From the IMG/VR virus record IMGVR_UViG_3300045988_094674, positions 32,001 through 96,000 of that record: DNA of 64,000 bases; one strand, given 5' to 3'. Position 1 is the first letter of the stretch; the number at the start of each line of letters is the position of its first letter. Below are positions 1 to 64,000 of the stretch, piece after piece. Origin of the DNA: a virus. The notes under the pieces were generated by a model. The model did no database searches. It saw only the letters and a program-made list of their open reading frames with translations, and had not been told where the DNA came from. A program made the translations under genes and the position numbers.

Positions 1-12
1 TGGTGATGCCGT

Positions 13-225
13 ATGAACACATGTAAGAAAATATGTAACTGGTGTGGTCGTGAAATCAAGCCGATAGGTAGCGAGCAGGGAATCAGTTTTGAGTATCAAT
101 ACTCTTATGGTAGCCAACTTGATGGTTCGCTTTTGAGTTTTGATTTATGTCCTGAGTGTTCAGAACGGCTCCCAATAGTGCTCGGCGCAATGTTTGTACA
201 TAATCCCTTAAAGGACGATTTCTAA
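13..225 (+). CDS. small zinc-ribbon protein (hypothetical)
   Basis: 70-aa ORF with two Cys pairs (CNWCG ... CPEC); TAA stop. Confidence 0.4.
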   Translation: MNTCKKICNWCGREIKPIGSEQGISFEYQYSYGSQLDGSLLSFDLCPECSERLPIVLGAMFVHNPLKDDF

Positions 226-371
226 CGGCGAGTGCCGTATAAAATATAAGCCATCAATAAGCTAAACGGAGGAGAATACATAAAATGAATAGTGCATGAA
301 TTGATTCAAGACAACAAAAAAGAAACATAAATGATTATCAATGAAACAAAATTACATAAAGGAGACTTGAT

Positions 372-1475
372 ATGGCAGATAGAATTTTTAATCTTCCTCA
401 GACCCGTGGTTCTTTTGAGATGGCTGGTAAAGTTACCGGCACCCAGCGTAGTAACTTCTATAATGAGAAGGAAACTAAGAGTGGTGCTATGCGTCGTGTT
501 CTGAGCTTTGGTGTTCAGACCTCCAATGAGAATACCTTCTATGTTGATCTGGCTGGTATGCCTCGTGATAAGGTCTACTTCTTCCGCCGTGCCGATAAGG
601 ACAAGGGCATCGAGAAGGATAAGAAGGAAGTCGCTTGGAAGGATCGCATGACCTATGTTGCACCGGAAGGTTACGACATGATTGGCGTTAAGGTTGGTGT
701 TACCAAGAAGACGAATGAGTCTGGTAAGGTCGTCAATGACAACAAGACTCTGACTGATTTCGATGCAGCCAAGGAGATCTCTGAGAACCTGCATGACGGT
801 GATAACGTGTATGTCCGTGGTAACATCGAGTACAGCACTTACAACGGCAAGCACCAGATTCGCTTTGTTCCTACTCAGGTTTCTCTGAGTTCTAAGGAAA
901 TCGACTTCGATGCAGAGGGTTTTGAAGAGCTGGCTCTGTTTACCCAGACCATTGTTTACACTGGTTGCCGCAAGAGTGATGAGGGCGATGAAGTAGTTGT
1001 CGATGCAAAGATCGTGAATTACAACACTATTGAGGATGCAGAGTTCTTCATTGACTATAAGGCAAACACTCAGAATAAGGTTCTGGCCGATTCTATTCGT
1101 AAGCGTTTGAAGCCTTATACTAGTTTCGAGTGTTTTGGTCCCATCGTTAATCAGCAGAAGGTTGAGGAAGTTGAGACTGAGAATATCTGGGGTGGTCCTA
1201 ACAAGATGAAGCGTCAGAGCACTCCGGCAGTTCGTAAGCTGTATATCGAGGGTGTTAATCCTGATTCCTTTGATCCGAATCCCGGCGATAAGGATGCAGA
1301 GCCTACCTATACTGAGGACAATATCTCCGAGGCACGGGCAAAGATCGCTGCCAACGCTCAGGCTAAGAAGGACTTCGATGGCAAGGCAGCTGAGAACGAT
1401 ACTTCTTGGTGGGGTGGTTCTAACAAGTCCACTGTGACTCCTGCTGATGAGGAAGAGGATGACTGGGGAGTGTAA
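372..1475 (+). CDS. putative ssDNA-binding (OB-fold-like) protein with acidic C-terminal tail
   Basis: RBS AAAGGAGA upstream; acidic tail ADEEEDDWGV resembles SSB C-termini; adjacent to recombination-type ATPase. Confidence 0.45.
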   Translation: MADRIFNLPQTRGSFEMAGKVTGTQRSNFYNEKETKSGAMRRVLSFGVQTSNENTFYVDLAGMPRDKVYFFRRADKDKGIEKDKKEVAWKDRMTYVAPEGYDMIGVKVGVTKKTNESGKVVNDNKTLTDFDAAKEISENLHDGDNVYVRGNIEYSTYNGKHQIRFVPTQVSLSSKEIDFDAEGFEELALFTQTIVYTGCRKSDEGDEVVVDAKIVNYNTIEDAEFFIDYKANTQNKVLADSIRKRLKPYTSFECFGPIVNQQKVEEVETENIWGGPNKMKRQSTPAVRKLYIEGVNPDSFDPNPGDKDAEPTYTEDNISEARAKIAANAQAKKDFDGKAAENDTSWWGGSNKSTVTPADEEEDDWGV

Positions 1476-1485
1476 TTTTTAGTCT

Positions 1486-1506
1486 TAGCTAAGTAACACA
1501 GGATAC
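1486..1506 (+). promoter_or_regulatory. 21-nt motif TAGCTAAGTAACACAGGATAC, copy 1
   Basis: Identical 21-mer recurs at 15387-15407 and a 2-mismatch variant at 15316-15338; all lie in 5' untranslated regions. Confidence 0.5.
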
Positions 1507-1542
1507 TTATAAAAGAAAAGATTTAGAGAGGAATTTACATAT

Positions 1543-2691
1543 ATGGCTATGATTCGTAAGGCATCTGCTGTTCGTAAGAAGCTTCATATGCTGATTTATG
1601 GTGAACAGGGAACTGGTAAGTCTCGTACTGCTATGCAGCTATGCTATTTGAAGAATGCAGACGGTAAGCCGTTCCGTGTTCTGTATCTGGATACCGAGAA
1701 TGGTTCTATCGATAACTATACCGAGGAACTGGAAGCTAATGGCGTGAATCCTGACAATCTGTTGATTGTTTACACCCAGTCTCTGGCAGAAGTTCAGGAT
1801 TATATCAAGATGGTCACTAACGACGAGGACATCGAGGATGAGAATGGTGATGTCTATCTGGACGCAGATGGTAAGCCGTTCCGTGCGGATGCACTGGTTG
1901 TTGACTCCGCTTCCATTCTCAAGATGACAGCTACTCAGGGTCTCACTGCCTTCTCGCAGAAGCGTGCCAAGGTTAAGGCTGCATCTCAGGGTCTGACTGG
2001 TGACGAAAAGGCAGTTAAGATTGAGGGTGCTGGCATGGAGCTCAAGGATTTCAATACCCTGAACTTCAAGGGTCAGTCTCTGATTTTGGATCTGAATGCA
2101 TCTGGTGTAAACTACATCGTTGTTTGCCGAGAGAAGGACGAGAAGCATACTAAGGTTGTGAATGGTTCTATCGTAAGTGAGCCTACTGGTCGTAAGATTC
2201 CTGATGGGTTTGCTGGTCAGGAGTACAACGTTGATACTGAGTTCCGCCTGTATTTTCAGGATGGTCAGCAGCTCGCTTTCTTCGATAAGGATCGTACCGG
2301 TATGCATAAGGGCGGTGAGGTCGTTGAGGATCTGACCCTGCTTGAGTATCAGGATATTATCTCTAGTAGCGCAAAGAATCGGGAGAACGTCATCAAGAAC
2401 GGCTTAAACGATGCTGTTAAGACTGAGGTTAAGCTGAGTATGCGTGACCTTGGTATCGAAAACGATGAGCCGGATGATGTTCCGGCAGATAAGAGTTCCG
2501 ATAGTAAAGAGCCTTCTATGGATGACATCAAGGCAAAGCTGAATGACCTGATTGCTTCCGCTTCTCCTGTAAAGAAGAGCGCAGCGCAGAAGGCTGTTAA
2601 GGCGGCTGGCCTGTCTACTGCGTTCCGTTCTATGACTGATATTGAGGAACTGAAGAAGGTTGCCGCAATCATGGAGAAGGAACTGGCTTAA
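1543..2691 (+). CDS. AAA_24/Sak4-like RecA-fold ATPase
   Basis: Walker A IYGEQGTGKS, Walker B-like ALVVDSAS; position in replication/recombination module. Confidence 0.7.
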   Translation: MAMIRKASAVRKKLHMLIYGEQGTGKSRTAMQLCYLKNADGKPFRVLYLDTENGSIDNYTEELEANGVNPDNLLIVYTQSLAEVQDYIKMVTNDEDIEDENGDVYLDADGKPFRADALVVDSASILKMTATQGLTAFSQKRAKVKAASQGLTGDEKAVKIEGAGMELKDFNTLNFKGQSLILDLNASGVNYIVVCREKDEKHTKVVNGSIVSEPTGRKIPDGFAGQEYNVDTEFRLYFQDGQQLAFFDKDRTGMHKGGEVVEDLTLLEYQDIISSSAKNRENVIKNGLNDAVKTEVKLSMRDLGIENDEPDDVPADKSSDSKEPSMDDIKAKLNDLIASASPVKKSAAQKAVKAAGLSTAFRSMTDIEELKKVAAIMEKELA

Positions 2692-3383
2692 TGGAACTAA
2701 CCCGTAAATGCAAGATTTGCGGGAAGAACATTTTCATCGAGCGAGACCGTAGCACTTTTTTCTACGACAAGACTGGTTTTTACCACAAGGATTGTTTTGT
2801 AGAAAAAAAGAAAAATCAAAAACGCCCTTGGACAGATGATCTGCTGAGGGCATTTTTTGACAAAGTGAAGGATACTACGGACAAAAAGGTCGATGATCTT
2901 CTTTCCAAAAAGAGGGAGCAAGACCACAATCGTGAACTTGCTCATATCAAACAGGAAGAGAAAAAGATTCTTTTCGACCATATTCGAGATACATACGCCC
3001 CGGCGGTTGTTCCTGGTAGCTTCTACTCGAAACTTACGCAGTTGATTTCCGGTAATTATTACAAATATAGAGGTTCGATTCCTCCGCTAGAGCTCTACGA
3101 TATGTGGGTTCTAGCGAAACCCCGATTAGATAAGATAATTGCAGAGAAAGAAGCCAAGGGTTGCGACATGAGCCAGCGATGGAACTACGATTTGGCTGTT
3201 CTGCTGGCTCAATATCCTAGTTATCTTGAGCGAAAAGAAAGACTAGCTTCGATCCGCAGTGAAAGCGAAGATAAAACGAAGGAAAACCTGACTGAAACGG
3301 TACTGAAACGGATAAAAACAGTACCGAAGCAGAGTAAAAACGAGAACGAAATTGATATAAATGCAATTCTCGATGAAATATAA
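2691..3383 (+). CDS. hypothetical protein with N-terminal Cys/His cluster
   Basis: TAATG overlap with upstream gene; CKICGK ... HKDC. Confidence 0.5.
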   Translation: MELTRKCKICGKNIFIERDRSTFFYDKTGFYHKDCFVEKKKNQKRPWTDDLLRAFFDKVKDTTDKKVDDLLSKKREQDHNRELAHIKQEEKKILFDHIRDTYAPAVVPGSFYSKLTQLISGNYYKYRGSIPPLELYDMWVLAKPRLDKIIAEKEAKGCDMSQRWNYDLAVLLAQYPSYLERKERLASIRSESEDKTKENLTETVLKRIKTVPKQSKNENEIDINAILDEI

Positions 3384-3400
3384 AAGAGGGAGGTGGATGA

Positions 3401-4924
3401 GTGGAACTCATTTCAAATATCCCGAACGAAATTCTATTTGTTGGCGCAATTTACAAGCATCCTGACTATTTGGTCGAGTATGGGCATTATGTCAAGAGTA
3501 AGTATGATTTTGCCGATGAAGCAACAAAATTTTTCTACGATGCAGCGTTGATTATTTATGAAACTCGGACTCAAGAATTTAATAAAACGTCTGTTTTAAC
3601 GTTTATGGCTGAAGACGAGTCCAGATTGTCCCAATATAAGCGGCTGAAGGGCTGGTCAACCATTGAATACTACATGAGCCTTGCGAATGACGATGACATC
3701 AAGGGATATTTCAATATCCTGAAGAAATATTCGTTACTTCGTGAGTATCAGAGAAACGGATTTAACATTGAAGGAATCTTGAAACATCGACAGTTTGAAA
3801 TGTTTGGTGCTCAGGACATTTACAAATTGATTCGTGGCAAGGCCGATAAGATCAATACAGTTATCATTACAAACGATGATGCTGAGATTTTGAATAATGG
3901 TCTGCTGCCAATGGTCAATGAACGTCTGAGCGTTCCTGATATGGGCTTGCCGTTCCAGTATCCCATCATGAACGATTTGTTCCGAGGATTGAAGCTGGGC
4001 ACTGTGATGTTCAATGGTATGCCATCTAACGCTGGTAAGACTAGATACATGATGGCGATTGTTGCCTACGTCACATTGGTTCAAAAGCAAAAAGCTCTTT
4101 TGCTGCTGAATGAGATGGATCTTGAGTCAGTCCGGTATTGCTTATTGGTTACCGCCATCAATAATCCTGAGTTTCAAGAGTTGCATGGTCATCGCTTCCA
4201 TAAGGATGAGCGAGAAATCACCCTTGGAATGTACCGGGATGCAAATGGAAACTTCATTTTCCGAAAGCAAAACGAAGACGGAGAATACATAGAAAGCATT
4301 GATGAGTTCACCGCTCGTGTCTATGAGGAAAGCGAAGAGTACCGCAATGTGCTTGATGTTTGCCAGTGGATTGAGAACGAATCACAAGGCTTGATTATCG
4401 CAAAGGATGTTTCTGCTGATTATAGTGATAAGTCCCTGCGATTTGAAATCCAGAAAGCAGCTCTCACTCAGGGAGTTAAGTATGTGTTCTATGATACTCT
4501 AAAGAACGACATTGCATCGATTGGTGAATGGGCAGCATTCAAGGTCACGGCCACCGAGCTTGAAGAGATTGCGAAGAATCTAAAGATCTTTATCTACGGT
4601 AGTATTCAGTTGGCTGAAAATGCCCATGAGTATCTTCCTGATGAGCTGAATTCAAATAACATTGCTGAGTCAAAAATGATTAAGCATGTTGCTTGGACGA
4701 TGGTTCTATTCAAGGAGATTCCAAAAGATAAGTTCGTGAAGTATCAATACATCTCTCATGACCCTGAGTGGGGCGGTGACTGTGCCCATCGGTTGAATCC
4801 AGATAAGCGGTATTACGTTGGAAACATCGATAAAAACCGTTTTGGTGAGAAAAAGAAAATCATGTTTGAAGTGAATTTGAACCAGAATATCTGGAAAGAG
4901 GTCGGTGTCTGCACCAGAAAGTAA
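3401..4924 (+). CDS. DnaB-like replicative helicase
   Basis: 507 aa; GTG start after GGGAGGTGG; Walker A GMPSNAGKTRYMM; followed by primase. Confidence 0.65.
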   Translation: MELISNIPNEILFVGAIYKHPDYLVEYGHYVKSKYDFADEATKFFYDAALIIYETRTQEFNKTSVLTFMAEDESRLSQYKRLKGWSTIEYYMSLANDDDIKGYFNILKKYSLLREYQRNGFNIEGILKHRQFEMFGAQDIYKLIRGKADKINTVIITNDDAEILNNGLLPMVNERLSVPDMGLPFQYPIMNDLFRGLKLGTVMFNGMPSNAGKTRYMMAIVAYVTLVQKQKALLLLNEMDLESVRYCLLVTAINNPEFQELHGHRFHKDEREITLGMYRDANGNFIFRKQNEDGEYIESIDEFTARVYEESEEYRNVLDVCQWIENESQGLIIAKDVSADYSDKSLRFEIQKAALTQGVKYVFYDTLKNDIASIGEWAAFKVTATELEEIAKNLKIFIYGSIQLAENAHEYLPDELNSNNIAESKMIKHVAWTMVLFKEIPKDKFVKYQYISHDPEWGGDCAHRLNPDKRYYVGNIDKNRFGEKKKIMFEVNLNQNIWKEVGVCTRK

Positions 4925-4933
4925 GGAACTACA

Positions 4934-5956
4934 ATGGTAAATATCGCAGATCTGAAAAATTACATTCTTGAAGAACAGCAGATTGAGCCGATTTTGGAAG
5001 AGCTTGGTTGCCATCACATTAGTCATAAGACTGGTTATTACCAGTGCGCAAATCCAGATGGTGACAATAGAACGGCACTCTGCGTTTACGAGAATGAAAA
5101 TCTTACTGCGGTAGATTACACACGAGATATTGCCAATGGAAAGACCAGTTGTGATTTGATTTCTGTCGTCCAGTTCTTTCTGGAACTGTCTTTCCCAAAA
5201 GCCATTAAGCAAATCTGCGAATGGGTTGGTCTTGACTACTATCACAACTTCGAGGAAGACCTTCCTAAAAGTATGCTGATTCTAAAAGAACTCATTGCCA
5301 TGCAAAATGAAGGTGAAGAACACGAGGATGACCGTCCGATAGTCCCCATCTCCGAAGCTATCCTCGGTTATTATAAACCTTATGTGAACCAGATTTTTGC
5401 TGACGATGGGATATCTTATGAGACGCAGCAGGAGTTTGAGATTGGCTTTGATGAACTGACAAATAGAATCACGATTCCAATCAGAGATGAAATTGGCACT
5501 CTGGTTGGTGTAAAGGGAAGATATTTTGGTAAGCCTCCTGAAGGCGAATTAAAGTATCTATATCTTGAGCCGTGTGCCAGAAACCGTATTCTGTATGGTC
5601 TGTATAAGACAGAGCCATACATTAAGAATGAAGGTCTGGTATATGTTGGTGAAGCCGAAAAGTCTGTCATGCAGATGTGGAACATGGATGTTTACAACTG
5701 TGTGGCGACTGGCGGTAAGAAGGTTTCACAGAATCAAATTGAAATTTTAACACGTCTTTGCGTTGATATTTGTTTTGTATTTGATAAAGACGTTCAGCTT
5801 AGTGAGCTTATGGTTCTCGCCAATCGATTTGTCGATGGCGTAAGTGTGTATGCTGTAGTAGATGATAAAGGGATTCTGGATGAAAAGGAAGCCCCGACTG
5901 ACAATCCTGAAAAATTTAAAGCATTGATTGAGAATTATGTTAGGAGAATTAAATGA
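4934..5956 (+). CDS. DNA primase (Toprim type)
   Basis: N-terminal Cys/His cluster; Toprim-like VYVGEAEKSVM and FVFDKD. Confidence 0.65.
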   Translation: MVNIADLKNYILEEQQIEPILEELGCHHISHKTGYYQCANPDGDNRTALCVYENENLTAVDYTRDIANGKTSCDLISVVQFFLELSFPKAIKQICEWVGLDYYHNFEEDLPKSMLILKELIAMQNEGEEHEDDRPIVPISEAILGYYKPYVNQIFADDGISYETQQEFEIGFDELTNRITIPIRDEIGTLVGVKGRYFGKPPEGELKYLYLEPCARNRILYGLYKTEPYIKNEGLVYVGEAEKSVMQMWNMDVYNCVATGGKKVSQNQIEILTRLCVDICFVFDKDVQLSELMVLANRFVDGVSVYAVVDDKGILDEKEAPTDNPEKFKALIENYVRRIK

Positions 5957-7695
5957 ATGTAAAACTCTGGAAGGGGAGTAGGAACGACCTATCAGACCCG
6001 ATTGGAACGATTATGGAGAACAGAGGGGTTGAGGATTATAAGACCTACATGAACCTAGATGATTCTTGTTTGAATTCTCCGTGGGAACTGGACAACATGG
6101 AAGATGCTGTCCGGCTGTTGAACAAACATATTTGGAATAAGTCTATTATCTCTATCCTTGTAGACTGTGATGTGGATGGATTCACAAGTGCTTCAATGAT
6201 GTTTCAGTATTTGAAGACGATTGGTTATTTTGGAAAAATTAATGTTCTGCATCATAGTGGCAAGGAACATGGACTCTCTAAAGAAATTGAGATCCCACCT
6301 GAAACTACCTTGCTGATTATTCCTGATGCTGGTAGTAACGATGTTGAGCAGTGCAAGGAACTTCGTGATAAGGGCATCGATATTCTGATCCTTGACCATC
6401 ACATCTGCGACAGAGAGAATCCTTACGCAGTAATCGTCAATAACCAGAATGGTACATATCCTAATAAGGAACTGTCTGGTGCTGGCGTTGTGTATAAGTT
6501 CCTTCAGGCTGTTGATGAATATAATTGGACTGATGTTGCAGATAGGTATCTTGATCTAGTGGCTATCGGAAATATCGGTGATGTTATGGATATGCACTCG
6601 CATGAGACAAAGCGCCTTTGCACAAAAGGTCTGGCGCGAATTGTAAATCCGATGATTTGTGCTTTGGTTGAGGCGAATAGCTTCAACATCAAGGGTGATC
6701 CGACTATCAATGATGTTCAGTTCTATATCGTTCCGATGATGAACGCACTGATTCGCGTTGGCTCATCCGAGCAAAAGAAGCGGATGTTCCGTGCGATGGT
6801 TGGAGAGGAACAGACCTTCCAGTATACTCCGACTCGTGGCAAGAATGCCGGTGTTACGATTGATGAGAATCTGGCGCAGCATGTAGCTCGTGAGTGCTCC
6901 TCTTGTAAGTATCAGCAAAACAAGACAAAGGACAAGGCTGTCGCAGAGCTTCAAAACTGGATTTCTAAGTATGGAGCGGACAGAAGTAAAGTTTTGTTTT
7001 GTAATTCCACTGGCATTCTGGACAGTAATTTGACTGGCGTTGTAGCAATCAAGCTGGCTGAAATATATGGTAAACCTTGCGTACTACTTCGAGAGATGGC
7101 CTGCCCTGAAGAACCAGACGAGAATCAAGAGTATTTTGGTGGTTCAATGAGAAATCCTGACGGTTCTCCGATTGAAAGTTTAAAGGAGTTCTTGATGAGT
7201 ACCGGAGATTTCGAGTCTGTTCTTGGTCATGACAACGCTGCTGGCGTGAAAATTAAGAAAGAAAACGTGCCAAAGGCGATTGCGGATTGTGACGAACTGC
7301 TTAAAGATGTCACTATGAGTAAGGCGATTGTAGTTGATTTTGATTTTAACTACAACAAATTGACTGTTGCATTGCCGAAGATCATGTACGAGATGCATAA
7401 AGTCTGGGCTCAGGGTATTTCCGAGCCGTATTTCTACATTAAAAACATTCCGCTGATTCATAGTGGATGTGCTCCGATGGGCAAGAACGGCAATATGTGG
7501 AAATATTCTGACGAAGAAAAAGGCATTGATTTTGTGTGCTTTGCAGATAATGGCCGGATGATTGACTGGATCAACAATGACTTCTATGGTGGTCAGGAAG
7601 AGAAATATATCAATGCTGTATGCCGGTTATCTTTAAATCAGTACGGAAACAAGGTGACTCCGCAAGCACAGATTGTTGATTTTGAGGTGATTTGA
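5953..7695 (+). CDS. RecJ-like DHH-family ssDNA exonuclease
   Basis: DCDVDGFTS, PDAGSND, ILDHHI (DHH) motifs. Confidence 0.7.
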   Translation: MNVKLWKGSRNDLSDPIGTIMENRGVEDYKTYMNLDDSCLNSPWELDNMEDAVRLLNKHIWNKSIISILVDCDVDGFTSASMMFQYLKTIGYFGKINVLHHSGKEHGLSKEIEIPPETTLLIIPDAGSNDVEQCKELRDKGIDILILDHHICDRENPYAVIVNNQNGTYPNKELSGAGVVYKFLQAVDEYNWTDVADRYLDLVAIGNIGDVMDMHSHETKRLCTKGLARIVNPMICALVEANSFNIKGDPTINDVQFYIVPMMNALIRVGSSEQKKRMFRAMVGEEQTFQYTPTRGKNAGVTIDENLAQHVARECSSCKYQQNKTKDKAVAELQNWISKYGADRSKVLFCNSTGILDSNLTGVVAIKLAEIYGKPCVLLREMACPEEPDENQEYFGGSMRNPDGSPIESLKEFLMSTGDFESVLGHDNAAGVKIKKENVPKAIADCDELLKDVTMSKAIVVDFDFNYNKLTVALPKIMYEMHKVWAQGISEPYFYIKNIPLIHSGCAPMGKNGNMWKYSDEEKGIDFVCFADNGRMIDWINNDFYGGQEEKYINAVCRLSLNQYGNKVTPQAQIVDFEVI

Positions 7696-7696
7696 T

Positions 7697-8044
7697 ATGG
7701 GAAATTGGAAACGTGCTATCGCCATCGACTTTGATGGAACTCTCTGTGAGAATAATTATCCTGATATCGGTGAGCCAAACTGGAATGTAATTTATCAAGC
7801 AATTCAGGAACAGAAGCACGGTGCTGGTCTGATTCTCTGGACTTGCCGTGAAGGAAAGCTTTTGTATGATGCAATGGAGGCTTGCTTTGATTGGGGCATT
7901 CAGTTTGATGCAATCAATGAGAGTCTTCCTGAGTGGAAAGAACATTTTGGCACTGCTCCTAGAAAGGTTGGGGCTGATGAATATTGGGATGATAAGGCTA
8001 AGGTTGTAAAAAATGGAGAGCTGATTGACAATGCTGATGCCTGA
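7697..8044 (+). CDS. HAD-superfamily phosphatase-like protein
   Basis: N-terminal IAIDFDGTL (DxDGT) motif. Confidence 0.45.
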   Translation: MGNWKRAIAIDFDGTLCENNYPDIGEPNWNVIYQAIQEQKHGAGLILWTCREGKLLYDAMEACFDWGIQFDAINESLPEWKEHFGTAPRKVGADEYWDDKAKVVKNGELIDNADA

Positions 8045-8216
8045 ACAGTTTGAAGCAGACGTTAAAGAATTTATCGCAGAATGCCAAAGCCATCCAGTGA
8101 TAGATTTATCAAAAGATGATCCATGCGAAGGATGTCGCTTTGAGGACTTTTGCGATAGGTTTTATCCGGGCGATGGTAGCACATGGCATTGGCGAGTTTA
8201 TGAGAGGGGTGAATGA
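8025..8216 (+). CDS. hypothetical protein
   Basis: 63-aa ORF packed between neighbours; TGA stop abuts next ATG. Confidence 0.4.
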   Translation: MTMLMPEQFEADVKEFIAECQSHPVIDLSKDDPCEGCRFEDFCDRFYPGDGSTWHWRVYERGE

Positions 8217-8978
8217 ATGGTTTACATTACAGGCGATATTCATGGTGATTACAATCGGTTTTTAGAATTGGAAAAGTTTTGCCATAAACACAATCTTGGA
8301 ATGAATGACTGGATTGTCTGCCTTGGCGATGTCGGTTTGAACTACTACGGCAAGGATGACCCTCGTGAATGGAGTATCAAGACTATCGCCGCAGATATTC
8401 CTGCAAATCTGTTTTGTATTTATGGCAACCACGAGCGCCGCCCGTCTCGTAAGGATGGTTATAGGACAAAGGAAATCAGTGGAGATATTTGTGGTAAGGT
8501 GTGGTATGACTCACATTATCAAAATCAGTATTTCGCTATTGATGGTGAGGTCTATCAGATTCTTGCTGACAGGGAAGTGTTAAACTGTCTTGTTTGCGGC
8601 GGAGCATATTCTGTGGACAAGTATTATCGGCTAGAGTGGGGATATAATTGGTGGCTGAACGAACAGCCGAATGATAAGACTAAGAAAAAGATCTGGAATA
8701 TTACACATGACCCTCAAATCGATGATATTGATGTTATGCTCACGCATACCTGTCCATTCCGGTTCATTCCAACTGAATTGTTTATTGGTGGTATTGATCA
8801 AAGCACAGTAGACCAGTCAACTGAAATATTCTTTGATAATATATACGAATGCTATCCTAACGATTGTAAACCATTCTGGTACTTCGGCCACTTCCATGGT
8901 AACAAGTACGCTGACGACTATGTGATGCTTTTTGATGACATTATTAAGTTTGGAGATAAGAGGAAAACGGATGATTAA
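8217..8978 (+). CDS. calcineurin-like metallophosphoesterase
   Basis: GDIHGD ... GDVGLNY ... GNHE motif series. Confidence 0.75.
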   Translation: MVYITGDIHGDYNRFLELEKFCHKHNLGMNDWIVCLGDVGLNYYGKDDPREWSIKTIAADIPANLFCIYGNHERRPSRKDGYRTKEISGDICGKVWYDSHYQNQYFAIDGEVYQILADREVLNCLVCGGAYSVDKYYRLEWGYNWWLNEQPNDKTKKKIWNITHDPQIDDIDVMLTHTCPFRFIPTELFIGGIDQSTVDQSTEIFFDNIYECYPNDCKPFWYFGHFHGNKYADDYVMLFDDIIKFGDKRKTDD

Positions 8979-9294
8979 AGATAAAAATTTACGAGTGCTT
9001 GATTATATTGATGGCAAGGAAATCCTCATTCAGATGGGTGAGGAAGGTTCTGAGTTGTCGAAAGCTGCGATAAAGTTTTATCGTGCAATCGATATGAAGA
9101 ACCCAACGCCTGTAAGCATTAACGAGGCTTATGAAAACCTCGTAGAAGAATTCGGTGATGTGCTGAACTGTATCTACGCATACTATGATGATGACGAGGA
9201 TTGCATCTTGGCGTTTACATCGAAAGCGAATGAGATTGCTAACGAGAAGCGCAAGCGTTGGATTAAGCGCTTGAAGGAACGTAATCAGTTTTAA
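8971..9294 (+). CDS. MazG-like nucleotide pyrophosphohydrolase
   Basis: ATG at 8971 overlaps upstream stop; MGEEGSELSKA and EEFGDVLNCI helices. Confidence 0.55.
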   Translation: MIKDKNLRVLDYIDGKEILIQMGEEGSELSKAAIKFYRAIDMKNPTPVSINEAYENLVEEFGDVLNCIYAYYDDDEDCILAFTSKANEIANEKRKRWIKRLKERNQF

Positions 9295-9311
9295 TGGCGG
9301 AAGGAGAATAG

Positions 9312-12300
9312 ATGTCAGATAATTTTGTAAATCTTCATGTACATACAGCGCAGGGTTCGTTACTTGACTCTATTCTTACCGTCAAGGAACTTGTAAACTT
9401 TGCCAAAGAAAACGGCCAGAAAGCAATCGCGGTTACAGACCACGGAAAAATGCACTCTTTTGTTGACCAAGTTAAGGCTTGCAAGGAAGCAGGCATTAAG
9501 CCAATCATCGGCTGTGAGGTCTACGAAGTAGATAATCAGAGCGAAAAAGCTGATACGAAAGACTATAAACAACCTCGTTATCATCTTGTTCTGCTGGCAA
9601 AAAACGAGATCGGTTTGAAAAATCTGTTCAAGGTTGTTTCAAATGCTTGCGTTGATGGCATGTATAAAAAGCCTCGAACTTCTTTGAACATCATTGAACA
9701 GAACGAGTGGGGTAAAGGTATCATCTGTCTTACGGCCTGCCAAGTTGGTCGAATGAGTAGATTGCTTGTTGATGGAAACGAGACTGAGGCATGGCAGTTA
9801 TGGAACAAACTGAAATGGATCTTTGATGACGTGTTTATGGAAATTCAGTCTCATGATACGCCAGATCAGGCTGAAGCTAATGCAAAAATTGCAGCTTTTA
9901 TCAAAAAGTACAATCTTCCGTATACCATTACAACCGATGCTCATATGCTTTCCAAGGAAGATGTTGATGCACATTCAGTTTTTGTAGAAATTGGAGAAGG
10001 ACGAGAAGTTGGAGAAAGTTATGTTGACTGCTATCTTCAAACTGAAAACGATGTTTTGAAAACATTGTCAAACCAGTTTGATGAAGACTTCATTCGAGAG
10101 GGCTGCTCAATGTCTGTGAAAATCGCAGACATGATTGATGATATCGATATCGGTCTTGGACAGCCGAACCAGATGCCAGAAGTGAAAATTGAGGGAAAAT
10201 TTGATTCTCATTTTGATTATCTTCGGCACCTTGTATATGCCACTTTTAATAAAAAATTCGGGTGGATGAGTGAAGTGGAACAGCAAACCCGGCGGAATCG
10301 TATTGAGATGGAACTGGATGTTTTGAAGTATGTTGATTATATTGACTATTTCATTATGCTGTATATGCTTTGCAAAAAGGCTGATGAACGCAAAATTCCT
10401 CGTGGGTACTCTCGTGGTTCTGGCGCAAATTGTCTTTGCCTTTTTATGGAGAATGTTACTCAGATTGACTCTGTTCGTTGGGATCTTGACTTCTCTCGCT
10501 TTGCAAACAAAGGTAGAAAGAGCCTGGCAGACTTCGACTTCGATGTCTCTAAACGTCGTCGAAAGGAACTTATTGCTATTGCAGAAGAACTTTTCGGCAA
10601 AGAAAATGTTGCTCCTATCGCTACGTTTAACTCTTTGTCTACAAAAGTTGCCATCAAAGATATTGGCAAAGTTCTGAACGAAGACCCAGAAAGCCCGTAT
10701 TATATGCAGATTCCGTATGAATTACGTAATGAGGTCGCCAAGTTAATTCCGACTGTAAAAACGCTGGATGACCTTGGCGAAGAAGTTGAAAAGGAAGTTC
10801 TACTAAAGGATATCCTCGGAAAGAGTGAACAGCTTTCTAATGTATATGACAAGTTTCCTCTATGGTTCAAATACGTTATGCGTCTTGAGGGTCTGCCTAA
10901 GAGTATGGGTCGCCATGCTGCCGGTACATTGATTACGCCCAAGCCTGTCATTGAATATTGTCCTCTTTGTATGGACAGAGAAGGCAATCAGATGTGCCAA
11001 CTTGAGATGCACAATGCCATGGATGATTTGTCGCTGGTCAAGATGGACTTCCTTGGTCTTGAGAATCTGGACATTATTGACGATACGTTAAAGATGGCTG
11101 GATTAACATGGGAAGATGTCGATATCAACCATCTTGATCTAAGTGATAAGGCTGTCTATGATACCGTCTACAAGTCGGGCAACACAATTGGCATTTTCCA
11201 GATGGAATCTGCAGAAGCACGAAAGATGTGTGTTGAAGCAAAGTGCGATAATGCTGAGGATATCATTGTTGTGAACGCAGCGAATCGTCCTGGTACTAAG
11301 GACAGCTTCCCGACGTATTGCTCCAATAAACTTCATCCAGAGACTATCAAACTACTCCATCCTGACATCAAACAGCTTTTTGCTAAGACGCAATACATTC
11401 TTCTTTATCAGGAACAGGCACTAGCGGTATTCCGCTATGCAGGATTCCCTGAAACTGAGGTTGACAATGCTCGTCGTGCTATCGGCAAGAAAAAGAAAGA
11501 TGTTATGGCATCCTTGGAAGTTCAGTTCCGAGATGGTCTTCACAAGAAAGGATGGAATGATTACCAGATTTCTGAGATGTGGGCATTGATCTTGAAACAG
11601 GCTTCTTATTCCTTCAACCGGGGCCACGCAGTTGCTTATGGGCTTCTTTCTTACCTGACAGCATACCTGAAGACTCATTATACTGAGTATTTCATGGCTG
11701 CGTGTATGATTACTAAAGAAGATGATTCTGGCAAAATGGGTGTGTTTATCAATGAATGTGACCGTTTACATATTCGGGTCCTTCCTCCAAGTGTTAACAA
11801 GTCTGATATGGAATTTAAGGCCGATGCAGAGAAGCACACAATTCTGTTTGGCTTGAAAGCCATTAAGGGAATGGGCGAGAGTGTCGCATCAGGAGTGATT
11901 GCAGATCGTCCATATTCTGGATTGGCAGACTTTGTTCAGAGAGCAAACGGTGGCAAGATTGGCACTTCAAACGTTGTCAAGTTGATTAAGGCGGGAGCTA
12001 TTCCAACAAAGGACAAGAGAAAAATCTTAATCACTTTTGCGAATATGGTTTTTGAGAACGAGTATAAAGAGAAGAGTTTCCACGAAATGGCATCTCTCCC
12101 CAAGATCTCTATTCTCAAAGACGAATACGGAATTGACACAGATTCTATTAAAGACAAACCTACCAGACTCGCCTTATATAATAAGGTAAGAAGGGAGCGC
12201 TGGGAAGCGGACACATGGAATCGAAAGAAAGAAAAAGACAAAAAGCGGAATGCCTTTATGCAGGCGTTTGCTGAAAAGTATATGCAAGACGAGCACATGT

Positions 12301-12659
12301 GGGAATTTGAAACGCTTTCAATGTTCTTGACTAGCAATCCCATTAAGGATGCTTGCACCTGTATTGATGCTGGTCTTGATACTGTAGAGGATGGCGGTGA
12401 GGCAACTGCTATTTGTGTCATCGTAGACATCCAAAAAAAGAAGGATAAACGTGGCAACCAGTTTGCATACTTACATGTTTACACGACAGGTGGTATTGTT
12501 GAAATGATTTGTTGGGCATATCAGTATGCACGATATTCAAGTCTAATTTCAAAGGGCAGCGATCTTGCAATCCTTTGCAAGAGAAAAGAAAATTCGTACA
12601 TTGTTGAGAAGATGAAGCCTTACAAACAGTGGCTGCATGATAGAGAGATAAAGCAATGA
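9312..12659 (+). CDS. dnaE: DNA polymerase III alpha subunit
   Basis: 1115 aa; PHP domain start NLHVHTAQGSLLDS; FDFD catalytic region; HhH and OB regions. Confidence 0.9.
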   Translation: MSDNFVNLHVHTAQGSLLDSILTVKELVNFAKENGQKAIAVTDHGKMHSFVDQVKACKEAGIKPIIGCEVYEVDNQSEKADTKDYKQPRYHLVLLAKNEIGLKNLFKVVSNACVDGMYKKPRTSLNIIEQNEWGKGIICLTACQVGRMSRLLVDGNETEAWQLWNKLKWIFDDVFMEIQSHDTPDQAEANAKIAAFIKKYNLPYTITTDAHMLSKEDVDAHSVFVEIGEGREVGESYVDCYLQTENDVLKTLSNQFDEDFIREGCSMSVKIADMIDDIDIGLGQPNQMPEVKIEGKFDSHFDYLRHLVYATFNKKFGWMSEVEQQTRRNRIEMELDVLKYVDYIDYFIMLYMLCKKADERKIPRGYSRGSGANCLCLFMENVTQIDSVRWDLDFSRFANKGRKSLADFDFDVSKRRRKELIAIAEELFGKENVAPIATFNSLSTKVAIKDIGKVLNEDPESPYYMQIPYELRNEVAKLIPTVKTLDDLGEEVEKEVLLKDILGKSEQLSNVYDKFPLWFKYVMRLEGLPKSMGRHAAGTLITPKPVIEYCPLCMDREGNQMCQLEMHNAMDDLSLVKMDFLGLENLDIIDDTLKMAGLTWEDVDINHLDLSDKAVYDTVYKSGNTIGIFQMESAEARKMCVEAKCDNAEDIIVVNAANRPGTKDSFPTYCSNKLHPETIKLLHPDIKQLFAKTQYILLYQEQALAVFRYAGFPETEVDNARRAIGKKKKDVMASLEVQFRDGLHKKGWNDYQISEMWALILKQASYSFNRGHAVAYGLLSYLTAYLKTHYTEYFMAACMITKEDDSGKMGVFINECDRLHIRVLPPSVNKSDMEFKADAEKHTILFGLKAIKGMGESVASGVIADRPYSGLADFVQRANGGKIGTSNVVKLIKAGAIPTKDKRKILITFANMVFENEYKEKSFHEMASLPKISILKDEYGIDTDSIKDKPTRLALYNKVRRERWEADTWNRKKEKDKKRNAFMQAFAEKYMQDEHMWEFETLSMFLTSNPIKDACTCIDAGLDTVEDGGEATAICVIVDIQKKKDKRGNQFAYLHVYTTGGIVEMICWAYQYARYSSLISKGSDLAILCKRKENSYIVEKMKPYKQWLHDREIKQ

Positions 12660-12901
12660 ATGATGTTTTATATAATGGTGTTTTATATACTATTGACGGA
12701 TTGGTTCTGTGTGAATTTCCTGAGTTTAAAATTGATTGTTACAAAGATAAAACTGTAATTAAGATACATTGTACGAATTGTTGCGTCGTTAGAAAAGTTC
12801 AGAAGTGGAAGTTTGACTGCGCAGAACAATGCGAGCTTACCACAAAATGGTTTTATTGCAGAGTGTGCGGAGGACTGACAGAATTTAGATTAGGTACATA
12901 A
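12656..12901 (+). CDS. small zinc-ribbon protein (hypothetical)
   Basis: ATGA overlap with dnaE; CTNCC ... CRVCG. Confidence 0.4.
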   Translation: MNDVLYNGVLYTIDGLVLCEFPEFKIDCYKDKTVIKIHCTNCCVVRKVQKWKFDCAEQCELTTKWFYCRVCGGLTEFRLGT

Positions 12902-12916
12902 TAAGAGGGCTATAAA

Positions 12917-15247
12917 GTGGCAGATAAAAAATTTAATGAAAATATGATCCGTTGCTACATCAGGATAAAACGAGTCTTTTATCCGAAAGATGGGAGGGAG
13001 GTGGAGCCCGGCGGCTTCGCCACTTTCTCTGCCGAGGTGGTAAAAGTCAAGCAGGGAAATCCTATCATGAGCCGATACAGCGACCTCCGGCTAAAAGGAA
13101 ACGTTCCTAGTCTCGATATGAATAAAACTTATTCGTTCTGTGGTGAGTACGTTCATCATGAAAAATTTGGTGATCAGTATAAAATCATCTACATGAATGA
13201 GTTTCAAGATATCACTGACCCGGAAGAGCAAAAAAGCTTTCTCCGTTTTATTTTGACTGACCATCAGTTTGAGATGCTCTATGAAGCATTCGACAATCCG
13301 TATGAGATTATCAAGAATGGTGATATCAAGTCTCTTTGTACTGTTAGTGGTATTACGGAAGGTCGAGCCAAGAAAATCATTGATGCCTATGAAAACAACA
13401 TTGATAACAGTGAAGCATACACAAAGCTGATTGAGTATGGCTTGACTTCTAGTGCTATTGAAAAGCTTGTCCGTCAATATCATGGTGCAGACATTCTAGT
13501 GAGAAAGATTGAAGAGAATCCTTATGTTCTGATCGATGATGCGTATGGCATCGGCTGGAAAAAAGCTGACGCTCTTGCTTTGAATATGGGCTTAAAGCAC
13601 AATTCGCAATTCAGAATCGAAGCTTATGTCATGCATTTTCTTGCCGCCCGTGCCGAAGAAGGTAACTCTATTATCCCGGCAAACCAGACAATCAATAGCT
13701 GTATTAAGGAACTTGATTTGAACGAGGGTGATCAAGAAGTCATCAAAAGGGCACTTTTCCATCTGCATGATGTCCGTGAAACGCTTTGGTGGAGTGATGA
13801 CCGTCAGGAATTTGCTTTAACTAGAGTGTGGAATCTTGAAGATGAAATTGCAAAAGAAATTAAGCGACTGGCGGATGCACCTGTTGAGCCGATTGGTCGA
13901 AACATGGATGCAGCAATCAATGAAGCTGGGAATGCGCTTGGCATCGAGTATACTGAGGAGCAGAGAGATGCTATTAAAAAGGTATGCTCTAACAATATCG
14001 CTATCGTCACAGGTCTTGGTGGATGCGGTAAAAGTACAGTTGTGGCTGGCGTCCTAAAGGTTCTTCGTGGTAAGTCTTTCGCTCAGACTGCACTCTCTGG
14101 ACGTGCCGCAGCTCGTATGCAGGAGATTACTGGTCAGGACGGTAAGACCATTCATCGTCTTCTTGGTTATGATATTGAGAATGGTGGTTTCATCCATAAC
14201 AAGGACAATCCTCTTGAAGAAGATATTATCATTCTGGATGAGACCTCTATGGTTGGAGCTCAGTTGTTCTATGACTTGATTCAGGCAATCGAGACCGGAA
14301 AGCGATTCATCATGATTGGTGATGACGGCCAGCTTGAGAGTATTGGTATGTGCAACATCTTCAAGGATATGCTTGCATCTAAGGTTGTTCCTGTGGCTCG
14401 TTTGACTAAGATCCATCGTCAGGCAGCTAAATCTGCAATTATCACAGAGAGCATTAAGGTTCGTAATGCTACGCAGTTGATTCCTTATGGCTGGGCTGGT
14501 AATGAGATTCGTGGCGAACTTCGTGATTTGGAGCTTGATATCTATAAGGACGCAAGTGAGTCATTCAACCACATCATCAATCAGTACCGTACCTTATATA
14601 ATAAGGTAGGGAATGATAGTGCGAAGATTCAGATTGTACTTCCACAGAAGCTGCGTGGTAGTATCTGTACTTATGAAGTCAATAACGCTATTCAGGAAAT
14701 TGTGAATCCGAGTCGTGGCCAAGCAGAAGCAAAAGTTACAATCTACGGTGACGGTAAAGATAGAGCGTATACTCTGCGTGAGGGCGATCAGGTCATTATT
14801 AACAAGAATAACTATGAGCTTCACACATACAATCTCAAGACAAAGAAAAAGGAAGAGAAATGTCCGGTGTTCAACGGAAACCGTGGCATTATCCGAAAGA
14901 TTGAGAGTAGTTTTATTCTGGTTGATTTTGACCAGTGGGGAACGATCTTCATTCCACATTATTTTGGTGGGAATAACATCTGGGCAACGCTTGAACTTGC
15001 TTATGCTTTAAGTTGTCATAAGTTGCAGGGCAGTGAGGCTCCGTATGTGATTGTTGGTATGGATAACTCTGCGTACCTAATGTTGACGAGAGAATGGCTC
15101 TATACGGCCATTACTCGTGCCAAGAAGTATTGTGTGATTTGTGCCGAAACTCATGCTCTTGATCGGGCTGTAAAGACTTCGAGAGTGCCATATAAGCGGA
15201 CGTTTCTGAAGGAATTTTTACGGAAAGAATTTTCAGAAAAGCATTGA
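12917..15247 (+). CDS. RecD-like SF1 DNA helicase
   Basis: GTG start; Walker A GLGGCGKST; IILDETSMV; HKLQGSEAPYVIV; YTAITRAKK. Confidence 0.85.
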   Translation: MADKKFNENMIRCYIRIKRVFYPKDGREVEPGGFATFSAEVVKVKQGNPIMSRYSDLRLKGNVPSLDMNKTYSFCGEYVHHEKFGDQYKIIYMNEFQDITDPEEQKSFLRFILTDHQFEMLYEAFDNPYEIIKNGDIKSLCTVSGITEGRAKKIIDAYENNIDNSEAYTKLIEYGLTSSAIEKLVRQYHGADILVRKIEENPYVLIDDAYGIGWKKADALALNMGLKHNSQFRIEAYVMHFLAARAEEGNSIIPANQTINSCIKELDLNEGDQEVIKRALFHLHDVRETLWWSDDRQEFALTRVWNLEDEIAKEIKRLADAPVEPIGRNMDAAINEAGNALGIEYTEEQRDAIKKVCSNNIAIVTGLGGCGKSTVVAGVLKVLRGKSFAQTALSGRAAARMQEITGQDGKTIHRLLGYDIENGGFIHNKDNPLEEDIIILDETSMVGAQLFYDLIQAIETGKRFIMIGDDGQLESIGMCNIFKDMLASKVVPVARLTKIHRQAAKSAIITESIKVRNATQLIPYGWAGNEIRGELRDLELDIYKDASESFNHIINQYRTLYNKVGNDSAKIQIVLPQKLRGSICTYEVNNAIQEIVNPSRGQAEAKVTIYGDGKDRAYTLREGDQVIINKNNYELHTYNLKTKKKEEKCPVFNGNRGIIRKIESSFILVDFDQWGTIFIPHYFGGNNIWATLELAYALSCHKLQGSEAPYVIVGMDNSAYLMLTREWLYTAITRAKKYCVICAETHALDRAVKTSRVPYKRTFLKEFLRKEFSEKH

Positions 15248-15272
15248 CAATCATATTAGTATCCTGTATAAT
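15244..15272 (+). promoter_or_regulatory. consensus sigma70-type promoter
   Basis: TTGACA (15244-15249), 17-nt spacer, TATAAT (15267-15272). Confidence 0.65.
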
Positions 15273-15315
15273 GTAGCTATAAGAAGTCTCTATCCCAGAG
15301 GCTTAAAATTTTCCC

Positions 15316-15338
15316 TATAGCTACGTGACACAGGATAC
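15316..15338 (+). repeat. variant copy of the ACACAGGATAC motif (TATAGCTACGTGACACAGGATAC)
   Basis: 2 mismatches to the 23-mer at 15385-15407. Confidence 0.5.
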
Positions 15339-15341
15339 AAT

Positions 15342-15381
15342 GAAAGAACGGCTTGCTCATAACGACAAGCCTTTCTTTATT
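15342..15381 (+). terminator. intrinsic-terminator-like hairpin in leader
   Basis: GAAAGAACGGCTTG / CAAGCCTTTCTTT stem with 10-nt loop, running into TTTCTTTATT. Confidence 0.45.
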
Positions 15382-15386
15382 AAGTA

Positions 15387-15407
15387 TAGCTAAGTAACAC
15401 AGGATAC
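15387..15407 (+). promoter_or_regulatory. 21-nt motif TAGCTAAGTAACACAGGATAC, copy 2
   Basis: Identical to 1486-1506; ends 3 nt before the ligase RBS AAGGAGG (15411-15417). Confidence 0.5.
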
Positions 15408-15420
15408 GCAAGGAGGCTTT

Positions 15421-16752
15421 ATGACAGATAAAGAGCTCATAGGTAAGCTTGATACAATGGTTAAGGCGTTGCAGAAAGCGAAGAAGAAGACGGATAAGAC
15501 CCGCATTTTGCTGGATGCACGTAAGGATTTTGGAGACGAAGCTGACGAGCTGATGGCGTTTTTCCGATTCTTGCTTGACCCGGCAATTGTTACTGGCCTA
15601 TCTGATGCAAAGATCAACAAGAAGGTAACTGCAAAGCAGGATATCGAAATTCAATATCTCAGCTGTGGATACCTTTATATTACGGGTGCTGGGCACAATA
15701 CCGGCTCTGATGCATCCATCGCAACAATCCAGAATTATTTACATAAAAATCCTGAGTATGAAGAGTTTCTGAAGCGACTATTCACTAAGAACTTGCCGAT
15801 TGGAGTCGAGGCAGCGACCATCAATAAAGTGTACGGCGAAGAAATTATTCCTGTCTGGGAGGTTCAACAGGGATACCCGATTGATAAGGTTAAGCTGAAG
15901 GATGGTATTTGGTTCAGTTTAAGCCAGAAGATGAATGGAAATAGGGGCACCATGTATAAAGGCGAGCTCATCTCTCGGCAGGCTCAGAAGTTTAAGGGAC
16001 TCGACCATATAAAGAATGACCTGCTCGCTCTATACGATGAAGACGCCTCAAGGCGAGATGCGTGGGTGTTTGATGGTGAGCTGATCTATAAGAACCCAGA
16101 AAGAATGTTGGACGGAGAGGCTTTTCGTTATGGCACTGGCCTACTTAATTCTGACAACAAGGACAAGACTGGAATCAAATTTGTGATTTTTGATGTGATT
16201 CCTGTTGTAGAGTTCGACCGTGGAAAGTGTACTATCCCATATAAAATTCGCCGTATTGGGTTAAATTGTCTTCGCGCAGAGATTACTCGCAAGAACCTTG
16301 AAAACATCGAAATTGTTCCAATGGTATATGAAGGTACTGACCAGAGTGTGATCCCGAAGTGGCTTGATTATGCTGTCGAACATGATTGGGAAGGTCTTAT
16401 GTTGAACACGGACGTCCCTTATCGCCGGGCTCGTCACAACGGATGTCTCAAAATCAAGCGATTCTACACTGTTGATCTTCGTATTACTGCAATTGAAGAG
16501 GGTCAGAACCGTCTGGCTGGTACGATGGGCGCTCTGGTTGTTGATTACAAGGGTAACGAGCTTCGTGTTGGTTCCGGTTTTGATGACGCTACGAGAGCTA
16601 CTGTGTGGGAAAATCCTGATGATTACATTGGCAAGATTGTCGAGTGCAAGTATAAAGAGGTCAGCTGCGATAAAAAGACTGGCGCTGAGTCTCTGCAATT
16701 CCCGACGTTTGTAAGATTTAGAGATGACAAGAACGAGGTGTCTTATGGCTGA
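15421..16752 (+). CDS. ATP-dependent DNA ligase
   Basis: Adenylation motif I-like KMNGNRG; WEGLMLN; LKIKR; C-terminal OB region. Confidence 0.8.
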   Translation: MTDKELIGKLDTMVKALQKAKKKTDKTRILLDARKDFGDEADELMAFFRFLLDPAIVTGLSDAKINKKVTAKQDIEIQYLSCGYLYITGAGHNTGSDASIATIQNYLHKNPEYEEFLKRLFTKNLPIGVEAATINKVYGEEIIPVWEVQQGYPIDKVKLKDGIWFSLSQKMNGNRGTMYKGELISRQAQKFKGLDHIKNDLLALYDEDASRRDAWVFDGELIYKNPERMLDGEAFRYGTGLLNSDNKDKTGIKFVIFDVIPVVEFDRGKCTIPYKIRRIGLNCLRAEITRKNLENIEIVPMVYEGTDQSVIPKWLDYAVEHDWEGLMLNTDVPYRRARHNGCLKIKRFYTVDLRITAIEEGQNRLAGTMGALVVDYKGNELRVGSGFDDATRATVWENPDDYIGKIVECKYKEVSCDKKTGAESLQFPTFVRFRDDKNEVSYG

Positions 16753-17041
16753 TGTTAGGTTGATTGACGCAAATGCTTTGCTTGACCGAAATAATTGGAC
16801 AATCAAGCAATACAGTGAAAAAGAAGCCGATGCTTGGCGAGACGGTATTGCTCTCATGAAGAAAAATATTGAAAACGCTCCGACAATTGACGCGGAATCT
16901 CTGCGGCCTAGAGGATATTGGATTCGGCGTAAAGATCGATACGATGGGGCATGGAGTTGCTCAATCTGTGGGAATGCTGTAGGACCAGTCATAGCCCTAT
17001 GTTCAAAATACTGTCTAAATTGCGGAGCAAAAATGAGGTAA
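16745..17041 (+). CDS. hypothetical protein with C-terminal zinc ribbon
   Basis: ATG 16745 after GAGGTG; CSICGN ... CLNCGAKM. Confidence 0.5.
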   Translation: MADVRLIDANALLDRNNWTIKQYSEKEADAWRDGIALMKKNIENAPTIDAESLRPRGYWIRRKDRYDGAWSCSICGNAVGPVIALCSKYCLNCGAKMR

Positions 17042-17043
17042 AT

Positions 17044-17355
17044 ATGCCTAAAAATAAGCTAAAAGATTCCTTTTATTGGATGGGCAAAAATGGGCAAGAA
17101 TGCAATGTGGATTTGTTATCCGAGCGTGTAAGCCGTTATATCAATAAAGCTAAAAATAATCTCAAGAAGACCCAGAAGGGTAAAGGAGAATTTTGCTTTA
17201 TTGCTGGCAAAGAATCACTTGTTATTGGAGTAGTAAACGAAAAGGGAGAACGCTCAATCTTTGTTATGAGAGATTATTGGGAAGCCGATTATTATCCTGA
17301 CTGCGGATGGATTAAAATGGAGAGTAAAGATGAATCTTTCAAAGAAAACGATTAA
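17044..17355 (+). CDS. hypothetical protein
   Basis: ATG 17044 after GAGG; tightly packed. Confidence 0.45.
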   Translation: MPKNKLKDSFYWMGKNGQECNVDLLSERVSRYINKAKNNLKKTQKGKGEFCFIAGKESLVIGVVNEKGERSIFVMRDYWEADYYPDCGWIKMESKDESFKEND

Positions 17356-17602
17356 ACATATTCTTCGGATTCTGGATAACAAATGTGTTGAAGTTCCTAC
17401 AAAGACATCTGCTTATAGCAATGGTGGACGTAGAATTTTGACTCGTGATTTTGAACCAAAGGTGTCACACGGAATGAATGGCTGGCAACGAATCGTTTAT
17501 GTGCCGTCCGAAGGATATTTCTACGGAATTTATAACGGAAAATCTGAAGAAGATTGGGACATTCCAGATATCTGGTCTCCTGCACAGCTTGCTGATTTGT
17601 GA
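17330..17602 (+). CDS. hypothetical protein
   Basis: RBS GGAGAG; overlaps upstream end. Confidence 0.45.
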   Translation: MNLSKKTIKHILRILDNKCVEVPTKTSAYSNGGRRILTRDFEPKVSHGMNGWQRIVYVPSEGYFYGIYNGKSEEDWDIPDIWSPAQLADL

Positions 17603-17611
17603 GGTTTTATA

Positions 17612-17836
17612 ATGTTTATTTTAACGCAGCATCGAACCGAGGTTGTTGATACTAGTAAATGTTTTGGAATTTGTATTGTAGAAGATTCGGCAGTTATTAG
17701 AGCGTATGGTAATAATACAAATGATTGGATAATGCTTGGTTTCTACGAAACAAGAAAACGAGCAAAAGAAGTAATTCAAGAGATTAACGTTGCTCTTTGT
17801 GAGAACCGTGTTAGTTTCGATATGCCGGAGGACTAA
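17612..17836 (+). CDS. hypothetical protein
   Basis: 74-aa ORF, RBS GAGG. Confidence 0.45.
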   Translation: MFILTQHRTEVVDTSKCFGICIVEDSAVIRAYGNNTNDWIMLGFYETRKRAKEVIQEINVALCENRVSFDMPED

Positions 17837-17837
17837 A

Positions 17838-18053
17838 ATGCTACTTTTAACGCAAGGCGGAGAAATTATAAATCTTGACCGTATGGCAATCATTGATACC
17901 GCAAGCCTTAATGTTTATGCAAGACAGGGCATGGGTGAGCGTGGAATTATTCTTGGTAGTTATAACTCCGAGAGTAGATGCTATGACGTTATTGCAGAAA
18001 TTTATGACGAATATGCACATGGACAGGATATGTATTCCATGCCGAAGGATTAA
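17838..18053 (+). CDS. hypothetical protein
   Basis: ATG 17838 after GGAGGA. Confidence 0.45.
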   Translation: MLLLTQGGEIINLDRMAIIDTASLNVYARQGMGERGIILGSYNSESRCYDVIAEIYDEYAHGQDMYSMPKD

Positions 18054-18055
18054 CG

Positions 18056-18295
18056 ATGAATGATTTTCAGAAAATCTCCATCCCAAAGAAAGAACGACTC
18101 GAAGTTCAACTTACCGATGGCACAGAAGAACACAATATATTGTACATAATTACATCTCTAGCCACTATTAAAGGTGCTGAGATTTTTAAAAATTTTCGTT
18201 TGTATTCTGTAGGCTCCGCCGGGGAGCTCAACTTATTAGAGAAGCGAGACGGCGATCCCTACTTTGATAAGCTGAAAGGAACAGAATATGAGTAA
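18056..18295 (+). CDS. hypothetical protein
   Basis: 79-aa ORF, RBS AAGGA. Confidence 0.45.
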   Translation: MNDFQKISIPKKERLEVQLTDGTEEHNILYIITSLATIKGAEIFKNFRLYSVGSAGELNLLEKRDGDPYFDKLKGTEYE

Positions 18296-18635
18296 TTCGA
18301 TGAATCGAGAAGACCGACGCAGAGAACAGCGTAAGGCACGAATCCTTGCCCGGCGAATCAAGAAGGCCGGTGGTCCCGACTTTCTGGTCGGAATGCCAGC
18401 AGAGGAATGGGAGCCAAAGATTGGTGATGAAGTCACTATCAAGGTAAAGAGAATTCAAGGAAAGAAGGATTTCTTTAAGATGAGTCCTCAATATCAGGAC
18501 TTTATCAATAGCCTTGAGGACGGAAAACCTTACAAAATCACCAGTACCGGCATGAAGGGTCAGGTTTACGGCATTGACGCACATCCTTATTTTCAGATTT
18601 GGAAGGGTGATATGGAACCCTACAAGGAGCCCTAA
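18288..18635 (+). CDS. hypothetical protein (basic N-terminus)
   Basis: 115 aa; RBS AAGGAA; REDRRREQRKARILARRIKK. Confidence 0.45.
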   Translation: MSNSMNREDRRREQRKARILARRIKKAGGPDFLVGMPAEEWEPKIGDEVTIKVKRIQGKKDFFKMSPQYQDFINSLEDGKPYKITSTGMKGQVYGIDAHPYFQIWKGDMEPYKEP

Positions 18636-18880
18636 TGAAGATGTACTTCAGGACGGACTATTATGCCGATGTTGGCATAGATGAAGTCGTTCGGCTTCAA
18701 AGAGGAATTACATACGAAGTGGTTTCAGAAACTGAATTTTTTTATTTTATCGTAACTGATAATGAATCATTCAGAAAAATGCTAAACATTGTCATGATTC
18801 CCAAAGAAGACCTTGAAGATGATGTATATGTCGTGACTGGTAAGAGCGAAAAACTTAAGGAAGGAGGTGGGGCGATATGA
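18635..18880 (+). CDS. hypothetical protein
   Basis: TAATG overlap; RBS AAGGAG. Confidence 0.45.
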   Translation: MKMYFRTDYYADVGIDEVVRLQRGITYEVVSETEFFYFIVTDNESFRKMLNIVMIPKEDLEDDVYVVTGKSEKLKEGGGAI

Positions 18881-19080
18881 TTGGTATTGACCATCGTGAG
18901 CAGGGTCGTAAGGAACGAGCCCTTGCAGAATATTACAGAACCTTGGCTAGATATCCTACTGAGTGTGGAGATCCGATTACATATCAGTTGTCAGAAGAGC
19001 AGCTTAAACAGGTTCTTTGTGGAGAGGTTACTGTTGATGAATTGATTGGAAGAGGTGAGGTAAGTGAGAGACAGGATTAA
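18877..19080 (+). CDS. hypothetical protein
   Basis: ATGA overlap; RBS GGAGGTGG. Confidence 0.45.
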   Translation: MIGIDHREQGRKERALAEYYRTLARYPTECGDPITYQLSEEQLKQVLCGEVTVDELIGRGEVSERQD

Positions 19081-19081
19081 G

Positions 19082-19228
19082 ATGTGGATCGCTTTCATTA
19101 AGATTTTTAAAGATTATCTTATTGCGGTCGGAATCATGATTGCGTTGTGGCTGCTGTCTTGCCTTATCAAATATGGGATTTCAGTATCCAGTTTTCCAGA
19201 TTGGTTTAAGTTTGCACTTCTAAAGTAA
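19082..19228 (+). CDS. small membrane protein (48 aa, below ORF-track cutoff)
   Basis: Hand translation MWIAFIKIFKDYLIAVGIMIALWLLSCLIKYG...; fills the gap between genes. Confidence 0.35.
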   Translation: MWIAFIKIFKDYLIAVGIMIALWLLSCLIKYGISVSSFPDWFKFALLK

Positions 19229-19239
19229 TGGAGGATTAA

Positions 19240-19464
19240 ATGGTAACCGATATTCTTAACAGAGAAATTCATGTTGGCGACACAGTTCTTAGAGCTAGAA
19301 CTCAAAAAAGTCGAGGAGTTCTTTGGAGTATTCATAAAGTTGTCGCCATTATGAACGTAATGATTAAAGTTCAAGATGGTCAGTACACTTTAAATGTCGC
19401 ACAAAAAAATTGCATTGTAATTGGTGAGAATGACATTCCTGAAAACTGGTGTGATGAAGATTAA
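19240..19464 (+). CDS. hypothetical protein
   Basis: RBS GGAGGA. Confidence 0.45.
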   Translation: MVTDILNREIHVGDTVLRARTQKSRGVLWSIHKVVAIMNVMIKVQDGQYTLNVAQKNCIVIGENDIPENWCDED

Positions 19465-19475
19465 GGAGAATAAAT

Positions 19476-20192
19476 ATGACTGTTGATTTGATTGCATATT
19501 CCCGGCGGCCGGGATTTCAAGAGGACCAGAACCCGCTGAGTATCGTAGAGGAAGCGGCGAGTATCTGTTATGATTCGCAGCCAACAGAGACTTTCCGGAT
19601 CGCTAAGGGATGTAAAGCAACCGGGCATCAGAGTGTACTTGAACATATCTCATTTACATTCTGTGTGACTGGTGTAAGCCGAGCACTTCTAGCTCAGTTG
19701 AGTCGTCATCGGCATATCAGTCTGAGCGTGCGCAGCCAGCGTTACTGCTCGGAGGATAATTTTAATTATGTCAATCCGTTTGGTGAGCAACATGGCGGCG
19801 ACGTATTTGACGATATGATGAGCAATATTGCTAATGATTACAAGCTGCTTAAAAATCTCGGTGCTACCAATGAAGACGCTCGTGCTGTTCTGCCGAATGC
19901 CTGCTGCACTGAGTTCTATGTCACCATCAATGCTCGGTCGCTGATTGAAATGAGTCACCTGCGACTTTGTACTCGCGCCCAAGCAGAAATCCGATCCATG
20001 TTTACCATGATGAAGAAAGCTGTCGCCACAATTTGTCCTGAACTTGCCGCATGGATGGTTCCGAGCTGTGAGGCTAATCCGAAGTATCCGTTCTGCCCAG
20101 AGGGTCGTGGTTGTTGTGGTCGTCACCCTCGGTTGGCAGATGTTTATAAGCCTATTGAAAAAAATAAGGAGGTTATTGATGGAAACACTTGA
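19476..20192 (+). CDS. thyX: flavin-dependent thymidylate synthase
   Basis: ThyX signature RHRHISLSVRSQRY. Confidence 0.9.
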   Translation: MTVDLIAYSRRPGFQEDQNPLSIVEEAASICYDSQPTETFRIAKGCKATGHQSVLEHISFTFCVTGVSRALLAQLSRHRHISLSVRSQRYCSEDNFNYVNPFGEQHGGDVFDDMMSNIANDYKLLKNLGATNEDARAVLPNACCTEFYVTINARSLIEMSHLRLCTRAQAEIRSMFTMMKKAVATICPELAAWMVPSCEANPKYPFCPEGRGCCGRHPRLADVYKPIEKNKEVIDGNT

Positions 20193-20637
20193 TGAAATTA
20201 AGAAGAACGTAGACCATCCGTCTCACTACGGCGGTGCAGACAATCCCTACGAAGCAATTAAAGTGTTGCGAGAATGGCAGCTGGACAAGGATGCTTATCT
20301 TTGGAATGTTGGCAAGTATCTGAGTAGGGCAGGACACAAAGATGGCAATTCTCAGCTTCAAGATTTGACGAAGGCACGTTGGTATTTGGACTATAAAATC
20401 CGGCTTTTAGAGGAACAGCAGAAGGTTGCTGAAAGTGTCGCAGATACGCTCAAGAAGATTCCTGATAAGGTTAATGATAAGCTGGCTACGATTCCAAAGA
20501 AGGACATTAACGATTATCTTCCTAATTTGGTTTGTCGCCATGATGATTCATTCAAAGAAAAGCTGGCAGAAGCAGAGCCGATGTGCAACATCGAAACTGC
20601 CGTAGTTCCTGATTGTGCCGATGAGGTCAAGTTTTAA
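20179..20637 (+). CDS. DUF3310-like phage protein
   Basis: ATG 20179 after AAGGAGG; HPSHYGG ... YEAIKVLREW ... KYLSRAGHK ... DLTKARWYL. Confidence 0.65.
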   Translation: METLDEIKKNVDHPSHYGGADNPYEAIKVLREWQLDKDAYLWNVGKYLSRAGHKDGNSQLQDLTKARWYLDYKIRLLEEQQKVAESVADTLKKIPDKVNDKLATIPKKDINDYLPNLVCRHDDSFKEKLAEAEPMCNIETAVVPDCADEVKF

Positions 20638-20650
20638 GAGGTTTACATAA

Positions 20651-21208
20651 ATGAGATACAACTGGAAGTTATCTATTATCGTTATTTGTGTCGTGTTGAT
20701 TTCCATTCTTGGCATGACCTTTATGGTGCAGGGGCCTAAGAACACGGCCATCTCTTATGAAGAGCAGATTCAGGAAGCTAAGTCTGGCATTGGAAATCAG
20801 GAGAAGCGCAGAGCTGATCTGATTCCAAATCTGGTTGAAACCGTCAAGGCTTATGATCAACATGAGTATCAGACTTTGATGGACGTTGTGAATGCTCGTG
20901 GCACTTCCGGCCAGACCGCTCAAGAAATTACGACTCAGATTGCAGCTATTGCGGAAGCATATCCTGAACTGAAGTCAAGTGATAACTACAAAGAGCTTAT
21001 GAATGAGCTATCCGTCACTGAAAATTTGATTGCAAACTATCGTGGCGATTACAATCGTGTCGTGAAAGAATATAAGCAGAGCGTTCGTAAGTTTCCGAAC
21101 TCCTTTCTGCTGGGTCTGACTGGATATGAGGTTCAGAATTATGAGTATCTGTCCTATGAGGGGAATGAGGCGGCACCGGCAGTCGGTGACCTTTTTGGAA
21201 ATCGGTAA
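20651..21208 (+). CDS. lemA: LemA-family membrane protein
   Basis: N-terminal TM; EKRRADLIPNLVETVKAYDQHE; typical LemA length. Confidence 0.8.
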   Translation: MRYNWKLSIIVICVVLISILGMTFMVQGPKNTAISYEEQIQEAKSGIGNQEKRRADLIPNLVETVKAYDQHEYQTLMDVVNARGTSGQTAQEITTQIAAIAEAYPELKSSDNYKELMNELSVTENLIANYRGDYNRVVKEYKQSVRKFPNSFLLGLTGYEVQNYEYLSYEGNEAAPAVGDLFGNR

Positions 21209-21932
21209 TGCCGAAATTACTTATCGTGAATTGATCGTCAGTGTTGGTATTGTGTTTATTATGCTGATACTTGGTAGCGTTATCGCTGGAAATATCACCA
21301 GAGATTCGCTTGAGCAGAAAAAAGAATATAATACAGCAATTTCGATTGAGTCCGAAAATATGTTCGATTATGGAATGAGAACCAACGTAGGTAATGCGTT
21401 TTGCCAAGGCGCACTAGAAGCAGTAGATACTGTAAGCGATCCACGTATCGACGGTCAGTGGATGTATATCTATTGCGAAGAAAAGCATTACACGATGCAT
21501 ACACGAACTGTCACTACTACGGATAGCAAAGGCCATACAAAAACAAGAGTCGAAACGTACTGGACTTGGGATTATTACAGTTCTGAAGAACACAATTCTA
21601 AGAATATTACGTTTCTTGGCAAAGAATTTGAGTATGGTGACATTAAGATGCCATCCAGCAAGTACCTGACTACGGTACAAGTCAGTTCTCATGTAAAGTT
21701 CGAGTTTTATGTCAAAGATGTTCATTATGATGGTACATTATACGCGAATTTGAGCGATAAAAGTATACATAATGCGCAGTTCATTAAGGATAAAAACATC
21801 GAAGAAGCACGAGACTATATGATTTCTGCAGCTGGTACACGAGTGATTTGGTTTTATGTATTCTGGATCGTATTGATTGTAGCTATGGTCGGAGTTTTTT
21901 ATGTGGCCGAAAATCGTTGGTTGGAAGATTAA
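21195..21932 (+). CDS. membrane protein downstream of LemA (start uncertain)
   Basis: TM segments at both ends; TTG 21195 or an earlier ATG 21126 are both possible starts. Confidence 0.45.
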   Translation: MEIGNAEITYRELIVSVGIVFIMLILGSVIAGNITRDSLEQKKEYNTAISIESENMFDYGMRTNVGNAFCQGALEAVDTVSDPRIDGQWMYIYCEEKHYTMHTRTVTTTDSKGHTKTRVETYWTWDYYSSEEHNSKNITFLGKEFEYGDIKMPSSKYLTTVQVSSHVKFEFYVKDVHYDGTLYANLSDKSIHNAQFIKDKNIEEARDYMISAAGTRVIWFYVFWIVLIVAMVGVFYVAENRWLED

Positions 21933-21943
21933 GAGGTGATTGC

Positions 21944-24145
21944 ATGGAATATGTGATTAAACGCGATGGAACGAAAGTTCCTTTTGACAAAAATAAGATT
22001 GTAAATGCGATTGAGAAGGCGATGACCTGTACGCCGGGTGGTATCGACGCTCGTGTGTCGAATGCGATTGCTGACTATGTCGCAGACATGCCGGACATTC
22101 TTTCTGTTGAGCAGATTCAGGATATCGTAGTGGACAGTCTAGCAAATAGCCCGTTCATTGATGTTGCAGATGCATATAGTCAGTGGCGGCAGTATCGTCA
22201 GGAAATTCGAGATAAAGAGAAAACCAACGCAAGTATTCTTGAAATTCTTGATGCTCAGAACGACGCAATCAATCAGGAAAACAGTAATAAGAACGCAACC
22301 ATCAATAGCACGCAACGTGATTACATGGCCGGAGAGGTATCTAAGGAACTAACTGACAGACTTCTACTTCCAAAGGATATCCGAGATGCACACAAAAATG
22401 GTTTAATTCATGTGCATGATAAAGATTATTTTGTGATGCACTGCCATAATTGCGATCTGGTCAATCTGGAAGATATGCTCCAGAACGGCACCGTCATCTC
22501 CGGCACCTATATCGAGAAGCCCCACAGCTTTTCCACCGCCTGCAACATTGCCACCCAGATCATTGCACAGGTGGCTTCGATGCAATTTGGAGGTCAGAGT
22601 ATTACACTTTCACATCTGGCTCCATTCGTAGATGTTTCCCGCAAGAAGATCACAAGTGAAGTACACCAAGAATTTTACGAGATGGTTCAGAGTAATGAAA
22701 TCGATAAGATGCCGGAGTCTGAAACTATCAATCGAATTGTAGAAGAGCGTTTACATAAAGAAATTGCTCGTGGCGTGCAGACCATCCAGTATCAGGTTGT
22801 CACTTTGATGACGACAAACGGTCAGGCCCCTTTTATCACCGTGTTTATGTACCTTGATGAAGTTCCAGAAGGTCAGACTCGTGATGATTTGGCTCTAATT
22901 GTTGAAGAAGTATTAAAACAGCGCATTCAGGGTGTAAAGAATGAAGTTGGTGTATGGGTCACTCCGGCCTTCCCAAAGCTCATTTATGCTCTTGATGAGG
23001 ATAATATTTATCCTGATTCTAAGTATTATTACCTGACTGAGCTGGCAGCTAAGTGTACTGCCAAGCGAATGGTTCCTGATTATATTTCCGCAAAGGTTAT
23101 GAAGGAGCTTAAAGGCGGTGTGTGGCCTAGCATGGGCTGTAGATCCTTCCTTACTCCTGACCGCACCACTGAGAACGTAGCTAATGCCAAGAATTGGGTT
23201 AAGGGGCATAAGTATTATGGCCGCTTTAACCAGGGTGTGGTCACTATCAATCTGGTAGATGTGGCTTGCAGTTCAGAAGGGGACAAGGATAAATTCTGGA
23301 AAATCTTTGATGAACGACTCGAATTGTGTCATCGAGCTCTACAGATTCGTCACAAGCGTCTACTCGGCACTCCTTCTGATATGGCCCCTATCCTGTGGCA
23401 GTACGGTGCATTAGCTCGTCTAAAGAAGGGCGAGAAGATCGACAAGTTGCTCTTCGGCGGCTACTCCACCATCAGCCTGGGTTATGCCGGTCTGTATGAG
23501 TGTGTGAAGTATATGACCGGCAAGAGCCACACCGATCCTGATGCTAAACCTTTTGCTCTCGAAATTATGCAGCACATGAATGATAAGTGTAACGAGTGGA
23601 AGGCCGCTGAAAACATCGATTACTCCCTGTATGGTACTCCTTTGGAGTCCACTACATATGAATTTGCACGTTGCTTGCAGAAGCGGTTCGGTATGATTCC
23701 AGATGTTACTGACCATGACTACGTAACAAATTCTTATCATGTCGTTGTCCGTGAACATATCGATGCTTTCACTAAGCTAAAGTTTGAGAGCGAGTTCCAG
23801 AAGCTTTCTCCCGGAGGGGCGATTAGCTATATCGAGGTGCCAAATCTGCAGCAGAACATTCCTGCGGTGCTTAGTGTTATGCAGTTCATTTACGACAACA
23901 TCATGTATGCGGAGCTGAACACCAAGTCCGACTACTGCCAGTGCTGTGGTTACGACGGCGAAATTAAAATTGTAGAAGATGAGAAAAACCACAAGCTTGT
24001 ATGGGAGTGCCCGAATTGTGGTAATCGTGACCAGAACAAAATGAATGTCGTAAGACGTACTTGCGGTTACCTGGGAACTAATTTTTGGAATCAGGGGCGC
24101 ACTCAGGAAATCAGAGATCGAGTGGTCCATCTGAGCGACAATTAA
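21944..24145 (+). CDS. nrdD: anaerobic ribonucleoside-triphosphate reductase
   Basis: ATP-cone start VIKRDGTKVPFDKNKI; C-terminal CQCCGY...CPNCGN zinc site; glycyl-radical RRTCGYLG. Confidence 0.95.
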   Translation: MEYVIKRDGTKVPFDKNKIVNAIEKAMTCTPGGIDARVSNAIADYVADMPDILSVEQIQDIVVDSLANSPFIDVADAYSQWRQYRQEIRDKEKTNASILEILDAQNDAINQENSNKNATINSTQRDYMAGEVSKELTDRLLLPKDIRDAHKNGLIHVHDKDYFVMHCHNCDLVNLEDMLQNGTVISGTYIEKPHSFSTACNIATQIIAQVASMQFGGQSITLSHLAPFVDVSRKKITSEVHQEFYEMVQSNEIDKMPESETINRIVEERLHKEIARGVQTIQYQVVTLMTTNGQAPFITVFMYLDEVPEGQTRDDLALIVEEVLKQRIQGVKNEVGVWVTPAFPKLIYALDEDNIYPDSKYYYLTELAAKCTAKRMVPDYISAKVMKELKGGVWPSMGCRSFLTPDRTTENVANAKNWVKGHKYYGRFNQGVVTINLVDVACSSEGDKDKFWKIFDERLELCHRALQIRHKRLLGTPSDMAPILWQYGALARLKKGEKIDKLLFGGYSTISLGYAGLYECVKYMTGKSHTDPDAKPFALEIMQHMNDKCNEWKAAENIDYSLYGTPLESTTYEFARCLQKRFGMIPDVTDHDYVTNSYHVVVREHIDAFTKLKFESEFQKLSPGGAISYIEVPNLQQNIPAVLSVMQFIYDNIMYAELNTKSDYCQCCGYDGEIKIVEDEKNHKLVWECPNCGNRDQNKMNVVRRTCGYLGTNFWNQGRTQEIRDRVVHLSDN

Positions 24146-24183
24146 ATAACGTATAAGTGGTGGGTTGGTGGGATTAAATATAC

Positions 24184-24660
24184 ATGGACAGACTAAGCAA
24201 GAAGCTGCAAGAAGAGAAAGATAAAGAATCCAAGGTCATGAAATATTACCATTATAAGGACATGGATATTAAAACGCCTTATTGGTTTCTGTATCCGCTT
24301 CTTATTGCTATGTATTGGGTAGAAAGATTTCGTACTAAGATCGAAATGTTTCGCCGCAAAAAGCTGAATAAATGGAGCGACAAGCGAACTGACCGTATCC
24401 TAAAATATGTGTTCCCAAAAGCGTGCAAGGTAAACACTTTAAACAACAGTTTTTATTTTACTTGCCGTGACAACGCATATCTTCTTCATTGGTCACTATG
24501 GAGTAGGCCATGGGATTGGTATTACTGTAACCTTCATAATGTTGAAATTCTAAATTATCTTGCGTGGGATTTTGAAATGCCCGGATATATGAAAACAACA
24601 GAGGAAGAAGAGGATTATCCAGATAACTGGATTACGGTTATATTCAAAAAGGAGCTATAA
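24184..24660 (+). CDS. hypothetical protein (Trp/Tyr-rich)
   Basis: 158-aa ORF after a G-rich SD-like tract. Confidence 0.45.
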   Translation: MDRLSKKLQEEKDKESKVMKYYHYKDMDIKTPYWFLYPLLIAMYWVERFRTKIEMFRRKKLNKWSDKRTDRILKYVFPKACKVNTLNNSFYFTCRDNAYLLHWSLWSRPWDWYYCNLHNVEILNYLAWDFEMPGYMKTTEEEEDYPDNWITVIFKKEL

Positions 24661-24661
24661 A

Positions 24662-24883
24662 ATGAAAATTCTAAAACAAAAAATTAACGAGATGGTGAAT
24701 TTTGATTCTTTAGCTGGTGGTGAACCATTTTATTTTGAAGATAATTTGTGGATTAAGGCGAAGAATTATAGAGATTGTGATTTAAATACAGTCCGGGTCT
24801 CGGATGGATTGTTGACTACACTTGAAAATAATCCATTGGTTGAAGTTGCTCACGTTCATGTTGAAGATGATAAAGACGATTAA
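24662..24883 (+). CDS. hypothetical protein
   Basis: RBS AAGGAG. Confidence 0.45.
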   Translation: MKILKQKINEMVNFDSLAGGEPFYFEDNLWIKAKNYRDCDLNTVRVSDGLLTTLENNPLVEVAHVHVEDDKDD

Positions 24884-24889
24884 AGGAAG

Positions 24890-25117
24890 GTGATTAACAT
24901 AGAAGCATGGAAGAGTTTCTTTAAGGCACTTGGTTCTTTTCTCGGAATCATTCTGATTCTGGCGGCTACATATTTTACCTCGTGGATTATCACGATTGGT
25001 ATCATCTGGCTGATTTTCAAGCTGCTGAATATCACTTTTACCGTTAAAGTGGCGACAGGCATCTGGCTGGCTCTAGTTCTTATGGAACGATTCATTAAGG
25101 GTAGCCAAGGAAAGTAA
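24890..25117 (+). CDS. small two-TM membrane protein (start uncertain)
   Basis: Hydrophobic 75-aa ORF; the GTG start abuts its SD, so the true start is unclear. Confidence 0.4.
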   Translation: MINIEAWKSFFKALGSFLGIILILAATYFTSWIITIGIIWLIFKLLNITFTVKVATGIWLALVLMERFIKGSQGK

Positions 25118-25153
25118 ATAACAAGCAGGGTGGGTGTGGTGGCATGAAAGGGT

Positions 25154-25669
25154 GTGATGTATATAGATATCCAAAGACAGTGGGCAATGCCAAACAAGAA
25201 TACATTTGATATAAAGCCAATTAAGGAGCTGATTCAGTCAGAACTAACCAATGGGATATGGATCGACCCGTTTGCTAATCAAAATAAGCTTGCAACAGTT
25301 ACGAATGATCTAAATCCTGTGTTTGATACGGACTATCATATGGACGCTCTCGATTTTCTGAAGATTTTTGGCGATAGTTCTGTGGATGGCGTCCTATATG
25401 ATCCTCCGTATTCTCCACGACAAGTAACGGAGTGCTATCAAGGCATCGGTATGAATGTCACGAATGAAACAACTCGTGCATCGTTCTGGGGAAACCAAAA
25501 GAAGGAAATATCCAGAATTGTAAAGTCCGGCGGTAAGGTTATCACGTTTGGTTGGAACTCCGGTGGTATCGGACGTAAATATGGATTTGAGATTACTCGC
25601 ATTCTTTTAGTCCCACATGGCGGATGGCACAACGATACAATTTGTACGGTTGAAGTAAAAGTAGCATAA
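25154..25669 (+). CDS. small DNA N6-adenine/N4-cytosine methyltransferase-like protein
   Basis: VDGVLYDPPYS (DPPY motif IV), then SGGKVITFGWNSGG. Confidence 0.55.
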   Translation: MMYIDIQRQWAMPNKNTFDIKPIKELIQSELTNGIWIDPFANQNKLATVTNDLNPVFDTDYHMDALDFLKIFGDSSVDGVLYDPPYSPRQVTECYQGIGMNVTNETTRASFWGNQKKEISRIVKSGGKVITFGWNSGGIGRKYGFEITRILLVPHGGWHNDTICTVEVKVA

Positions 25670-25806
25670 GGAGGGTTCATGTTTGAGTGAACATTATGCA
25701 ATTGTTTTTGATTTTATGTGGCTTATATTCAAATATTTTAATGTTACTAAAGAGGATATAAAGATGATTGTAGAAGATATCGAATCTTTTAAATAAGGAG
25801 AATTAT

Positions 25807-25983
25807 ATGGATTATTGGTCTGTTGAAGTAATGTACTACGATGATGGACATCAGGCGTTCAATACATATATGGTCAAAGCGCAGGATCAAAACGATGCCA
25901 TGAACAAAGCACATCATCGTTTTGAAAAATCTCATCCCGGTATGAGCTGCATGGTTCAGAATGTAGAAAAGGCAGGTGACTGA
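25807..25983 (+). CDS. hypothetical protein (58 aa, below ORF-track cutoff)
   Basis: RBS AAGGAGAA; hand translation MDYWSVEVMYYDDGHQAF... Confidence 0.4.
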   Translation: MDYWSVEVMYYDDGHQAFNTYMVKAQDQNDAMNKAHHRFEKSHPGMSCMVQNVEKAGD

Positions 25984-26332
25984 GGTGGACTTTAAATGTA
26001 AGTGTGGCAGTAAATCTTTCTTTATCCAGAGCAAAGGAAATCAGATTGGATTGTATTGTTCTGTTTGTGGCAAGTGGCAGAAATGGCTAACTAAGAATGA
26101 AGTAAGACAGTTTGAGTACGAGACGAATACATTGGACTCAAAAGACAACAATCCAGAAGATGATTTTTATGAAAAATTCGCCTTAACTCCATGGGGTTGC
26201 CTACACTGTGCCTTTAGAGATTTTGGACTAGACCTTCCTGAAATTCCTGGTAAGATGGCCGATGCTCTTATAGAAGATTTCTTCGAGATTATGAAAAAAC
26301 ACGGATTGTGGAGAAAGAGTAAGAATGATTGA
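25976..26332 (+). CDS. zinc-ribbon protein (hypothetical)
   Basis: CKCGS ... CSVCGKW; GTG start. Confidence 0.45.
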   Translation: MTEVDFKCKCGSKSFFIQSKGNQIGLYCSVCGKWQKWLTKNEVRQFEYETNTLDSKDNNPEDDFYEKFALTPWGCLHCAFRDFGLDLPEIPGKMADALIEDFFEIMKKHGLWRKSKND

Positions 26333-26510
26333 AAACATTGAACACAAAAACAATCAAAATAACCAGACAGATTTGTACAATCGACTACTGGCTAGAATCA
26401 GCCAAAGCGCTATTAGAGTATCAACCGTGAAAGAGCCTCATACTTATATGAAAGCAGTTGGAACAAATGAGCTCAAACGAATTCTAGCGGAAGAATTTAA
26501 TATCCAATAA
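26325..26510 (+). CDS. hypothetical protein
   Basis: 61-aa ORF overlapping upstream stop. Confidence 0.4.
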   Translation: MIENIEHKNNQNNQTDLYNRLLARISQSAIRVSTVKEPHTYMKAVGTNELKRILAEEFNIQ

Positions 26511-26577
26511 AAGTGCCGTTTTATCGTGAAATTCTATTAAATTTATAACGTAGATACGTTAAATAACAGGAGACAAA

Positions 26578-27012
26578 ATGAAGAAGTGGACAGAAAAGCT
26601 GCTTGAAGCTGAAGGATACGAGATCCGAAATGTACAAATCAAGAATGTTAGCCTTAACATGGCCGATCATGGAGTTTTGACTTCTGATTTGACGTTGGAT
26701 GGTCATGGATGGGGCGTTTGCTATGGAGGATATGTTCTTGGTAAAGGATATGTAGGAGCAAAAACTTTCAAAGGATATGCTTCTGGTATGGAAGCCATCA
26801 TGCGAATCATGGACACTGTTGGCTGCGATAAGTACGAGAACATGAAAGACAAGTATATCCGTGTGGCAACTAAAGGCGGGGGTAGTACAGTAAAAATTAT
26901 CGGCAATATTCTTGAGGATAAGTGGTTTGATTATGAATCTTTCTTTGATGATATGAAAAACGACACTGCCGATGATAAGGGTACTGAGGTAATATGGAGA
27001 AGAAATACGTAA
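26578..27012 (+). CDS. hypothetical protein
   Basis: RBS AGGAGA; 144 aa. Confidence 0.5.
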   Translation: MKKWTEKLLEAEGYEIRNVQIKNVSLNMADHGVLTSDLTLDGHGWGVCYGGYVLGKGYVGAKTFKGYASGMEAIMRIMDTVGCDKYENMKDKYIRVATKGGGSTVKIIGNILEDKWFDYESFFDDMKNDTADDKGTEVIWRRNT

Positions 27013-27248
27013 AAATCTTTAAATGCCGTGGATGCAATCGCAATATCATTAAAAATGATGTTGATTTATCTATTGCTGAGAAATGGACTCTTTCAGGAAT
27101 GTTTCAAAATGGGTGTAAACCCGTTGAAGTGTCTGGCGGGTCTAGGCTTTCTGGACAGAACAAATTCCTGCTTCATCGGTGTGATCCAGAAAAGCTTTGT
27201 ATTTGTGATTTCATTGGATGGAAAGAAATCGAGGCTAAAAATGATTAA
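26994..27248 (+). CDS. hypothetical protein (CxxC)
   Basis: RBS GAGG; CRGCNR. Confidence 0.4.
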   Translation: MEKKYVKIFKCRGCNRNIIKNDVDLSIAEKWTLSGMFQNGCKPVEVSGGSRLSGQNKFLLHRCDPEKLCICDFIGWKEIEAKND

Positions 27249-27579
27249 CGATCCTTTTGCAGAAGATGGTATCGTCTCCTGTCAGTGCTGTGGCAGTGGT
27301 GAGTACCTTTATAACGAAGATGGAAACCAGAACGGCTACTGCGGAAATTGCGGAGCTAGAATCGACTGGCCGGAGGACGACAATAAACGCTGGCGTAAAG
27401 TTTCGAGCGAAACTCCGTATGTGAGTCCATCTGTGATGTGTTCTGATGATGTTGAAGTAAAATTCAAAGACGGTCATACATCAGTCGGATTTATCTCGTT
27501 TGATGGTCGATGGTTTGACCATGATTGCGATGAGATTAAAAGACCAGATTGTTGGAGACCATTAGAAGATAATAACTAA
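27241..27579 (+). CDS. zinc-ribbon protein (hypothetical)
   Basis: ATG 27241; CQCCGS ... CGNCGA. Confidence 0.45.
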   Translation: MINDPFAEDGIVSCQCCGSGEYLYNEDGNQNGYCGNCGARIDWPEDDNKRWRKVSSETPYVSPSVMCSDDVEVKFKDGHTSVGFISFDGRWFDHDCDEIKRPDCWRPLEDNN

Positions 27580-27607
27580 AATTCCGCTTTTAACAGAAAG
27601 GAAAAGT

Positions 27608-27916
27608 ATGTTTAAGACTTTCAAAAATACTGCCGTATGCGTACTTCTAGCAGCGATTATACTGACTGGATGCAGTACAAGTGTGAAAGACTCAGTAGGG
27701 AATGTAGCCAAAGAGAATGACTGGTTCTATCGTATTGTTGACACTCCTGTGGTGTACGACAAGGATACACACGTTATGTATTACTTGTTCAGTAAAAGTG
27801 GAGGCAACCATGCTTACGGCTACATGTCTCCTTATTATAATGAGCACGGTCAGATGTGCTACTACGTTGATGGTCAGATTATTCCTGTCGAGGAGGTGTT
27901 AATCGATGTGGACTGA
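27608..27916 (+). CDS. putative lipoprotein
   Basis: Signal peptide with lipobox LTGC. Confidence 0.55.
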   Translation: MFKTFKNTAVCVLLAAIILTGCSTSVKDSVGNVAKENDWFYRIVDTPVVYDKDTHVMYYLFSKSGGNHAYGYMSPYYNEHGQMCYYVDGQIIPVEEVLIDVD

Positions 27917-28106
27917 GATTGCTTGGCTTATGACCAAGGCTTATATTATTTTGATTTTTACAGCAACTATGATTCGCTCTGAACAGATTCTGTATGATGC
28001 CTCTACATATATTTTCCGAGGTGATAGGAAGAACGGAATGTATGGCTGTATTGTGACGAATATTTTTATTATCGTATATGCGAGTCTATGGACGAGGTTT
28101 ATTTGA
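27906..28106 (+). CDS. small membrane protein
   Basis: RBS GAGGAGGTG; two hydrophobic segments. Confidence 0.45.
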   Translation: MWTEIAWLMTKAYIILIFTATMIRSEQILYDASTYIFRGDRKNGMYGCIVTNIFIIVYASLWTRFI

Positions 28107-28107
28107 G

Positions 28108-28758
28108 ATGGGATATTTTGAAGATTATAGCTGGTGCGAGCCAGAGGCAGAGTCTCAAGCTGACCAAATTGTATCTAGTGCAATCGAACAACTAAAAAAT
28201 CTTGTTTCTGATAGCACTAAGGTTACCATGAAAGAATATCAAGATTTAGAAGCGAGAAAACTCAAACTGCAACATGAAGTTAATGAGCTTGAATACAAAA
28301 AACATAAGTCCGAAGAAGAACTTTATAAGCGAATGAACGAACATGATTTACCAAAAGACTTTGTAAATAAAATCGTTGGTGCGTTGATTGGTGATTTCAA
28401 AATTGGAGACGATGCTTGGACGATAGAATCTAAGTATAAGAGTTCCGAGTGCCCATTATGTCATGGAAAAGGAGTTGTCTCTGCAAAAATCAATGAAAGC
28501 ATAGACTGTGATATCCAATGTCCTAAATGTAACGGATATAAAACAGTCTCAAATCTTTTTTATTATGCACAAAAAAGAAAGATTGTAAGATTTGATATAA
28601 GGCTTAATTTTAATAATCTTAACCAAATGTGGGTGGCTGACGAAGATCACATTGTCTTTTATGACGGATATTATCACAGATGCAAAGGCGGCCTTTACAA
28701 AACTGAACAGGATGCTATTGACGCAGCCGCCAAGAAGAATGCAGAGGTGGTCAAATGA
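28108..28758 (+). CDS. coiled-coil protein with DnaJ-type zinc finger
   Basis: CPLCHGKGVV and CPKCNGYKTV. Confidence 0.45.
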   Translation: MGYFEDYSWCEPEAESQADQIVSSAIEQLKNLVSDSTKVTMKEYQDLEARKLKLQHEVNELEYKKHKSEEELYKRMNEHDLPKDFVNKIVGALIGDFKIGDDAWTIESKYKSSECPLCHGKGVVSAKINESIDCDIQCPKCNGYKTVSNLFYYAQKRKIVRFDIRLNFNNLNQMWVADEDHIVFYDGYYHRCKGGLYKTEQDAIDAAAKKNAEVVK

Positions 28759-28916
28759 GAACATTAGAACAAGTAGACCGAGATATTGAAATTGTAAGAC
28801 ATGATATGCGCGAACTCATGAGAATGCGTCAACCGATTTCTGTCGTTGCCGAAGATTTATTTGAACTTTATGACGAACGAAATGAAATCTTGGAATCGAT
28901 GGGTGATACAAAATGA
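28755..28916 (+). CDS. hypothetical protein (53 aa, below cutoff)
   Basis: RBS GAGGTGG; ATGA overlaps at both ends. Confidence 0.4.
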   Translation: MRTLEQVDRDIEIVRHDMRELMRMRQPISVVAEDLFELYDERNEILESMGDTK

Positions 28917-29467
28917 ACTACGCTAAAATTGTTCCATGTGATATAGCGAATGGCGAAGGGGTGCGCGTCACACTTTTTGTGCAGGGTTGTGATCACCATT
29001 GCCCCAGCTGTCAGAATCCTACTACATGGGACCCGAATGGTGGTCAGCTATTCACAGATGAAACGCTCGATAAAATTATAGATTTACTTCGACCTGATTA
29101 TATTCAGGGGCTTACACTTACTGGTGGAGATCCACTGTATCCAGAGAACAGGGAGATGATTTGCAAAATTCTAATAAGAGTCAGACACGAGTTTGAAGGA
29201 AGCAAAGACATTTGGATGTGGACTGGATATACATGGGAAGAATTGATTCAACAGGCGGCAGAAGAATTGAAATATCAAACTATTCCGACAACTGTAACAA
29301 TTATTCGAAACATAAACGTGCTAGTCGATGGCCCATATATCGAATCTAAACGAGATATCTCTTTGCCGTACATGGGGAGTTCCAATCAACGTGTAATCGG
29401 CTGTAATAAGAGTTTTGCTTTACGAAGACCAGTCCTTTGGTGGGCTCCAGAAGAGAAAGGAAAATAA
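28913..29467 (+). CDS. nrdG: anaerobic RNR activating radical-SAM protein
   Basis: CDIANGEGVRVTLFVQGCDHHCPSCQN. Confidence 0.9.
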   Translation: MNYAKIVPCDIANGEGVRVTLFVQGCDHHCPSCQNPTTWDPNGGQLFTDETLDKIIDLLRPDYIQGLTLTGGDPLYPENREMICKILIRVRHEFEGSKDIWMWTGYTWEELIQQAAEELKYQTIPTTVTIIRNINVLVDGPYIESKRDISLPYMGSSNQRVIGCNKSFALRRPVLWWAPEEKGK

Positions 29468-29468
29468 T

Positions 29469-30017
29469 ATGGATTTAGGAAACGCAACTAAGTATTTTTA
29501 TGGGCGTCACGGGGCCGTAGAGTCTGTCACTCCAGTTTATCGCCCCAACATTAAAATTAACAAATTACACGACGATGCTCATCTGCCGACTTATGGCTCT
29601 AAAAACGCTACTTGTGCAGACCTGTATGCATACATCGATTTTGATGACGCAACGATTGTAAATAAGAATGGTGACCGTTGCATTATGATTCAGCCTCATG
29701 AGACTGTTAAAGTACATACTGGTCTGCGGATGGCACCGCCGGAAGGTTGGTATGTCGCTATCTATGCTCGCAGCGGTTTAGCAACTAAGCTTGGACTTGC
29801 TCCTGCGAACAAAATTGGCGTGTGCGATCAAGATTACCGTGGAGAGTATATCGTTGCGCTACATAACCACTCCAATATCCCGCAGATGATTACTCATGGT
29901 TACCGTATTGCTCAGATGGCAGTTGTTCCGTTCTGGCAGGCTGATTTTGAAGAAGTTTCCGAATTGGACGAAACTGAACGTGGGGCCGGTGGGTTTGGTT
30001 CTACTGGGGTGAAGTAA
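29469..30017 (+). CDS. dut: dUTP diphosphatase
   Basis: YARSGLA, GVCDQDYRGE, ERGAGGFGSTG motifs. Confidence 0.9.
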   Translation: MDLGNATKYFYGRHGAVESVTPVYRPNIKINKLHDDAHLPTYGSKNATCADLYAYIDFDDATIVNKNGDRCIMIQPHETVKVHTGLRMAPPEGWYVAIYARSGLATKLGLAPANKIGVCDQDYRGEYIVALHNHSNIPQMITHGYRIAQMAVVPFWQADFEEVSELDETERGAGGFGSTGVK

Positions 30018-30029
30018 TGGAGAGTGTAT

Positions 30030-30353
30030 ATGAAGTATTATACGGTTGAATCTCATGCCGAGAAAGAAGCTCCATTTGGAATTGCATGGCAAGTAAAGCT
30101 GTTTGACGAGCATACTCTTCTGGAGGAATACGACCATATCTTTTATAACGAGATCGCTGGCTACTGCAAATGCCTTGAGGATATGGGGTTTATTGAAAAT
30201 GTTGAAGTCAAAGTTGATATTAAAAGCGAATTGAAGAAGCTACAGGACTTCCAGAAGAGTATCGATGAAATCACGGCGAAGGCCGCGATGCTGGAAAATC
30301 CTGCAAAAAGTGTAGAAACACCTTCAATTAGAACGAAATATTCATTCTGGTAA
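30030..30353 (+). CDS. hypothetical protein
   Basis: ATG 30030 after GGAGAG. Confidence 0.45.
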   Translation: MKYYTVESHAEKEAPFGIAWQVKLFDEHTLLEEYDHIFYNEIAGYCKCLEDMGFIENVEVKVDIKSELKKLQDFQKSIDEITAKAAMLENPAKSVETPSIRTKYSFW

Positions 30354-30380
30354 AAGGTAAATTTTACGGAGGAAGTTTCT

Positions 30381-30713
30381 ATGGCATACGCAGGCAAAAA
30401 TGGATACGATAAAGACACTGATATTTTATTTCCGATAGCTACTAATATTATTGGGTGGGTAGGTAAAGCAGATAGAGAAGAGATTCTTGATCTCAGTTTT
30501 GAACGAATTTCCCTTTATCAAGTAGGGAAGATCCTTGAAAAACTTGGCTATCAGAATATTGATATGAGCGAAAACGGATGGGAAATGGATTACTGGTGGG
30601 AGTACGAACTTGCCAATAACGCCAATGATATTCCAAACCTTCCTTATCGAGTTCAAATTAAAGGAAGTTGCGCAGAGGGCACAATGATGCTTAATGTTTT
30701 AGATAACGAATAA
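30381..30713 (+). CDS. hypothetical protein
   Basis: RBS GGAGGAAG. Confidence 0.45.
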   Translation: MAYAGKNGYDKDTDILFPIATNIIGWVGKADREEILDLSFERISLYQVGKILEKLGYQNIDMSENGWEMDYWWEYELANNANDIPNLPYRVQIKGSCAEGTMMLNVLDNE

Positions 30714-30749
30714 CTCTAATAGTAGTGGTGGGTGGGAGGAATAAATAAT

Positions 30750-30995
30750 ATGAAACGAAACATCACAATAAATCAGACTTGCACTTGTAATGGTGATAAC
30801 TGTACTCAAATTGGAATCATTCGCAACGATGAAGTGTATGTCATGCAAACAAGTTCTCCGAAAAGAGAGGGCCCAGCGGAATTTACATGCAGTATGTCTG
30901 AGCCAAAACCTCATTTGAAGGATTCCCTTTATAAGATTGTAGAAAAACTAAATAGTCTTATTGGATTGATTATAGATGTGTTTAACGATATCTGA
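30750..30995 (+). CDS. hypothetical protein
   Basis: ATG 30750 after GGGAGG. Confidence 0.4.
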   Translation: MKRNITINQTCTCNGDNCTQIGIIRNDEVYVMQTSSPKREGPAEFTCSMSEPKPHLKDSLYKIVEKLNSLIGLIIDVFNDI

Positions 30996-31008
30996 TCAAG
31001 GAGATAGT

Positions 31009-31245
31009 ATGAAAGCACATATTCGAGAAGAAAAGAAAACAGCTCCATTAAAACTTGGTAAAGGAACGCTGTTTCAAAATAAAGACGGCAAAATGTATAA
31101 GGTCTGCGACACAGCAGAATATGATGAGACACATACCGACGATGAAGTTATTAAAGTTGCTCTATCTGAAGAAAATAAGGTTCAAGAAAAAAATCTTAAA
31201 GATATTTTTAATAGGTCGTTTGTGTTTGCGGCGAATAATATTTGA
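31009..31245 (+). CDS. hypothetical protein
   Basis: ATG 31009 after AAGGAGA. Confidence 0.4.
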   Translation: MKAHIREEKKTAPLKLGKGTLFQNKDGKMYKVCDTAEYDETHTDDEVIKVALSEENKVQEKNLKDIFNRSFVFAANNI

Positions 31246-31255
31246 GGAATAAAAT

Positions 31256-31609
31256 ATGGTTTACGACATTAAAACAGTTCCAGAAGATACTCCTATATGG
31301 TGTACTGGATTTAGATTTGACGATACAAAGGCTGGCATCAAATGTGAGCCTGTCTTTGGTACTTTTGAAGAAAGAAGTTGCTATTCTAAGTTCCATACCT
31401 TGAGTAACAAAACGAGATCAAAAACTTTTAGCGTTGGGGCAAATCCTGATTGTTATCGTTTCGCAGACACTTATGAAGAAGCGGCAACTGAATATAATGG
31501 TATGATTTTTGCTGCCAAATACGAGCTTATTAAAAAACAAGAATATCTAGAGCAGTGCTTGCTGGCTGATAAGAATGGGTCAGTATATAATCGTGTAAGT
31601 ATGCAGTAA
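31256..31609 (+). CDS. hypothetical protein, paralog A
   Basis: Shares VPED..WCTGFRFDDTKAGI.C.PV.G and FADTYEEAA with 32662-32997. Confidence 0.55.
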   Translation: MVYDIKTVPEDTPIWCTGFRFDDTKAGIKCEPVFGTFEERSCYSKFHTLSNKTRSKTFSVGANPDCYRFADTYEEAATEYNGMIFAAKYELIKKQEYLEQCLLADKNGSVYNRVSMQ

Positions 31610-31638
31610 AATGTATGTTTTAGAAAGAGTTAAGAATA

Positions 31639-32037
31639 ATGGAAATTTGGGAGTTGAATCTTTTACATGATGGGGATATAGAACGAATATGTATGTGCTC
31701 TGACGAGCAACCACTATTTGAAATGGCAATCGATAGAGCATTTAATTTATTTGCAAAAATAAATGAGTGGCCGCTTGAACAAGATCATTGCCATACTTCT
31801 ATAAATGTAAACGCGCATCTTCATTCTGTTTTTGTAAAAATCAGTACACAAGGTGACAACACAGTTGAACTCTGGGAGTATAAATGGGAATGTATTTATA
31901 AAGAACCTCATGAAGACAAGTCTAGTGACACCTTACTTCAAAAAGTTGTTTCTCATGTACGAGACATTCCAAAACTATTTTATGATTGGGCAGATAATTT
32001 CTGCTGGAAAGCGAGAAAAAATGGCTATTTGCAGTAA
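31639..32037 (+). CDS. hypothetical protein
   Basis: 132-aa ORF. Confidence 0.45.
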   Translation: MEIWELNLLHDGDIERICMCSDEQPLFEMAIDRAFNLFAKINEWPLEQDHCHTSINVNAHLHSVFVKISTQGDNTVELWEYKWECIYKEPHEDKSSDTLLQKVVSHVRDIPKLFYDWADNFCWKARKNGYLQ

Positions 32038-32404
32038 ATGTCTACATAAAGAAGTATGCGCTTTTAAGAAGCAAACAAGAGATAGTTGCGCCGAATCTTG
32101 CGAATACTTCCTCGGTTGGGTCAAGGTCTGTGATGAACGTCCGATCCTTTTAAAAGACAACGTTGTAATAAGCGATTACGGTATGTCGTTTATTGGATAT
32201 TACGATTACAATAAGAGAGATCGAGAACACTTTTGCGATTCAAACACCCTCGAAAAAATTTATGAATGTCCATCTTACTGGCTGAAAGGACTTGCTTTAC
32301 ATGAGCAGGAAAAAATCGCTAACAAAGAATATAAACAACGATTGGTGGCTCGCAAAGAATCGGAGAGCGTACTTCAAACTGTTCCTGATGCAGACGATAG
32401 TTGA
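32021..32404 (+). CDS. hypothetical Cys-rich protein
   Basis: ATG 32021; CSKCLHKEVC...C..SC. Confidence 0.4.
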   Translation: MAICSKCLHKEVCAFKKQTRDSCAESCEYFLGWVKVCDERPILLKDNVVISDYGMSFIGYYDYNKRDREHFCDSNTLEKIYECPSYWLKGLALHEQEKIANKEYKQRLVARKESESVLQTVPDADDS

Positions 32405-32458
32405 CTTTTTTGACGCAATTTGCAGAGCGTGTGAGAGAATCGAAGGATGGTGTAAGAG

Positions 32459-32611
32459 ATGAGAAAGATGTCACTAAAAGAGATGAACAGAATGTACCAT
32501 CTTCGAGAGCATGGCCGTTCTAAAAAGGTTCGTAAAAAGAATCATCATCGGGCGCAAAAATATCTTAATAGATTTGGTGCCATTCCTTACGATTACGAAA
32601 AATACATTTAA
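32459..32611 (+). CDS. small basic protein (50 aa, below cutoff)
   Basis: Hand translation MRKMSLKEMNRMYHLREHGRSKKVRKKNHHRAQ... Confidence 0.3.
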   Translation: MRKMSLKEMNRMYHLREHGRSKKVRKKNHHRAQKYLNRFGAIPYDYEKYI

Positions 32612-32661
32612 GAACTAGACTTTTATGAGGTAACTTATGGGTTGGAGAAAGGAATAAATAT

Positions 32662-32997
32662 ATGACTTATACATTCGATACTGTTCCAGAAGATAAAGAA
32701 GTCTGGTGCACTGGATTTCGATTTGACGATACGAAAGCCGGCATCAATTGCAAGCCGGTACAAGGGACTATTCATGACAAGGATTATTGGAAGTCGAAGT
32801 TTAAAACAAAAAATCGCACAATCAGCGTGAGTACAAATCAATCGTATTATGCATTTGCTGATACTTACGAAGAGGCCGCACATATTTATAATGAGATGAT
32901 AAACACATTTCTTGTTGAGCTTGATAATAGATACCACAAAATCGCAAGTTCATTAGAAGGCTGCTATCTATCAAATGATCGTGGTGTGATGTATTAA
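32662..32997 (+). CDS. hypothetical protein, paralog B
   Basis: RBS GGAGAAAGGA; paralog of 31256-31609. Confidence 0.55.
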   Translation: MTYTFDTVPEDKEVWCTGFRFDDTKAGINCKPVQGTIHDKDYWKSKFKTKNRTISVSTNQSYYAFADTYEEAAHIYNEMINTFLVELDNRYHKIASSLEGCYLSNDRGVMY

Positions 32998-33075
32998 AAA
33001 AGATCATCTGTTGCAGGTAGAGACACTAACTCCAAGATTGAAGGAAAAATATTTGAGCAGATTGGGGTACTTACT

Positions 33076-33276
33076 GTGACAAGAAAACGATATATTAAAT
33101 TGATTATGTCTTTGCTGTATACACGAAACGAAGCTATCGCTCAAGCAAAATACATTAACGATTTAATGAAAACAGATCCACGTTGCACTTATCAAGTTTC
33201 GTGTGATGTTATCGATGAATATGATAATCATTGTATTGAAGTGATAAACAAAAAGAAAGCGAAAGAATATGGCTAA
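33076..33276 (+). CDS. hypothetical protein (start uncertain)
   Basis: GTG-start 66-aa ORF. Confidence 0.35.
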   Translation: MTRKRYIKLIMSLLYTRNEAIAQAKYINDLMKTDPRCTYQVSCDVIDEYDNHCIEVINKKKAKEYG

Positions 33277-33469
33277 AGAATTAGGGTTTTATAAAGACCA
33301 AACAGAATATTATAAAAGATCAATCGAAGATCTACTGCAACATTATACTGATAGCTGTGGCATGTGTACGGTTAATTTAGATTGTAGTGAATGCGTTGTG
33401 GATGATTTTATCAATCAGCTACGAAATATTCTGTATAGTAGTAGTGAGTATAAAGGGGAAAACATATGA
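33269..33469 (+). CDS. hypothetical protein
   Basis: 66-aa ORF overlapping neighbours. Confidence 0.4.
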   Translation: MAKELGFYKDQTEYYKRSIEDLLQHYTDSCGMCTVNLDCSECVVDDFINQLRNILYSSSEYKGENI

Positions 33470-33876
33470 AGCTGCTTTTACAGTCTAATGGAGGGTTTTC
33501 TGGATTCTATAGTAGATTTATTTTGATTGATACAGACCTACACAAAATGGTAAAAACGGATGGCCTTATGAAAGATGGTCTAACTAGAATAAAATATATT
33601 TTGGACTATATCGATAATGAGAAGATTCCAGATGTTGATGATTTTGGCAAATCTCTTTGTCAGGATTTCAATTATGATATTTCACTACTTGAATGTTTTT
33701 TACCGACCGCCAAAGTTGTCACTAATGAATCCGTCATAATGGACGACATCAATTATGATGTTTATCTATCATCTGAAAACGTTCCGTACAGAAAGTTCAG
33801 ATTGAATTCTTCATCATATCTTGAAAATGACGCTCTCAGCGTAAAGCTTAGGGAACTATTTCAGACATTTTTATAA
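33466..33876 (+). CDS. hypothetical protein
   Basis: ATGA overlap; 136 aa. Confidence 0.45.
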   Translation: MKLLLQSNGGFSGFYSRFILIDTDLHKMVKTDGLMKDGLTRIKYILDYIDNEKIPDVDDFGKSLCQDFNYDISLLECFLPTAKVVTNESVIMDDINYDVYLSSENVPYRKFRLNSSSYLENDALSVKLRELFQTFL

Positions 33877-33887
33877 ACTAGTGTTTT

Positions 33888-34364
33888 ATGAAGCGTGAAA
33901 ATAATATTTATGTACAAAGAGCAAAAGCTACAGCAAAAACAAAACCACTTGTAGATGACATCGTTAAAACACTATCTTCAGAGGAACAGCGGATGCTTGG
34001 TGTTTATAACGATGAATATCTAACAATTCCGGCAGGGGGACATGTTATAAAAAGATTTTTAAAAATCAGTGACAATACTCCTGTTGCGTTTTTTGACCTG
34101 TTTGAAGAATGGTCATATATAGATGTAGCGGTTGCAACAAGAAACGATAAAAACTATCGAGGACATGGATATGCATTGAATCTTGCACAATCGGCAATTA
34201 AATGGTATACAGCTCACAGATCCGATTTTGATAATAAACCGCTATTGTGGATAACTCGAAAAGATAATATGGCATCAAATCAATTGGCTTTGAAAATTGG
34301 GATGCATCCAGATGATACTTACAATAAATCCAACGAAGTTTGGAATTGCTACAGATACTCGTAA
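33888..34364 (+). CDS. GNAT-like N-acetyltransferase
   Basis: NYRGHGYALNLAQSAIKWY resembles GNAT motif A. Confidence 0.5.
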   Translation: MKRENNIYVQRAKATAKTKPLVDDIVKTLSSEEQRMLGVYNDEYLTIPAGGHVIKRFLKISDNTPVAFFDLFEEWSYIDVAVATRNDKNYRGHGYALNLAQSAIKWYTAHRSDFDNKPLLWITRKDNMASNQLALKIGMHPDDTYNKSNEVWNCYRYS

Positions 34365-34401
34365 TTTTATAAAACTTGAATTCTTATAAAGGAGGTTCAC
34401 A

Positions 34402-35232
34402 ATGATTATTGACTGCAAATCTATTGCACAAGATATCAAAAATAAAATCAAGAATATTATCGCAGAAGCTGACTATGCTCCTGTTTTATATATTTATCAA
34501 GTAGGGGACAACCCTGCGTCTAACGCCTATATTCGTGGTAAGCTGCGTGACTGTGAAGAGGTGGGAATCGAAGCGGAGCTTATCAAACTGCCAGAAGATA
34601 TTACGGATGATGAATTAAATAACAAGATACTGGAAGATTATAATTATAATTGGGAAGATGTGGACGGTATCATCGTCCAGCTTCCACTGCCAAAACATGT
34701 CGATCCTAAAAATATTTGTATTCCAGACGCGGTTGATGTTGATGGTTTTAATTCTACATCTCCATTTCAGCCGTGCACTCCGCTGGGCGTTATGAAGATT
34801 TTCGACGCGATTGGTTACGATTTGGATGGCAAGAATGTGCTTGTGTGTGGTCAATCTGATATTGTGGGTCGTCCACTGGTTGATATGCTGATTAAGCGGC
34901 ACTGTAATGTGATCTCTGTGAATAGTACGGGGGATTATATGAAGAATACTGCTTACGTTACAAAACTAGCAAATGTTGTCATCTCTGCGGTTGGAAAACG
35001 TAATTTTATTTCTCATATAGATCTATTCAACACAGATGTCTGCATTGATGTTGGTATCAACTATGACGAGAATGGCAAACAACATGGTGATTGTTCTGAC
35101 GATATTTATGAGATGAAAGATATCAAGGTAACCCCTCGTATCGGCGGAGTTGGCCTCATGACCCGTGCCATGCTCTTATATAATGTATGTGTGGCTAGAT
35201 ATGGTGAACATAAGATGGAGAGCATCCTATAA
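34402..35232 (+). CDS. folD: bifunctional methylene-THF dehydrogenase/methenyl-THF cyclohydrolase
   Basis: YIRGKLRDCEEVGI, VQLPLPKHVD, DVDGFN, PCTPLGVMKI, GQSDIVGRPL, PRIGGVGLMTRAMLL. Confidence 0.9.
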   Translation: MIIDCKSIAQDIKNKIKNIIAEADYAPVLYIYQVGDNPASNAYIRGKLRDCEEVGIEAELIKLPEDITDDELNNKILEDYNYNWEDVDGIIVQLPLPKHVDPKNICIPDAVDVDGFNSTSPFQPCTPLGVMKIFDAIGYDLDGKNVLVCGQSDIVGRPLVDMLIKRHCNVISVNSTGDYMKNTAYVTKLANVVISAVGKRNFISHIDLFNTDVCIDVGINYDENGKQHGDCSDDIYEMKDIKVTPRIGGVGLMTRAMLLYNVCVARYGEHKMESIL

Positions 35233-35259
35233 TATAGATGATAAGAAGTGGAGAACATT

Positions 35260-35454
35260 ATGGAAAGTAAAGAAGCAAAGTTGGTGTACACACCAAAAGA
35301 CATTCAGAAGATGCTGTCACTCAGCAAGAGTGCGGTATACAATCTCATTCGAGACGGCTCTATTCCGTCTGTTAAAATCGGACATTCCTATAGAGTCGGT
35401 GTAACCCAGTTTAATCAATGGTGTAAAGACAATGCAATCGACAAAATTTGCTGA
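35260..35454 (+). CDS. xis: excisionase-family HTH DNA-binding protein
   Basis: ATG 35260 after GGAGAA; YTPKDIQKMLSLSKSAVYNLIRDGSIPSVKIGHSYRV. Confidence 0.7.
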   Translation: MESKEAKLVYTPKDIQKMLSLSKSAVYNLIRDGSIPSVKIGHSYRVGVTQFNQWCKDNAIDKIC

Positions 35455-35480
35455 TGCGACATGGGTTCTTTGTCGTGGCT

Positions 35481-35512
35481 AGGTTACATCTGGGTTACAT
35501 TTTAGGTTACAT
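35481..35512. repeat. three direct GGTTACAT repeats (candidate integrase arm-type sites, left arm)
   Basis: Copies at 35482, 35493 and 35505, spaced 11-12 bp. Confidence 0.65.
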
Positions 35513-35523
35513 AATGCCAAAAA

Positions 35524-35613
35524 GACAATATGGACTATATGGAAAGAATGGACAATATGCGCCGATTTTCAACAAAGATTTACTGAATTATCTGCACTAT
35601 ATGGACAATATGC
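35524..35613. repeat. TATGGAC(A/T)ATATG repeats x3 in attP
   Basis: ATGGACAATATGC at 35548-35560 and 35601-35613, plus TATGGACTATATGG near 35530. Confidence 0.5.
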
Positions 35614-35630
35614 ACTAAAAAGACCGATTT

Positions 35631-35659
35631 GATGGCAGTTCGACTCCCATCGCCTCCAC
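35631..35659 (+). other. tRNA/tmRNA 3'-end mimic = candidate attP core
   Basis: GTTCGACTCCCAT (T-loop and 3' T-stem) + CGCCTCC (acceptor 3' strand, U70-type) + A; no upstream D or anticodon arms. Confidence 0.6.
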
Positions 35660-35663
35660 TTCT

Positions 35664-35712
35664 AACGGCTAGAAATTGACGTTAATTCGTTGGTTTCTAG
35701 CCGTTTTCTTTG
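35664..35712 (+). terminator. intrinsic terminator following the tRNA-like core
   Basis: 12-bp stem AACGGCTAGAAA/TTTCTAGCCGTT followed by TTCTTTG. Confidence 0.7.
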
Positions 35713-35717
35713 TAAAA

Positions 35718-35745
35718 ATGTAACCGGTTACATTTTAGGTTGCAT
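35718..35745. repeat. palindrome ATGTAACCGGTTACAT plus variant GGTTGCAT
   Basis: Perfect 16-bp palindrome built from two inverted GGTTACAT units. Confidence 0.6.
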
Positions 35746-35768
35746 TTTATTTTGGAATTTGTTACAAT
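35740..35768 (+). promoter_or_regulatory. candidate integrase promoter overlapping arm repeats
   Basis: TTGCAT, 17-nt spacer, TACAAT. Confidence 0.5.
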
Positions 35769-35789
35769 GGTGTCGTGAAGATTTTTCTC

Positions 35790-35821
35790 GGTTACATTTC
35801 AGGTTACATAGCTGGTTACAT
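35790..35821. repeat. three direct GGTTACAT repeats (right arm, in int 5' UTR)
   Basis: Copies at 35790, 35802 and 35814, spaced 12 bp. Confidence 0.65.
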
Positions 35822-35855
35822 CAACTGGCGAGATTTTCAAAAAGGAGAGTCTAAA

Positions 35856-37001
35856 ATGAGAGAGAAAGTTGTGCAGAACATCTATTACGACCGAGAAAAG
35901 AAAACCTATATTGTCTACTTCAACTACGGCAAAGATCCTTCTGGTAAGTATATTCGTAAGACTAAAACCTATAAGGACATCCGCACAGCAAAGCGTGAAT
36001 TGAAGAATTTTGAGGCAGAAAAGGTCAACCAAGAGCTTGTCGATCCTTCTGACATCGCATTCAAGGAGTACGCAGAACAATGGCTCAAGTATAAGACGTC
36101 AAGCTGCGAGGCCACCACAATATATGGCTACACCCAGTTTTTAAATAAACACATCTATCCATTCATGGGCGATATGCCACTCCAAAGCATCACGTCTGAC
36201 ACAATCAACGATTATATTTATTTCAAAACTCACTGCGACAAGAAAGACAATCCACTCAGCTTGAACTCGATTCGCAAACACTATGACCTGTTAAAACAGC
36301 TTTTTGATCGAGCGGTCGATTCAGACAGAATAAAAAAGAACCCTGTAAACAATGTTGCACCACCCAAGAAGACAGACGCTGAAATATCTGTGTATACCGC
36401 AGAACAGTTGCAGATGCTATTTTCGATTATAAGCGGTACAAGAATGGAACCCATTGTAAAACTTGCAGGATACCTCGGCCTTCGTAGAGAGGAAATATGT
36501 GGACTAAAATGGGAATCAGTGAATTTTGAAAAGAACGTAATCTATATCAATAACGCAAGAACGTTTGCCGGTACTACTGTAGAGAAGGGAACAAAAAGTA
36601 AACGCAGCACTCGTGTTCTGGCAATGCCGCAGGATTTGGCAAAAACTCTAAAAGAGATCAAAGCAGAGCATGACGACTACAAAGCAAAACTTCAAGCTGA
36701 CCATGGATTTGAGTATGTGATAAGCATGGAAAACGGGATGCCTATGCGCCCAAACTACGTCAGCGATTGCTTTAAGAAAACGATTGATGATGCACATCTG
36801 CCACACATAACCCTTCATGGTATTCGTCATAGTTTCGCTTCTGTTGCAAACGAACTTGGGATTCCTCTTTATGAAATATCCACATCCCTTGGTCATTCCA
36901 ATACAACTATCACAGAGCAGATTTATGTAAAGCTGTTTGATGCAAAGCATACGGACACTATAAACACAGTTGCTGATGCGCTCGCCACAAAAGATAAATA
37001 A
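35856..37001 (+). CDS. int: tyrosine recombinase / phage integrase
   Basis: ATG 35856 after AAAGGAGAG; SAM-like N-domain; catalytic GLRREE, HGIRHSF, LGHSNTTITEQIY. Confidence 0.9.
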   Translation: MREKVVQNIYYDREKKTYIVYFNYGKDPSGKYIRKTKTYKDIRTAKRELKNFEAEKVNQELVDPSDIAFKEYAEQWLKYKTSSCEATTIYGYTQFLNKHIYPFMGDMPLQSITSDTINDYIYFKTHCDKKDNPLSLNSIRKHYDLLKQLFDRAVDSDRIKKNPVNNVAPPKKTDAEISVYTAEQLQMLFSIISGTRMEPIVKLAGYLGLRREEICGLKWESVNFEKNVIYINNARTFAGTTVEKGTKSKRSTRVLAMPQDLAKTLKEIKAEHDDYKAKLQADHGFEYVISMENGMPMRPNYVSDCFKKTIDDAHLPHITLHGIRHSFASVANELGIPLYEISTSLGHSNTTITEQIYVKLFDAKHTDTINTVADALATKDK

Positions 37002-37039
37002 TCTAATTAAGGTGCATGAACACTCTCCGACGCCTTTTA

Positions 37040-37068
37040 TTGAATCGCAACAGAATAAGTGGCATAAT
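37040..37068 (+). promoter_or_regulatory. sigma70-type promoter of the int-adjacent operon
   Basis: TTGAAT, 17-nt spacer, TGgCATAAT (extended -10). Confidence 0.55.
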
Positions 37069-37097
37069 ATAAAAAACCGACTTGGAGGTTTCGCACA

Positions 37098-37532
37098 ATG
37101 ACTGAATTTGAAGTTGAACGTATCAAGCAAGCGCTCGCAGTTTTAAAAGAACAAAAACTTAAAACATATGAAGATCAGGTCGGTAGATGTGATAACCCCA
37201 AACAATTGGCTAGAGAAGTCAAAAAGTATACCAGTGCTATAAATGATGTTGAGGCACTGCTTAAAAATTATGGTCTTCTTACGGCGGGCGTATCGCAAAC
37301 AGCAGAGCAGTTAAATAGCCCTGAAAAAGAGCACATGTATCGCTTTGGTGTTAAATACAAAGCATATGCACCAGAAGAATATGCTGATTGGGCTTATAAC
37401 GAAGTCCGCACCCAAATCGGTTGTACGGAAAATGAAGCAAAAGAATATTTAGAATCACATTTGCAGTTTGAATATTGCAACGATAAAACCTTCCGTGACT
37501 TACAAATCGAATTGATTGATCAATTTTATTGA
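37098..37532 (+). CDS. hypothetical protein
   Basis: RBS GGAGG; 144 aa. Confidence 0.5.
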   Translation: MTEFEVERIKQALAVLKEQKLKTYEDQVGRCDNPKQLAREVKKYTSAINDVEALLKNYGLLTAGVSQTAEQLNSPEKEHMYRFGVKYKAYAPEEYADWAYNEVRTQIGCTENEAKEYLESHLQFEYCNDKTFRDLQIELIDQFY

Positions 37533-37539
37533 GGCTATC

Positions 37540-38577
37540 ATGAAGAAAGAAATGTATCTGCCACTTGAGATGTTAAAGAAAATTACAGAACAATATCCAA
37601 AAGCATGGGAGCAAATGGCAATGTTTCATAGTGAAAATGGGTCACCAGAACTTGGATCATGGCCTGAATGGTGCTATACTCCAATGAGCGCTGCGTTGGC
37701 AGTAGCATCCAAAGGGTATGATTTAAACAAGCTTCCTATTGATATAAGAATGGGAATAACATCCGTGGCTCAGGCAATATTTGCATTAGCTCCGTGGCGA
37801 TTAAATAAAGAGGTCTATGTCGTCGATGAAGATTTAAAGAATCTTTTATTTGAGCAAGACGGAGAACTCGATGTCCCTGACGAAATATTATTACAGCTTC
37901 CATATCCGTGTTTTTATGTAGAACTGCCAAACACATACTATAGGGCAGATAAGATTCATGGATTCTTTGTGACGCTGGAATATGACATTATTAACGGTGA
38001 CAAAGAGTTAAAACCTGTTTTTCTTACGGAAGATGGAAGCGTATTCAGCTATTCCATTCATATTGGAGCAAAAACAATAGAGGAAAGTGTGGATATGCTC
38101 GATAAACAGGCTCTTGAAAATACGAACGGAAATAAAGAACTAAAACGTTTGGCGCTAAGAGCGATACAGGATTCAGCAGAAACAAAAATATTCTTAAAAC
38201 GAATCCTCCAAGTGATATTATATATTCTTGCACAAAACGCAGAAATTACGCAAAATTTTGAGCAGTCATTTATCACAAAAAGAGGAAAAACAATCAAGGA
38301 TAAATATTCAGAAATACGCAAGTGGGATGTTGGTATTCGTGTTGGGGCTGCAATAAGGCAGCAGAAAATGCGCGAGCAGTCTGAACAACCAGAACGAAAT
38401 CAAAATGGGCATAATTCTCCAAGACCTCATATGCGTCGTGGTCATTGGCATCATTTCTGGACCGGACCAAAGACACAACCTGAAGAACGCAAACTTATTT
38501 TAAAATGGCTATCACCTATGACGGTTGCAACAAACACGGATGATACGCCTGTTGTAATTCATAAGGTGGGACTATGA
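37540..38577 (+). CDS. hypothetical protein with basic His/Arg/Trp C-terminal motif
   Basis: ATG 37540; 345 aa; C-terminal RPHMRRGHWHHFWTGP...LKWLSPMTV. Confidence 0.5.
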   Translation: MKKEMYLPLEMLKKITEQYPKAWEQMAMFHSENGSPELGSWPEWCYTPMSAALAVASKGYDLNKLPIDIRMGITSVAQAIFALAPWRLNKEVYVVDEDLKNLLFEQDGELDVPDEILLQLPYPCFYVELPNTYYRADKIHGFFVTLEYDIINGDKELKPVFLTEDGSVFSYSIHIGAKTIEESVDMLDKQALENTNGNKELKRLALRAIQDSAETKIFLKRILQVILYILAQNAEITQNFEQSFITKRGKTIKDKYSEIRKWDVGIRVGAAIRQQKMREQSEQPERNQNGHNSPRPHMRRGHWHHFWTGPKTQPEERKLILKWLSPMTVATNTDDTPVVIHKVGL

Positions 38578-38789
38578 ATAATCCAGCAATCCTTGATATC
38601 GCTCTCGGCTTCGTTCTGCACAAACATAGCCGAGATGAATTCGGTCGTAAAAATAATAAAGCACAGGCTATCCGTGAGATGTCAGATAATGAACTGGCCG
38701 CGTTCTTAAATGAGCTTGTCGCACAGCAAGATAATTGCCCGCAAACAATCGACGGCTGGAAAGAATGGCTGACAGAGGAAATAAAATGA
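38574..38789 (+). CDS. hypothetical protein
   Basis: ATGA overlap; RBS AAGGTGGG. Confidence 0.45.
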   Translation: MNNPAILDIALGFVLHKHSRDEFGRKNNKAQAIREMSDNELAAFLNELVAQQDNCPQTIDGWKEWLTEEIK

Positions 38790-38944
38790 ATAAAATAGAA
38801 GTAATTTGTTGTAAGGACTGCGATCTTTGGAACGCATGGGATAAACATGGAAATCTATGTAGTTGTACCCACTTTACACAAGATGATGCAGCGCCTGTAT
38901 ATACTAAACCTGACGATTTCTGTAGTTACGCAGAAAAGAAGTAA
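38786..38944 (+). CDS. small Cys-rich protein (52 aa)
   Basis: ATGA overlap; CCKDCDLW...CSCTH. Confidence 0.4.
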   Translation: MNKIEVICCKDCDLWNAWDKHGNLCSCTHFTQDDAAPVYTKPDDFCSYAEKK

Positions 38945-38954
38945 ATGCTAAAAA

Positions 38955-38998
38955 ATGGGGTACTGGTCCAATTAAGGATCAATACCCCATCTGTTTTT
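38955..38998 (+). terminator. terminator between convergent units
   Basis: ATGGGGTA/TACCCCAT stem, followed by CTGTTTTT and preceded by AAAAA. Confidence 0.55.
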
Positions 38999-39233
38999 AT
39001 ACTAGTTCAATATCACTTGGCTCTACGTAGCCCGATACATTCACTGAGATTGGATACTTGCCAATGCGACTTTCAAGATTTGTCACTCGATAGCGACCAT
39101 TGACTAGTTTTCCATCATAGATAAACCATTCTCCCCGGCGGCGCATACCGCAATGAGTCTGGCTGTTTGAAAATAATACTCCGTCTAATTTAATTTTGTC
39201 TCCTGCGCACAATGTATTCTTGTTATCTGCCAT
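38997..39233 (-). CDS. small protein coupled to endolysin (possible wall-binding module)
   Basis: ATG shares 1 nt with the endolysin TAA (TAATG); 78 aa, beta-rich. Confidence 0.45.
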   Translation of the reverse strand: MADNKNTLCAGDKIKLDGVLFSNSQTHCGMRRRGEWFIYDGKLVNGRYRVTNLESRIGKYPISVNVSGYVEPSDIELV

Positions 39234-39880
39234 TAAAACGAATTCCAAGTTGCTGGCCCACAAATACCGTCAGCCGACAATCCATGTGCTTTCTGCCATT
39301 CCACTAACTTAGCTTTTGTGCCAGCGCCAAAGATACCATCCACTTTCAAGCCAAGATGTCGCTGCAACACAGTGACAGCATAAGACGTGCCACTAGTGCA
39401 GTCCTTAGAACCCTGACGAATTGTAGGCATGATTTTACTCACGACATGATAAGCAGTACCGCTCTTACTAATCCAACGGCTTGAAGCCTCACGCACATCG
39501 ACGTGAACGAAACCGCCTGTCACTTGTGCACGACTATAATAGCCAATACCGCCGTGCTTCTGAAAGTAGGGGAGGGAAGCCACATACAGTGCAATACGGA
39601 TTGGATCGATACCAGCGATGTGAATATCTGCCGCTGTACCCAGACAATGCTGGCTGCGAGAACTGCCACCGATTGAAATATTGTACGCAGGAGTACGGTA
39701 GGCAGAACTAATCAGAACTGGTTTGCCAAAGTGATCACGAATCTGTTGTAGAGTCTCTACCAGCTCGGTTGCCACCTTGAATTCATCACTCTTATCATTG
39801 CAAGCAAATTCATAAGCGCAGAAATTCTTAGACAATTTTTTATTCCAGTCCTTTTTCATGGAATATGTAATAATACCCAT
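39233..39880 (-). CDS. endolysin: M15-type peptidase + peptidoglycan-binding domain
   Basis: SAYRTPAYN...SQHCLGTAADI...HVD zinc-peptidase motifs; C-terminal LQRHLGLKVDGIFGAGTKAKL...GLSADGICGPATW. Confidence 0.8.
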   Translation of the reverse strand: MGIITYSMKKDWNKKLSKNFCAYEFACNDKSDEFKVATELVETLQQIRDHFGKPVLISSAYRTPAYNISIGGSSRSQHCLGTAADIHIAGIDPIRIALYVASLPYFQKHGGIGYYSRAQVTGGFVHVDVREASSRWISKSGTAYHVVSKIMPTIRQGSKDCTSGTSYAVTVLQRHLGLKVDGIFGAGTKAKLVEWQKAHGLSADGICGPATWNSF

Positions 39881-39892
39881 GGAAACACACCT

Positions 39893-40213
39893 TCAATCCT
39901 TCTTGAGTTCGGTTTCAATTTTTTCGTTCTGAATATCCAGTTCCTTAACAGCAGCTTCAATCATCATCTCAATAACAGGAGTAACCTTTACACCCATCTT
40001 CTCCAGAATAGTAATAACGTACTTCTTTTTATCGGCTTTCTTGATCGCTCCGGTAAGACCAAGCTTTTCAGCTGCACGGACAGCCATCTGGACAATCTTG
40101 TACATACCAATCTGCTTCAGGTAAGGAATCCCATAGGCGATAAAGGCAGTGCCTGCACCAGTGATAACCAGCTTGACAACAACAGAAATAATCTGATTCA
40201 TATAATCCATCAT
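39893..40213 (-). CDS. holin (LL-H-like)
   Basis: 106 aa; N-terminal TM; immediately upstream of endolysin. Confidence 0.6.
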   Translation of the reverse strand: MMDYMNQIISVVVKLVITGAGTAFIAYGIPYLKQIGMYKIVQMAVRAAEKLGLTGAIKKADKKKYVITILEKMGVKVTPVIEMMIEAAVKELDIQNEKIETELKKD

Positions 40214-40281
40214 AATAAACCTCCTGATAAAAATAAAAGACCTACTAAAAAATCAATAGGTCATAGTTGATATATTAAATT

Positions 40282-40716
40282 TTATCCATTCTTTGGGTTG
40301 TTTTGACCGTCGATTAAATAGTTCTCAAGGGCAGCTTTTGCTTCCTTCATTGGCTCGATAGCATTTCCATCAATACCATGACTGAGCAGGGCAAGAAGAG
40401 CCTTCATAGTTACATTGCTTCCGTGTTCACTTTTATTGATGCGTTGCTCCGCCTCGACAATTTTGTGTTCGTGAACTTCAATCGTAATGGCATTTTCTTT
40501 CTGACGCTCTTCTAACTGAACAATCTTTGACTGAAAAAGGTCAAATCGATCTTTGTCAGCGGCAAGTTTCTTATCAATCGAATCGAACTTCTTGTCATGT
40601 TCTTCCAAATGTTCGTTCTGTTTGTTGTCTGGCTCCTTGATTTTACTGACAAATTTCATGATGACGGCGATAGCAGCCGAGATAGCAGTAATACCGCCAC
40701 AGATGCTTAAAATCAT
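40282..40716 (-). CDS. N-terminally anchored coiled-coil protein of the lysis module
   Basis: TM ILSICGGITAISAAIAVIM; no SD before ATG 40716; same frame is open through TAG 40720-40722 up to ATG 40782. Confidence 0.5.
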   Translation of the reverse strand: MILSICGGITAISAAIAVIMKFVSKIKEPDNKQNEHLEEHDKKFDSIDKKLAADKDRFDLFQSKIVQLEERQKENAITIEVHEHKIVEAEQRINKSEHGSNVTMKALLALLSHGIDGNAIEPMKEAKAALENYLIDGQNNPKNG

Positions 40717-40778
40717 GGTCTACAGTTGATGCATGGTAAAGGTGTATACGTGTGGTGCGGCATTCAATAGGACTGTAC

Positions 40779-40919
40779 TCATACTGTTGCGTCACCTCCG
40801 TTCTTAGCCTTCAGTGTCTCGTTGATGGCGGTAAGCTGGTTTGCAGCCGCATTCGGTGCCACGACAATCTCTTTCCCGGTCTCATCGAGGATAAAGGGCT
40901 TTAGTATTTCTTGTGCCAT
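40779..40919 (-). CDS. small protein (46 aa, below cutoff)
   Basis: RBS AAGGAGG 6 nt before ATG 40919. Confidence 0.5.
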   Translation of the reverse strand: MAQEILKPFILDETGKEIVVAPNAAANQLTAINETLKAKNGGDATV

Positions 40920-40935
40920 ACATTCCTCCTTTTTA

Positions 40936-40964
40936 TTGACAAAATTCTATCAACGTGATATGGT
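40936..40964 (+). promoter_or_regulatory. candidate plus-strand promoter in a minus-strand region
   Basis: TTGACA, 17-nt spacer, TATGGT. Confidence 0.4.
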
Positions 40965-40972
40965 TAAGTTAA
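40944..40972 (-). promoter_or_regulatory. candidate promoter for the lysis cassette
   Basis: TTAACT, 17-nt spacer, TGaTAGAAT (extended -10) on the minus strand. Confidence 0.4.
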
Positions 40973-41060
40973 ACATTCAATGTCGAGCGTGCATTACCTC
41001 ATTTATACGGGAAGAGTCTCTGTGCCCACAGCGGGTAATAGAGGCTCTTCCCTTTTATTT
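40971..41060 (+). ncRNA. candidate ~90-nt plus-strand small RNA
   Basis: Lies between the promoter at 40936-40964 and the terminator hairpin at 41009-41052 plus TTTTATTT. Confidence 0.3.
41009..41060 (+). terminator. intrinsic terminator (better formed on plus strand)
   Basis: 13-bp stem GGGAAGAGTCTCT/AGAGGCTCTTCCC; its single non-Watson-Crick pair is U-G on the plus strand and A-C on the minus strand; followed by TTTTATTT. Confidence 0.55.
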
Positions 41061-41495
41061 ACATATGGTTCTCCAGTGATAGTGCGGTTTATCCTCGTGG
41101 AATAACAAGTGTCGCAGCCAATCGTCAACATAGATGCACAACAACGAAAGAAAGAACCATAGCACTGTAAACGGTAGACAGATTTGACCTAGCAAATTGA
41201 AGGGTAGGGAAGAGTAGTCCCAGATATGTAACCCCAGCATCAGATTCAGCGGGATGCCCACGACAAGTTCCATTGCAGTCACAAATAACGCACCGACAAG
41301 ACCCTGTTCCCACATCGGCATCTCCCATGGAATATAATTGTTCAGACCGCCGATCACAACAAAGCAGATGCCACCCACTACAGCCATAGTCCAGTGTGAA
41401 TAACCACGCCACAATATTTCAATGCAATAATAAAGCGCCCCTCCTATCAAAAAGAGAAGGATGCACTTTAGATATTCTTTAACTTTACTCTTCAT
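41055..41495 (-). CDS. polytopic membrane protein, CmpB/'ABC-transporter type IV'-like
   Basis: 4-5 TM segments; CIEILWRGYSHWTM motif. Confidence 0.5.
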   Translation of the reverse strand: MKSKVKEYLKCILLFLIGGALYYCIEILWRGYSHWTMAVVGGICFVVIGGLNNYIPWEMPMWEQGLVGALFVTAMELVVGIPLNLMLGLHIWDYSSLPFNLLGQICLPFTVLWFFLSLLCIYVDDWLRHLLFHEDKPHYHWRTICK

Positions 41496-42025
41496 GATCT
41501 GACTACCTGAGCAACGCTGTCGTACTCGATTTTAATAGCATTAAGCTGTTCTAAAGTGTTACATTCCTTAATGCTCAATTCCAACTCCTGTTGATGAGAA
41601 ACAAATGGTTTAACATATACACCAATTTCTAGAGCTAACGCAGCTAAATTTTCATACGTCTACTCTACACATTCGGCACCAGTGCTATTCCATGTTAGCT
41701 TAAACGGCTGTGCGGTGGCTACAGAAATTTGATATAGAGCAAGATTTGAAGTCAACAAGGATTGCTTCTCACTTGTAACAGAATAATATTTACCATCTGT
41801 CCATTGTAATGGATGATTTTCAAGATATGTAGCTAGAATAGTTTTACTTTCTGAAACCTTTTTTTCTTTCTGAATCTTTAATGTATTTTCAGGATTGTTT
41901 TCAGTGAGTTCTGTGTATTCTTCTTTTGTTAATTTCCCTGCTAAATAAAAAGTATCTAATTTTGCAGTAAAATTATTTGTTTTTCCGGAAGCGATTACTT
42001 TTTTACATAGTTCATAAATGCTCAT
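41492..42025 (-). CDS. XkdX-like tail-module protein read through an in-frame TAG
   Basis: N-terminus FYLAGKLTKEEYTELT is XkdX-like; 55 sense codons follow TAG 41660-41662 and end in an ATGA overlap with the next gene. Confidence 0.6.
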
Positions 42026-42052
42026 AATAAATTACACTCTCCTCCTTTCTCT

Positions 42053-42235
42053 TTATTTAGCAGTTTCATCATCTGTCACGCCCAGCTCAAGAAGAGTCAG
42101 ACGGTAGTCCTGATCAAGGTTCAAAGCGTCCGCGTCCGCCAGAGCGGATTTCAGTGCTACTACCATTTCTGGCAACCTTTCTCTTATTTCCTTCTCCTGC
42201 CGGGTGGCCAGATTATCCTTTTTCCACTGAATCAT
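42053..42235 (-). CDS. hypothetical protein
   Basis: 60-aa ORF, GC-rich. Confidence 0.45.
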   Translation of the reverse strand: MIQWKKDNLATRQEKEIRERLPEMVVALKSALADADALNLDQDYRLTLLELGVTDDETAK

Positions 42236-42249
42236 AGTGACTGTCCTCC

Positions 42250-43509
42250 TTACTGGAATGCGCCGGAGACGGCTTTGATGTAGCCGCCGGTGCCGGATGC
42301 ACTGCGGCTGGCGCTGATGCGGAAATTGAATGCTGAACCGTTGGCAACAGTCTTGTTGGTGAACACGATGTTCATGCCTTTCTTCACCTCAGTGGTAGCA
42401 TCCTGCCAGGCTGGGGACGGGTCGTTGGCGTTGTTCGTGACCTCCGCCTTAAACACAGCATCATCGGGAATGCTACCCGTCACCTGAAGGACGGCAACGG
42501 TAATGTCACCATCCACTGCCAGCGGGGTGGTCAGGGTCACACTTGCGGCGTGGACGGCCTTGGTGAAGGTTGCGGACGCGCTGGTGGTTCCCTTGCCGTC
42601 GCTCACCTCAACCGTCATGGTGTGGTTGCCGTTCAGGATGCGCTGGAATCCGGCAGCATCGGCGACCTGCTCAAAGGTCAGGACCGTGCCGCTGGCAACA
42701 CCGGCGCGAGTTTTAGTGGTCTTGCCGTCCAGCTTTTCGGTGACAGTCAGCGTGTCGCCGTCGGCATCGGTAACGGTATACTTCCATGCAAAGACCGTGT
42801 TCTTCTCGCCAAGAGCTGCGCCGTCCGTGCTGACGGTAGGTGCAGTGTTGACACCGACCGTGCCGTCGTCAGAGACCGCGAGTGAAGAGGGCAGTACAAA
42901 AGCGGGGCGAACACCATAGGAGTAGCCGTACCAGTAGTTGCCGGTCTAGCCATTGATGTCAACGCCAAAGATGTTGGTGCCACTGCTGACGTCCGGAGAG
43001 CGCAGCCACCAAATGGCAGCGCTGCCGCCGTTGTAGGCGACACGCTTGTTGATGCCGTCAGAGCTGTTGTCGAAGTACGCCAGCCGAACACCCTCCTCGG
43101 GGAAATAGCTGTCGTCTCTGGTCGTAAAGCCAACCTCATAACCAGACAGCAGGAATACTTTCGTGCTCATGCCATTGGAGCCGGTGGCAAGGCTTCCGCC
43201 GCTGCCAACGCCGTTCTGGTACGGAATCTTGACCTATTTGATGACGTTGCGAATGTCCGTATCAATCAGGTTGTAGAATGTTCCGTTCAGGTATGTATCG
43301 ATGCTGGAACCCTTGTAGGAGTTATTGTTGCTGAACACAGACGTTGTGTAGATGTCCTTCATCAGCAGCTACGTCCCGGCACAACTCGAATCATAGGTGC
43401 TGGTATTCGGATTACCCTGCTGCACAACAATAAAATCTTTGGACGCGCCGTTGACCTTGATTTTAACGGTGCTGCCAACAGCCTTCATGCCGAGATTTAC
43501 ATTTGCCAT
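42250..43509 (-). CDS. receptor-binding/tail-fibre-like protein (DUF6273-like) with 3 in-frame TAG
   Basis: RBS AAGGAGGTG before ATG 43509; one frame through TAGs at 43369, 43234 and 42946; WWLRSP ... YGVRPAF; Ig-like DADGD region. Confidence 0.75.
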
Positions 43510-43527
43510 AAAAATTCACCTCCTTAC

Positions 43528-45402
43528 TCAAAATTCAATCCTTGCCTGTTCGGCGTTCCAAACGCCGGCAACGGTCAGGCCGTCCAGACTGCTGAATGTG
43601 GCGCTGAACGGATTCTTGGTCACGTTCGTGCCGAATTTGAGATCAATTGATTTTATAAGATTTTTAATTTCATCATACTTTGTATCAACAAGATCTTTAA
43701 GAACCTTGCCTTGTGCGGCACTCAAACTTTGATCTGTGTCTGTACTCGTTAAATTGTTTTGAATTCCACGCCAAGTATCGGTAAACTTTGCATCACTTGG
43801 TACGCTTTTCTCTAATGTGTAAGTACATGCAACAGGTTTACCACCAGAAAAATAAACTGGCTGAGATGCTGAACCAGCAGTTGCTGTATCAAGCTTAACA
43901 GCACTTATAGCGGAACCACCTACACTTGAAGATCCAGCGTAATTATGGGTATGATTGATAGGACTTTTTCCTGCCAGCGCATCACCGGTCGCTTTTGCAT
44001 CGGCAGGCGCACCAGAAATAGACAAAGTAGAATCTACAGCAATAGCGTTTTTTACTTTATCCGAATATTTTTTTGCATTTGCTTCAGATGCGGCCGCTGC
44101 CACAGCACTACTTTCTGCGTCATTTTTATTCATTTCGGACTCTTTTGCATAATTTGCTGCAGATTTGGCACTCTCGCTTGCCGCATTTTTATTCTTTTCA
44201 GTAACTAAAATCGAATCAGCTGCTTTTGTTGCACTTTCGCTTGCACTATTTGCAGATGCTAAAGCCGCTTCTTCACTAGCCTTTGATGCAGTTTCACTTG
44301 CTTTCGCATTAACTTCAGACGTGGACGCTGCTAGTTTAGATGTTTCAGCTGCTTTTTCTGATGCCTGAGCGTTAGATGCACTTTTGCTGGCAGCCGTCTC
44401 ACTTGCAGCGGAAGCAACTTCACTCGACTTTGCATTAGCTTCAGATTGTTTCGATGCGAGTTCACTGTTCTTGGAATTTGTTTCTGATTCTTTTGAATTT
44501 AGTTCTGATTTCTTTGCGTTATTTTCAGACGCGAGAGCCTTATCTTCAGAAATTTTCGCTTTGTTCTCACTATCCTCTGCGGCTAGTTCACTCTGTTTCG
44601 CAGCGTCTTTACTGTCGCTGGCTTCATGTGCAGAGGTTGCAGCACCTGTTTCAGATTGAGAAGCTGCTAACTCTGATTCTTTTGAAGCCAGCGCACTAGC
44701 TTTGGATGCGTCTTCACTATTTTTTGCCTTAACCGCACTTGTTTCGGCAGCATCGGCATATCCTTTAGATAAGTCACGATTTATTTCTGTCTTTGAGATA
44801 CTTTCTTTTGCTCGTTGTTCAATCTCTGCAAACCGGGCTGTCAAAATCTCCAAGTCAGACGGATCAACTTTTACTCCAGTTCCAGTTACGTTAATAGTCT
44901 CTTTAATTGGTAGGGAAGAGGGAAGTGTGTTAAAATTGTATGAAAACTCTTTTTTCCCGCTTTCGTTTGTTTCCAGACTATAAAAACGAATAGAGAACTT
45001 CACGATTCCATTGTGTGCAGTAACATCGTTTAGAATAGTCCATCCAAATAAAATCTTACCGGGAACAGTATCGATATCAATTTTAGTAATTGGATAAAAA
45101 CCGTCAGAGAGAACAGTTTCATATGCACCTTCATCACTGACCGATTCAAACTGAACTACGCACATTTCTGTGCTTAAATCATGCTGGTCAAAATATCTGT
45201 CGATCTCGAAATAAATAGTTTCCGCTGCATGATCATTTTCAACACCAAGGAATGTAAATTCATCAGGAACAGAAATTGTACGACTGTCAGCATCAATGAT
45301 AAAACGTGGCTCATCAGAGGGCAACATAACGAGTTCTTTTAATTGAGATTGATTTTGAATATCATCAAGTCGTTGTAGATATTCTTCTTTTGATGTGATC
45401 AA
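43528..45402 (-). CDS. tail fibre / upper-baseplate (BppU-N-like) protein with Ser/Ala/Glu-rich shaft
   Basis: TTG start after GAGGAGGTG; N-terminal ~190 aa paralogous to 45403-46176. Confidence 0.65.
   Translation of the reverse strand: MITSKEEYLQRLDDIQNQSQLKELVMLPSDEPRFIIDADSRTISVPDEFTFLGVENDHAAETIYFEIDRYFDQHDLSTEMCVVQFESVSDEGAYETVLSDGFYPITKIDIDTVPGKILFGWTILNDVTAHNGIVKFSIRFYSLETNESGKKEFSYNFNTLPSSLPIKETINVTGTGVKVDPSDLEILTARFAEIEQRAKESISKTEINRDLSKGYADAAETSAVKAKNSEDASKASALASKESELAASQSETGAATSAHEASDSKDAAKQSELAAEDSENKAKISEDKALASENNAKKSELNSKESETNSKNSELASKQSEANAKSSEVASAASETAASKSASNAQASEKAAETSKLAASTSEVNAKASETASKASEEAALASANSASESATKAADSILVTEKNKNAASESAKSAANYAKESEMNKNDAESSAVAAAASEANAKKYSDKVKNAIAVDSTLSISGAPADAKATGDALAGKSPINHTHNYAGSSSVGGSAISAVKLDTATAGSASQPVYFSGGKPVACTYTLEKSVPSDAKFTDTWRGIQNNLTSTDTDQSLSAAQGKVLKDLVDTKYDEIKNLIKSIDLKFGTNVTKNPFSATFSSLDGLTVAGVWNAEQARIEF
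44062..44760 (-). repeat. low-complexity Ser/Ala/Glu/Lys coding repeats
   Basis: About 230 aa of SE..A..S-type units (SKESELAASQSE, SKNSELASKQSEANAKSSE ...). Confidence 0.7.
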
Positions 45403-46176
45403 TTATGTCACCTCCTCATTTTGCGCTGACCAAATACTATTTAACTCTTCATATTGCGGTGTAACATCGCTATACATATCCGACACCTTTTTAAATAAGA
45501 CAAGCATTAGATTTTTTTCGTTTTGAGTTAGAGTAAACTTTTCTGCATTGGTGACAGCTGTATTGGCTCTCACAACATCTTTCCCAATGTTTTTTGCCAT
45601 AGTTGTAAATTTTTCAACTAAGCCTTCGACTTCTGCAGGCGGAATCTCTTTATCTGCGTCCATGGTGTCCAAAGAATCTTTTACGGGTAGCTCGACAGGA
45701 AGGGTATTGAAATTGTAAGCAAAAACAATAGTATCGTTTTCAGTTTTTGTCTCATAAAATCGAATAGAAAATCTTACATTTACAGCATAAGCCGTAACAT
45801 CGTTTTGAATCTCCCATCCAAAAATAATCTTACCATCTGCCGTATCTACATCCATTTTTACAACAGGATAAAACCCCGAACTGATTACCTGTTCTGAACC
45901 TTCAGTCGTATCAATAGACTCAAATTGAACGATACAAGTTTTCTCACTTAAATCTGCTTTATCAAAATATCGATCGATTTCAAAATAGATAGTCTCTGCT
46001 TTGTGGTCGTTTTTTACTCCAAGAAAAGTAAACTCGTCTGGAATCGTAATGGTGCGCTGATTTGCGTCAATAATGAAACGAGACTCGTTGCCCGGTAACA
46101 TAACCAACTGCTTTAGTCCTGCCTGATTCTGGATATCGTTAAGCCGCTCCATATACTCACTAGAAGAAGTAATCAC
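45403..46176 (-). CDS. BppU-N-like baseplate protein (short paralog)
   Basis: GTG start after GGAAGGAG; MITS..EY..RL.DIQNQ...LVMLP...RFIIDA shared with the downstream gene. Confidence 0.6.
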   Translation of the reverse strand: MITSSSEYMERLNDIQNQAGLKQLVMLPGNESRFIIDANQRTITIPDEFTFLGVKNDHKAETIYFEIDRYFDKADLSEKTCIVQFESIDTTEGSEQVISSGFYPVVKMDVDTADGKIIFGWEIQNDVTAYAVNVRFSIRFYETKTENDTIVFAYNFNTLPVELPVKDSLDTMDADKEIPPAEVEGLVEKFTTMAKNIGKDVVRANTAVTNAEKFTLTQNEKNLMLVLFKKVSDMYSDVTPQYEELNSIWSAQNEEVT

Positions 46177-46661
46177 TTAGTAACCACTCCTTCCTTGCTT
46201 AAAATCTCCGCATTCAGATTTGACATCTCTACGACACCATTGTACATAGATAGAATTTTATTATAGATATTAGCTGCGTTCTGATTGAATTCTTCCAACA
46301 TTGAAATTTGAGCCTTGAAATTGTAGATATCATTTTTTACATTCAACTCAAAATTCGGAGTTGAAACTTCAATAGAACCTGTCGCTGGATCAATGCCAAA
46401 CAGGCTAATAGTGCACTTTCCGTCTTTTGCCTTCGTAGGGAAGTCCATAGAACAAATATAATTATAATAAGAAGCACTTGTGCTGTTTGTTTGTTTCAAT
46501 CTGAGTAGGTCGATTTTGCCAGTATGGTCCTTAACTACACAATAAAATTGCAGATTTACATACTTCTTTTCAATGAAAAAAGTGATCTGGTCAAAGCTGT
46601 ATGTCTCAGAACAGGAAAACTTGGTTGACTTTAACTCACCATTCGAGAAAATTAGATTCAT
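46173..46661 (-). CDS. hypothetical baseplate-module protein
   Basis: RBS AAAGGAGTGG; 162 aa. Confidence 0.5.
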   Translation of the reverse strand: MNLIFSNGELKSTKFSCSETYSFDQITFFIEKKYVNLQFYCVVKDHTGKIDLLRLKQTNSTSASYYNYICSMDFPTKAKDGKCTISLFGIDPATGSIEVSTPNFELNVKNDIYNFKAQISMLEEFNQNAANIYNKILSMYNGVVEMSNLNAEILSKEGVVTK

Positions 46662-46678
46662 AATACCACTCCTTTCAT

Positions 46679-49624
46679 TTATGATTTTGGCTCAACATAT
46701 TTATTTGCCGATGCGCTCAGATATGTGATGTACGGGTAGTACGGATAATAGCGGCTCATGGTAACATTCATAACGCCCTCACCCAGATTGGTATCTATCT
46801 TTTTTGTAATCCATTCTACGGGGGTATCATTCTTTAGATAGCGAGCTGCATATTTTATTTTCTGATTAACGTCCAACCACGGAATTAAATGCATACGAAG
46901 CGTTATAGTGTCGGTTAGTCTACAGTTTTTCCAAAGCTGATATTCTGTTGCGAGCATCAAATCCTCGTCATTCGTGTAAGCATCAAACTCTCCACCGGAA
47001 CATACGAGATTTCTGCGTCCAATTTTATCAATCGTAAAGCGACTATTATAAAGGTTCGTCAAATCCTTCGGGTCTGTAACAACGATATACTTCAAATTGT
47101 CACAGCCTTCAATTTCTTTATCTTTTTCAATCTCCGCATCTGTAGGCATCTTATCTACAAATTTCGCCATAGCATGAGACTGAGATTGACCAAGAAAATA
47201 GATCCGGCTCTCTTTTATGAGGGCAGGATCTTCAATCTTTTCTGTATGTTTTCCTTCTTCAGTATTTGTTACCTTGTAATAATGCGTTTCGTACATTTTT
47301 GTTTCTTCGTTGTACTCTTCTTTTACGATATACTGAATCTTTGGATTTATCTCAGTCTTGTCATATTCACCAGTTGTAGAATTGAACACCCATTTATAAG
47401 CACCTTCGTCTGCCTGGTCAAGATATTTTTCTCCATACTGTACAACATAGTAACGTCCTTTTTTCATAACATTTGTATCAATAGGAATATCATTACCATT
47501 TTGATCTGTTGATGCCTTATATACCATCATTGGACCATATACTTGTAACGCGTGATCTTTATATTGCGCTCCATCTTTGTCAACAGCGGTTGTGTAAACA
47601 TCATTTACAATATACATATGAGTATTAAGCGGGATATTTACTGGACAGATGAAAGATAAGCGTGACCCGTCCGATATAATTGCGTTTTTTAGTTTTAAAA
47701 CTATAATAGAGTTTCCAATGTTATTGATATCAAGCTGAATTTCGAAATCATCGTATTTGTCTTTTGGAATCCCTAATATTTCGGCAACAGAGTCTTTCCA
47801 TTTTGATGCTGACATGCCATTATCTCGTGCCTTATAAAACACTCTGCCAGTACCTTCTGGGTCGTCTTCCTCTAGTTTATCCTTGCAGAAATAATCGCTG
47901 GTGATAGTAGAACCCCATGCCTCAACACAATTATGTACCTGCGTATAATCAACCGTCGAATTTTCTGTGATAACAAGACTTTTGAAAATATCAGGGCTAA
48001 TTACAACAGGGTCATCATACCCGTTTGGAATCTCTTTGCATACAAAAGTATCATCATCAAAGTACATCTCAAACGGGTAATATAGGTCACGCAACTCTGT
48101 TAGAATCGTCCAAACAGTAGTTCCAGTATTATACTCCATGTCGTGTGGAATGCGCCGCTTCCAATAATCAATCACGCATTTTGTCATACCGGAAAGCTCG
48201 AAAGTATTCTTGATAACATCTCGCACATAATACGGTTTTGATTTGTCCTCTGTGTAAATCTTATCTCCATTCGCATCCTTGCTCTCAGTAAGTTTATACA
48301 TTGGAATTCGTGTCGAGTACCCAGTCAATGTTCCACCCAGTGTTCCATCAAGCAGGGATACTAAATCTACACACGACAAGTCAAGCTTGTTAGTCATTGC
48401 ATCATACGAGATACCATTCGACTGAATCGCGTAAACCCCGACTGAGAACCAATGTACGCCATCCTCATCGATATAATTTGCACAATTCCTGATAACTTTA
48501 TCCTTCGCAACTGTTTGGATAATAAACTGCTGAATCTGTCCCAGACCATCTTTTAGTTCCCATATGTGGCCCTGAATATCATGCATAGAATATCCGACAA
48601 ATGGACTCGTCTTTTTATACTGGTTCTTTAATTCTGGCTCGCTCCAACCGGCAATTGCCGAAACATCAACTGGCTCTAAGACTCTATTCGCAATCGTTTC
48701 TCCTTCAATGGCAGCGATCATATTTTTTAGATAGATAGACTTTCCATCTATTGTACATGTGAGACCTTTTGCGTCATAAGATAAAACAGCGTCGTTAAAT
48801 TCTAGGTCTTTCGTTGTCCATGATTTTAAATCAAACACAAAACCAGCAACAGGCTTAACATCTTCAGTTTTCTAAGTCAAATCTGATAAGTTGTTTGAAT
48901 TGTAGACTTTATTGTAAGCAAGCTTATAAACCTCAGAAATATAATCTATAACACCGTTACGACTAACTGGAATTAACTCGTCTCCATCCTCTAAAAACAG
49001 CGTATATGCAATTCTCCGAGTTACTGTGACGCCAACCGCCTCATTATCAGCAGTCCAAGCATCGTCGCAACCGCAAGCGGTAGAATAGTCACCAATTTCA
49101 AATGGGCCATTTTCAGTTGAGAAATCCTTATAGAGATTTAAATTGCGTGCAGTCCAAATGATTCGTGGTCGATTTATATTGTTAATATTTGAATATAGGT
49201 CATGCTTTGTTGCTTTGATTTTTGCAATATAAGTCAGCAACTCTTTGTTCTTTAAATCGTATTCTATATTATTTTTTACAATAGAATCAATCGAATCGCC
49301 GTCAATGTCTCCATCATATGTTAAAATACTGACATCTTTCTCTGAAGTTGGGGCTTTCATACCGATATAGATACGAACTTTTTTATCAATCTAATCTTCC
49401 GCTTCAAACTGAGAGATAGAAAAACCCATCATTGGGAAAATAGACAAACTGTATGTACGGCGAATATCAGAATCTGCATCGTTAGAACCGGAACCATCCA
49501 AAGTCAGGCCCTCAATGCTATCAATGATTTGAGACTCTTTGTTCAATAATTCTACTCGTGTAAACAGACTCTTGGAATGACTGGTAAGCAAAGCCAAGTC
49601 TTCTTGTGTTGGCAAATAAGTCAT
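46679..49624 (-). CDS. large tail-tip/baseplate (Tal-like) protein with 2 in-frame TAG
   Basis: RBS AAGGAGGTGG before ATG 49624; ORFs 49391-49624, 48872-49360 and 46679-48838 share one frame, joined by TAGs at 49391 and 48872. Confidence 0.75.
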
Positions 49625-49636
49625 GGCTCCACCTCC

Positions 49637-50995
49637 TTAAATTAAATCCGAATTTTTCAAAGTATCAGAATCCTTTAGATCTCCGGTCTCTACAAAATCA
49701 AACGCGATTTCAACTTTATTGTAGTGTTCGTCATCAGAATACGAAATATTGTCAACTACATTGATGAGCCACGCACGGCCATCCCACATTTTCAGAACTT
49801 TCGGCTTCTGATTCGTCAGCCAATTGATATATTGCTCACGATAATCGATCGACGCATCAAAGTCAAAATAATCACGAGAACGGTCATATTTAATAATTGT
49901 TCCAGAAAAGTTACCACTATAATAATTTGTCTTACTGCCATAAAATACGATTGGATATTTACTGGACAAAGTAGTTTCTACAGCTGAATTCTGTACACGG
50001 TCCACATTTGATACTTTTGCATCCAATCCAATAAAATATGTAGTGTCTTTGTCCATAAGGTAGGCACCCTCAAATTCACTTACGACAGTTGTAGTGACAC
50101 CCTTTTGCTCGATTCCATCAATTACAGGAACAATAGTGTACTGATATTTCGTTCCACGACCACGAGCATATCGGTCATACACAACAGTAGAAATAGTTCC
50201 AATCAAATTACTGACATCTCGTTCATATACAATGGTCCAATTATATGTTCCGACCTCTCTACGTTTAATGCGTAGTAAACTATATTCCGTTCTTTCAGTT
50301 GTCCTCAAAATAGAAGTGAGCTTAATACGACCTTCATATTTTTCATTCTTGACAATCAAATTTAAATTCTCTAGCTGTCCGTTATATTCAATCTTAAAAG
50401 GACAATAACCTGTATCCAGGAAATATCCATTTACTGTTTCACCGGTTGCACGAACATAATAGGACGTGTTGTTATCAAGACCTTCTACCATAAAACTTTG
50501 AGAAAGAGAACCATAATGAGCTTCTGATGTAAGTAGGTTCTTCTCCTCATCGTATAAGAAATATTTATACCATGTTAAACTTTCGCCCTCTTCTTCGTCT
50601 GCTGCATAAGATGTATCAAAAGAATAAGCTGGAAAGGGGACAACAAACGAGCTACTGTTCTGCGACACATCCTTAAAACTTAAACTTGGTCTCTTATGAC
50701 AATAAAAGAGAACGGCGTCACTAAGTTCGCTAGTTTTGCCGCTCTGATTATGTACACTGATTTTAATATAATAGGGGAGAAATCGATTATGAATCGTGCC
50801 AGCGGGGAACGTAAAAGTTCGCATTGATGAGGAACCACTTGTTTGAATAGTCTGGTCAACAATAATATTACCGGAGGCATTATCATAGATCACATATTCG
50901 ACCTCATCAACAGTATCGTCGTAACAGACATAACTGACAATATTATTTTGGTCAGCATCAATTACGGAAAATTTTGAAATAATCGGTTTTGCCAA
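49637..50995 (-). CDS. tail/baseplate structural protein
   Basis: TTG start after AAGGAGG; 452 aa, beta-rich. Confidence 0.55.
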   Translation of the reverse strand: MAKPIISKFSVIDADQNNIVSYVCYDDTVDEVEYVIYDNASGNIIVDQTIQTSGSSSMRTFTFPAGTIHNRFLPYYIKISVHNQSGKTSELSDAVLFYCHKRPSLSFKDVSQNSSSFVVPFPAYSFDTSYAADEEEGESLTWYKYFLYDEEKNLLTSEAHYGSLSQSFMVEGLDNNTSYYVRATGETVNGYFLDTGYCPFKIEYNGQLENLNLIVKNEKYEGRIKLTSILRTTERTEYSLLRIKRREVGTYNWTIVYERDVSNLIGTISTVVYDRYARGRGTKYQYTIVPVIDGIEQKGVTTTVVSEFEGAYLMDKDTTYFIGLDAKVSNVDRVQNSAVETTLSSKYPIVFYGSKTNYYSGNFSGTIIKYDRSRDYFDFDASIDYREQYINWLTNQKPKVLKMWDGRAWLINVVDNISYSDDEHYNKVEIAFDFVETGDLKDSDTLKNSDLI

Positions 50996-51023
50996 TTTAA
51001 CGCCTCCTTTGTTTTGTTAAGAT

Positions 51024-51299
51024 TTATTTATATTCAATTTCACTTCCATCATCAATGACCGTATATTCTGTCTGATTATCAGAATTTATCGGGCTGTATA
51101 CAAGCTCATTGTTGATAAAAATAAAATCATTGCAACTCACACCATTTCCCTCATTGGGCTGACCTTTCTGTGGAAATTCTTCAAAAATTATTTCGTCTTC
51201 TAAAGGCTTTGGCAAAACACTTTTATGATACCATGCTCCATTATAAAGCCTTCCGTTTTTGTCTATTTTACACAGATATTTAAATCCTTCTTTTTTCAT
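51024..51299 (-). CDS. hypothetical protein
   Basis: ATG 51299 directly after the upstream TGA. Confidence 0.45.
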   Translation of the reverse strand: MKKEGFKYLCKIDKNGRLYNGAWYHKSVLPKPLEDEIIFEEFPQKGQPNEGNGVSCNDFIFINNELVYSPINSDNQTEYTVIDDGSEIEYK

Positions 51300-51300
51300 C

Positions 51301-53064
51301 TCACATAAACCCATAAATCTTGTACGGTACACACATACCGTTGGATTGATTCCAACCGTCACTTGACGGGGCTTCCAGACCGAAAAAAGTTGCTACGCCA
51401 GCAACACCAGTCGCGTATTTAGATGTTCGTTCATAACCGACTCCAAATTCAATACGATCAGAATAAGCTGTTACCGACCGTTTATGTACGGTGTTCCATG
51501 GATATACCATAGACATTTCTACGCCATTGACCGGAACAATTAAAGAAACAAGACCAGCGTTACCACCACCGGAAAACCATGTTCCGTTCTTCTGACTACG
51601 GAAAAGAATCAATATTGCGCTATAATTTCCTAATCCATCAAGCCGTACTGTCTGTGATGTGAAACTATCGGAATTATTTTCATATAGTTCTTGCTTATTT
51701 CGAATACCTTTAAAAATAATACCTTCGCCTGTAATAGCACAACCAGCACCTCCGCTATTTTTAATTGTAACACCGTCAGATGACATTTTTACAAAATTGT
51801 TTCCGTAAATAATGTCCACACCACTATCAGAGATTTCAACTTTTTTTGTTCCGCTTCCGATTGTAATATTTCCAGTAAGATCAAGATGAATAGCACTAAT
51901 TTTACCAGCCTTAATCACACTCGCATCCAAACCAGCAGTTGCAATAGAATCTGTTGTAACAGCGCCTTTTAGATTGATTTTACTAGCACTAATGCTGACA
52001 TTATCAGCCTGCTGATTTATCATTGAAGCAATCTTTTTACCAGTGTAGTCGGTGGCAGACACTTTAGAGGTGATATTCGTTGCGTTTTGTTTAATGCTCG
52101 ATTCTGCCGTACTAAGTCTTGTACTGATTCCGTTAATACCTTGCTGATATTTTGTTTCTGTTACTCTGGCCTCAATAGCCTCTTTGGTCACTTTCAAATC
52201 AGAATCGTACTTGGTCTTAAAACTGGATAGGTCTGTATTGGCCTTATCTGCTTTCTCTTCGGCACGGTCGGCAACAAAATCATCCGTATATTTAGATGCC
52301 ACAACCCAGTCTGTGCGTTGGTAACTATCTTCAATCATGCGTCCAGTCTGGCAAATCAGCATAAAGCCATCAGAAGTTACACGTGCCCACACATCACCTT
52401 GGTCATATGGGGTAGTAGGAGTCCCATAAAACACCCGGCGTTTTCCGTCAACAGTGTCATTGTCACGACTTGCTGCATTAAGAACCTTTAGAATGTCCTT
52501 GTTTGTAATTTCACTCCAACTGTATGAACCACCACTTTCAACCCACTTGTAAGCTGTTCCACCTACCTTATTATAATAGAGGTCTCCAACGTGTACCTTT
52601 TTAGCGTCAGCGGTCGTCCAGTCCTTGGCAGGGGAGTTAGATATAGTTGGCTCTGCACTTTCAAACCAAATGATATAGCTACCATCGATCTGGTCTTTTA
52701 CATCATTGAACTTAATAATCGTATCAGCAAAATCATTCCCAATAAAATTGTCTACCTTATCGCCAATAACATTTACCTTACTGTCAACGGTCTTCATTGT
52801 TCCGATATTATCAGGAGAGCACACGAGCCGTTTCATATCACCCTGTAATGCGGTAACGACAACGTTCTGACCAACCGTAAATACCTGATCGGATGTGATG
52901 GTATACTGGCTACCGAACACGGCAATCGTATAGTCGTTCCCATTTACTGCGACAACTGTACCTACTTGTGACTTATCAAAGTTTGCATCATCTAGTTTTT
53001 TGTCAATTGTATCCACGACCACCTGAGCAATCACGTCAAGTGCGTCAGAATTTGTTTGAGACAT
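51301..53064 (-). CDS. tail structural protein downstream of tape measure
   Basis: RBS AAGGAGGGATGAG; 587 aa. Confidence 0.55.
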   Translation of the reverse strand: MSQTNSDALDVIAQVVVDTIDKKLDDANFDKSQVGTVVAVNGNDYTIAVFGSQYTITSDQVFTVGQNVVVTALQGDMKRLVCSPDNIGTMKTVDSKVNVIGDKVDNFIGNDFADTIIKFNDVKDQIDGSYIIWFESAEPTISNSPAKDWTTADAKKVHVGDLYYNKVGGTAYKWVESGGSYSWSEITNKDILKVLNAASRDNDTVDGKRRVFYGTPTTPYDQGDVWARVTSDGFMLICQTGRMIEDSYQRTDWVVASKYTDDFVADRAEEKADKANTDLSSFKTKYDSDLKVTKEAIEARVTETKYQQGINGISTRLSTAESSIKQNATNITSKVSATDYTGKKIASMINQQADNVSISASKINLKGAVTTDSIATAGLDASVIKAGKISAIHLDLTGNITIGSGTKKVEISDSGVDIIYGNNFVKMSSDGVTIKNSGGAGCAITGEGIIFKGIRNKQELYENNSDSFTSQTVRLDGLGNYSAILILFRSQKNGTWFSGGGNAGLVSLIVPVNGVEMSMVYPWNTVHKRSVTAYSDRIEFGVGYERTSKYATGVAGVATFFGLEAPSSDGWNQSNGMCVPYKIYGFM

Positions 53065-53080
53065 CTCATCCCTCCTTTAT

Positions 53081-53132
53081 AAAACAAAATATACCCGGGC
53101 TCAACCTACCCAACCCACCCTGAGCCGGGTAT
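53081..53132 (-). terminator. intrinsic terminator after tape-measure ORF
   Basis: Stem ATACCCGG(G)CTCA/TGAGCCGGGTAT, followed on the minus strand by ATTTTGTTTT. Confidence 0.55.
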
Positions 53133-53167
53133 AATTCGTTTTCGTTTAAAATTTACTTCTATCTGAT

Positions 53168-56100
53168 TTATCGTTTGTTCAATCTCTGAACCATCTTGTT
53201 TGGAAGCTGTTGTACGATTTGACGAGCCAACGCATCTGTGTCGCCAACGGGGTTATTCACATTCACGTCGCCGATAGTCATACTGATACCGCCAGGATTA
53301 CGAGACTGTACCATTGTAGCTGTGCTATGCTTTGCCATCTGGTCAGTAAACCACTTATCAGGATTTCCACCCATCTCAAACAGGCGAGAAGTAATGTCTG
53401 CAGGAACAACACCATCACCTGTTTCAAGATACGTATAACGACCGGATTGTGGTTGACGGACAATCAATTCGGAGCCTTGTTCATCGACATTGTAAGTGCC
53501 GGTATGTTTAACTCCTTTATCACCGACAGCTTTCTTTCCCCAGTTCCAGAACCAGAATTTAGAACCCCACAGTTTATCCCAGAATGATTGCTGTTTTTGC
53601 TGACCATTCGATACAGAAGAGCTAGAAGAGCTAGAAGAACCAGAAGAATCGGAAGTTTTATTTCCGTTATTAACTGTCGTCTGAACCGCATTGACAGTAA
53701 TATTGGTCTTATTTTTCTTCTTTTTTACATCATTTGCCGTATCTTTGGTATTTTTGGACACATCGTCCAGCTGGCTAGTTGTCTTTTTACCCCAGTTCCA
53801 GAACCAAATAGGCCACTCATAAACTTTTTCGGCCAGTGTCTTGGATGTGGTTCCATTTTTCTTATCGTTAGCTCTTCCGATAGTATCATGAATAAGAGCA
53901 GCGATTGAGAGGACACCACCTGACGAGTTAAAGACAGTAGAAAATAAGGACTTTCCAATCTTTGTCCCAGTATCATCATTACTTTTCCAGATTTTGTTCA
54001 AACCAGCAAAATGATTGACACCCACGCCGAGGCCGGCGAGGACTGCACCAACTATTGGAACAGCAGCCAGCAAACTACTTCCACCAGCAGCCGCAACAGC
54101 TGTACCGCCTGCGCCAGCTACGTTTGCTCCAATAGCTCCGTCAGCCATCAGCTTACTAAGACCAGTTAATCCTGCAGTATTCGTGGCTGTCATTGCAGGA
54201 ACACTAGAAAGAGATACACCACCGATCCCAAGTAAGTTTCCAAGCCATCCTAAAATGCCACTTCCACCGCTTGTTCCAGCACCTTTTCCTCCAAATGCAT
54301 TCGAGATAATTTTTCCGATATTGCTGATGCCATCAGAGAAAATAGAGGTTAGACTATTAGAAGAACTATTACTGAACAACGATTTTGCGCCAGATCCAAT
54401 GGCATCCCATGCGTTTTGAAATACGCCAATGAGTCCGTTCTTAGTTGTAGCAGAGCCAAGCTCCTTCTGTGCGTTAACAACAGCATTCTTTACGCCATCG
54501 GTCATAGAGTTGTTGATAACGCCAGTAATGCCGTTTCCACCGAAAGTGACTTCCGTAGCGTCCGTAATCGTATCAAGGCTATTCGTGATAGTCTTTGTAA
54601 TACTTGTAGAGGAGTTCTTTCCGAAAACTTTCTTAACGGTATTTACAAGGCCAACAAAGCCACCATCTGTATATGTACCTGTCTGCAGGAAATTATAAAC
54701 ATTGTTCAGCTTTTCAAGAGTACCAATCAAAGACTCAAGATTGCTAATAACAGTCTGAATGCCAGAAATTGTGCCACTGTTTTGCAAACTAGCGATAATC
54801 TTATTGTGATATCCATCAAGACTACCTGCCATCTGGCCGAGAGTCATTTCTTGAATCTGGGCAGTGTATTGGAGTTTCTTATTATAATCGTCCCAACTAG
54901 TCCCAATATCTTCCATGACCTCAGACAACTTGTCCTTGAATTCGTTGTACTTTTTGATTTGGTCGTCAATGGCTTTCTCAGCATCTTCCTTATTCCACTG
55001 ACGCTGTTTATCATTTAAATCCTGACGAGCAGTGCGCACAGCTTCGGGGTCAGCCTGCCACTCGTAACCATTCTCTGTATACACACGGCTGGTGCGCTGC
55101 TGTTCTGCACGGGCGAGTTCGTCCTGAGCTTTTGCCAATTCAATAGCACGCTCAGTTGCATCATTGTTTTCTTCAAGCGCTTCCTTCTGTTTGTTCAGAG
55201 CTTCAATACGCTTGTCGATAACATCACCCATCACATCGCCCCAAAGTTTGAGGTCGTTGGAATTGTTGGTATTGAACTTTTCAATAAGAGAGAGGAAAGA
55301 ATTTAGAATGTCTTTTACATCAGATAGTGCATTCTTGAAGTTATCGATTACAGATTCTACGCCTTCCCAGTGTTTTTTAAGCTTTGTCGTGACCTGAGCA
55401 TCAGTTTCCTGAACTTCAAGTAAAGATTCCTGTAAAGCACCATCTAATTCGGCTTGAGCTTCTTCCTTCTGTTGAAGTGCTTCATCTTCAGTTAAATCCT
55501 TATTAGAATTGATTTTAGAAATCTTTCTAGTATACCGAGCCAGAGCCTTTTGGTAAGTAAGAGTCTTTTTCGCCAACTTCTCATATTCTTCAGGAGTAGG
55601 CTCGCGGACATCCTCGATTGCAGCTTCGGCCTGAATACCGATTGGTTTACCCTCGAATTCCTTTGCAAGCTCTTTGAGCTGTTTGACGTAATTGTCACGC
55701 AAAGTTTTTACATCAAGCTTTGCATTACCATCTTCATCGTAGCCCAACAGGCTAGAGAATTCGTCAGGCAAGGCCATCAAGTTTTGCATTGTGTCCTGAG
55801 TGAGCTGACCAGTCTCGTTCCACTCGTCCATTGCGTCTTTCAGAGTATTCCAATTAGACTGGTAACGATCAAGAACATCATTAGCATTGCTTAAATCAGT
55901 TCCAAGACCACTCGCCCAATCAGTCGGTGTTATTTTTCCTTGACTAATATTTTGAGATGCGCTATGATACGCATTGTAGAGAGCATCAGCTCCTGCGCCG
56001 CCCGTTTCCTTTGCAGTATTTGCAAGATCTTCTAACGTTTTAGCTAGAGCATTTTTAAACGCTTCGGTATTCAGATTGATATTTCCGTTTTCATCCACAA

Positions 56101-58405
56101 TGTTATTGAGAAGATCAGGGTAATCCTTATACTGAGTAACAAGATTACGAATCGCATCTGTTTGTTTATCGATAGAATCTGCATCAGCAATACCAAACTG
56201 ACTATCACCCAACGTTTTGATAACGTCTTTTAACCCAGAAAATGCGGATTTTATAGCATCCGTCTTTTCCTTAGCCTTGTCCATCGCAGTGCCGTAGCCC
56301 TTGATAGCGTCAGTCAACTGCTCAAAAGAGATGGTTTCAGAATCAACACTAGAATTCAACCAGTCGAGAATCTTCTTCATCTCGCCAGCAGACTTGCCAC
56401 CATCATTAGCCGCATTTGCTTCCTTGAGTTGTGCCTTAATAAATGTGCGGAATTTGGCTGTATTAAGTTCAAGTTTTCCGTTTTGCTCCGTCAAACAAGC
56501 AGTAAACTTGTCATCGACACCAATCAGTGACTTCATTGTATCAGCACAGATATAACCATATTGGTTATATTCTTTCATGGCCTTTGTTAAGGTATCAAAA
56601 GCAGAAGCAATATCAGTCACAGACTTCGCAGTAGACTTGTTGTTCTTGCTGGCCTTATTTGTCGGGAACCCATTCAACTGATTTGTTAATGCTCGCCCAC
56701 CCTTTAAAGCGGCATTCATATTGGTGTACAGCAAAGAAAGCTGAGTATTTGTGCGAGTCGTGATTTCCTCTAGTTTTGCAGGATCTACGCCGCGTTCGCC
56801 GGCCTTCTCTACTTCGTTTGCAAACTCCTGAGCTGCACTGTATGTCGCAGTAGCCGCAGTAGCATTTTTCAAAGCAGGAAGAAGATTTTCCAGAGCAGTC
56901 TTTTCAGCCTCTGTTTTCTCTTTTAAATCATCAGTGCTTTCAGCCGTGTCATCTGCAGTAAGGTTTGCGACCTCATGTTGTGCGTTAGAAAGAATTGTGG
57001 CGGCAGCTTCTGCGTATTCAGCAGCAAGTAACTCGGCATAACTCTGTTTATTTATCTGGAGCTTACCATTAACAAGCTCAAGGCAATTCAGATATTCGGT
57101 GTTCATCGTCAGTAAAGACTGAAGAGAATCAAGACTCATGTAACCATACTGATTGTACTCTTCCATTGCACTGGTAGAAGCTTTATACGCAGACTGGATT
57201 TCATCCATTTTGGAAGAAATATCTTCCATCTTCTGTGCGCCAGCAGCCAATGCGTCAACACCATTTGCAGAAGACTGAGCTACAATACCAACTTGAACAA
57301 GTGCTTGGATAAACGCATTCACACCGTTTGTGTCAGCAGAGAAGTCCATGTCGGTCAGAGCTTTGCGAAGATTTGCAAGGGCTTGAGCTTGCTCGTCGGA
57401 TAATCCTTCGTTTGTACCCCACAAGAGTTCATTCAGCTTACTTGCATCAAATCCATCAATCGTATCTTCCAGAGTTTGAACAGCAGAATTTACCTTATCG
57501 AAAGTAAAACTGACATCCATACTGTTATTATTGTCATTCTGCCAAAAATCAACTGCTTGAAGTTTTCTACGAGCGTTTGTATTGTTGTTGATAGCATCCG
57601 TTGAGTCGTTGTAAGAATCTACATCATCACGGAGAGCAGATTGTTCATCAAGCAAGAATTGATACAGACTATGATACGTTCCACCGGCAGCTCGTTCAGC
57701 CTCAGTTGTGTTATCAATGATATATTTTAATGCTTTGCCAACTTCGTTGTAATAATCAACAATTGAATCCGCATCATTTAACTTGTCAGGTCCATAACCA
57801 CCGAACTTGTTAAAGACATCAATGCCAGCATTTTTAATCTGGTCTCCCATATCCATTTCAGGAGCCGACCAAACAGTAAGATAATGCGTCCGATTATTCT
57901 TCTTGGCTGTATCAACAAGCTTATCGCCTTGAGCATCTTTGTTCTGTGTCAACTCATAACGAGATGCCTCTAACTGCTCCGCTGTAATATCCTGAAGTAA
58001 TCCAAGCTGCTCTTCATACTTGCCATTTTGAAGGTCAAGTTTACCAAGTTTATTTTCATCAAGCGTTCTTTGTTCTTTCGCAAGATCAAGAATCTCTGCC
58101 TGAATGTCTTTTGCTTGATCAAAGTCCTCTGTATCCCAACCAGACTTGTCGCCAAGTTCTTCATAAGCACTGACCAAATCCTTTAAAGAGGAAGTGGTGC
58201 TCTGTGCAGCATCGGCGGCTTCCTTGGATTTCGTTGCGACATTTTGCACTCGTTGTGCCGCTTCCGTAATCTTCTTAGTGCCCCAAGAGACAAGCAGGCC
58301 AATTCCAACACCCAGCGCGGCATTGAGCAGTAAAGCTTCAGCTCTTAACGCAATCATTTTCAACCGCGTTCCTTCAAGTTCAAGTTTAGCTTGACCTGAT
58401 AACAT
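53168..58405 (-). CDS. tape-measure-like protein, large distal part
   Basis: 1745 aa coiled-coil protein with Gly/Ala-rich hydrophobic block; no SD before ATG 58405; frame stays open upstream to 58633. Confidence 0.7.
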   Translation of the reverse strand: MLSGQAKLELEGTRLKMIALRAEALLLNAALGVGIGLLVSWGTKKITEAAQRVQNVATKSKEAADAAQSTTSSLKDLVSAYEELGDKSGWDTEDFDQAKDIQAEILDLAKEQRTLDENKLGKLDLQNGKYEEQLGLLQDITAEQLEASRYELTQNKDAQGDKLVDTAKKNNRTHYLTVWSAPEMDMGDQIKNAGIDVFNKFGGYGPDKLNDADSIVDYYNEVGKALKYIIDNTTEAERAAGGTYHSLYQFLLDEQSALRDDVDSYNDSTDAINNNTNARRKLQAVDFWQNDNNNSMDVSFTFDKVNSAVQTLEDTIDGFDASKLNELLWGTNEGLSDEQAQALANLRKALTDMDFSADTNGVNAFIQALVQVGIVAQSSANGVDALAAGAQKMEDISSKMDEIQSAYKASTSAMEEYNQYGYMSLDSLQSLLTMNTEYLNCLELVNGKLQINKQSYAELLAAEYAEAAATILSNAQHEVANLTADDTAESTDDLKEKTEAEKTALENLLPALKNATAATATYSAAQEFANEVEKAGERGVDPAKLEEITTRTNTQLSLLYTNMNAALKGGRALTNQLNGFPTNKASKNNKSTAKSVTDIASAFDTLTKAMKEYNQYGYICADTMKSLIGVDDKFTACLTEQNGKLELNTAKFRTFIKAQLKEANAANDGGKSAGEMKKILDWLNSSVDSETISFEQLTDAIKGYGTAMDKAKEKTDAIKSAFSGLKDVIKTLGDSQFGIADADSIDKQTDAIRNLVTQYKDYPDLLNNIVDENGNINLNTEAFKNALAKTLEDLANTAKETGGAGADALYNAYHSASQNISQGKITPTDWASGLGTDLSNANDVLDRYQSNWNTLKDAMDEWNETGQLTQDTMQNLMALPDEFSSLLGYDEDGNAKLDVKTLRDNYVKQLKELAKEFEGKPIGIQAEAAIEDVREPTPEEYEKLAKKTLTYQKALARYTRKISKINSNKDLTEDEALQQKEEAQAELDGALQESLLEVQETDAQVTTKLKKHWEGVESVIDNFKNALSDVKDILNSFLSLIEKFNTNNSNDLKLWGDVMGDVIDKRIEALNKQKEALEENNDATERAIELAKAQDELARAEQQRTSRVYTENGYEWQADPEAVRTARQDLNDKQRQWNKEDAEKAIDDQIKKYNEFKDKLSEVMEDIGTSWDDYNKKLQYTAQIQEMTLGQMAGSLDGYHNKIIASLQNSGTISGIQTVISNLESLIGTLEKLNNVYNFLQTGTYTDGGFVGLVNTVKKVFGKNSSTSITKTITNSLDTITDATEVTFGGNGITGVINNSMTDGVKNAVVNAQKELGSATTKNGLIGVFQNAWDAIGSGAKSLFSNSSSNSLTSIFSDGISNIGKIISNAFGGKGAGTSGGSGILGWLGNLLGIGGVSLSSVPAMTATNTAGLTGLSKLMADGAIGANVAGAGGTAVAAAGGSSLLAAVPIVGAVLAGLGVGVNHFAGLNKIWKSNDDTGTKIGKSLFSTVFNSSGGVLSIAALIHDTIGRANDKKNGTTSKTLAEKVYEWPIWFWNWGKKTTSQLDDVSKNTKDTANDVKKKKNKTNITVNAVQTTVNNGNKTSDSSGSSSSSSSSVSNGQQKQQSFWDKLWGSKFWFWNWGKKAVGDKGVKHTGTYNVDEQGSELIVRQPQSGRYTYLETGDGVVPADITSRLFEMGGNPDKWFTDQMAKHSTATMVQSRNPGGISMTIGDVNVNNPVGDTDALARQIVQQLPNKMVQRLNKR

Positions 58406-58553
58406 CCATTTGATAAAATCAGAAATAGAAAGATTAGTTTCGCCAGGAATACTCTTGTAAGCTTTATATTTTTCAATTAAAGCAACTAACGAAGTACCTA
58501 CTTGGTTAAAAGCACTTATCTGTAATTCTTTTTCTTTGGAGTCAACCGTAAAG

Positions 58554-58564
58554 AAAGTTAATAT
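58554..58564. repeat. left copy of 11-bp inverted repeat AAAGTTAATAT
   Basis: Exact reverse complement of 60816-60826. Confidence 0.5.
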
Positions 58565-58588
58565 CGATTTCGAGGAGATGTGAAATCT

Positions 58589-59002
58589 ATGGAAAAATAT
58601 GTACGGTATTGTCCATTTTGCGATAAATACTATTCAAGATGGGACTTATTATGTGCTTTTTGTATTCGAGACAATATTTTGCTTATAGAATGGAACGAAA
58701 TGACAAAAAAACAAAAAGAAGAATGGAAAAATAAAACTAAGCCAAGGAGAAGTATTTCTGAAATAAATCCAGATACTCTCAAAAAACTTCAAAAGAATGC
58801 CAATACTTTCGATTCCCAATATAGAGCAGAACTGGAAGAAAAGGAACATCCTAAATACACCCCAAAATGCCCTACATGCGGCTCGCCAGACCTAGAAAAG
58901 ATCGGAACCGCTTCTAAAGTCTTGGATGTTGCTTTCTGGGGATTTGCCAGTGGAAAAGTGAAGAAAACTTTCCATTGTAAGAATTGTGGATATGAGTGGT
59001 GA
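58589..59002 (+). CDS. zinc-ribbon protein (opposite strand to the tail genes)
   Basis: RBS GAGGAG; CPFCDK...CAFC and CPTCGS...CKNCGYEW. Confidence 0.6.
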   Translation: MEKYVRYCPFCDKYYSRWDLLCAFCIRDNILLIEWNEMTKKQKEEWKNKTKPRRSISEINPDTLKKLQKNANTFDSQYRAELEEKEHPKYTPKCPTCGSPDLEKIGTASKVLDVAFWGFASGKVKKTFHCKNCGYEW

Positions 59003-59036
59003 TAAAAGAAAAGCCCTACTACACAAAGTAGCAGGG
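59003..59036 (-). terminator. hairpin terminator after the membrane-protein gene
   Basis: CCCTACTAC/GTAGCAGGG stem, followed on the minus strand by CTTTTCTTTTAT. Confidence 0.45.
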
Positions 59037-59053
59037 TAGTGGTCGTATTCGTT

Positions 59054-59659
59054 TTAGCGTAGAACGTATTTCGCAGTTTCGGAATCCAGATTGTCGTACA
59101 TGAACTCGAATCGTTTTACGTGAGACATTGGGACACATAAAGCTGTATCATCATTTAAATGAGAAACAGCTTCATCCATCTTATCTCCGTTCCGATCAGT
59201 TGCTGTGGCATGGTAAGTCAAAACGATATAGTCATTATCGGCGTTTTCGATTGTGCCATAAATATAGGTTCCATCGTCCATATGAAGCATCACATCGGTT
59301 TGCCCACTAAAATCGATATGGCGAGTCCAAATATTGTCGCCAGTATCGTAGCCGAGATGATTACTAAACCACTTTCTTACCGGAATAGAGTTTTTGATTT
59401 TGTAAAACAAGGAAGAGCATACAATGCCAGTTACAATATAAACAATAACGATAGGAAAACCCTTGATAGTGAATCTTCCAAGTAAATGGTCAGCGTAATC
59501 AACGATATACTTGATAGTAAATCCAAAAGCAATACTTAATGAAAGAAACCCTTGGTATTCAATTTTCTTTAAAGAAAGCTTTGTGTAAAACCAAACACAA
59601 AGAGCTCCTGGAACAAATACATTGAATAGTGTTTCGACATTATTTACTAGTTCCTTCAT
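59054..59659 (-). CDS. membrane protein with soluble C-terminal domain
   Basis: ATG 59659 after GGAGGG; 3-4 TM segments then a ~90-aa beta-rich domain. Confidence 0.55.
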   Translation of the reverse strand: MKELVNNVETLFNVFVPGALCVWFYTKLSLKKIEYQGFLSLSIAFGFTIKYIVDYADHLLGRFTIKGFPIVIVYIVTGIVCSSLFYKIKNSIPVRKWFSNHLGYDTGDNIWTRHIDFSGQTDVMLHMDDGTYIYGTIENADNDYIVLTYHATATDRNGDKMDEAVSHLNDDTALCVPMSHVKRFEFMYDNLDSETAKYVLR

Positions 59660-59834
59660 TCGACCCTCCATTCCCTCGTTGTTTATCGCGGTTTCTAAGA
59701 TAAGAGCCGCCATGTGTTTTTACCGAATCTGTACCGGAATAAGTATAAGTATTCCTTGGAGACTGACGTTCTTGAGTCGGTGCCCCATACGTAGAGATTT
59801 CATAATTCGGCACATGCTTTTTATTGTTTTCCAT
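59640..59834 (-). CDS. small hydrophilic protein
   Basis: RBS AAAGGAG 10 nt before ATG 59834; overlaps next start by 20 nt. Confidence 0.4.
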   Translation of the reverse strand: MENNKKHVPNYEISTYGAPTQERQSPRNTYTYSGTDSVKTHGGSYLRNRDKQRGNGGSNEGTSK

Positions 59835-59890
59835 GGTTCAACACTCCTTTTACAAGAGTGTATCACAGACTGTCGTAAAAAGCAACGCAA

Positions 59891-59929
59891 ATTAAAACGC
59901 CCGGCCTCCCAGTAGTAGGGAAGTCGGGC
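59891..59929 (-). terminator. GC-rich hairpin terminator
   Basis: GCCCGGCCTCCC/GGGAAGTCGGGC stem with T-rich tracts on both sides. Confidence 0.55.
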
Positions 59930-59954
59930 TTATTTTATGATGACTGCGCCGTTG

Positions 59955-60287
59955 TTATTTCAGAAGTTCAGCGATTTCTTCAGCAGTCATACCATTTGCC
60001 AGTGCGTTAGCAACGATATCTTCTGCCTTTTTACGATTCAGCTCTGCGGCAATCTTTTCATCGGCATCAGCCTTTTTCTTTTCGAGCTTTACAATCTCTT
60101 TATTGATTTTCTTCAATTCAGCTTCCTTAGCTTTTTTATCAGCATTCAGTGCAGCAATATTGGTGCCGAGTGCTGTGATTTCTTCAGCAAGAGATTCTGC
60201 GGCAGTATTCTTTTCAGCAATCTGTGCTGCGTAATCAATACCATCAAGAACCTTTGCTTTATTCTTACTTCCCTTGGGTCTAGCCAT
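59955..60287 (-). CDS. AT-hook-like N-terminus + coiled-coil small protein (DUF4315-like)
   Basis: ATG 60287 after GGAGGTG; MARPKGSKNK; ends GMTAEEIAELLK. Confidence 0.55.
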   Translation of the reverse strand: MARPKGSKNKAKVLDGIDYAAQIAEKNTAAESLAEEITALGTNIAALNADKKAKEAELKKINKEIVKLEKKKADADEKIAAELNRKKAEDIVANALANGMTAEEIAELLK

Positions 60288-60330
60288 AATAAAACACCTC
60301 CGTATATTTTGGATACGCGATTGTAATATT

Positions 60331-60359
60331 ATTATAGCCAGAATATCGTATGTAGTCAA
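60331..60359 (-). promoter_or_regulatory. near-consensus sigma70 promoter inside the cassette
   Basis: TTGACT, 17-nt spacer, TATAAT on the minus strand, ~37 nt before ATG 60287. Confidence 0.65.
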
Positions 60360-60537
60360 CGAATATTTTGTTTTCTCCTATTTTGTATCGCGCCAGAGAG
60401 TAGCGCGTCTCCTCATTTCCACCTACTTCTTTAAGTCGTCTGGTTACGTCTGAGGTGGACTTCTGAACTTTCGCCCAGAACTGACTATCCTTCCAGTGGT
60501 TGCTCACTGACCCTTTTTAGTCGATGAACCTTCCACC

Positions 60538-60553
60538 TTCCTACATTATATAA
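60538..60553 (-). promoter_or_regulatory. 16-nt repeat TTATATAATGTAGGAA (minus strand), copy 1
   Basis: Contains TATAAT; identical copy 152 bp upstream; TATAATGTAG is also the -10 region at 15267-15276. Confidence 0.4.
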
Positions 60554-60689
60554 TAGGGGAGTGGATCGGCTGCTGACCGCCCATTGTAAACGCTACTTAG
60601 CACTCGATTATTACCATATTTTGGCAATACGATAAAACCGAGCTTTTATCTCAGCATATAGCATCCATATCCTTGTTTCTATCTTTCGA

Positions 60690-60705
60690 TTCCTACATTA
60701 TATAA
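60690..60705 (-). promoter_or_regulatory. 16-nt repeat TTATATAATGTAGGAA (minus strand), copy 2
   Basis: Identical to 60538-60553. Confidence 0.4.
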
Positions 60706-60790
60706 ATATAACAATAGGCGATATGGCTCTTAGGGTTTCCCAGCACTCTAGGGGCTATTTTATTTTTACATGGTGCCGCATCCTATATTT

Positions 60791-63238
60791 TTATACGCAA
60801 CAAATATAAGAGGGCATATTAACTTTACCCGCACCATTTTTGAGCTTTCCGCTCATCTGCATTACAGACAACACGCCGGAAATGGCGGCTGTCAGAGTTG
60901 GTAATGCGCCAGCAAATTTTACAGCACTATCTGCACCGTCAACAAAAACAGTAGCAAGGCTTATAAAGAACTTCGGGATATCAGACTTCATCAAGTCCGT
61001 ACTAAACTTCTGGAATGCAGAATCAAGCTGATTAAGCTTCGCCTGCAAGGAGTCCATGTACGTCTGGTTCTCACGCATTGCGCTGCCACTAGAATTGAGT
61101 GCCTGCTTCATAGCGTCTTCAGCAACACTAAAATTATTCAGCAGGGCAGATGTACTCTGACCTCCTCTCTTTCCAGAGATCAGCTCAGTAATATTTGCCT
61201 GTGTTGTGTCAGACAGATCTTTCCAAACCTCAGAAAGTTCCTTCATAATCTGATAGGTTGATTTGAAGGTATTATTATCCTTCATAATATCAACACCAGC
61301 AAGTTGCTTCAACTCAGATCGAAGTTCGGACACAGAATCTGCCATCCCATCTGTTGCGATACCGGCATTTTCTGCATCTGTTTTTGAAGCACGAAGGTAC
61401 ATACTCAAAGTTTTTAGGTAAGTGCCACTCGTATCTGCGTCCTGAAGTACACCGTTTACAGCAGACGCCAAACTAAGCGTCTCCTGATATGTATTTCCGG
61501 CGGCAGACATCGCAGCGGAACTTTTCTGCATGATAATTCCAAGGTCGTTCATACTGACTGGTTCAGTATTAGCGATTTGGTTCATGCAGTCCAGAAGACG
61601 CTCTGCATCATCAGCAACCAACCCAAAACCTTGCATTGCAGAAATCAGGTAAGAAGAAGCAGTTGTTGCATTATCTATCTGGTCTCCAACATTAGCCATA
61701 AGAGCAGACACACGAGCAAGCTCTTCAGAGTCTTTGTCCGTATATCCAAGTCGCTTCTAATCGGCAGTGCTACTTACAAGATCAGAAATATTAGCACCAA
61801 GATTACGAGCGTTTGTTGCAGTTCTATCGAGATATTCGTTCATCTCGTCGTCAGTCATTTTACTGACTTTTTTAAGCTCTGTTACAGCCGTATCAAGTTC
61901 CAGAACATTATTATAAACCTCTCGCAGACCTTGTTTGACCATAGCCACGCCAGCCATAGCAATAGCTGTCTGGAAGTGCTCCTTAAACAGACGAGACAGT
62001 TTTTGACCAAGAGTTTCTGTAGTGGCCCCACATCTGCTGGCCTCAACCTCAAGATTTGATAGTCTTGCACTAAGATCAGTAACATTGCCTTCACAGCCAG
62101 CAGCAGAAGCTTTTATTCCGTTTAAACTATCAATTAGCCAAGAATATTTACTTTTATTTGCAATAGAGTCTTCTAACTTCGTTGCACGTTCATAAACACT
62201 CTTAAACTTCGTCATATCAACATTGGCTTGATTTATATCTCTAAAATCAAATCCAAGTTCTTTTAAATGTTGACTTGTAGAATCAATAGTTGTATCAAGA
62301 GTCTTGCATTTTTTATCAAAGTCTTGAATTGCTTTCCCTGGTGTAGTGTTCTCAATAGAAGCAAGCTGATCTCGTAACTCTTTTAACTTTCCAGAAGTTT
62401 TTCCAGTTCCATCTTCTCCATATAAATATTTTTTGATATTATCATTTTTATAGTTGGAGTTATTCTTAGAATAGTTTTCAAGAGACTGAATCTTTTTTTG
62501 ATATTTTTCATACTCGGATTCTTGAGATATGAGAGTCTTTTTTAAATCATCTGCAATTTCTTGATTTTGTTTTTTTAGTTCTTTTGCAGCCGAATCAGCA
62601 CCTTTTGCAGTATTCCTGTCAGCATTGAATTTTCCGGTTTTTTCGATATCCTCAAGCTTTAACTTCTGAGTTTCCGTAATTACATCTTTTGTTTTTGTCT
62701 TGAGTTTATCCATCTCATCGTTGATTGCGCTCAATCTAGTCTGTACCGCTTTCAACTCAGATGATTTGTTTCCATTAGCAATTAACAATGCTTCATCCGC
62801 TTTTAACTTTGCTTGACGATTTGCAAGGCTGAAAAGGCGAGAAATATCACTTTTTGAAGTATCTTGCGGTTTTGCAGAACCAGACTTTCCGGTATCAACC
62901 TTAACTGTCTGCTTTGCTGCAGATTGCATAGCTTTTTTAAGCTGTGCGGTTACTTTACTCTGGTCAACCTTAACATCAAGTGTAACCTTTGGAGTTCTTA
63001 ATTTTCCACTCTTGACCACCTTGTCAAGTGCGTCATTTATATTGCGGATTGTATCGTTTTGATTCACTCCGAAAGCAATTTTTACTGGTTTTTCTTTATA
63101 ATACTCTTTAACAGAATTAAATTGCTTGTCTAACTCTGCTTTATTTGCGTCAATAACAACCTTAACCTTGATAGCTGTTACAGAGGAAGTATCAGCACTA
63201 CTTGCGGTGTTTGTATTATCCGCCATACCGTTGGTCAC
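60791..63238 (-). CDS. tape-measure protein, proximal part with TP901-type core, read through an in-frame TAG
   Basis: ORFs 61757-63238 and 60791-61711 share one frame joined by TAG 61757-61759; core ANVGDQIDNATTASSYLISAMQGFGL...; start at 63238 (GTG) or 63226 (ATG). Confidence 0.75.
60816..60826. repeat. right copy of 11-bp inverted repeat (ATATTAACTTT)
   Basis: Reverse complement of 58554-58564; lies where the upstream TMP ORF stops looking protein-like. Confidence 0.5.
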
Positions 63239-63356
63239 CTCTCTTTTCCATTTTCAACATTCCTTTCAAAACAAAAAAGAGAAGCGGCCAGCTCCTTAAA
63301 GCCAGCCCTCCTCTCATTTAATTTTAATCCAAATAAATTCTCATAAAAGATGGCTT

Positions 63357-63914
63357 TTACAATCCATGTAAAGCCGTCTTAACAATCATTGCCGCCTCGA
63401 CTTGCGCAGGAGCAATAAACGGACGTGCAGGGCGATATTCTTTCTGCCCACCAGACCGAAGATAATAACTCAAATCCATCCAAAGACCATTCTCAATCCA
63501 GTTCGCAAACATAGTTCCACCAACAGCCGCATTCTCACGTTCATCAAATAAAACATTCGCTCCACCATTCTCATTCCAAACAAGTGGAGAATTACCATGA
63601 TGGTATTCCCTGTATAACAAAGTATCTGATGCTCTTTGAGAATCAAAATTCTTTCTACCAAGAAAATAAGACGGTTGCGGTTTTGCGATATCTTTCACAA
63701 TCATCGTAACAGTGTTTCCATCACGAGTTACACTACTCACAATATTACTTGCATCTTCGATTCCAGCAGAACGGGCGGATTGTGACTGAATATTTTTCTT
63801 TGCACTTGCCTGAAGCACAGTTTCTATTTGCGGAGCTACATCCTGCATAATCTGCTCCACACCATCTGCCACATCACTCAATAGGTCATCAAAATTTGTG
63901 TATGACTGTTTCAT
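63357..63914 (-). CDS. virion-module protein upstream of tape measure
   Basis: 185-aa ORF; TAA stop. Confidence 0.45.
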   Translation of the reverse strand: MKQSYTNFDDLLSDVADGVEQIMQDVAPQIETVLQASAKKNIQSQSARSAGIEDASNIVSSVTRDGNTVTMIVKDIAKPQPSYFLGRKNFDSQRASDTLLYREYHHGNSPLVWNENGGANVLFDERENAAVGGTMFANWIENGLWMDLSYYLRSGGQKEYRPARPFIAPAQVEAAMIVKTALHGL

Positions 63915-64000
63915 TCACTCCACCTCAAATCTCAAACCGATCCTTTGCAGACTGAATCTTTGTCGTATCCTTTTTGATGTAATACTTGTTGGTCACATCC

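Follow-up and report, generated by a model that had tools for sequence, protein, structure and literature searches.

The T4 nrdD (sunY) intron has its catalytic core wholly upstream of its ORF, a single sense-strand homing-endonuclease frame of ~0.8 kb, and base pairing returns its remote 3' splice site to the core. Activation of the group I catalytic core is reported to depend on such a remote junction. Group I introns (IVS1-3) are also found in the tape-measure protein (TMP) genes of Bacillus cereus-group prophages (Tourasse and Kolsto, 2008; PMC2504315), and the IStrons (CdISt1, BcISt1 and others) combine a group I ribozyme with cargo downstream of P9.2 (Tourasse et al., 2014; PMC4227781). 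Both an intron of this class in a prophage TMP gene and cargo after P9.2 are already documented (PMC2504315; PMC4227781).

The window analyzed here is a 64,000-nt stretch of a gut phage genome (IMG/VR record IMGVR_UViG_3300045988_094674, positions 32,001 to 96,000). Its TMP gene lies on the minus strand and is split by 2262 nt, from 60826 to 58565. As judged from its sequence, this insert is very probably a self-splicing group I intron, one carrying swappable accessory genes in place of a homing endonuclease. The original prediction described the insert as a cassette with an inverted 11-mer at its edges. That description gives way to the intron reading, but the coordinates behind it were all verified. 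The TMP locus is broken by an insert of ~2.3 kb; the proximal frame from 63238 ends ...GKVNMPSYICCV at TAA 60791-60793; ahead of the distal ORF (ATG 58405) the frame is open as far as 58633 but lacks ATG, GTG and TTG; the halves share a phase (4833 nt, 1611 codons); and the 11-mer AAAGTTAATAT is located at 58554-58564 (plus strand), with its reverse complement at 60816-60826. No support was found for an extension of the 11-mer to GTAAAG(AAAG)TTAATAT, and the stretch from 63238 to 60791 is not the single ORF once assumed, since it contains an in-frame TAG. The 11-mer has only two copies in the window (chance expectation 0.09), and the 3.5 kb around the insert contain one more perfect 11-mer inverted pair and two longer imperfect pairs. 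A perfect 11-nt inverted pair is by itself unremarkable; this one is significant because it is placed at both junctions and conserved in relatives. The 5' copy is best read as intron nt 1-11, part of the guide sequence, and the 3' copy as exon 2 nt 1-11 rather than a cassette end, which sets the true limits at 60826 and 58565.

The candidate ribozyme (60389..60826, minus strand) makes up the first ~438 nt of the intron and was delineated with Rfam RF00028 and a manual structure comprising P1, P2, P3-P9, a ~150-nt P5 extension, P9.1 and P9.2. RF00028 aligned over its full model (1-253) at 60462-60813 with 22.7 bits (E = 0.006 in a targeted scan of 2.7 kb), short of the gathering score of 50, and a scan of the whole window returned no match at E <= 0.05; the ~150-nt P5 insertion and a short P8 lower the score. 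The classic core elements UGCUGGGAAACCC, GGUCAGCAGCC, GUUCAUCGACUAAA and GGAUAGUCAG are found in this alignment. The manual structure has 76 pairs in 13 helices (P1-P9.2), including the core helices P3-P8 with the P3/P7 pseudoknot as well as P1, P2 and P9. P1 is only 4 bp long, P8 directly follows the 3' strand of P3, and no P7.1/P7.2 is evident. Scored on 80 distinct relatives, 97.5% of cells were paired compared with 37-46% for slid partners, a difference inflated by the structure having been built from the same 80 sequences. Compensatory change in these relatives affects seven pairs (three in P2, two in P6 and two in P9.2), with 38 compensatory cells against 7.3 in shuffles and 0/500 shuffles as high. 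Changes in P3, P8, P9 and P9.1 keep a standard pair almost always, mostly through G-C/G-U/A-U switches; the invariance of P7 is uninformative because the relatives were gathered by a 24-mer containing it. This pattern of compensatory change points to purifying selection on the ribozyme.

The ribozyme is present in at least 118 gut viral contigs, and wherever both ends of the element are readable the insertion is at the same TMP codon. The ribozyme adjoins exon 1 in one orientation in 50/50 loci, and the window has a single copy of the element. Sequence similarity among relatives stops just past P9.2, where a variable gene island begins; this island accounts for intron lengths of 1.9 to 6.1 kb.

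The putative internal guide sequence, AAAGUUAAUAUGCCC (60812..60826, minus strand; read from sequence), begins at intron nt 1 and is identical in 79/80 distinct relatives. Its GCCC pairs with the exon-1 end GGGU to form P1, with U-G at the splice site, and its AAAGUUAAUAU pairs with exon 2 nt 1-11 to form P10. Set against the ligated junction GGGU-AUAUUAACUUU, the guide makes 15 contiguous complementary pairs, one of them G-U. P10 has 11/11 pairs in the window and 10/11 or wobble pairs in variants; it shows no compensatory change because the guide is invariant, and some exon-2 variants are mismatched (A to U at position 6 or 7). The U preceding the 5' splice site forms a U-G pair with the guide in 80/80 sequences. 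The Gly codon before this site is GGT in 80/80, with a varying Ala codon ahead of it (GCG, GCA, GCT), and is GGA in the intron-less homologue. At the far end, conservation places the 3' splice site between 58565 and 58564 (minus strand): the last base of the intron, 58565, is G in 50/50 loci, whereas the four preceding nt and the exon past nt 14 vary. Exon 2 opens with the P10 partner of the guide, the 11 nt AUAUUAACUUU (58554..58564, minus strand; codons I L T F), of which the first 9 are identical in intron-less homologue L127. There is no duplication at the intron ends.

TMP exon 1 (60827..63238, minus strand) ends ...AAT GGT GCG GGT, has PF10145 and phrog_4211 TMP matches up to the junction, and ends in the same way in relatives P0048, P0058 and P0064. 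A read-through tail, KVNMPSYICCV plus TAA (60791..60826, minus strand), is also present in the proximal ORFs of relatives. Its stop codon is located in the P2 loop, and in the relatives read the in-frame stop falls 12 codons into the intron; an early in-frame stop of this kind is usual for phage introns. In all representatives of at least 43% identity the proximal ORF ends ~9 aa beyond the junction. Exon 2 (53168..58564, minus strand) spans 1798 codons between the 3' splice site and its stop, and the annotated “distal ORF” from ATG 58405 is an internal part of it. Of the upstream extension described as protein-like, the part from 58564 downward (ILTFFTVDSK...) is indeed conserved, but 58565-58633 belongs to the intron. 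The 50 loci have 25 different exon-2 N-termini; an in-frame start near the 3' splice site is absent from most of these variants, no start codon is conserved among them, and a stop ends the frame 0-38 codons ahead of the site. Lacking a conserved start codon, exon 2 has to be rejoined to exon 1, which was one of the two outcomes that the original prediction allowed.

The single ancestral TMP gene that was originally proposed is supported by uninterrupted TMPs, which align unbroken across the junction. A comparison with homologues located P0161 (...SGKKAG|ILTPII...) and P0195 (...GNDAG|VLTPFY...), both matching the predicted junction to the residue, and the TMPs of PMBT24 and Nate, each aligning across it in a single piece. 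Removal of the intron restores an ORF collinear with these homologues, the exons joining in frame at a predicted ligated sequence of GGTGCGGGT|ATATTAACTTTC. The proposed collinearity of the halves stands, but with the join placed at NGAG|ILTFFTVDSK, five residues ahead of the NGAG-TVDSK first suggested. A ligated-junction search of IMG/VR and JGI metagenome contigs gave chance matches only, with no spliced or intron-less close allele.

Exon 1 of the window copy has a TAG at 61757-61759 where relatives have TGG (Trp), and this particular genome may therefore make no full TMP at all. A TAG-reassigned phage was considered and rejected, given the TGG of relatives and no tRNA in the window. Only one further TAG, at 48872, separates long open stretches of the same frame; it lies between separately listed ORFs, the second with its own GTG start.

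From the observed anatomy, conservation, covariation and collinearity with uninterrupted homologues we infer that the TMP transcript is spliced, presumably by guanosine-dependent self-splicing, with steps that follow established group I chemistry. The late transcript would run through the entire intron, passing its internal terminators. The guide (intron nt 1-15) would form GGGU/GCCC with the four nt that end exon 1, its U-G pair falling at the splice site, and free guanosine would attack after the terminal U of exon 1. Released exon 1 would be held by P1, and perhaps also by a possible further exon:intron helix, AUGGUG/CACCAU. Pairing of the 11-nt P1 loop with exon 2 nt 1-11 (P10) would bring the remote terminal G (58565) to the G-binding site, and exon ligation would yield one TMP of ~2600 aa, ...KLKNGAG|ILTFFTVDSK....

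What, then, does the intron carry? The cargo is defined as all intron sequence that follows P9.2, up to the 3' splice site. Just past the ribozyme, ahead of cargo gene 1, is a promoter-like TTGACT-17-TATAAT (60331..60359, minus strand; 11/12, a consensus match only). Cargo gene 1 (59955..60287, minus strand) encodes a 110-aa coiled-coil protein, near-constant in relatives and found in 46/48 distinct cargos, with a weak DUF4315 match only and no family at the Pfam threshold. Past it, a terminator-like hairpin, GCCCGACTTCCC...GGGAGGCCGGGC then GTTTTAATTT (59890..59929, minus strand), was read from the sequence and is not listed by the terminator/promoter scan. Cargo gene 2 (59640..59834, minus strand), a 64-aa ORF with an AAAGGAG ribosome-binding site, has homologues in 25 loci and no family match. 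Cargo gene 3 (59054..59659, minus strand) has homologues in 27 loci and encodes a 201-aa protein with no Pfam, PHROG or PADLOC match, which is likely membrane-associated, its N-terminal half being hydrophobic. The scan places a further terminator-like hairpin (59014..59036, minus strand) between the convergent cargo genes. The last of these, antisense to TMP (58589..59002, plus strand), encodes a 137-aa protein with two zinc ribbons that is constant in relatives (48/48 cargos, four invariant CxxC pairs) and has no nuclease match by structure or sequence. Its start codon and GAGGAG ribosome-binding site are 7-26 nt inside the 3' splice site, and a promoter-like TTGACC-17-TAAAAT with TG inside exon 2 (58391..58419, plus strand; consensus match only) could drive it.

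In relatives, variable cargo of toxin-antitoxin-like and candidate defence genes lies between the two constant small genes; its families include SocA/Panacea, PemK/MazF, DUF3800 and retropepsin-like proteins, and an aspartyl protease gene has either orientation depending on the relative. No homing endonuclease, transposase or recombinase was found among the window intron ORFs (Pfam, PHROG, PADLOC). The 48 cargos of relatives have no ORF > 279 aa, and scans of ten cluster representatives found no transposase or recombinase. The cargo looks like an island of exchangeable accessory genes.

The terminator-like hairpins on the sense strand and the convergent antisense gene could stop or disturb transcription before exon 2. 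This bears on an unlikely alternative, that the group I intron is split and acts partly or wholly in trans, or that splicing in cis is gated by late antitermination. In the trans version a first transcript (exon 1 and ribozyme) would end at an internal terminator, exon 2 would be on a second transcript starting inside the cargo, and the unusually long 11-bp P10 would capture it for ligation; in the other, cis splicing would occur only when late antitermination reads past the cargo terminators. Nothing requires two transcripts, however, and although the intron sense strand has a strong promoter-like site besides its hairpins, no sense-strand promoter is evident near the 3' splice site, where the last cargo gene is antisense. 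Loci L001 and L002 do have an additional hairpin and T-run directly after the ribozyme, and the 15 contiguous guide pairs and extra exon:intron helix would suit holding two RNAs together, but a remote 3' splice site in cis is known in T4 nrdD/sunY, which counts against this alternative. Such sites are also known in cis in IStrons (PMC4227781).

Less probable still is that the halves are never rejoined, so that two TMP polypeptides are made (~800 aa ending KVNMPSYICCV, and ~1750 aa from ATG 58405) and the ribozyme is a relic or serves the cargo only. Gene callers do call two ORFs in each close relative, and a few relatives have an in-frame TTG/ATG at or just before the 3' splice site, but these starts lack conservation, a stop codon comes immediately before the splice site in several variants, and the first Met of exon 2 is anywhere from 0 to 198 codons in. 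Moreover, protein-level conservation covers the 53 codons ahead of ATG 58405, with an ILT that matches uninterrupted homologues, and both the apparent purifying selection on the ribozyme and the invariant U-1 and terminal G disfavour this option, which the original prediction had left standing.

Its other option, DNA rearrangement, is the least credible: the perfect inverted 11-mer at either edge, variable cargo content and an aspartyl protease gene in both orientations among relatives might suggest transposon ends, or recombination sites around a cassette that inverts or excises, with intact TMP restored in DNA before late expression, but inverted repeats lead to inversion of a segment and not excision, an equally good chance pair lies nearby, the 3' 11-mer is coding exon present also in the intron-less homologue, the ribozyme stays next to exon 1 in constant orientation in 50 loci with no inverted cassette at any, neither the window intron nor the ten cargo representatives scanned has a recombinase or transposase, no excised allele occurs among viral and metagenome contigs, and there is no empty site in close relatives and no target-site duplication.

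Read as a group I intron, the element resembles B. cereus IVS1-3 in that a self-splicing intron would interrupt TMP in a phage or prophage of Firmicutes, and in that gene callers report the split gene as separate ORFs. No sequence relationship with IVS1-3 was detected, however, and the present intron has, without a homing endonuclease, a 1.4-5.7-kb multi-gene island that varies among relatives. With IStrons it shares the ribozyme at the 5' end, foreign genes after P9.2, a 3' splice site kilobases from the core, an AU-rich long-range pairing that brackets the insert, splicing that would neutralize the insertion, and a Firmicutes setting. Of the IStron features beyond this 5' ribozyme layout, IS200/IS605 or IS607 transposase genes (TnpA/TnpB), evident P7.1/P7.2 and multiple genomic sites were not found: IStrons have many genomic copies, whereas the present intron has a single conserved insertion site. 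Its cargo consists instead of accessory, toxin-antitoxin-like and candidate defence genes, and its AU-rich pairing is between guide and exon 2 (P10) rather than intron and intron. The T4 nrdD (sunY) intron is similar in its core upstream of the intron ORF and its remote 3' splice site, but the present island has three to eight or more genes on both strands, its own promoter- and terminator-like sites, and no endonuclease.

Phage “moron” or defence hotspots likewise have constant flanks around variable small genes. Here the flanks are the ribozyme and coiled-coil gene on one side and the zinc-ribbon gene and 3' splice site on the other but, unlike those hotspots, the island interrupts the coding sequence of a late structural gene that is essential. 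A hotspot would be tolerated there only because it lies within an intron, and splicing would render the cargo harmless to the essential TMP gene.

The tape-measure protein (TMP) reading frame on the minus strand covers 1611 codons from 63238 to 58406 and is divided between two listed ORFs. The proximal part carries a PhageMin_Tail domain (PF10145), matches the PHROG TMP profile phrog_4211 at profile positions 564-659 and 663-949, and has the C-terminus ...SGKLKNGAGKVNMPSYICCV before a TAA stop (60791-60793). The distal ORF is listed from the ATG at 58405; its frame is open upstream to 58633 and holds no start codon there. The frame is maintained when 60827 is joined to 58564, and the product reads ...VMQMSGKLKNGAG|ILTFFTVDSKEKEL..., with the predicted ligated RNA junction ...AATGGTGCGGGT|ATATTAACTTTC... 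and the predicted junction-spanning peptide LKNGAGILTFFTVDSK. Distant TMPs of Enterocloster phage PMBT24 and Bacillus phage Nate align through this junction in one piece (Nate GRGINTFTT aligned with GAGILTFFT), and many TMPs of ~30% identity among 1.84 billion representative proteins also span it. The original prediction had pointed to uninterrupted TMPs as the informative comparison, and two closer homologues of this kind match the predicted junction: P0161 (...LSASGKKAG|ILTPIIIDEKDKK...) and P0195 (...VSGNDAG|VLTPFYAKNGK...). At the DNA level, the P0161 locus (L127, GCA_002127115.1) reads GCTGGA|ATATTAACTCCA vs GCGGGT|ATATTAACTTTC in the window. Judged by these alignments, the uninterrupted homologues fix the predicted exon boundary to the residue.

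Two further irregularities were seen in TMP genes. Within exon 1, an in-frame TAG at 61757-61759 on the minus strand (SSTAD*KRLGY) is TGG (Trp) in close relatives and is therefore a single G-to-A difference, which reflects either a genuine nonsense mutation, making this copy defective, or a mistake in sequencing or assembly. Recoding of this stop was rejected, as a tRNA scan of the window found no suppressor tRNA and the window has no other clear case. The L127 TMP (400-560; NFZD01016437.1), intron-less at the window's site, starts MTALKTLTL..., which is the middle of the TMP domain in P0195 (...DPDVVGTALKTLTL...); this suggests that the L127 gene is interrupted elsewhere, further upstream, perhaps by another intron.

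How would the two parts be rejoined? The favoured mechanism is cis self-splicing of a group I intron (60826 to 58565, 2262 nt) with a remote 3' splice site; the anatomy, conservation and collinearity described here are matters of observation, and the splicing chemistry we infer from that established for group I introns. The intron starts with an internal guide sequence, AAAGUUAAUAU-GCCC. GCCC pairs with GGGU at the end of exon 1 to form P1, with a U-G pair at the splice site, and AAAGUUAAUAU forms P10 with exon 2, whose first 11 nt are AUAUUAACUUU; against ligated GGGU-AUAUUAACUUU, the whole guide can form an unbroken run of 15 pairs, including one G-U. The original prediction had read the interruption as a cassette bounded by inverted 11-mers. 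The element is better described as a group I intron, its ribozyme beginning exactly at the 5' 11-mer; the 3' 11-mer is the P10 partner of the guide and so belongs to exon 2 (codons I-L-T-F) rather than to a cassette end, the intron itself ending at G 58565.

Both splice sites can be followed through the relatives. At the 5' end, 79 of 80 distinct sequences share GGT|AAAGTTAATATGCCC exactly; the codon for the Gly before the splice site is always GGT and the preceding Ala codon is GCG, GCA or GCT. The 3' junction in 50 loci reads G|(A/G)T(A/G)TT(A/T)(A/T)CTTT, the G being invariant and the four bases before it variable (ATCG, ATTG, AATG, GTAG, TCAG and others). Some exon-2 variants pair with the guide through wobble (A1 to G, A3 to G) and others have one P10 mismatch (A6 or A7 to U); because the guide never changes, P10 offers no covariation. 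The distance from 5' to 3' site in relatives ranges from 1880 to 6122 nt (median 3189; 2262 in the window).

Pairings beyond the guide may help to bridge this distance. AUGGUG in exon 1 (-10 to -5) and CACCAU in the intron (52-57), just after P2, form a 6-bp helix in an RNAalifold prediction (60832-60837 with 60770-60775 on the window's minus strand). The helix is retained in 80/80 sequences, and two of its G-C pairs become G-U among the relatives; conservation of the exon side is uninformative since it is coding. Such a helix might keep the 5' exon in place after cleavage, while transcription proceeds to the remote 3' splice site. A GAGGAGA motif between P9.1 and P9.2 (60408-60414, minus strand) is nearly invariant, with one G-for-A change among 80 sequences, and all loci have its complement UCUCCUC 7-20 nt upstream of the terminal G (58572-58578, minus strand, in the window). 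Pairing of the two could provide a further long-range contact that draws the 3' end towards the core, much as the inverted-repeat stem does in IStrons. However, the antisense gene's ribosome-binding site is complementary to UCUCCUC as well, and the distance from UCUCCUC to the splice site varies. Transcription through the terminator-like hairpins inside the intron is most simply assumed to rely on late antitermination or on weak terminators. A variant in which the exons are spliced in trans is improbable, even though the guide pairing and the exon:intron helix might also suit it.

The ribozyme itself was found in a permissive Rfam scan of 58300-61000, in which Intron_gpI (RF00028) at 60462-60813 on the minus strand was the sole match with E < 0.01. 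The alignment spans the whole model (1-253) at 22.7 bits (E = 0.006), well short of the gathering score (50), a shortfall to which the short P8 and an insertion of ~150 nt in P5 contribute. Across the whole window Rfam gave nothing at the gathering threshold and nothing at E <= 0.05 in an E-value scan, so by itself the match is only a lead. It includes the classical core elements UGCUGGGAAACCC, GGUCAGCAGCC, GUUCAUCGACUAAA and GGAUAGUCAG, which we take to be the group I P, Q, R and S elements. A structure comprising P1, P2, P3-P9 with the P3/P7 pseudoknot, P9.1 and P9.2 was written by hand and scored on an alignment of 80 distinct ribozyme sequences, the same sequences from which it was derived. 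Standard pairs occupy 97.5% of 6061 cells, falling to 37-46% when 3' partners are slid by 1-3 columns. Changes on both sides occur at seven pairs (three in P2, two in P6, two in P9.2), giving 38 such cells vs 7.3 in shuffles, a count reached by 0/500 shuffles. Nearly all variation in P3, P8, P9 and P9.1 preserves standard pairing, chiefly through G-C/G-U/A-U switches, and P6 contains a conserved C-A mismatch. The invariance of P7 is uninformative because P7 lies inside the 24-mer used to collect relatives. Infernal's own P1 (CUUAUAUU/GUAUAAA) was rejected, and the stem is taken as P2, since it lies inside the intron by the homologue-defined junction and covaries as a closed hairpin. A 15-mer, TATATAATGTAGGAA, occurs twice in the ribozyme on the minus strand, once in the P5 extension (60690-60704) and once across the P6 loop and the start of the P6 3' strand (60538-60552). 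RNAalifold attempted a pairing between the sequences around these copies; a tertiary contact, an alternative fold or a -10-like promoter element are possibilities.

The interruption is widespread. A protein search with the joined junction found >1000 close relatives in human-gut assemblies, with no junction-spanning protein in the best 120 of these. Proximal ORFs of relatives all end ...NGAGKVNMPSY(I/V)CCV, and distal ORFs start M-ILTFFTVDSK..., ...ILSFLFTADEDG... or M-VLTFFSTNG.... In the search of 1.84 billion representative proteins, all with >=43% identity on the exon-1 side stop ~9 residues past the junction, which argues for the same intron in quite divergent TMPs. The ribozyme 24-mer GGTTCATCGACTAAAAAGGGTCAG is present in at least 118 IMG/VR contigs, mostly of 110-140 kb, and a single time in a metagenome-assembled genome of Faecalibacterium. 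When the region and the ribozyme were compared with 50,697 phage records by megablast and blastn, the only matches were one of 145 nt in cargo and a chance one of 47 nt.

Two separately translated TMP polypeptides would fit this consistent listing of paired ORFs, and are unlikely given the structure of exon 2 (53168..58564). In 25 variants the reading frame continues without a stop for hundreds to >2000 codons past the predicted 3' splice site; upstream of the site it closes within 0-38 codons, in some variants by a TAG directly before the site. Most of the 25 have no in-frame start codon between the upstream stop and the splice site, and the first Met falls anywhere from codon 0 to 198. Exon 2 diverges strongly past ~14 nt, with 25 different N-termini. 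On the exon-1 side, a stop 12 codons into the intron, in the P2 loop, is kept in the relatives read. These reading frames argue that exon 2 cannot stand alone and, with the homologues that match the junction, bear out the central idea of the original prediction, one interrupted gene that needs rejoining. The split frame and the inverted 11-mers (AAAGTTAATAT at 58554-58564, its reverse complement at 60816-60826, no further copy in the window, chance expectation 0.09) were reproduced as originally described. A rearrangement of DNA at the locus, as flanking repeats might suggest, is nevertheless also unlikely: the pair alone is unexceptional because another perfect inverted 11-mer pair lies within the same 3.5 kb, and a search with the ligated-exon DNA AATGGTGCNGGTRTRTTWWCTTT found no intron-less close allele or spliced cDNA in IMG/VR or JGI metagenomes, its 2 and 9 matches, respectively, all being unrelated proteins with a chance NGAG-(I/V)(L/F)(S/T).

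Beyond P9.2 the intron carries cargo on both strands. On the minus strand, a promoter-like site (TTGACT-17-TATAAT, 60359-60331) is followed by a 110-aa coiled-coil ORF (60287-59955) with a hairpin and T-run behind it, a 64-aa ORF (59834-59640), a probably membrane-associated 201-aa ORF (59659-59054) and a terminator-like hairpin (59036-59014). The plus strand encodes a double zinc-ribbon protein of 137 aa (58589-59002), with its start and ribosome-binding site abutting the 3' splice site. These ORFs gave no significant Pfam, PHROG or PADLOC match and include no recognisable endonuclease or transposase. The zinc-ribbon family has 167 detectable members, all unnamed, with four invariant CxxC pairs; the AF2 model (pLDDT 78.6) had no Foldseek PDB match below E = 0.7, and a role as homing endonuclease found no support, a PDB sequence search giving only zinc-ribbon noise. 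An ORF at 60280-60507 (FWAKVQKS...) was dropped as a homing-endonuclease remnant; it overlaps ribozyme P8-P9.2 and has no family match.

Among 48 distinct cargos, the zinc-ribbon gene is present in all 48, the coiled-coil gene in 46 and the membrane-protein gene in 27 loci. A retropepsin-like, PDC-M08B-like aspartyl protease occurs in 15 loci on either strand, and the other variable genes encode three kinds of SocA/Panacea antitoxin-domain proteins, a PemK/MazF-domain protein, a PDC-M04A-like DUF3800 protein and several unknowns. The retropepsin-like cluster (C10) comprises 5 sense and 12 antisense ORFs (e.g., L097, L001:5025-5510, L003:3760-4200), so individual modules apparently undergo insertion or inversion in the intron independently of one another. 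In nine relatives (L074:10540-10950, L052, L027, L035, L015, L045, L063, L075 and L022) apical P6 is replaced by a GC-richer insert of ~430 nt, absent from the window, whose ends re-form the P6 stem. Its antisense strand has a hydrophobic ORF of 31 codons (MDMATIRATILSVAEFVTTLGYALYVIAYLMR), preceded by a strong ribosome-binding site (GGAAGGAGG), with a TTGATATAAT promoter-like site at the opposite end. Rfam found nothing in the insert, which looks like a type I toxin-antitoxin module; cargo would then occupy a second intron position. Two other relatives (L001:3560-3660, L002:2530-2640) have ~200 nt right after P9.2 that are missing from the window and include a strong hairpin and T-run (AAGAGCCGCCTACTG...ATAGGCGGCTCTTTT); if this works on the sense strand, transcription would terminate directly behind the ribozyme.

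The T4 nrdD intron likewise has its ribozyme first, coding sequence downstream and a distant 3' splice site. In IStrons, too, the ribozyme comes first, foreign genes follow P9.2 and the 3' splice site is far (PMC4227781). The window intron shares this layout but was rejected as an IStron: a transposase is absent, P7.1/P7.2 are not evident and there is only one insertion site. Group I introns are documented in phage structural genes and, more specifically, in prophage TMP genes (PMC2504315; PMC3706429). Known group I payloads are a homing endonuclease or an insertion sequence; the payload here suggests something different, a variable multi-gene set of toxin-antitoxin-like and candidate defence genes on both strands with their own promoter-like sites, and no description of an intron with a variable, multi-gene, two-strand accessory payload was found in the open-access literature.

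We advance, with a little less than an even chance for all its parts jointly, an endonuclease-free group I intron whose post-P9.2 region is an exchangeable accessory or defence island, with swapping arms and splicing adaptations. If so, the island, extending in some relatives to the P6 loop, would be lodged in a late gene that is essential to an abundant lineage of human-gut phages of ~130 kb, and self-splicing would free the TMP gene from its cost. The conserved intron ends would be recombination arms for cargo swapping, and the exceptional length of the guide pairing (15 bp), together with the exon:intron helix, would be adapted to ligation with a 3' splice site transcribed 2-6 kb later, or possibly to trans splicing. 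The annotation of a very common gut-phage gene is corrected in that the two ‘minor tail’/TMP proteins listed in many database entries are probably one protein of ~2600 aa, and the long guide pairing with a kilobase-remote 3' splice site provides a natural test case for group I 3' splice-site capture. If confirmed, self-splicing introns in essential phage genes would be safe harbours for accessory genes, with a bearing on where phages keep defence and counter-defence genes and on how such genes move.
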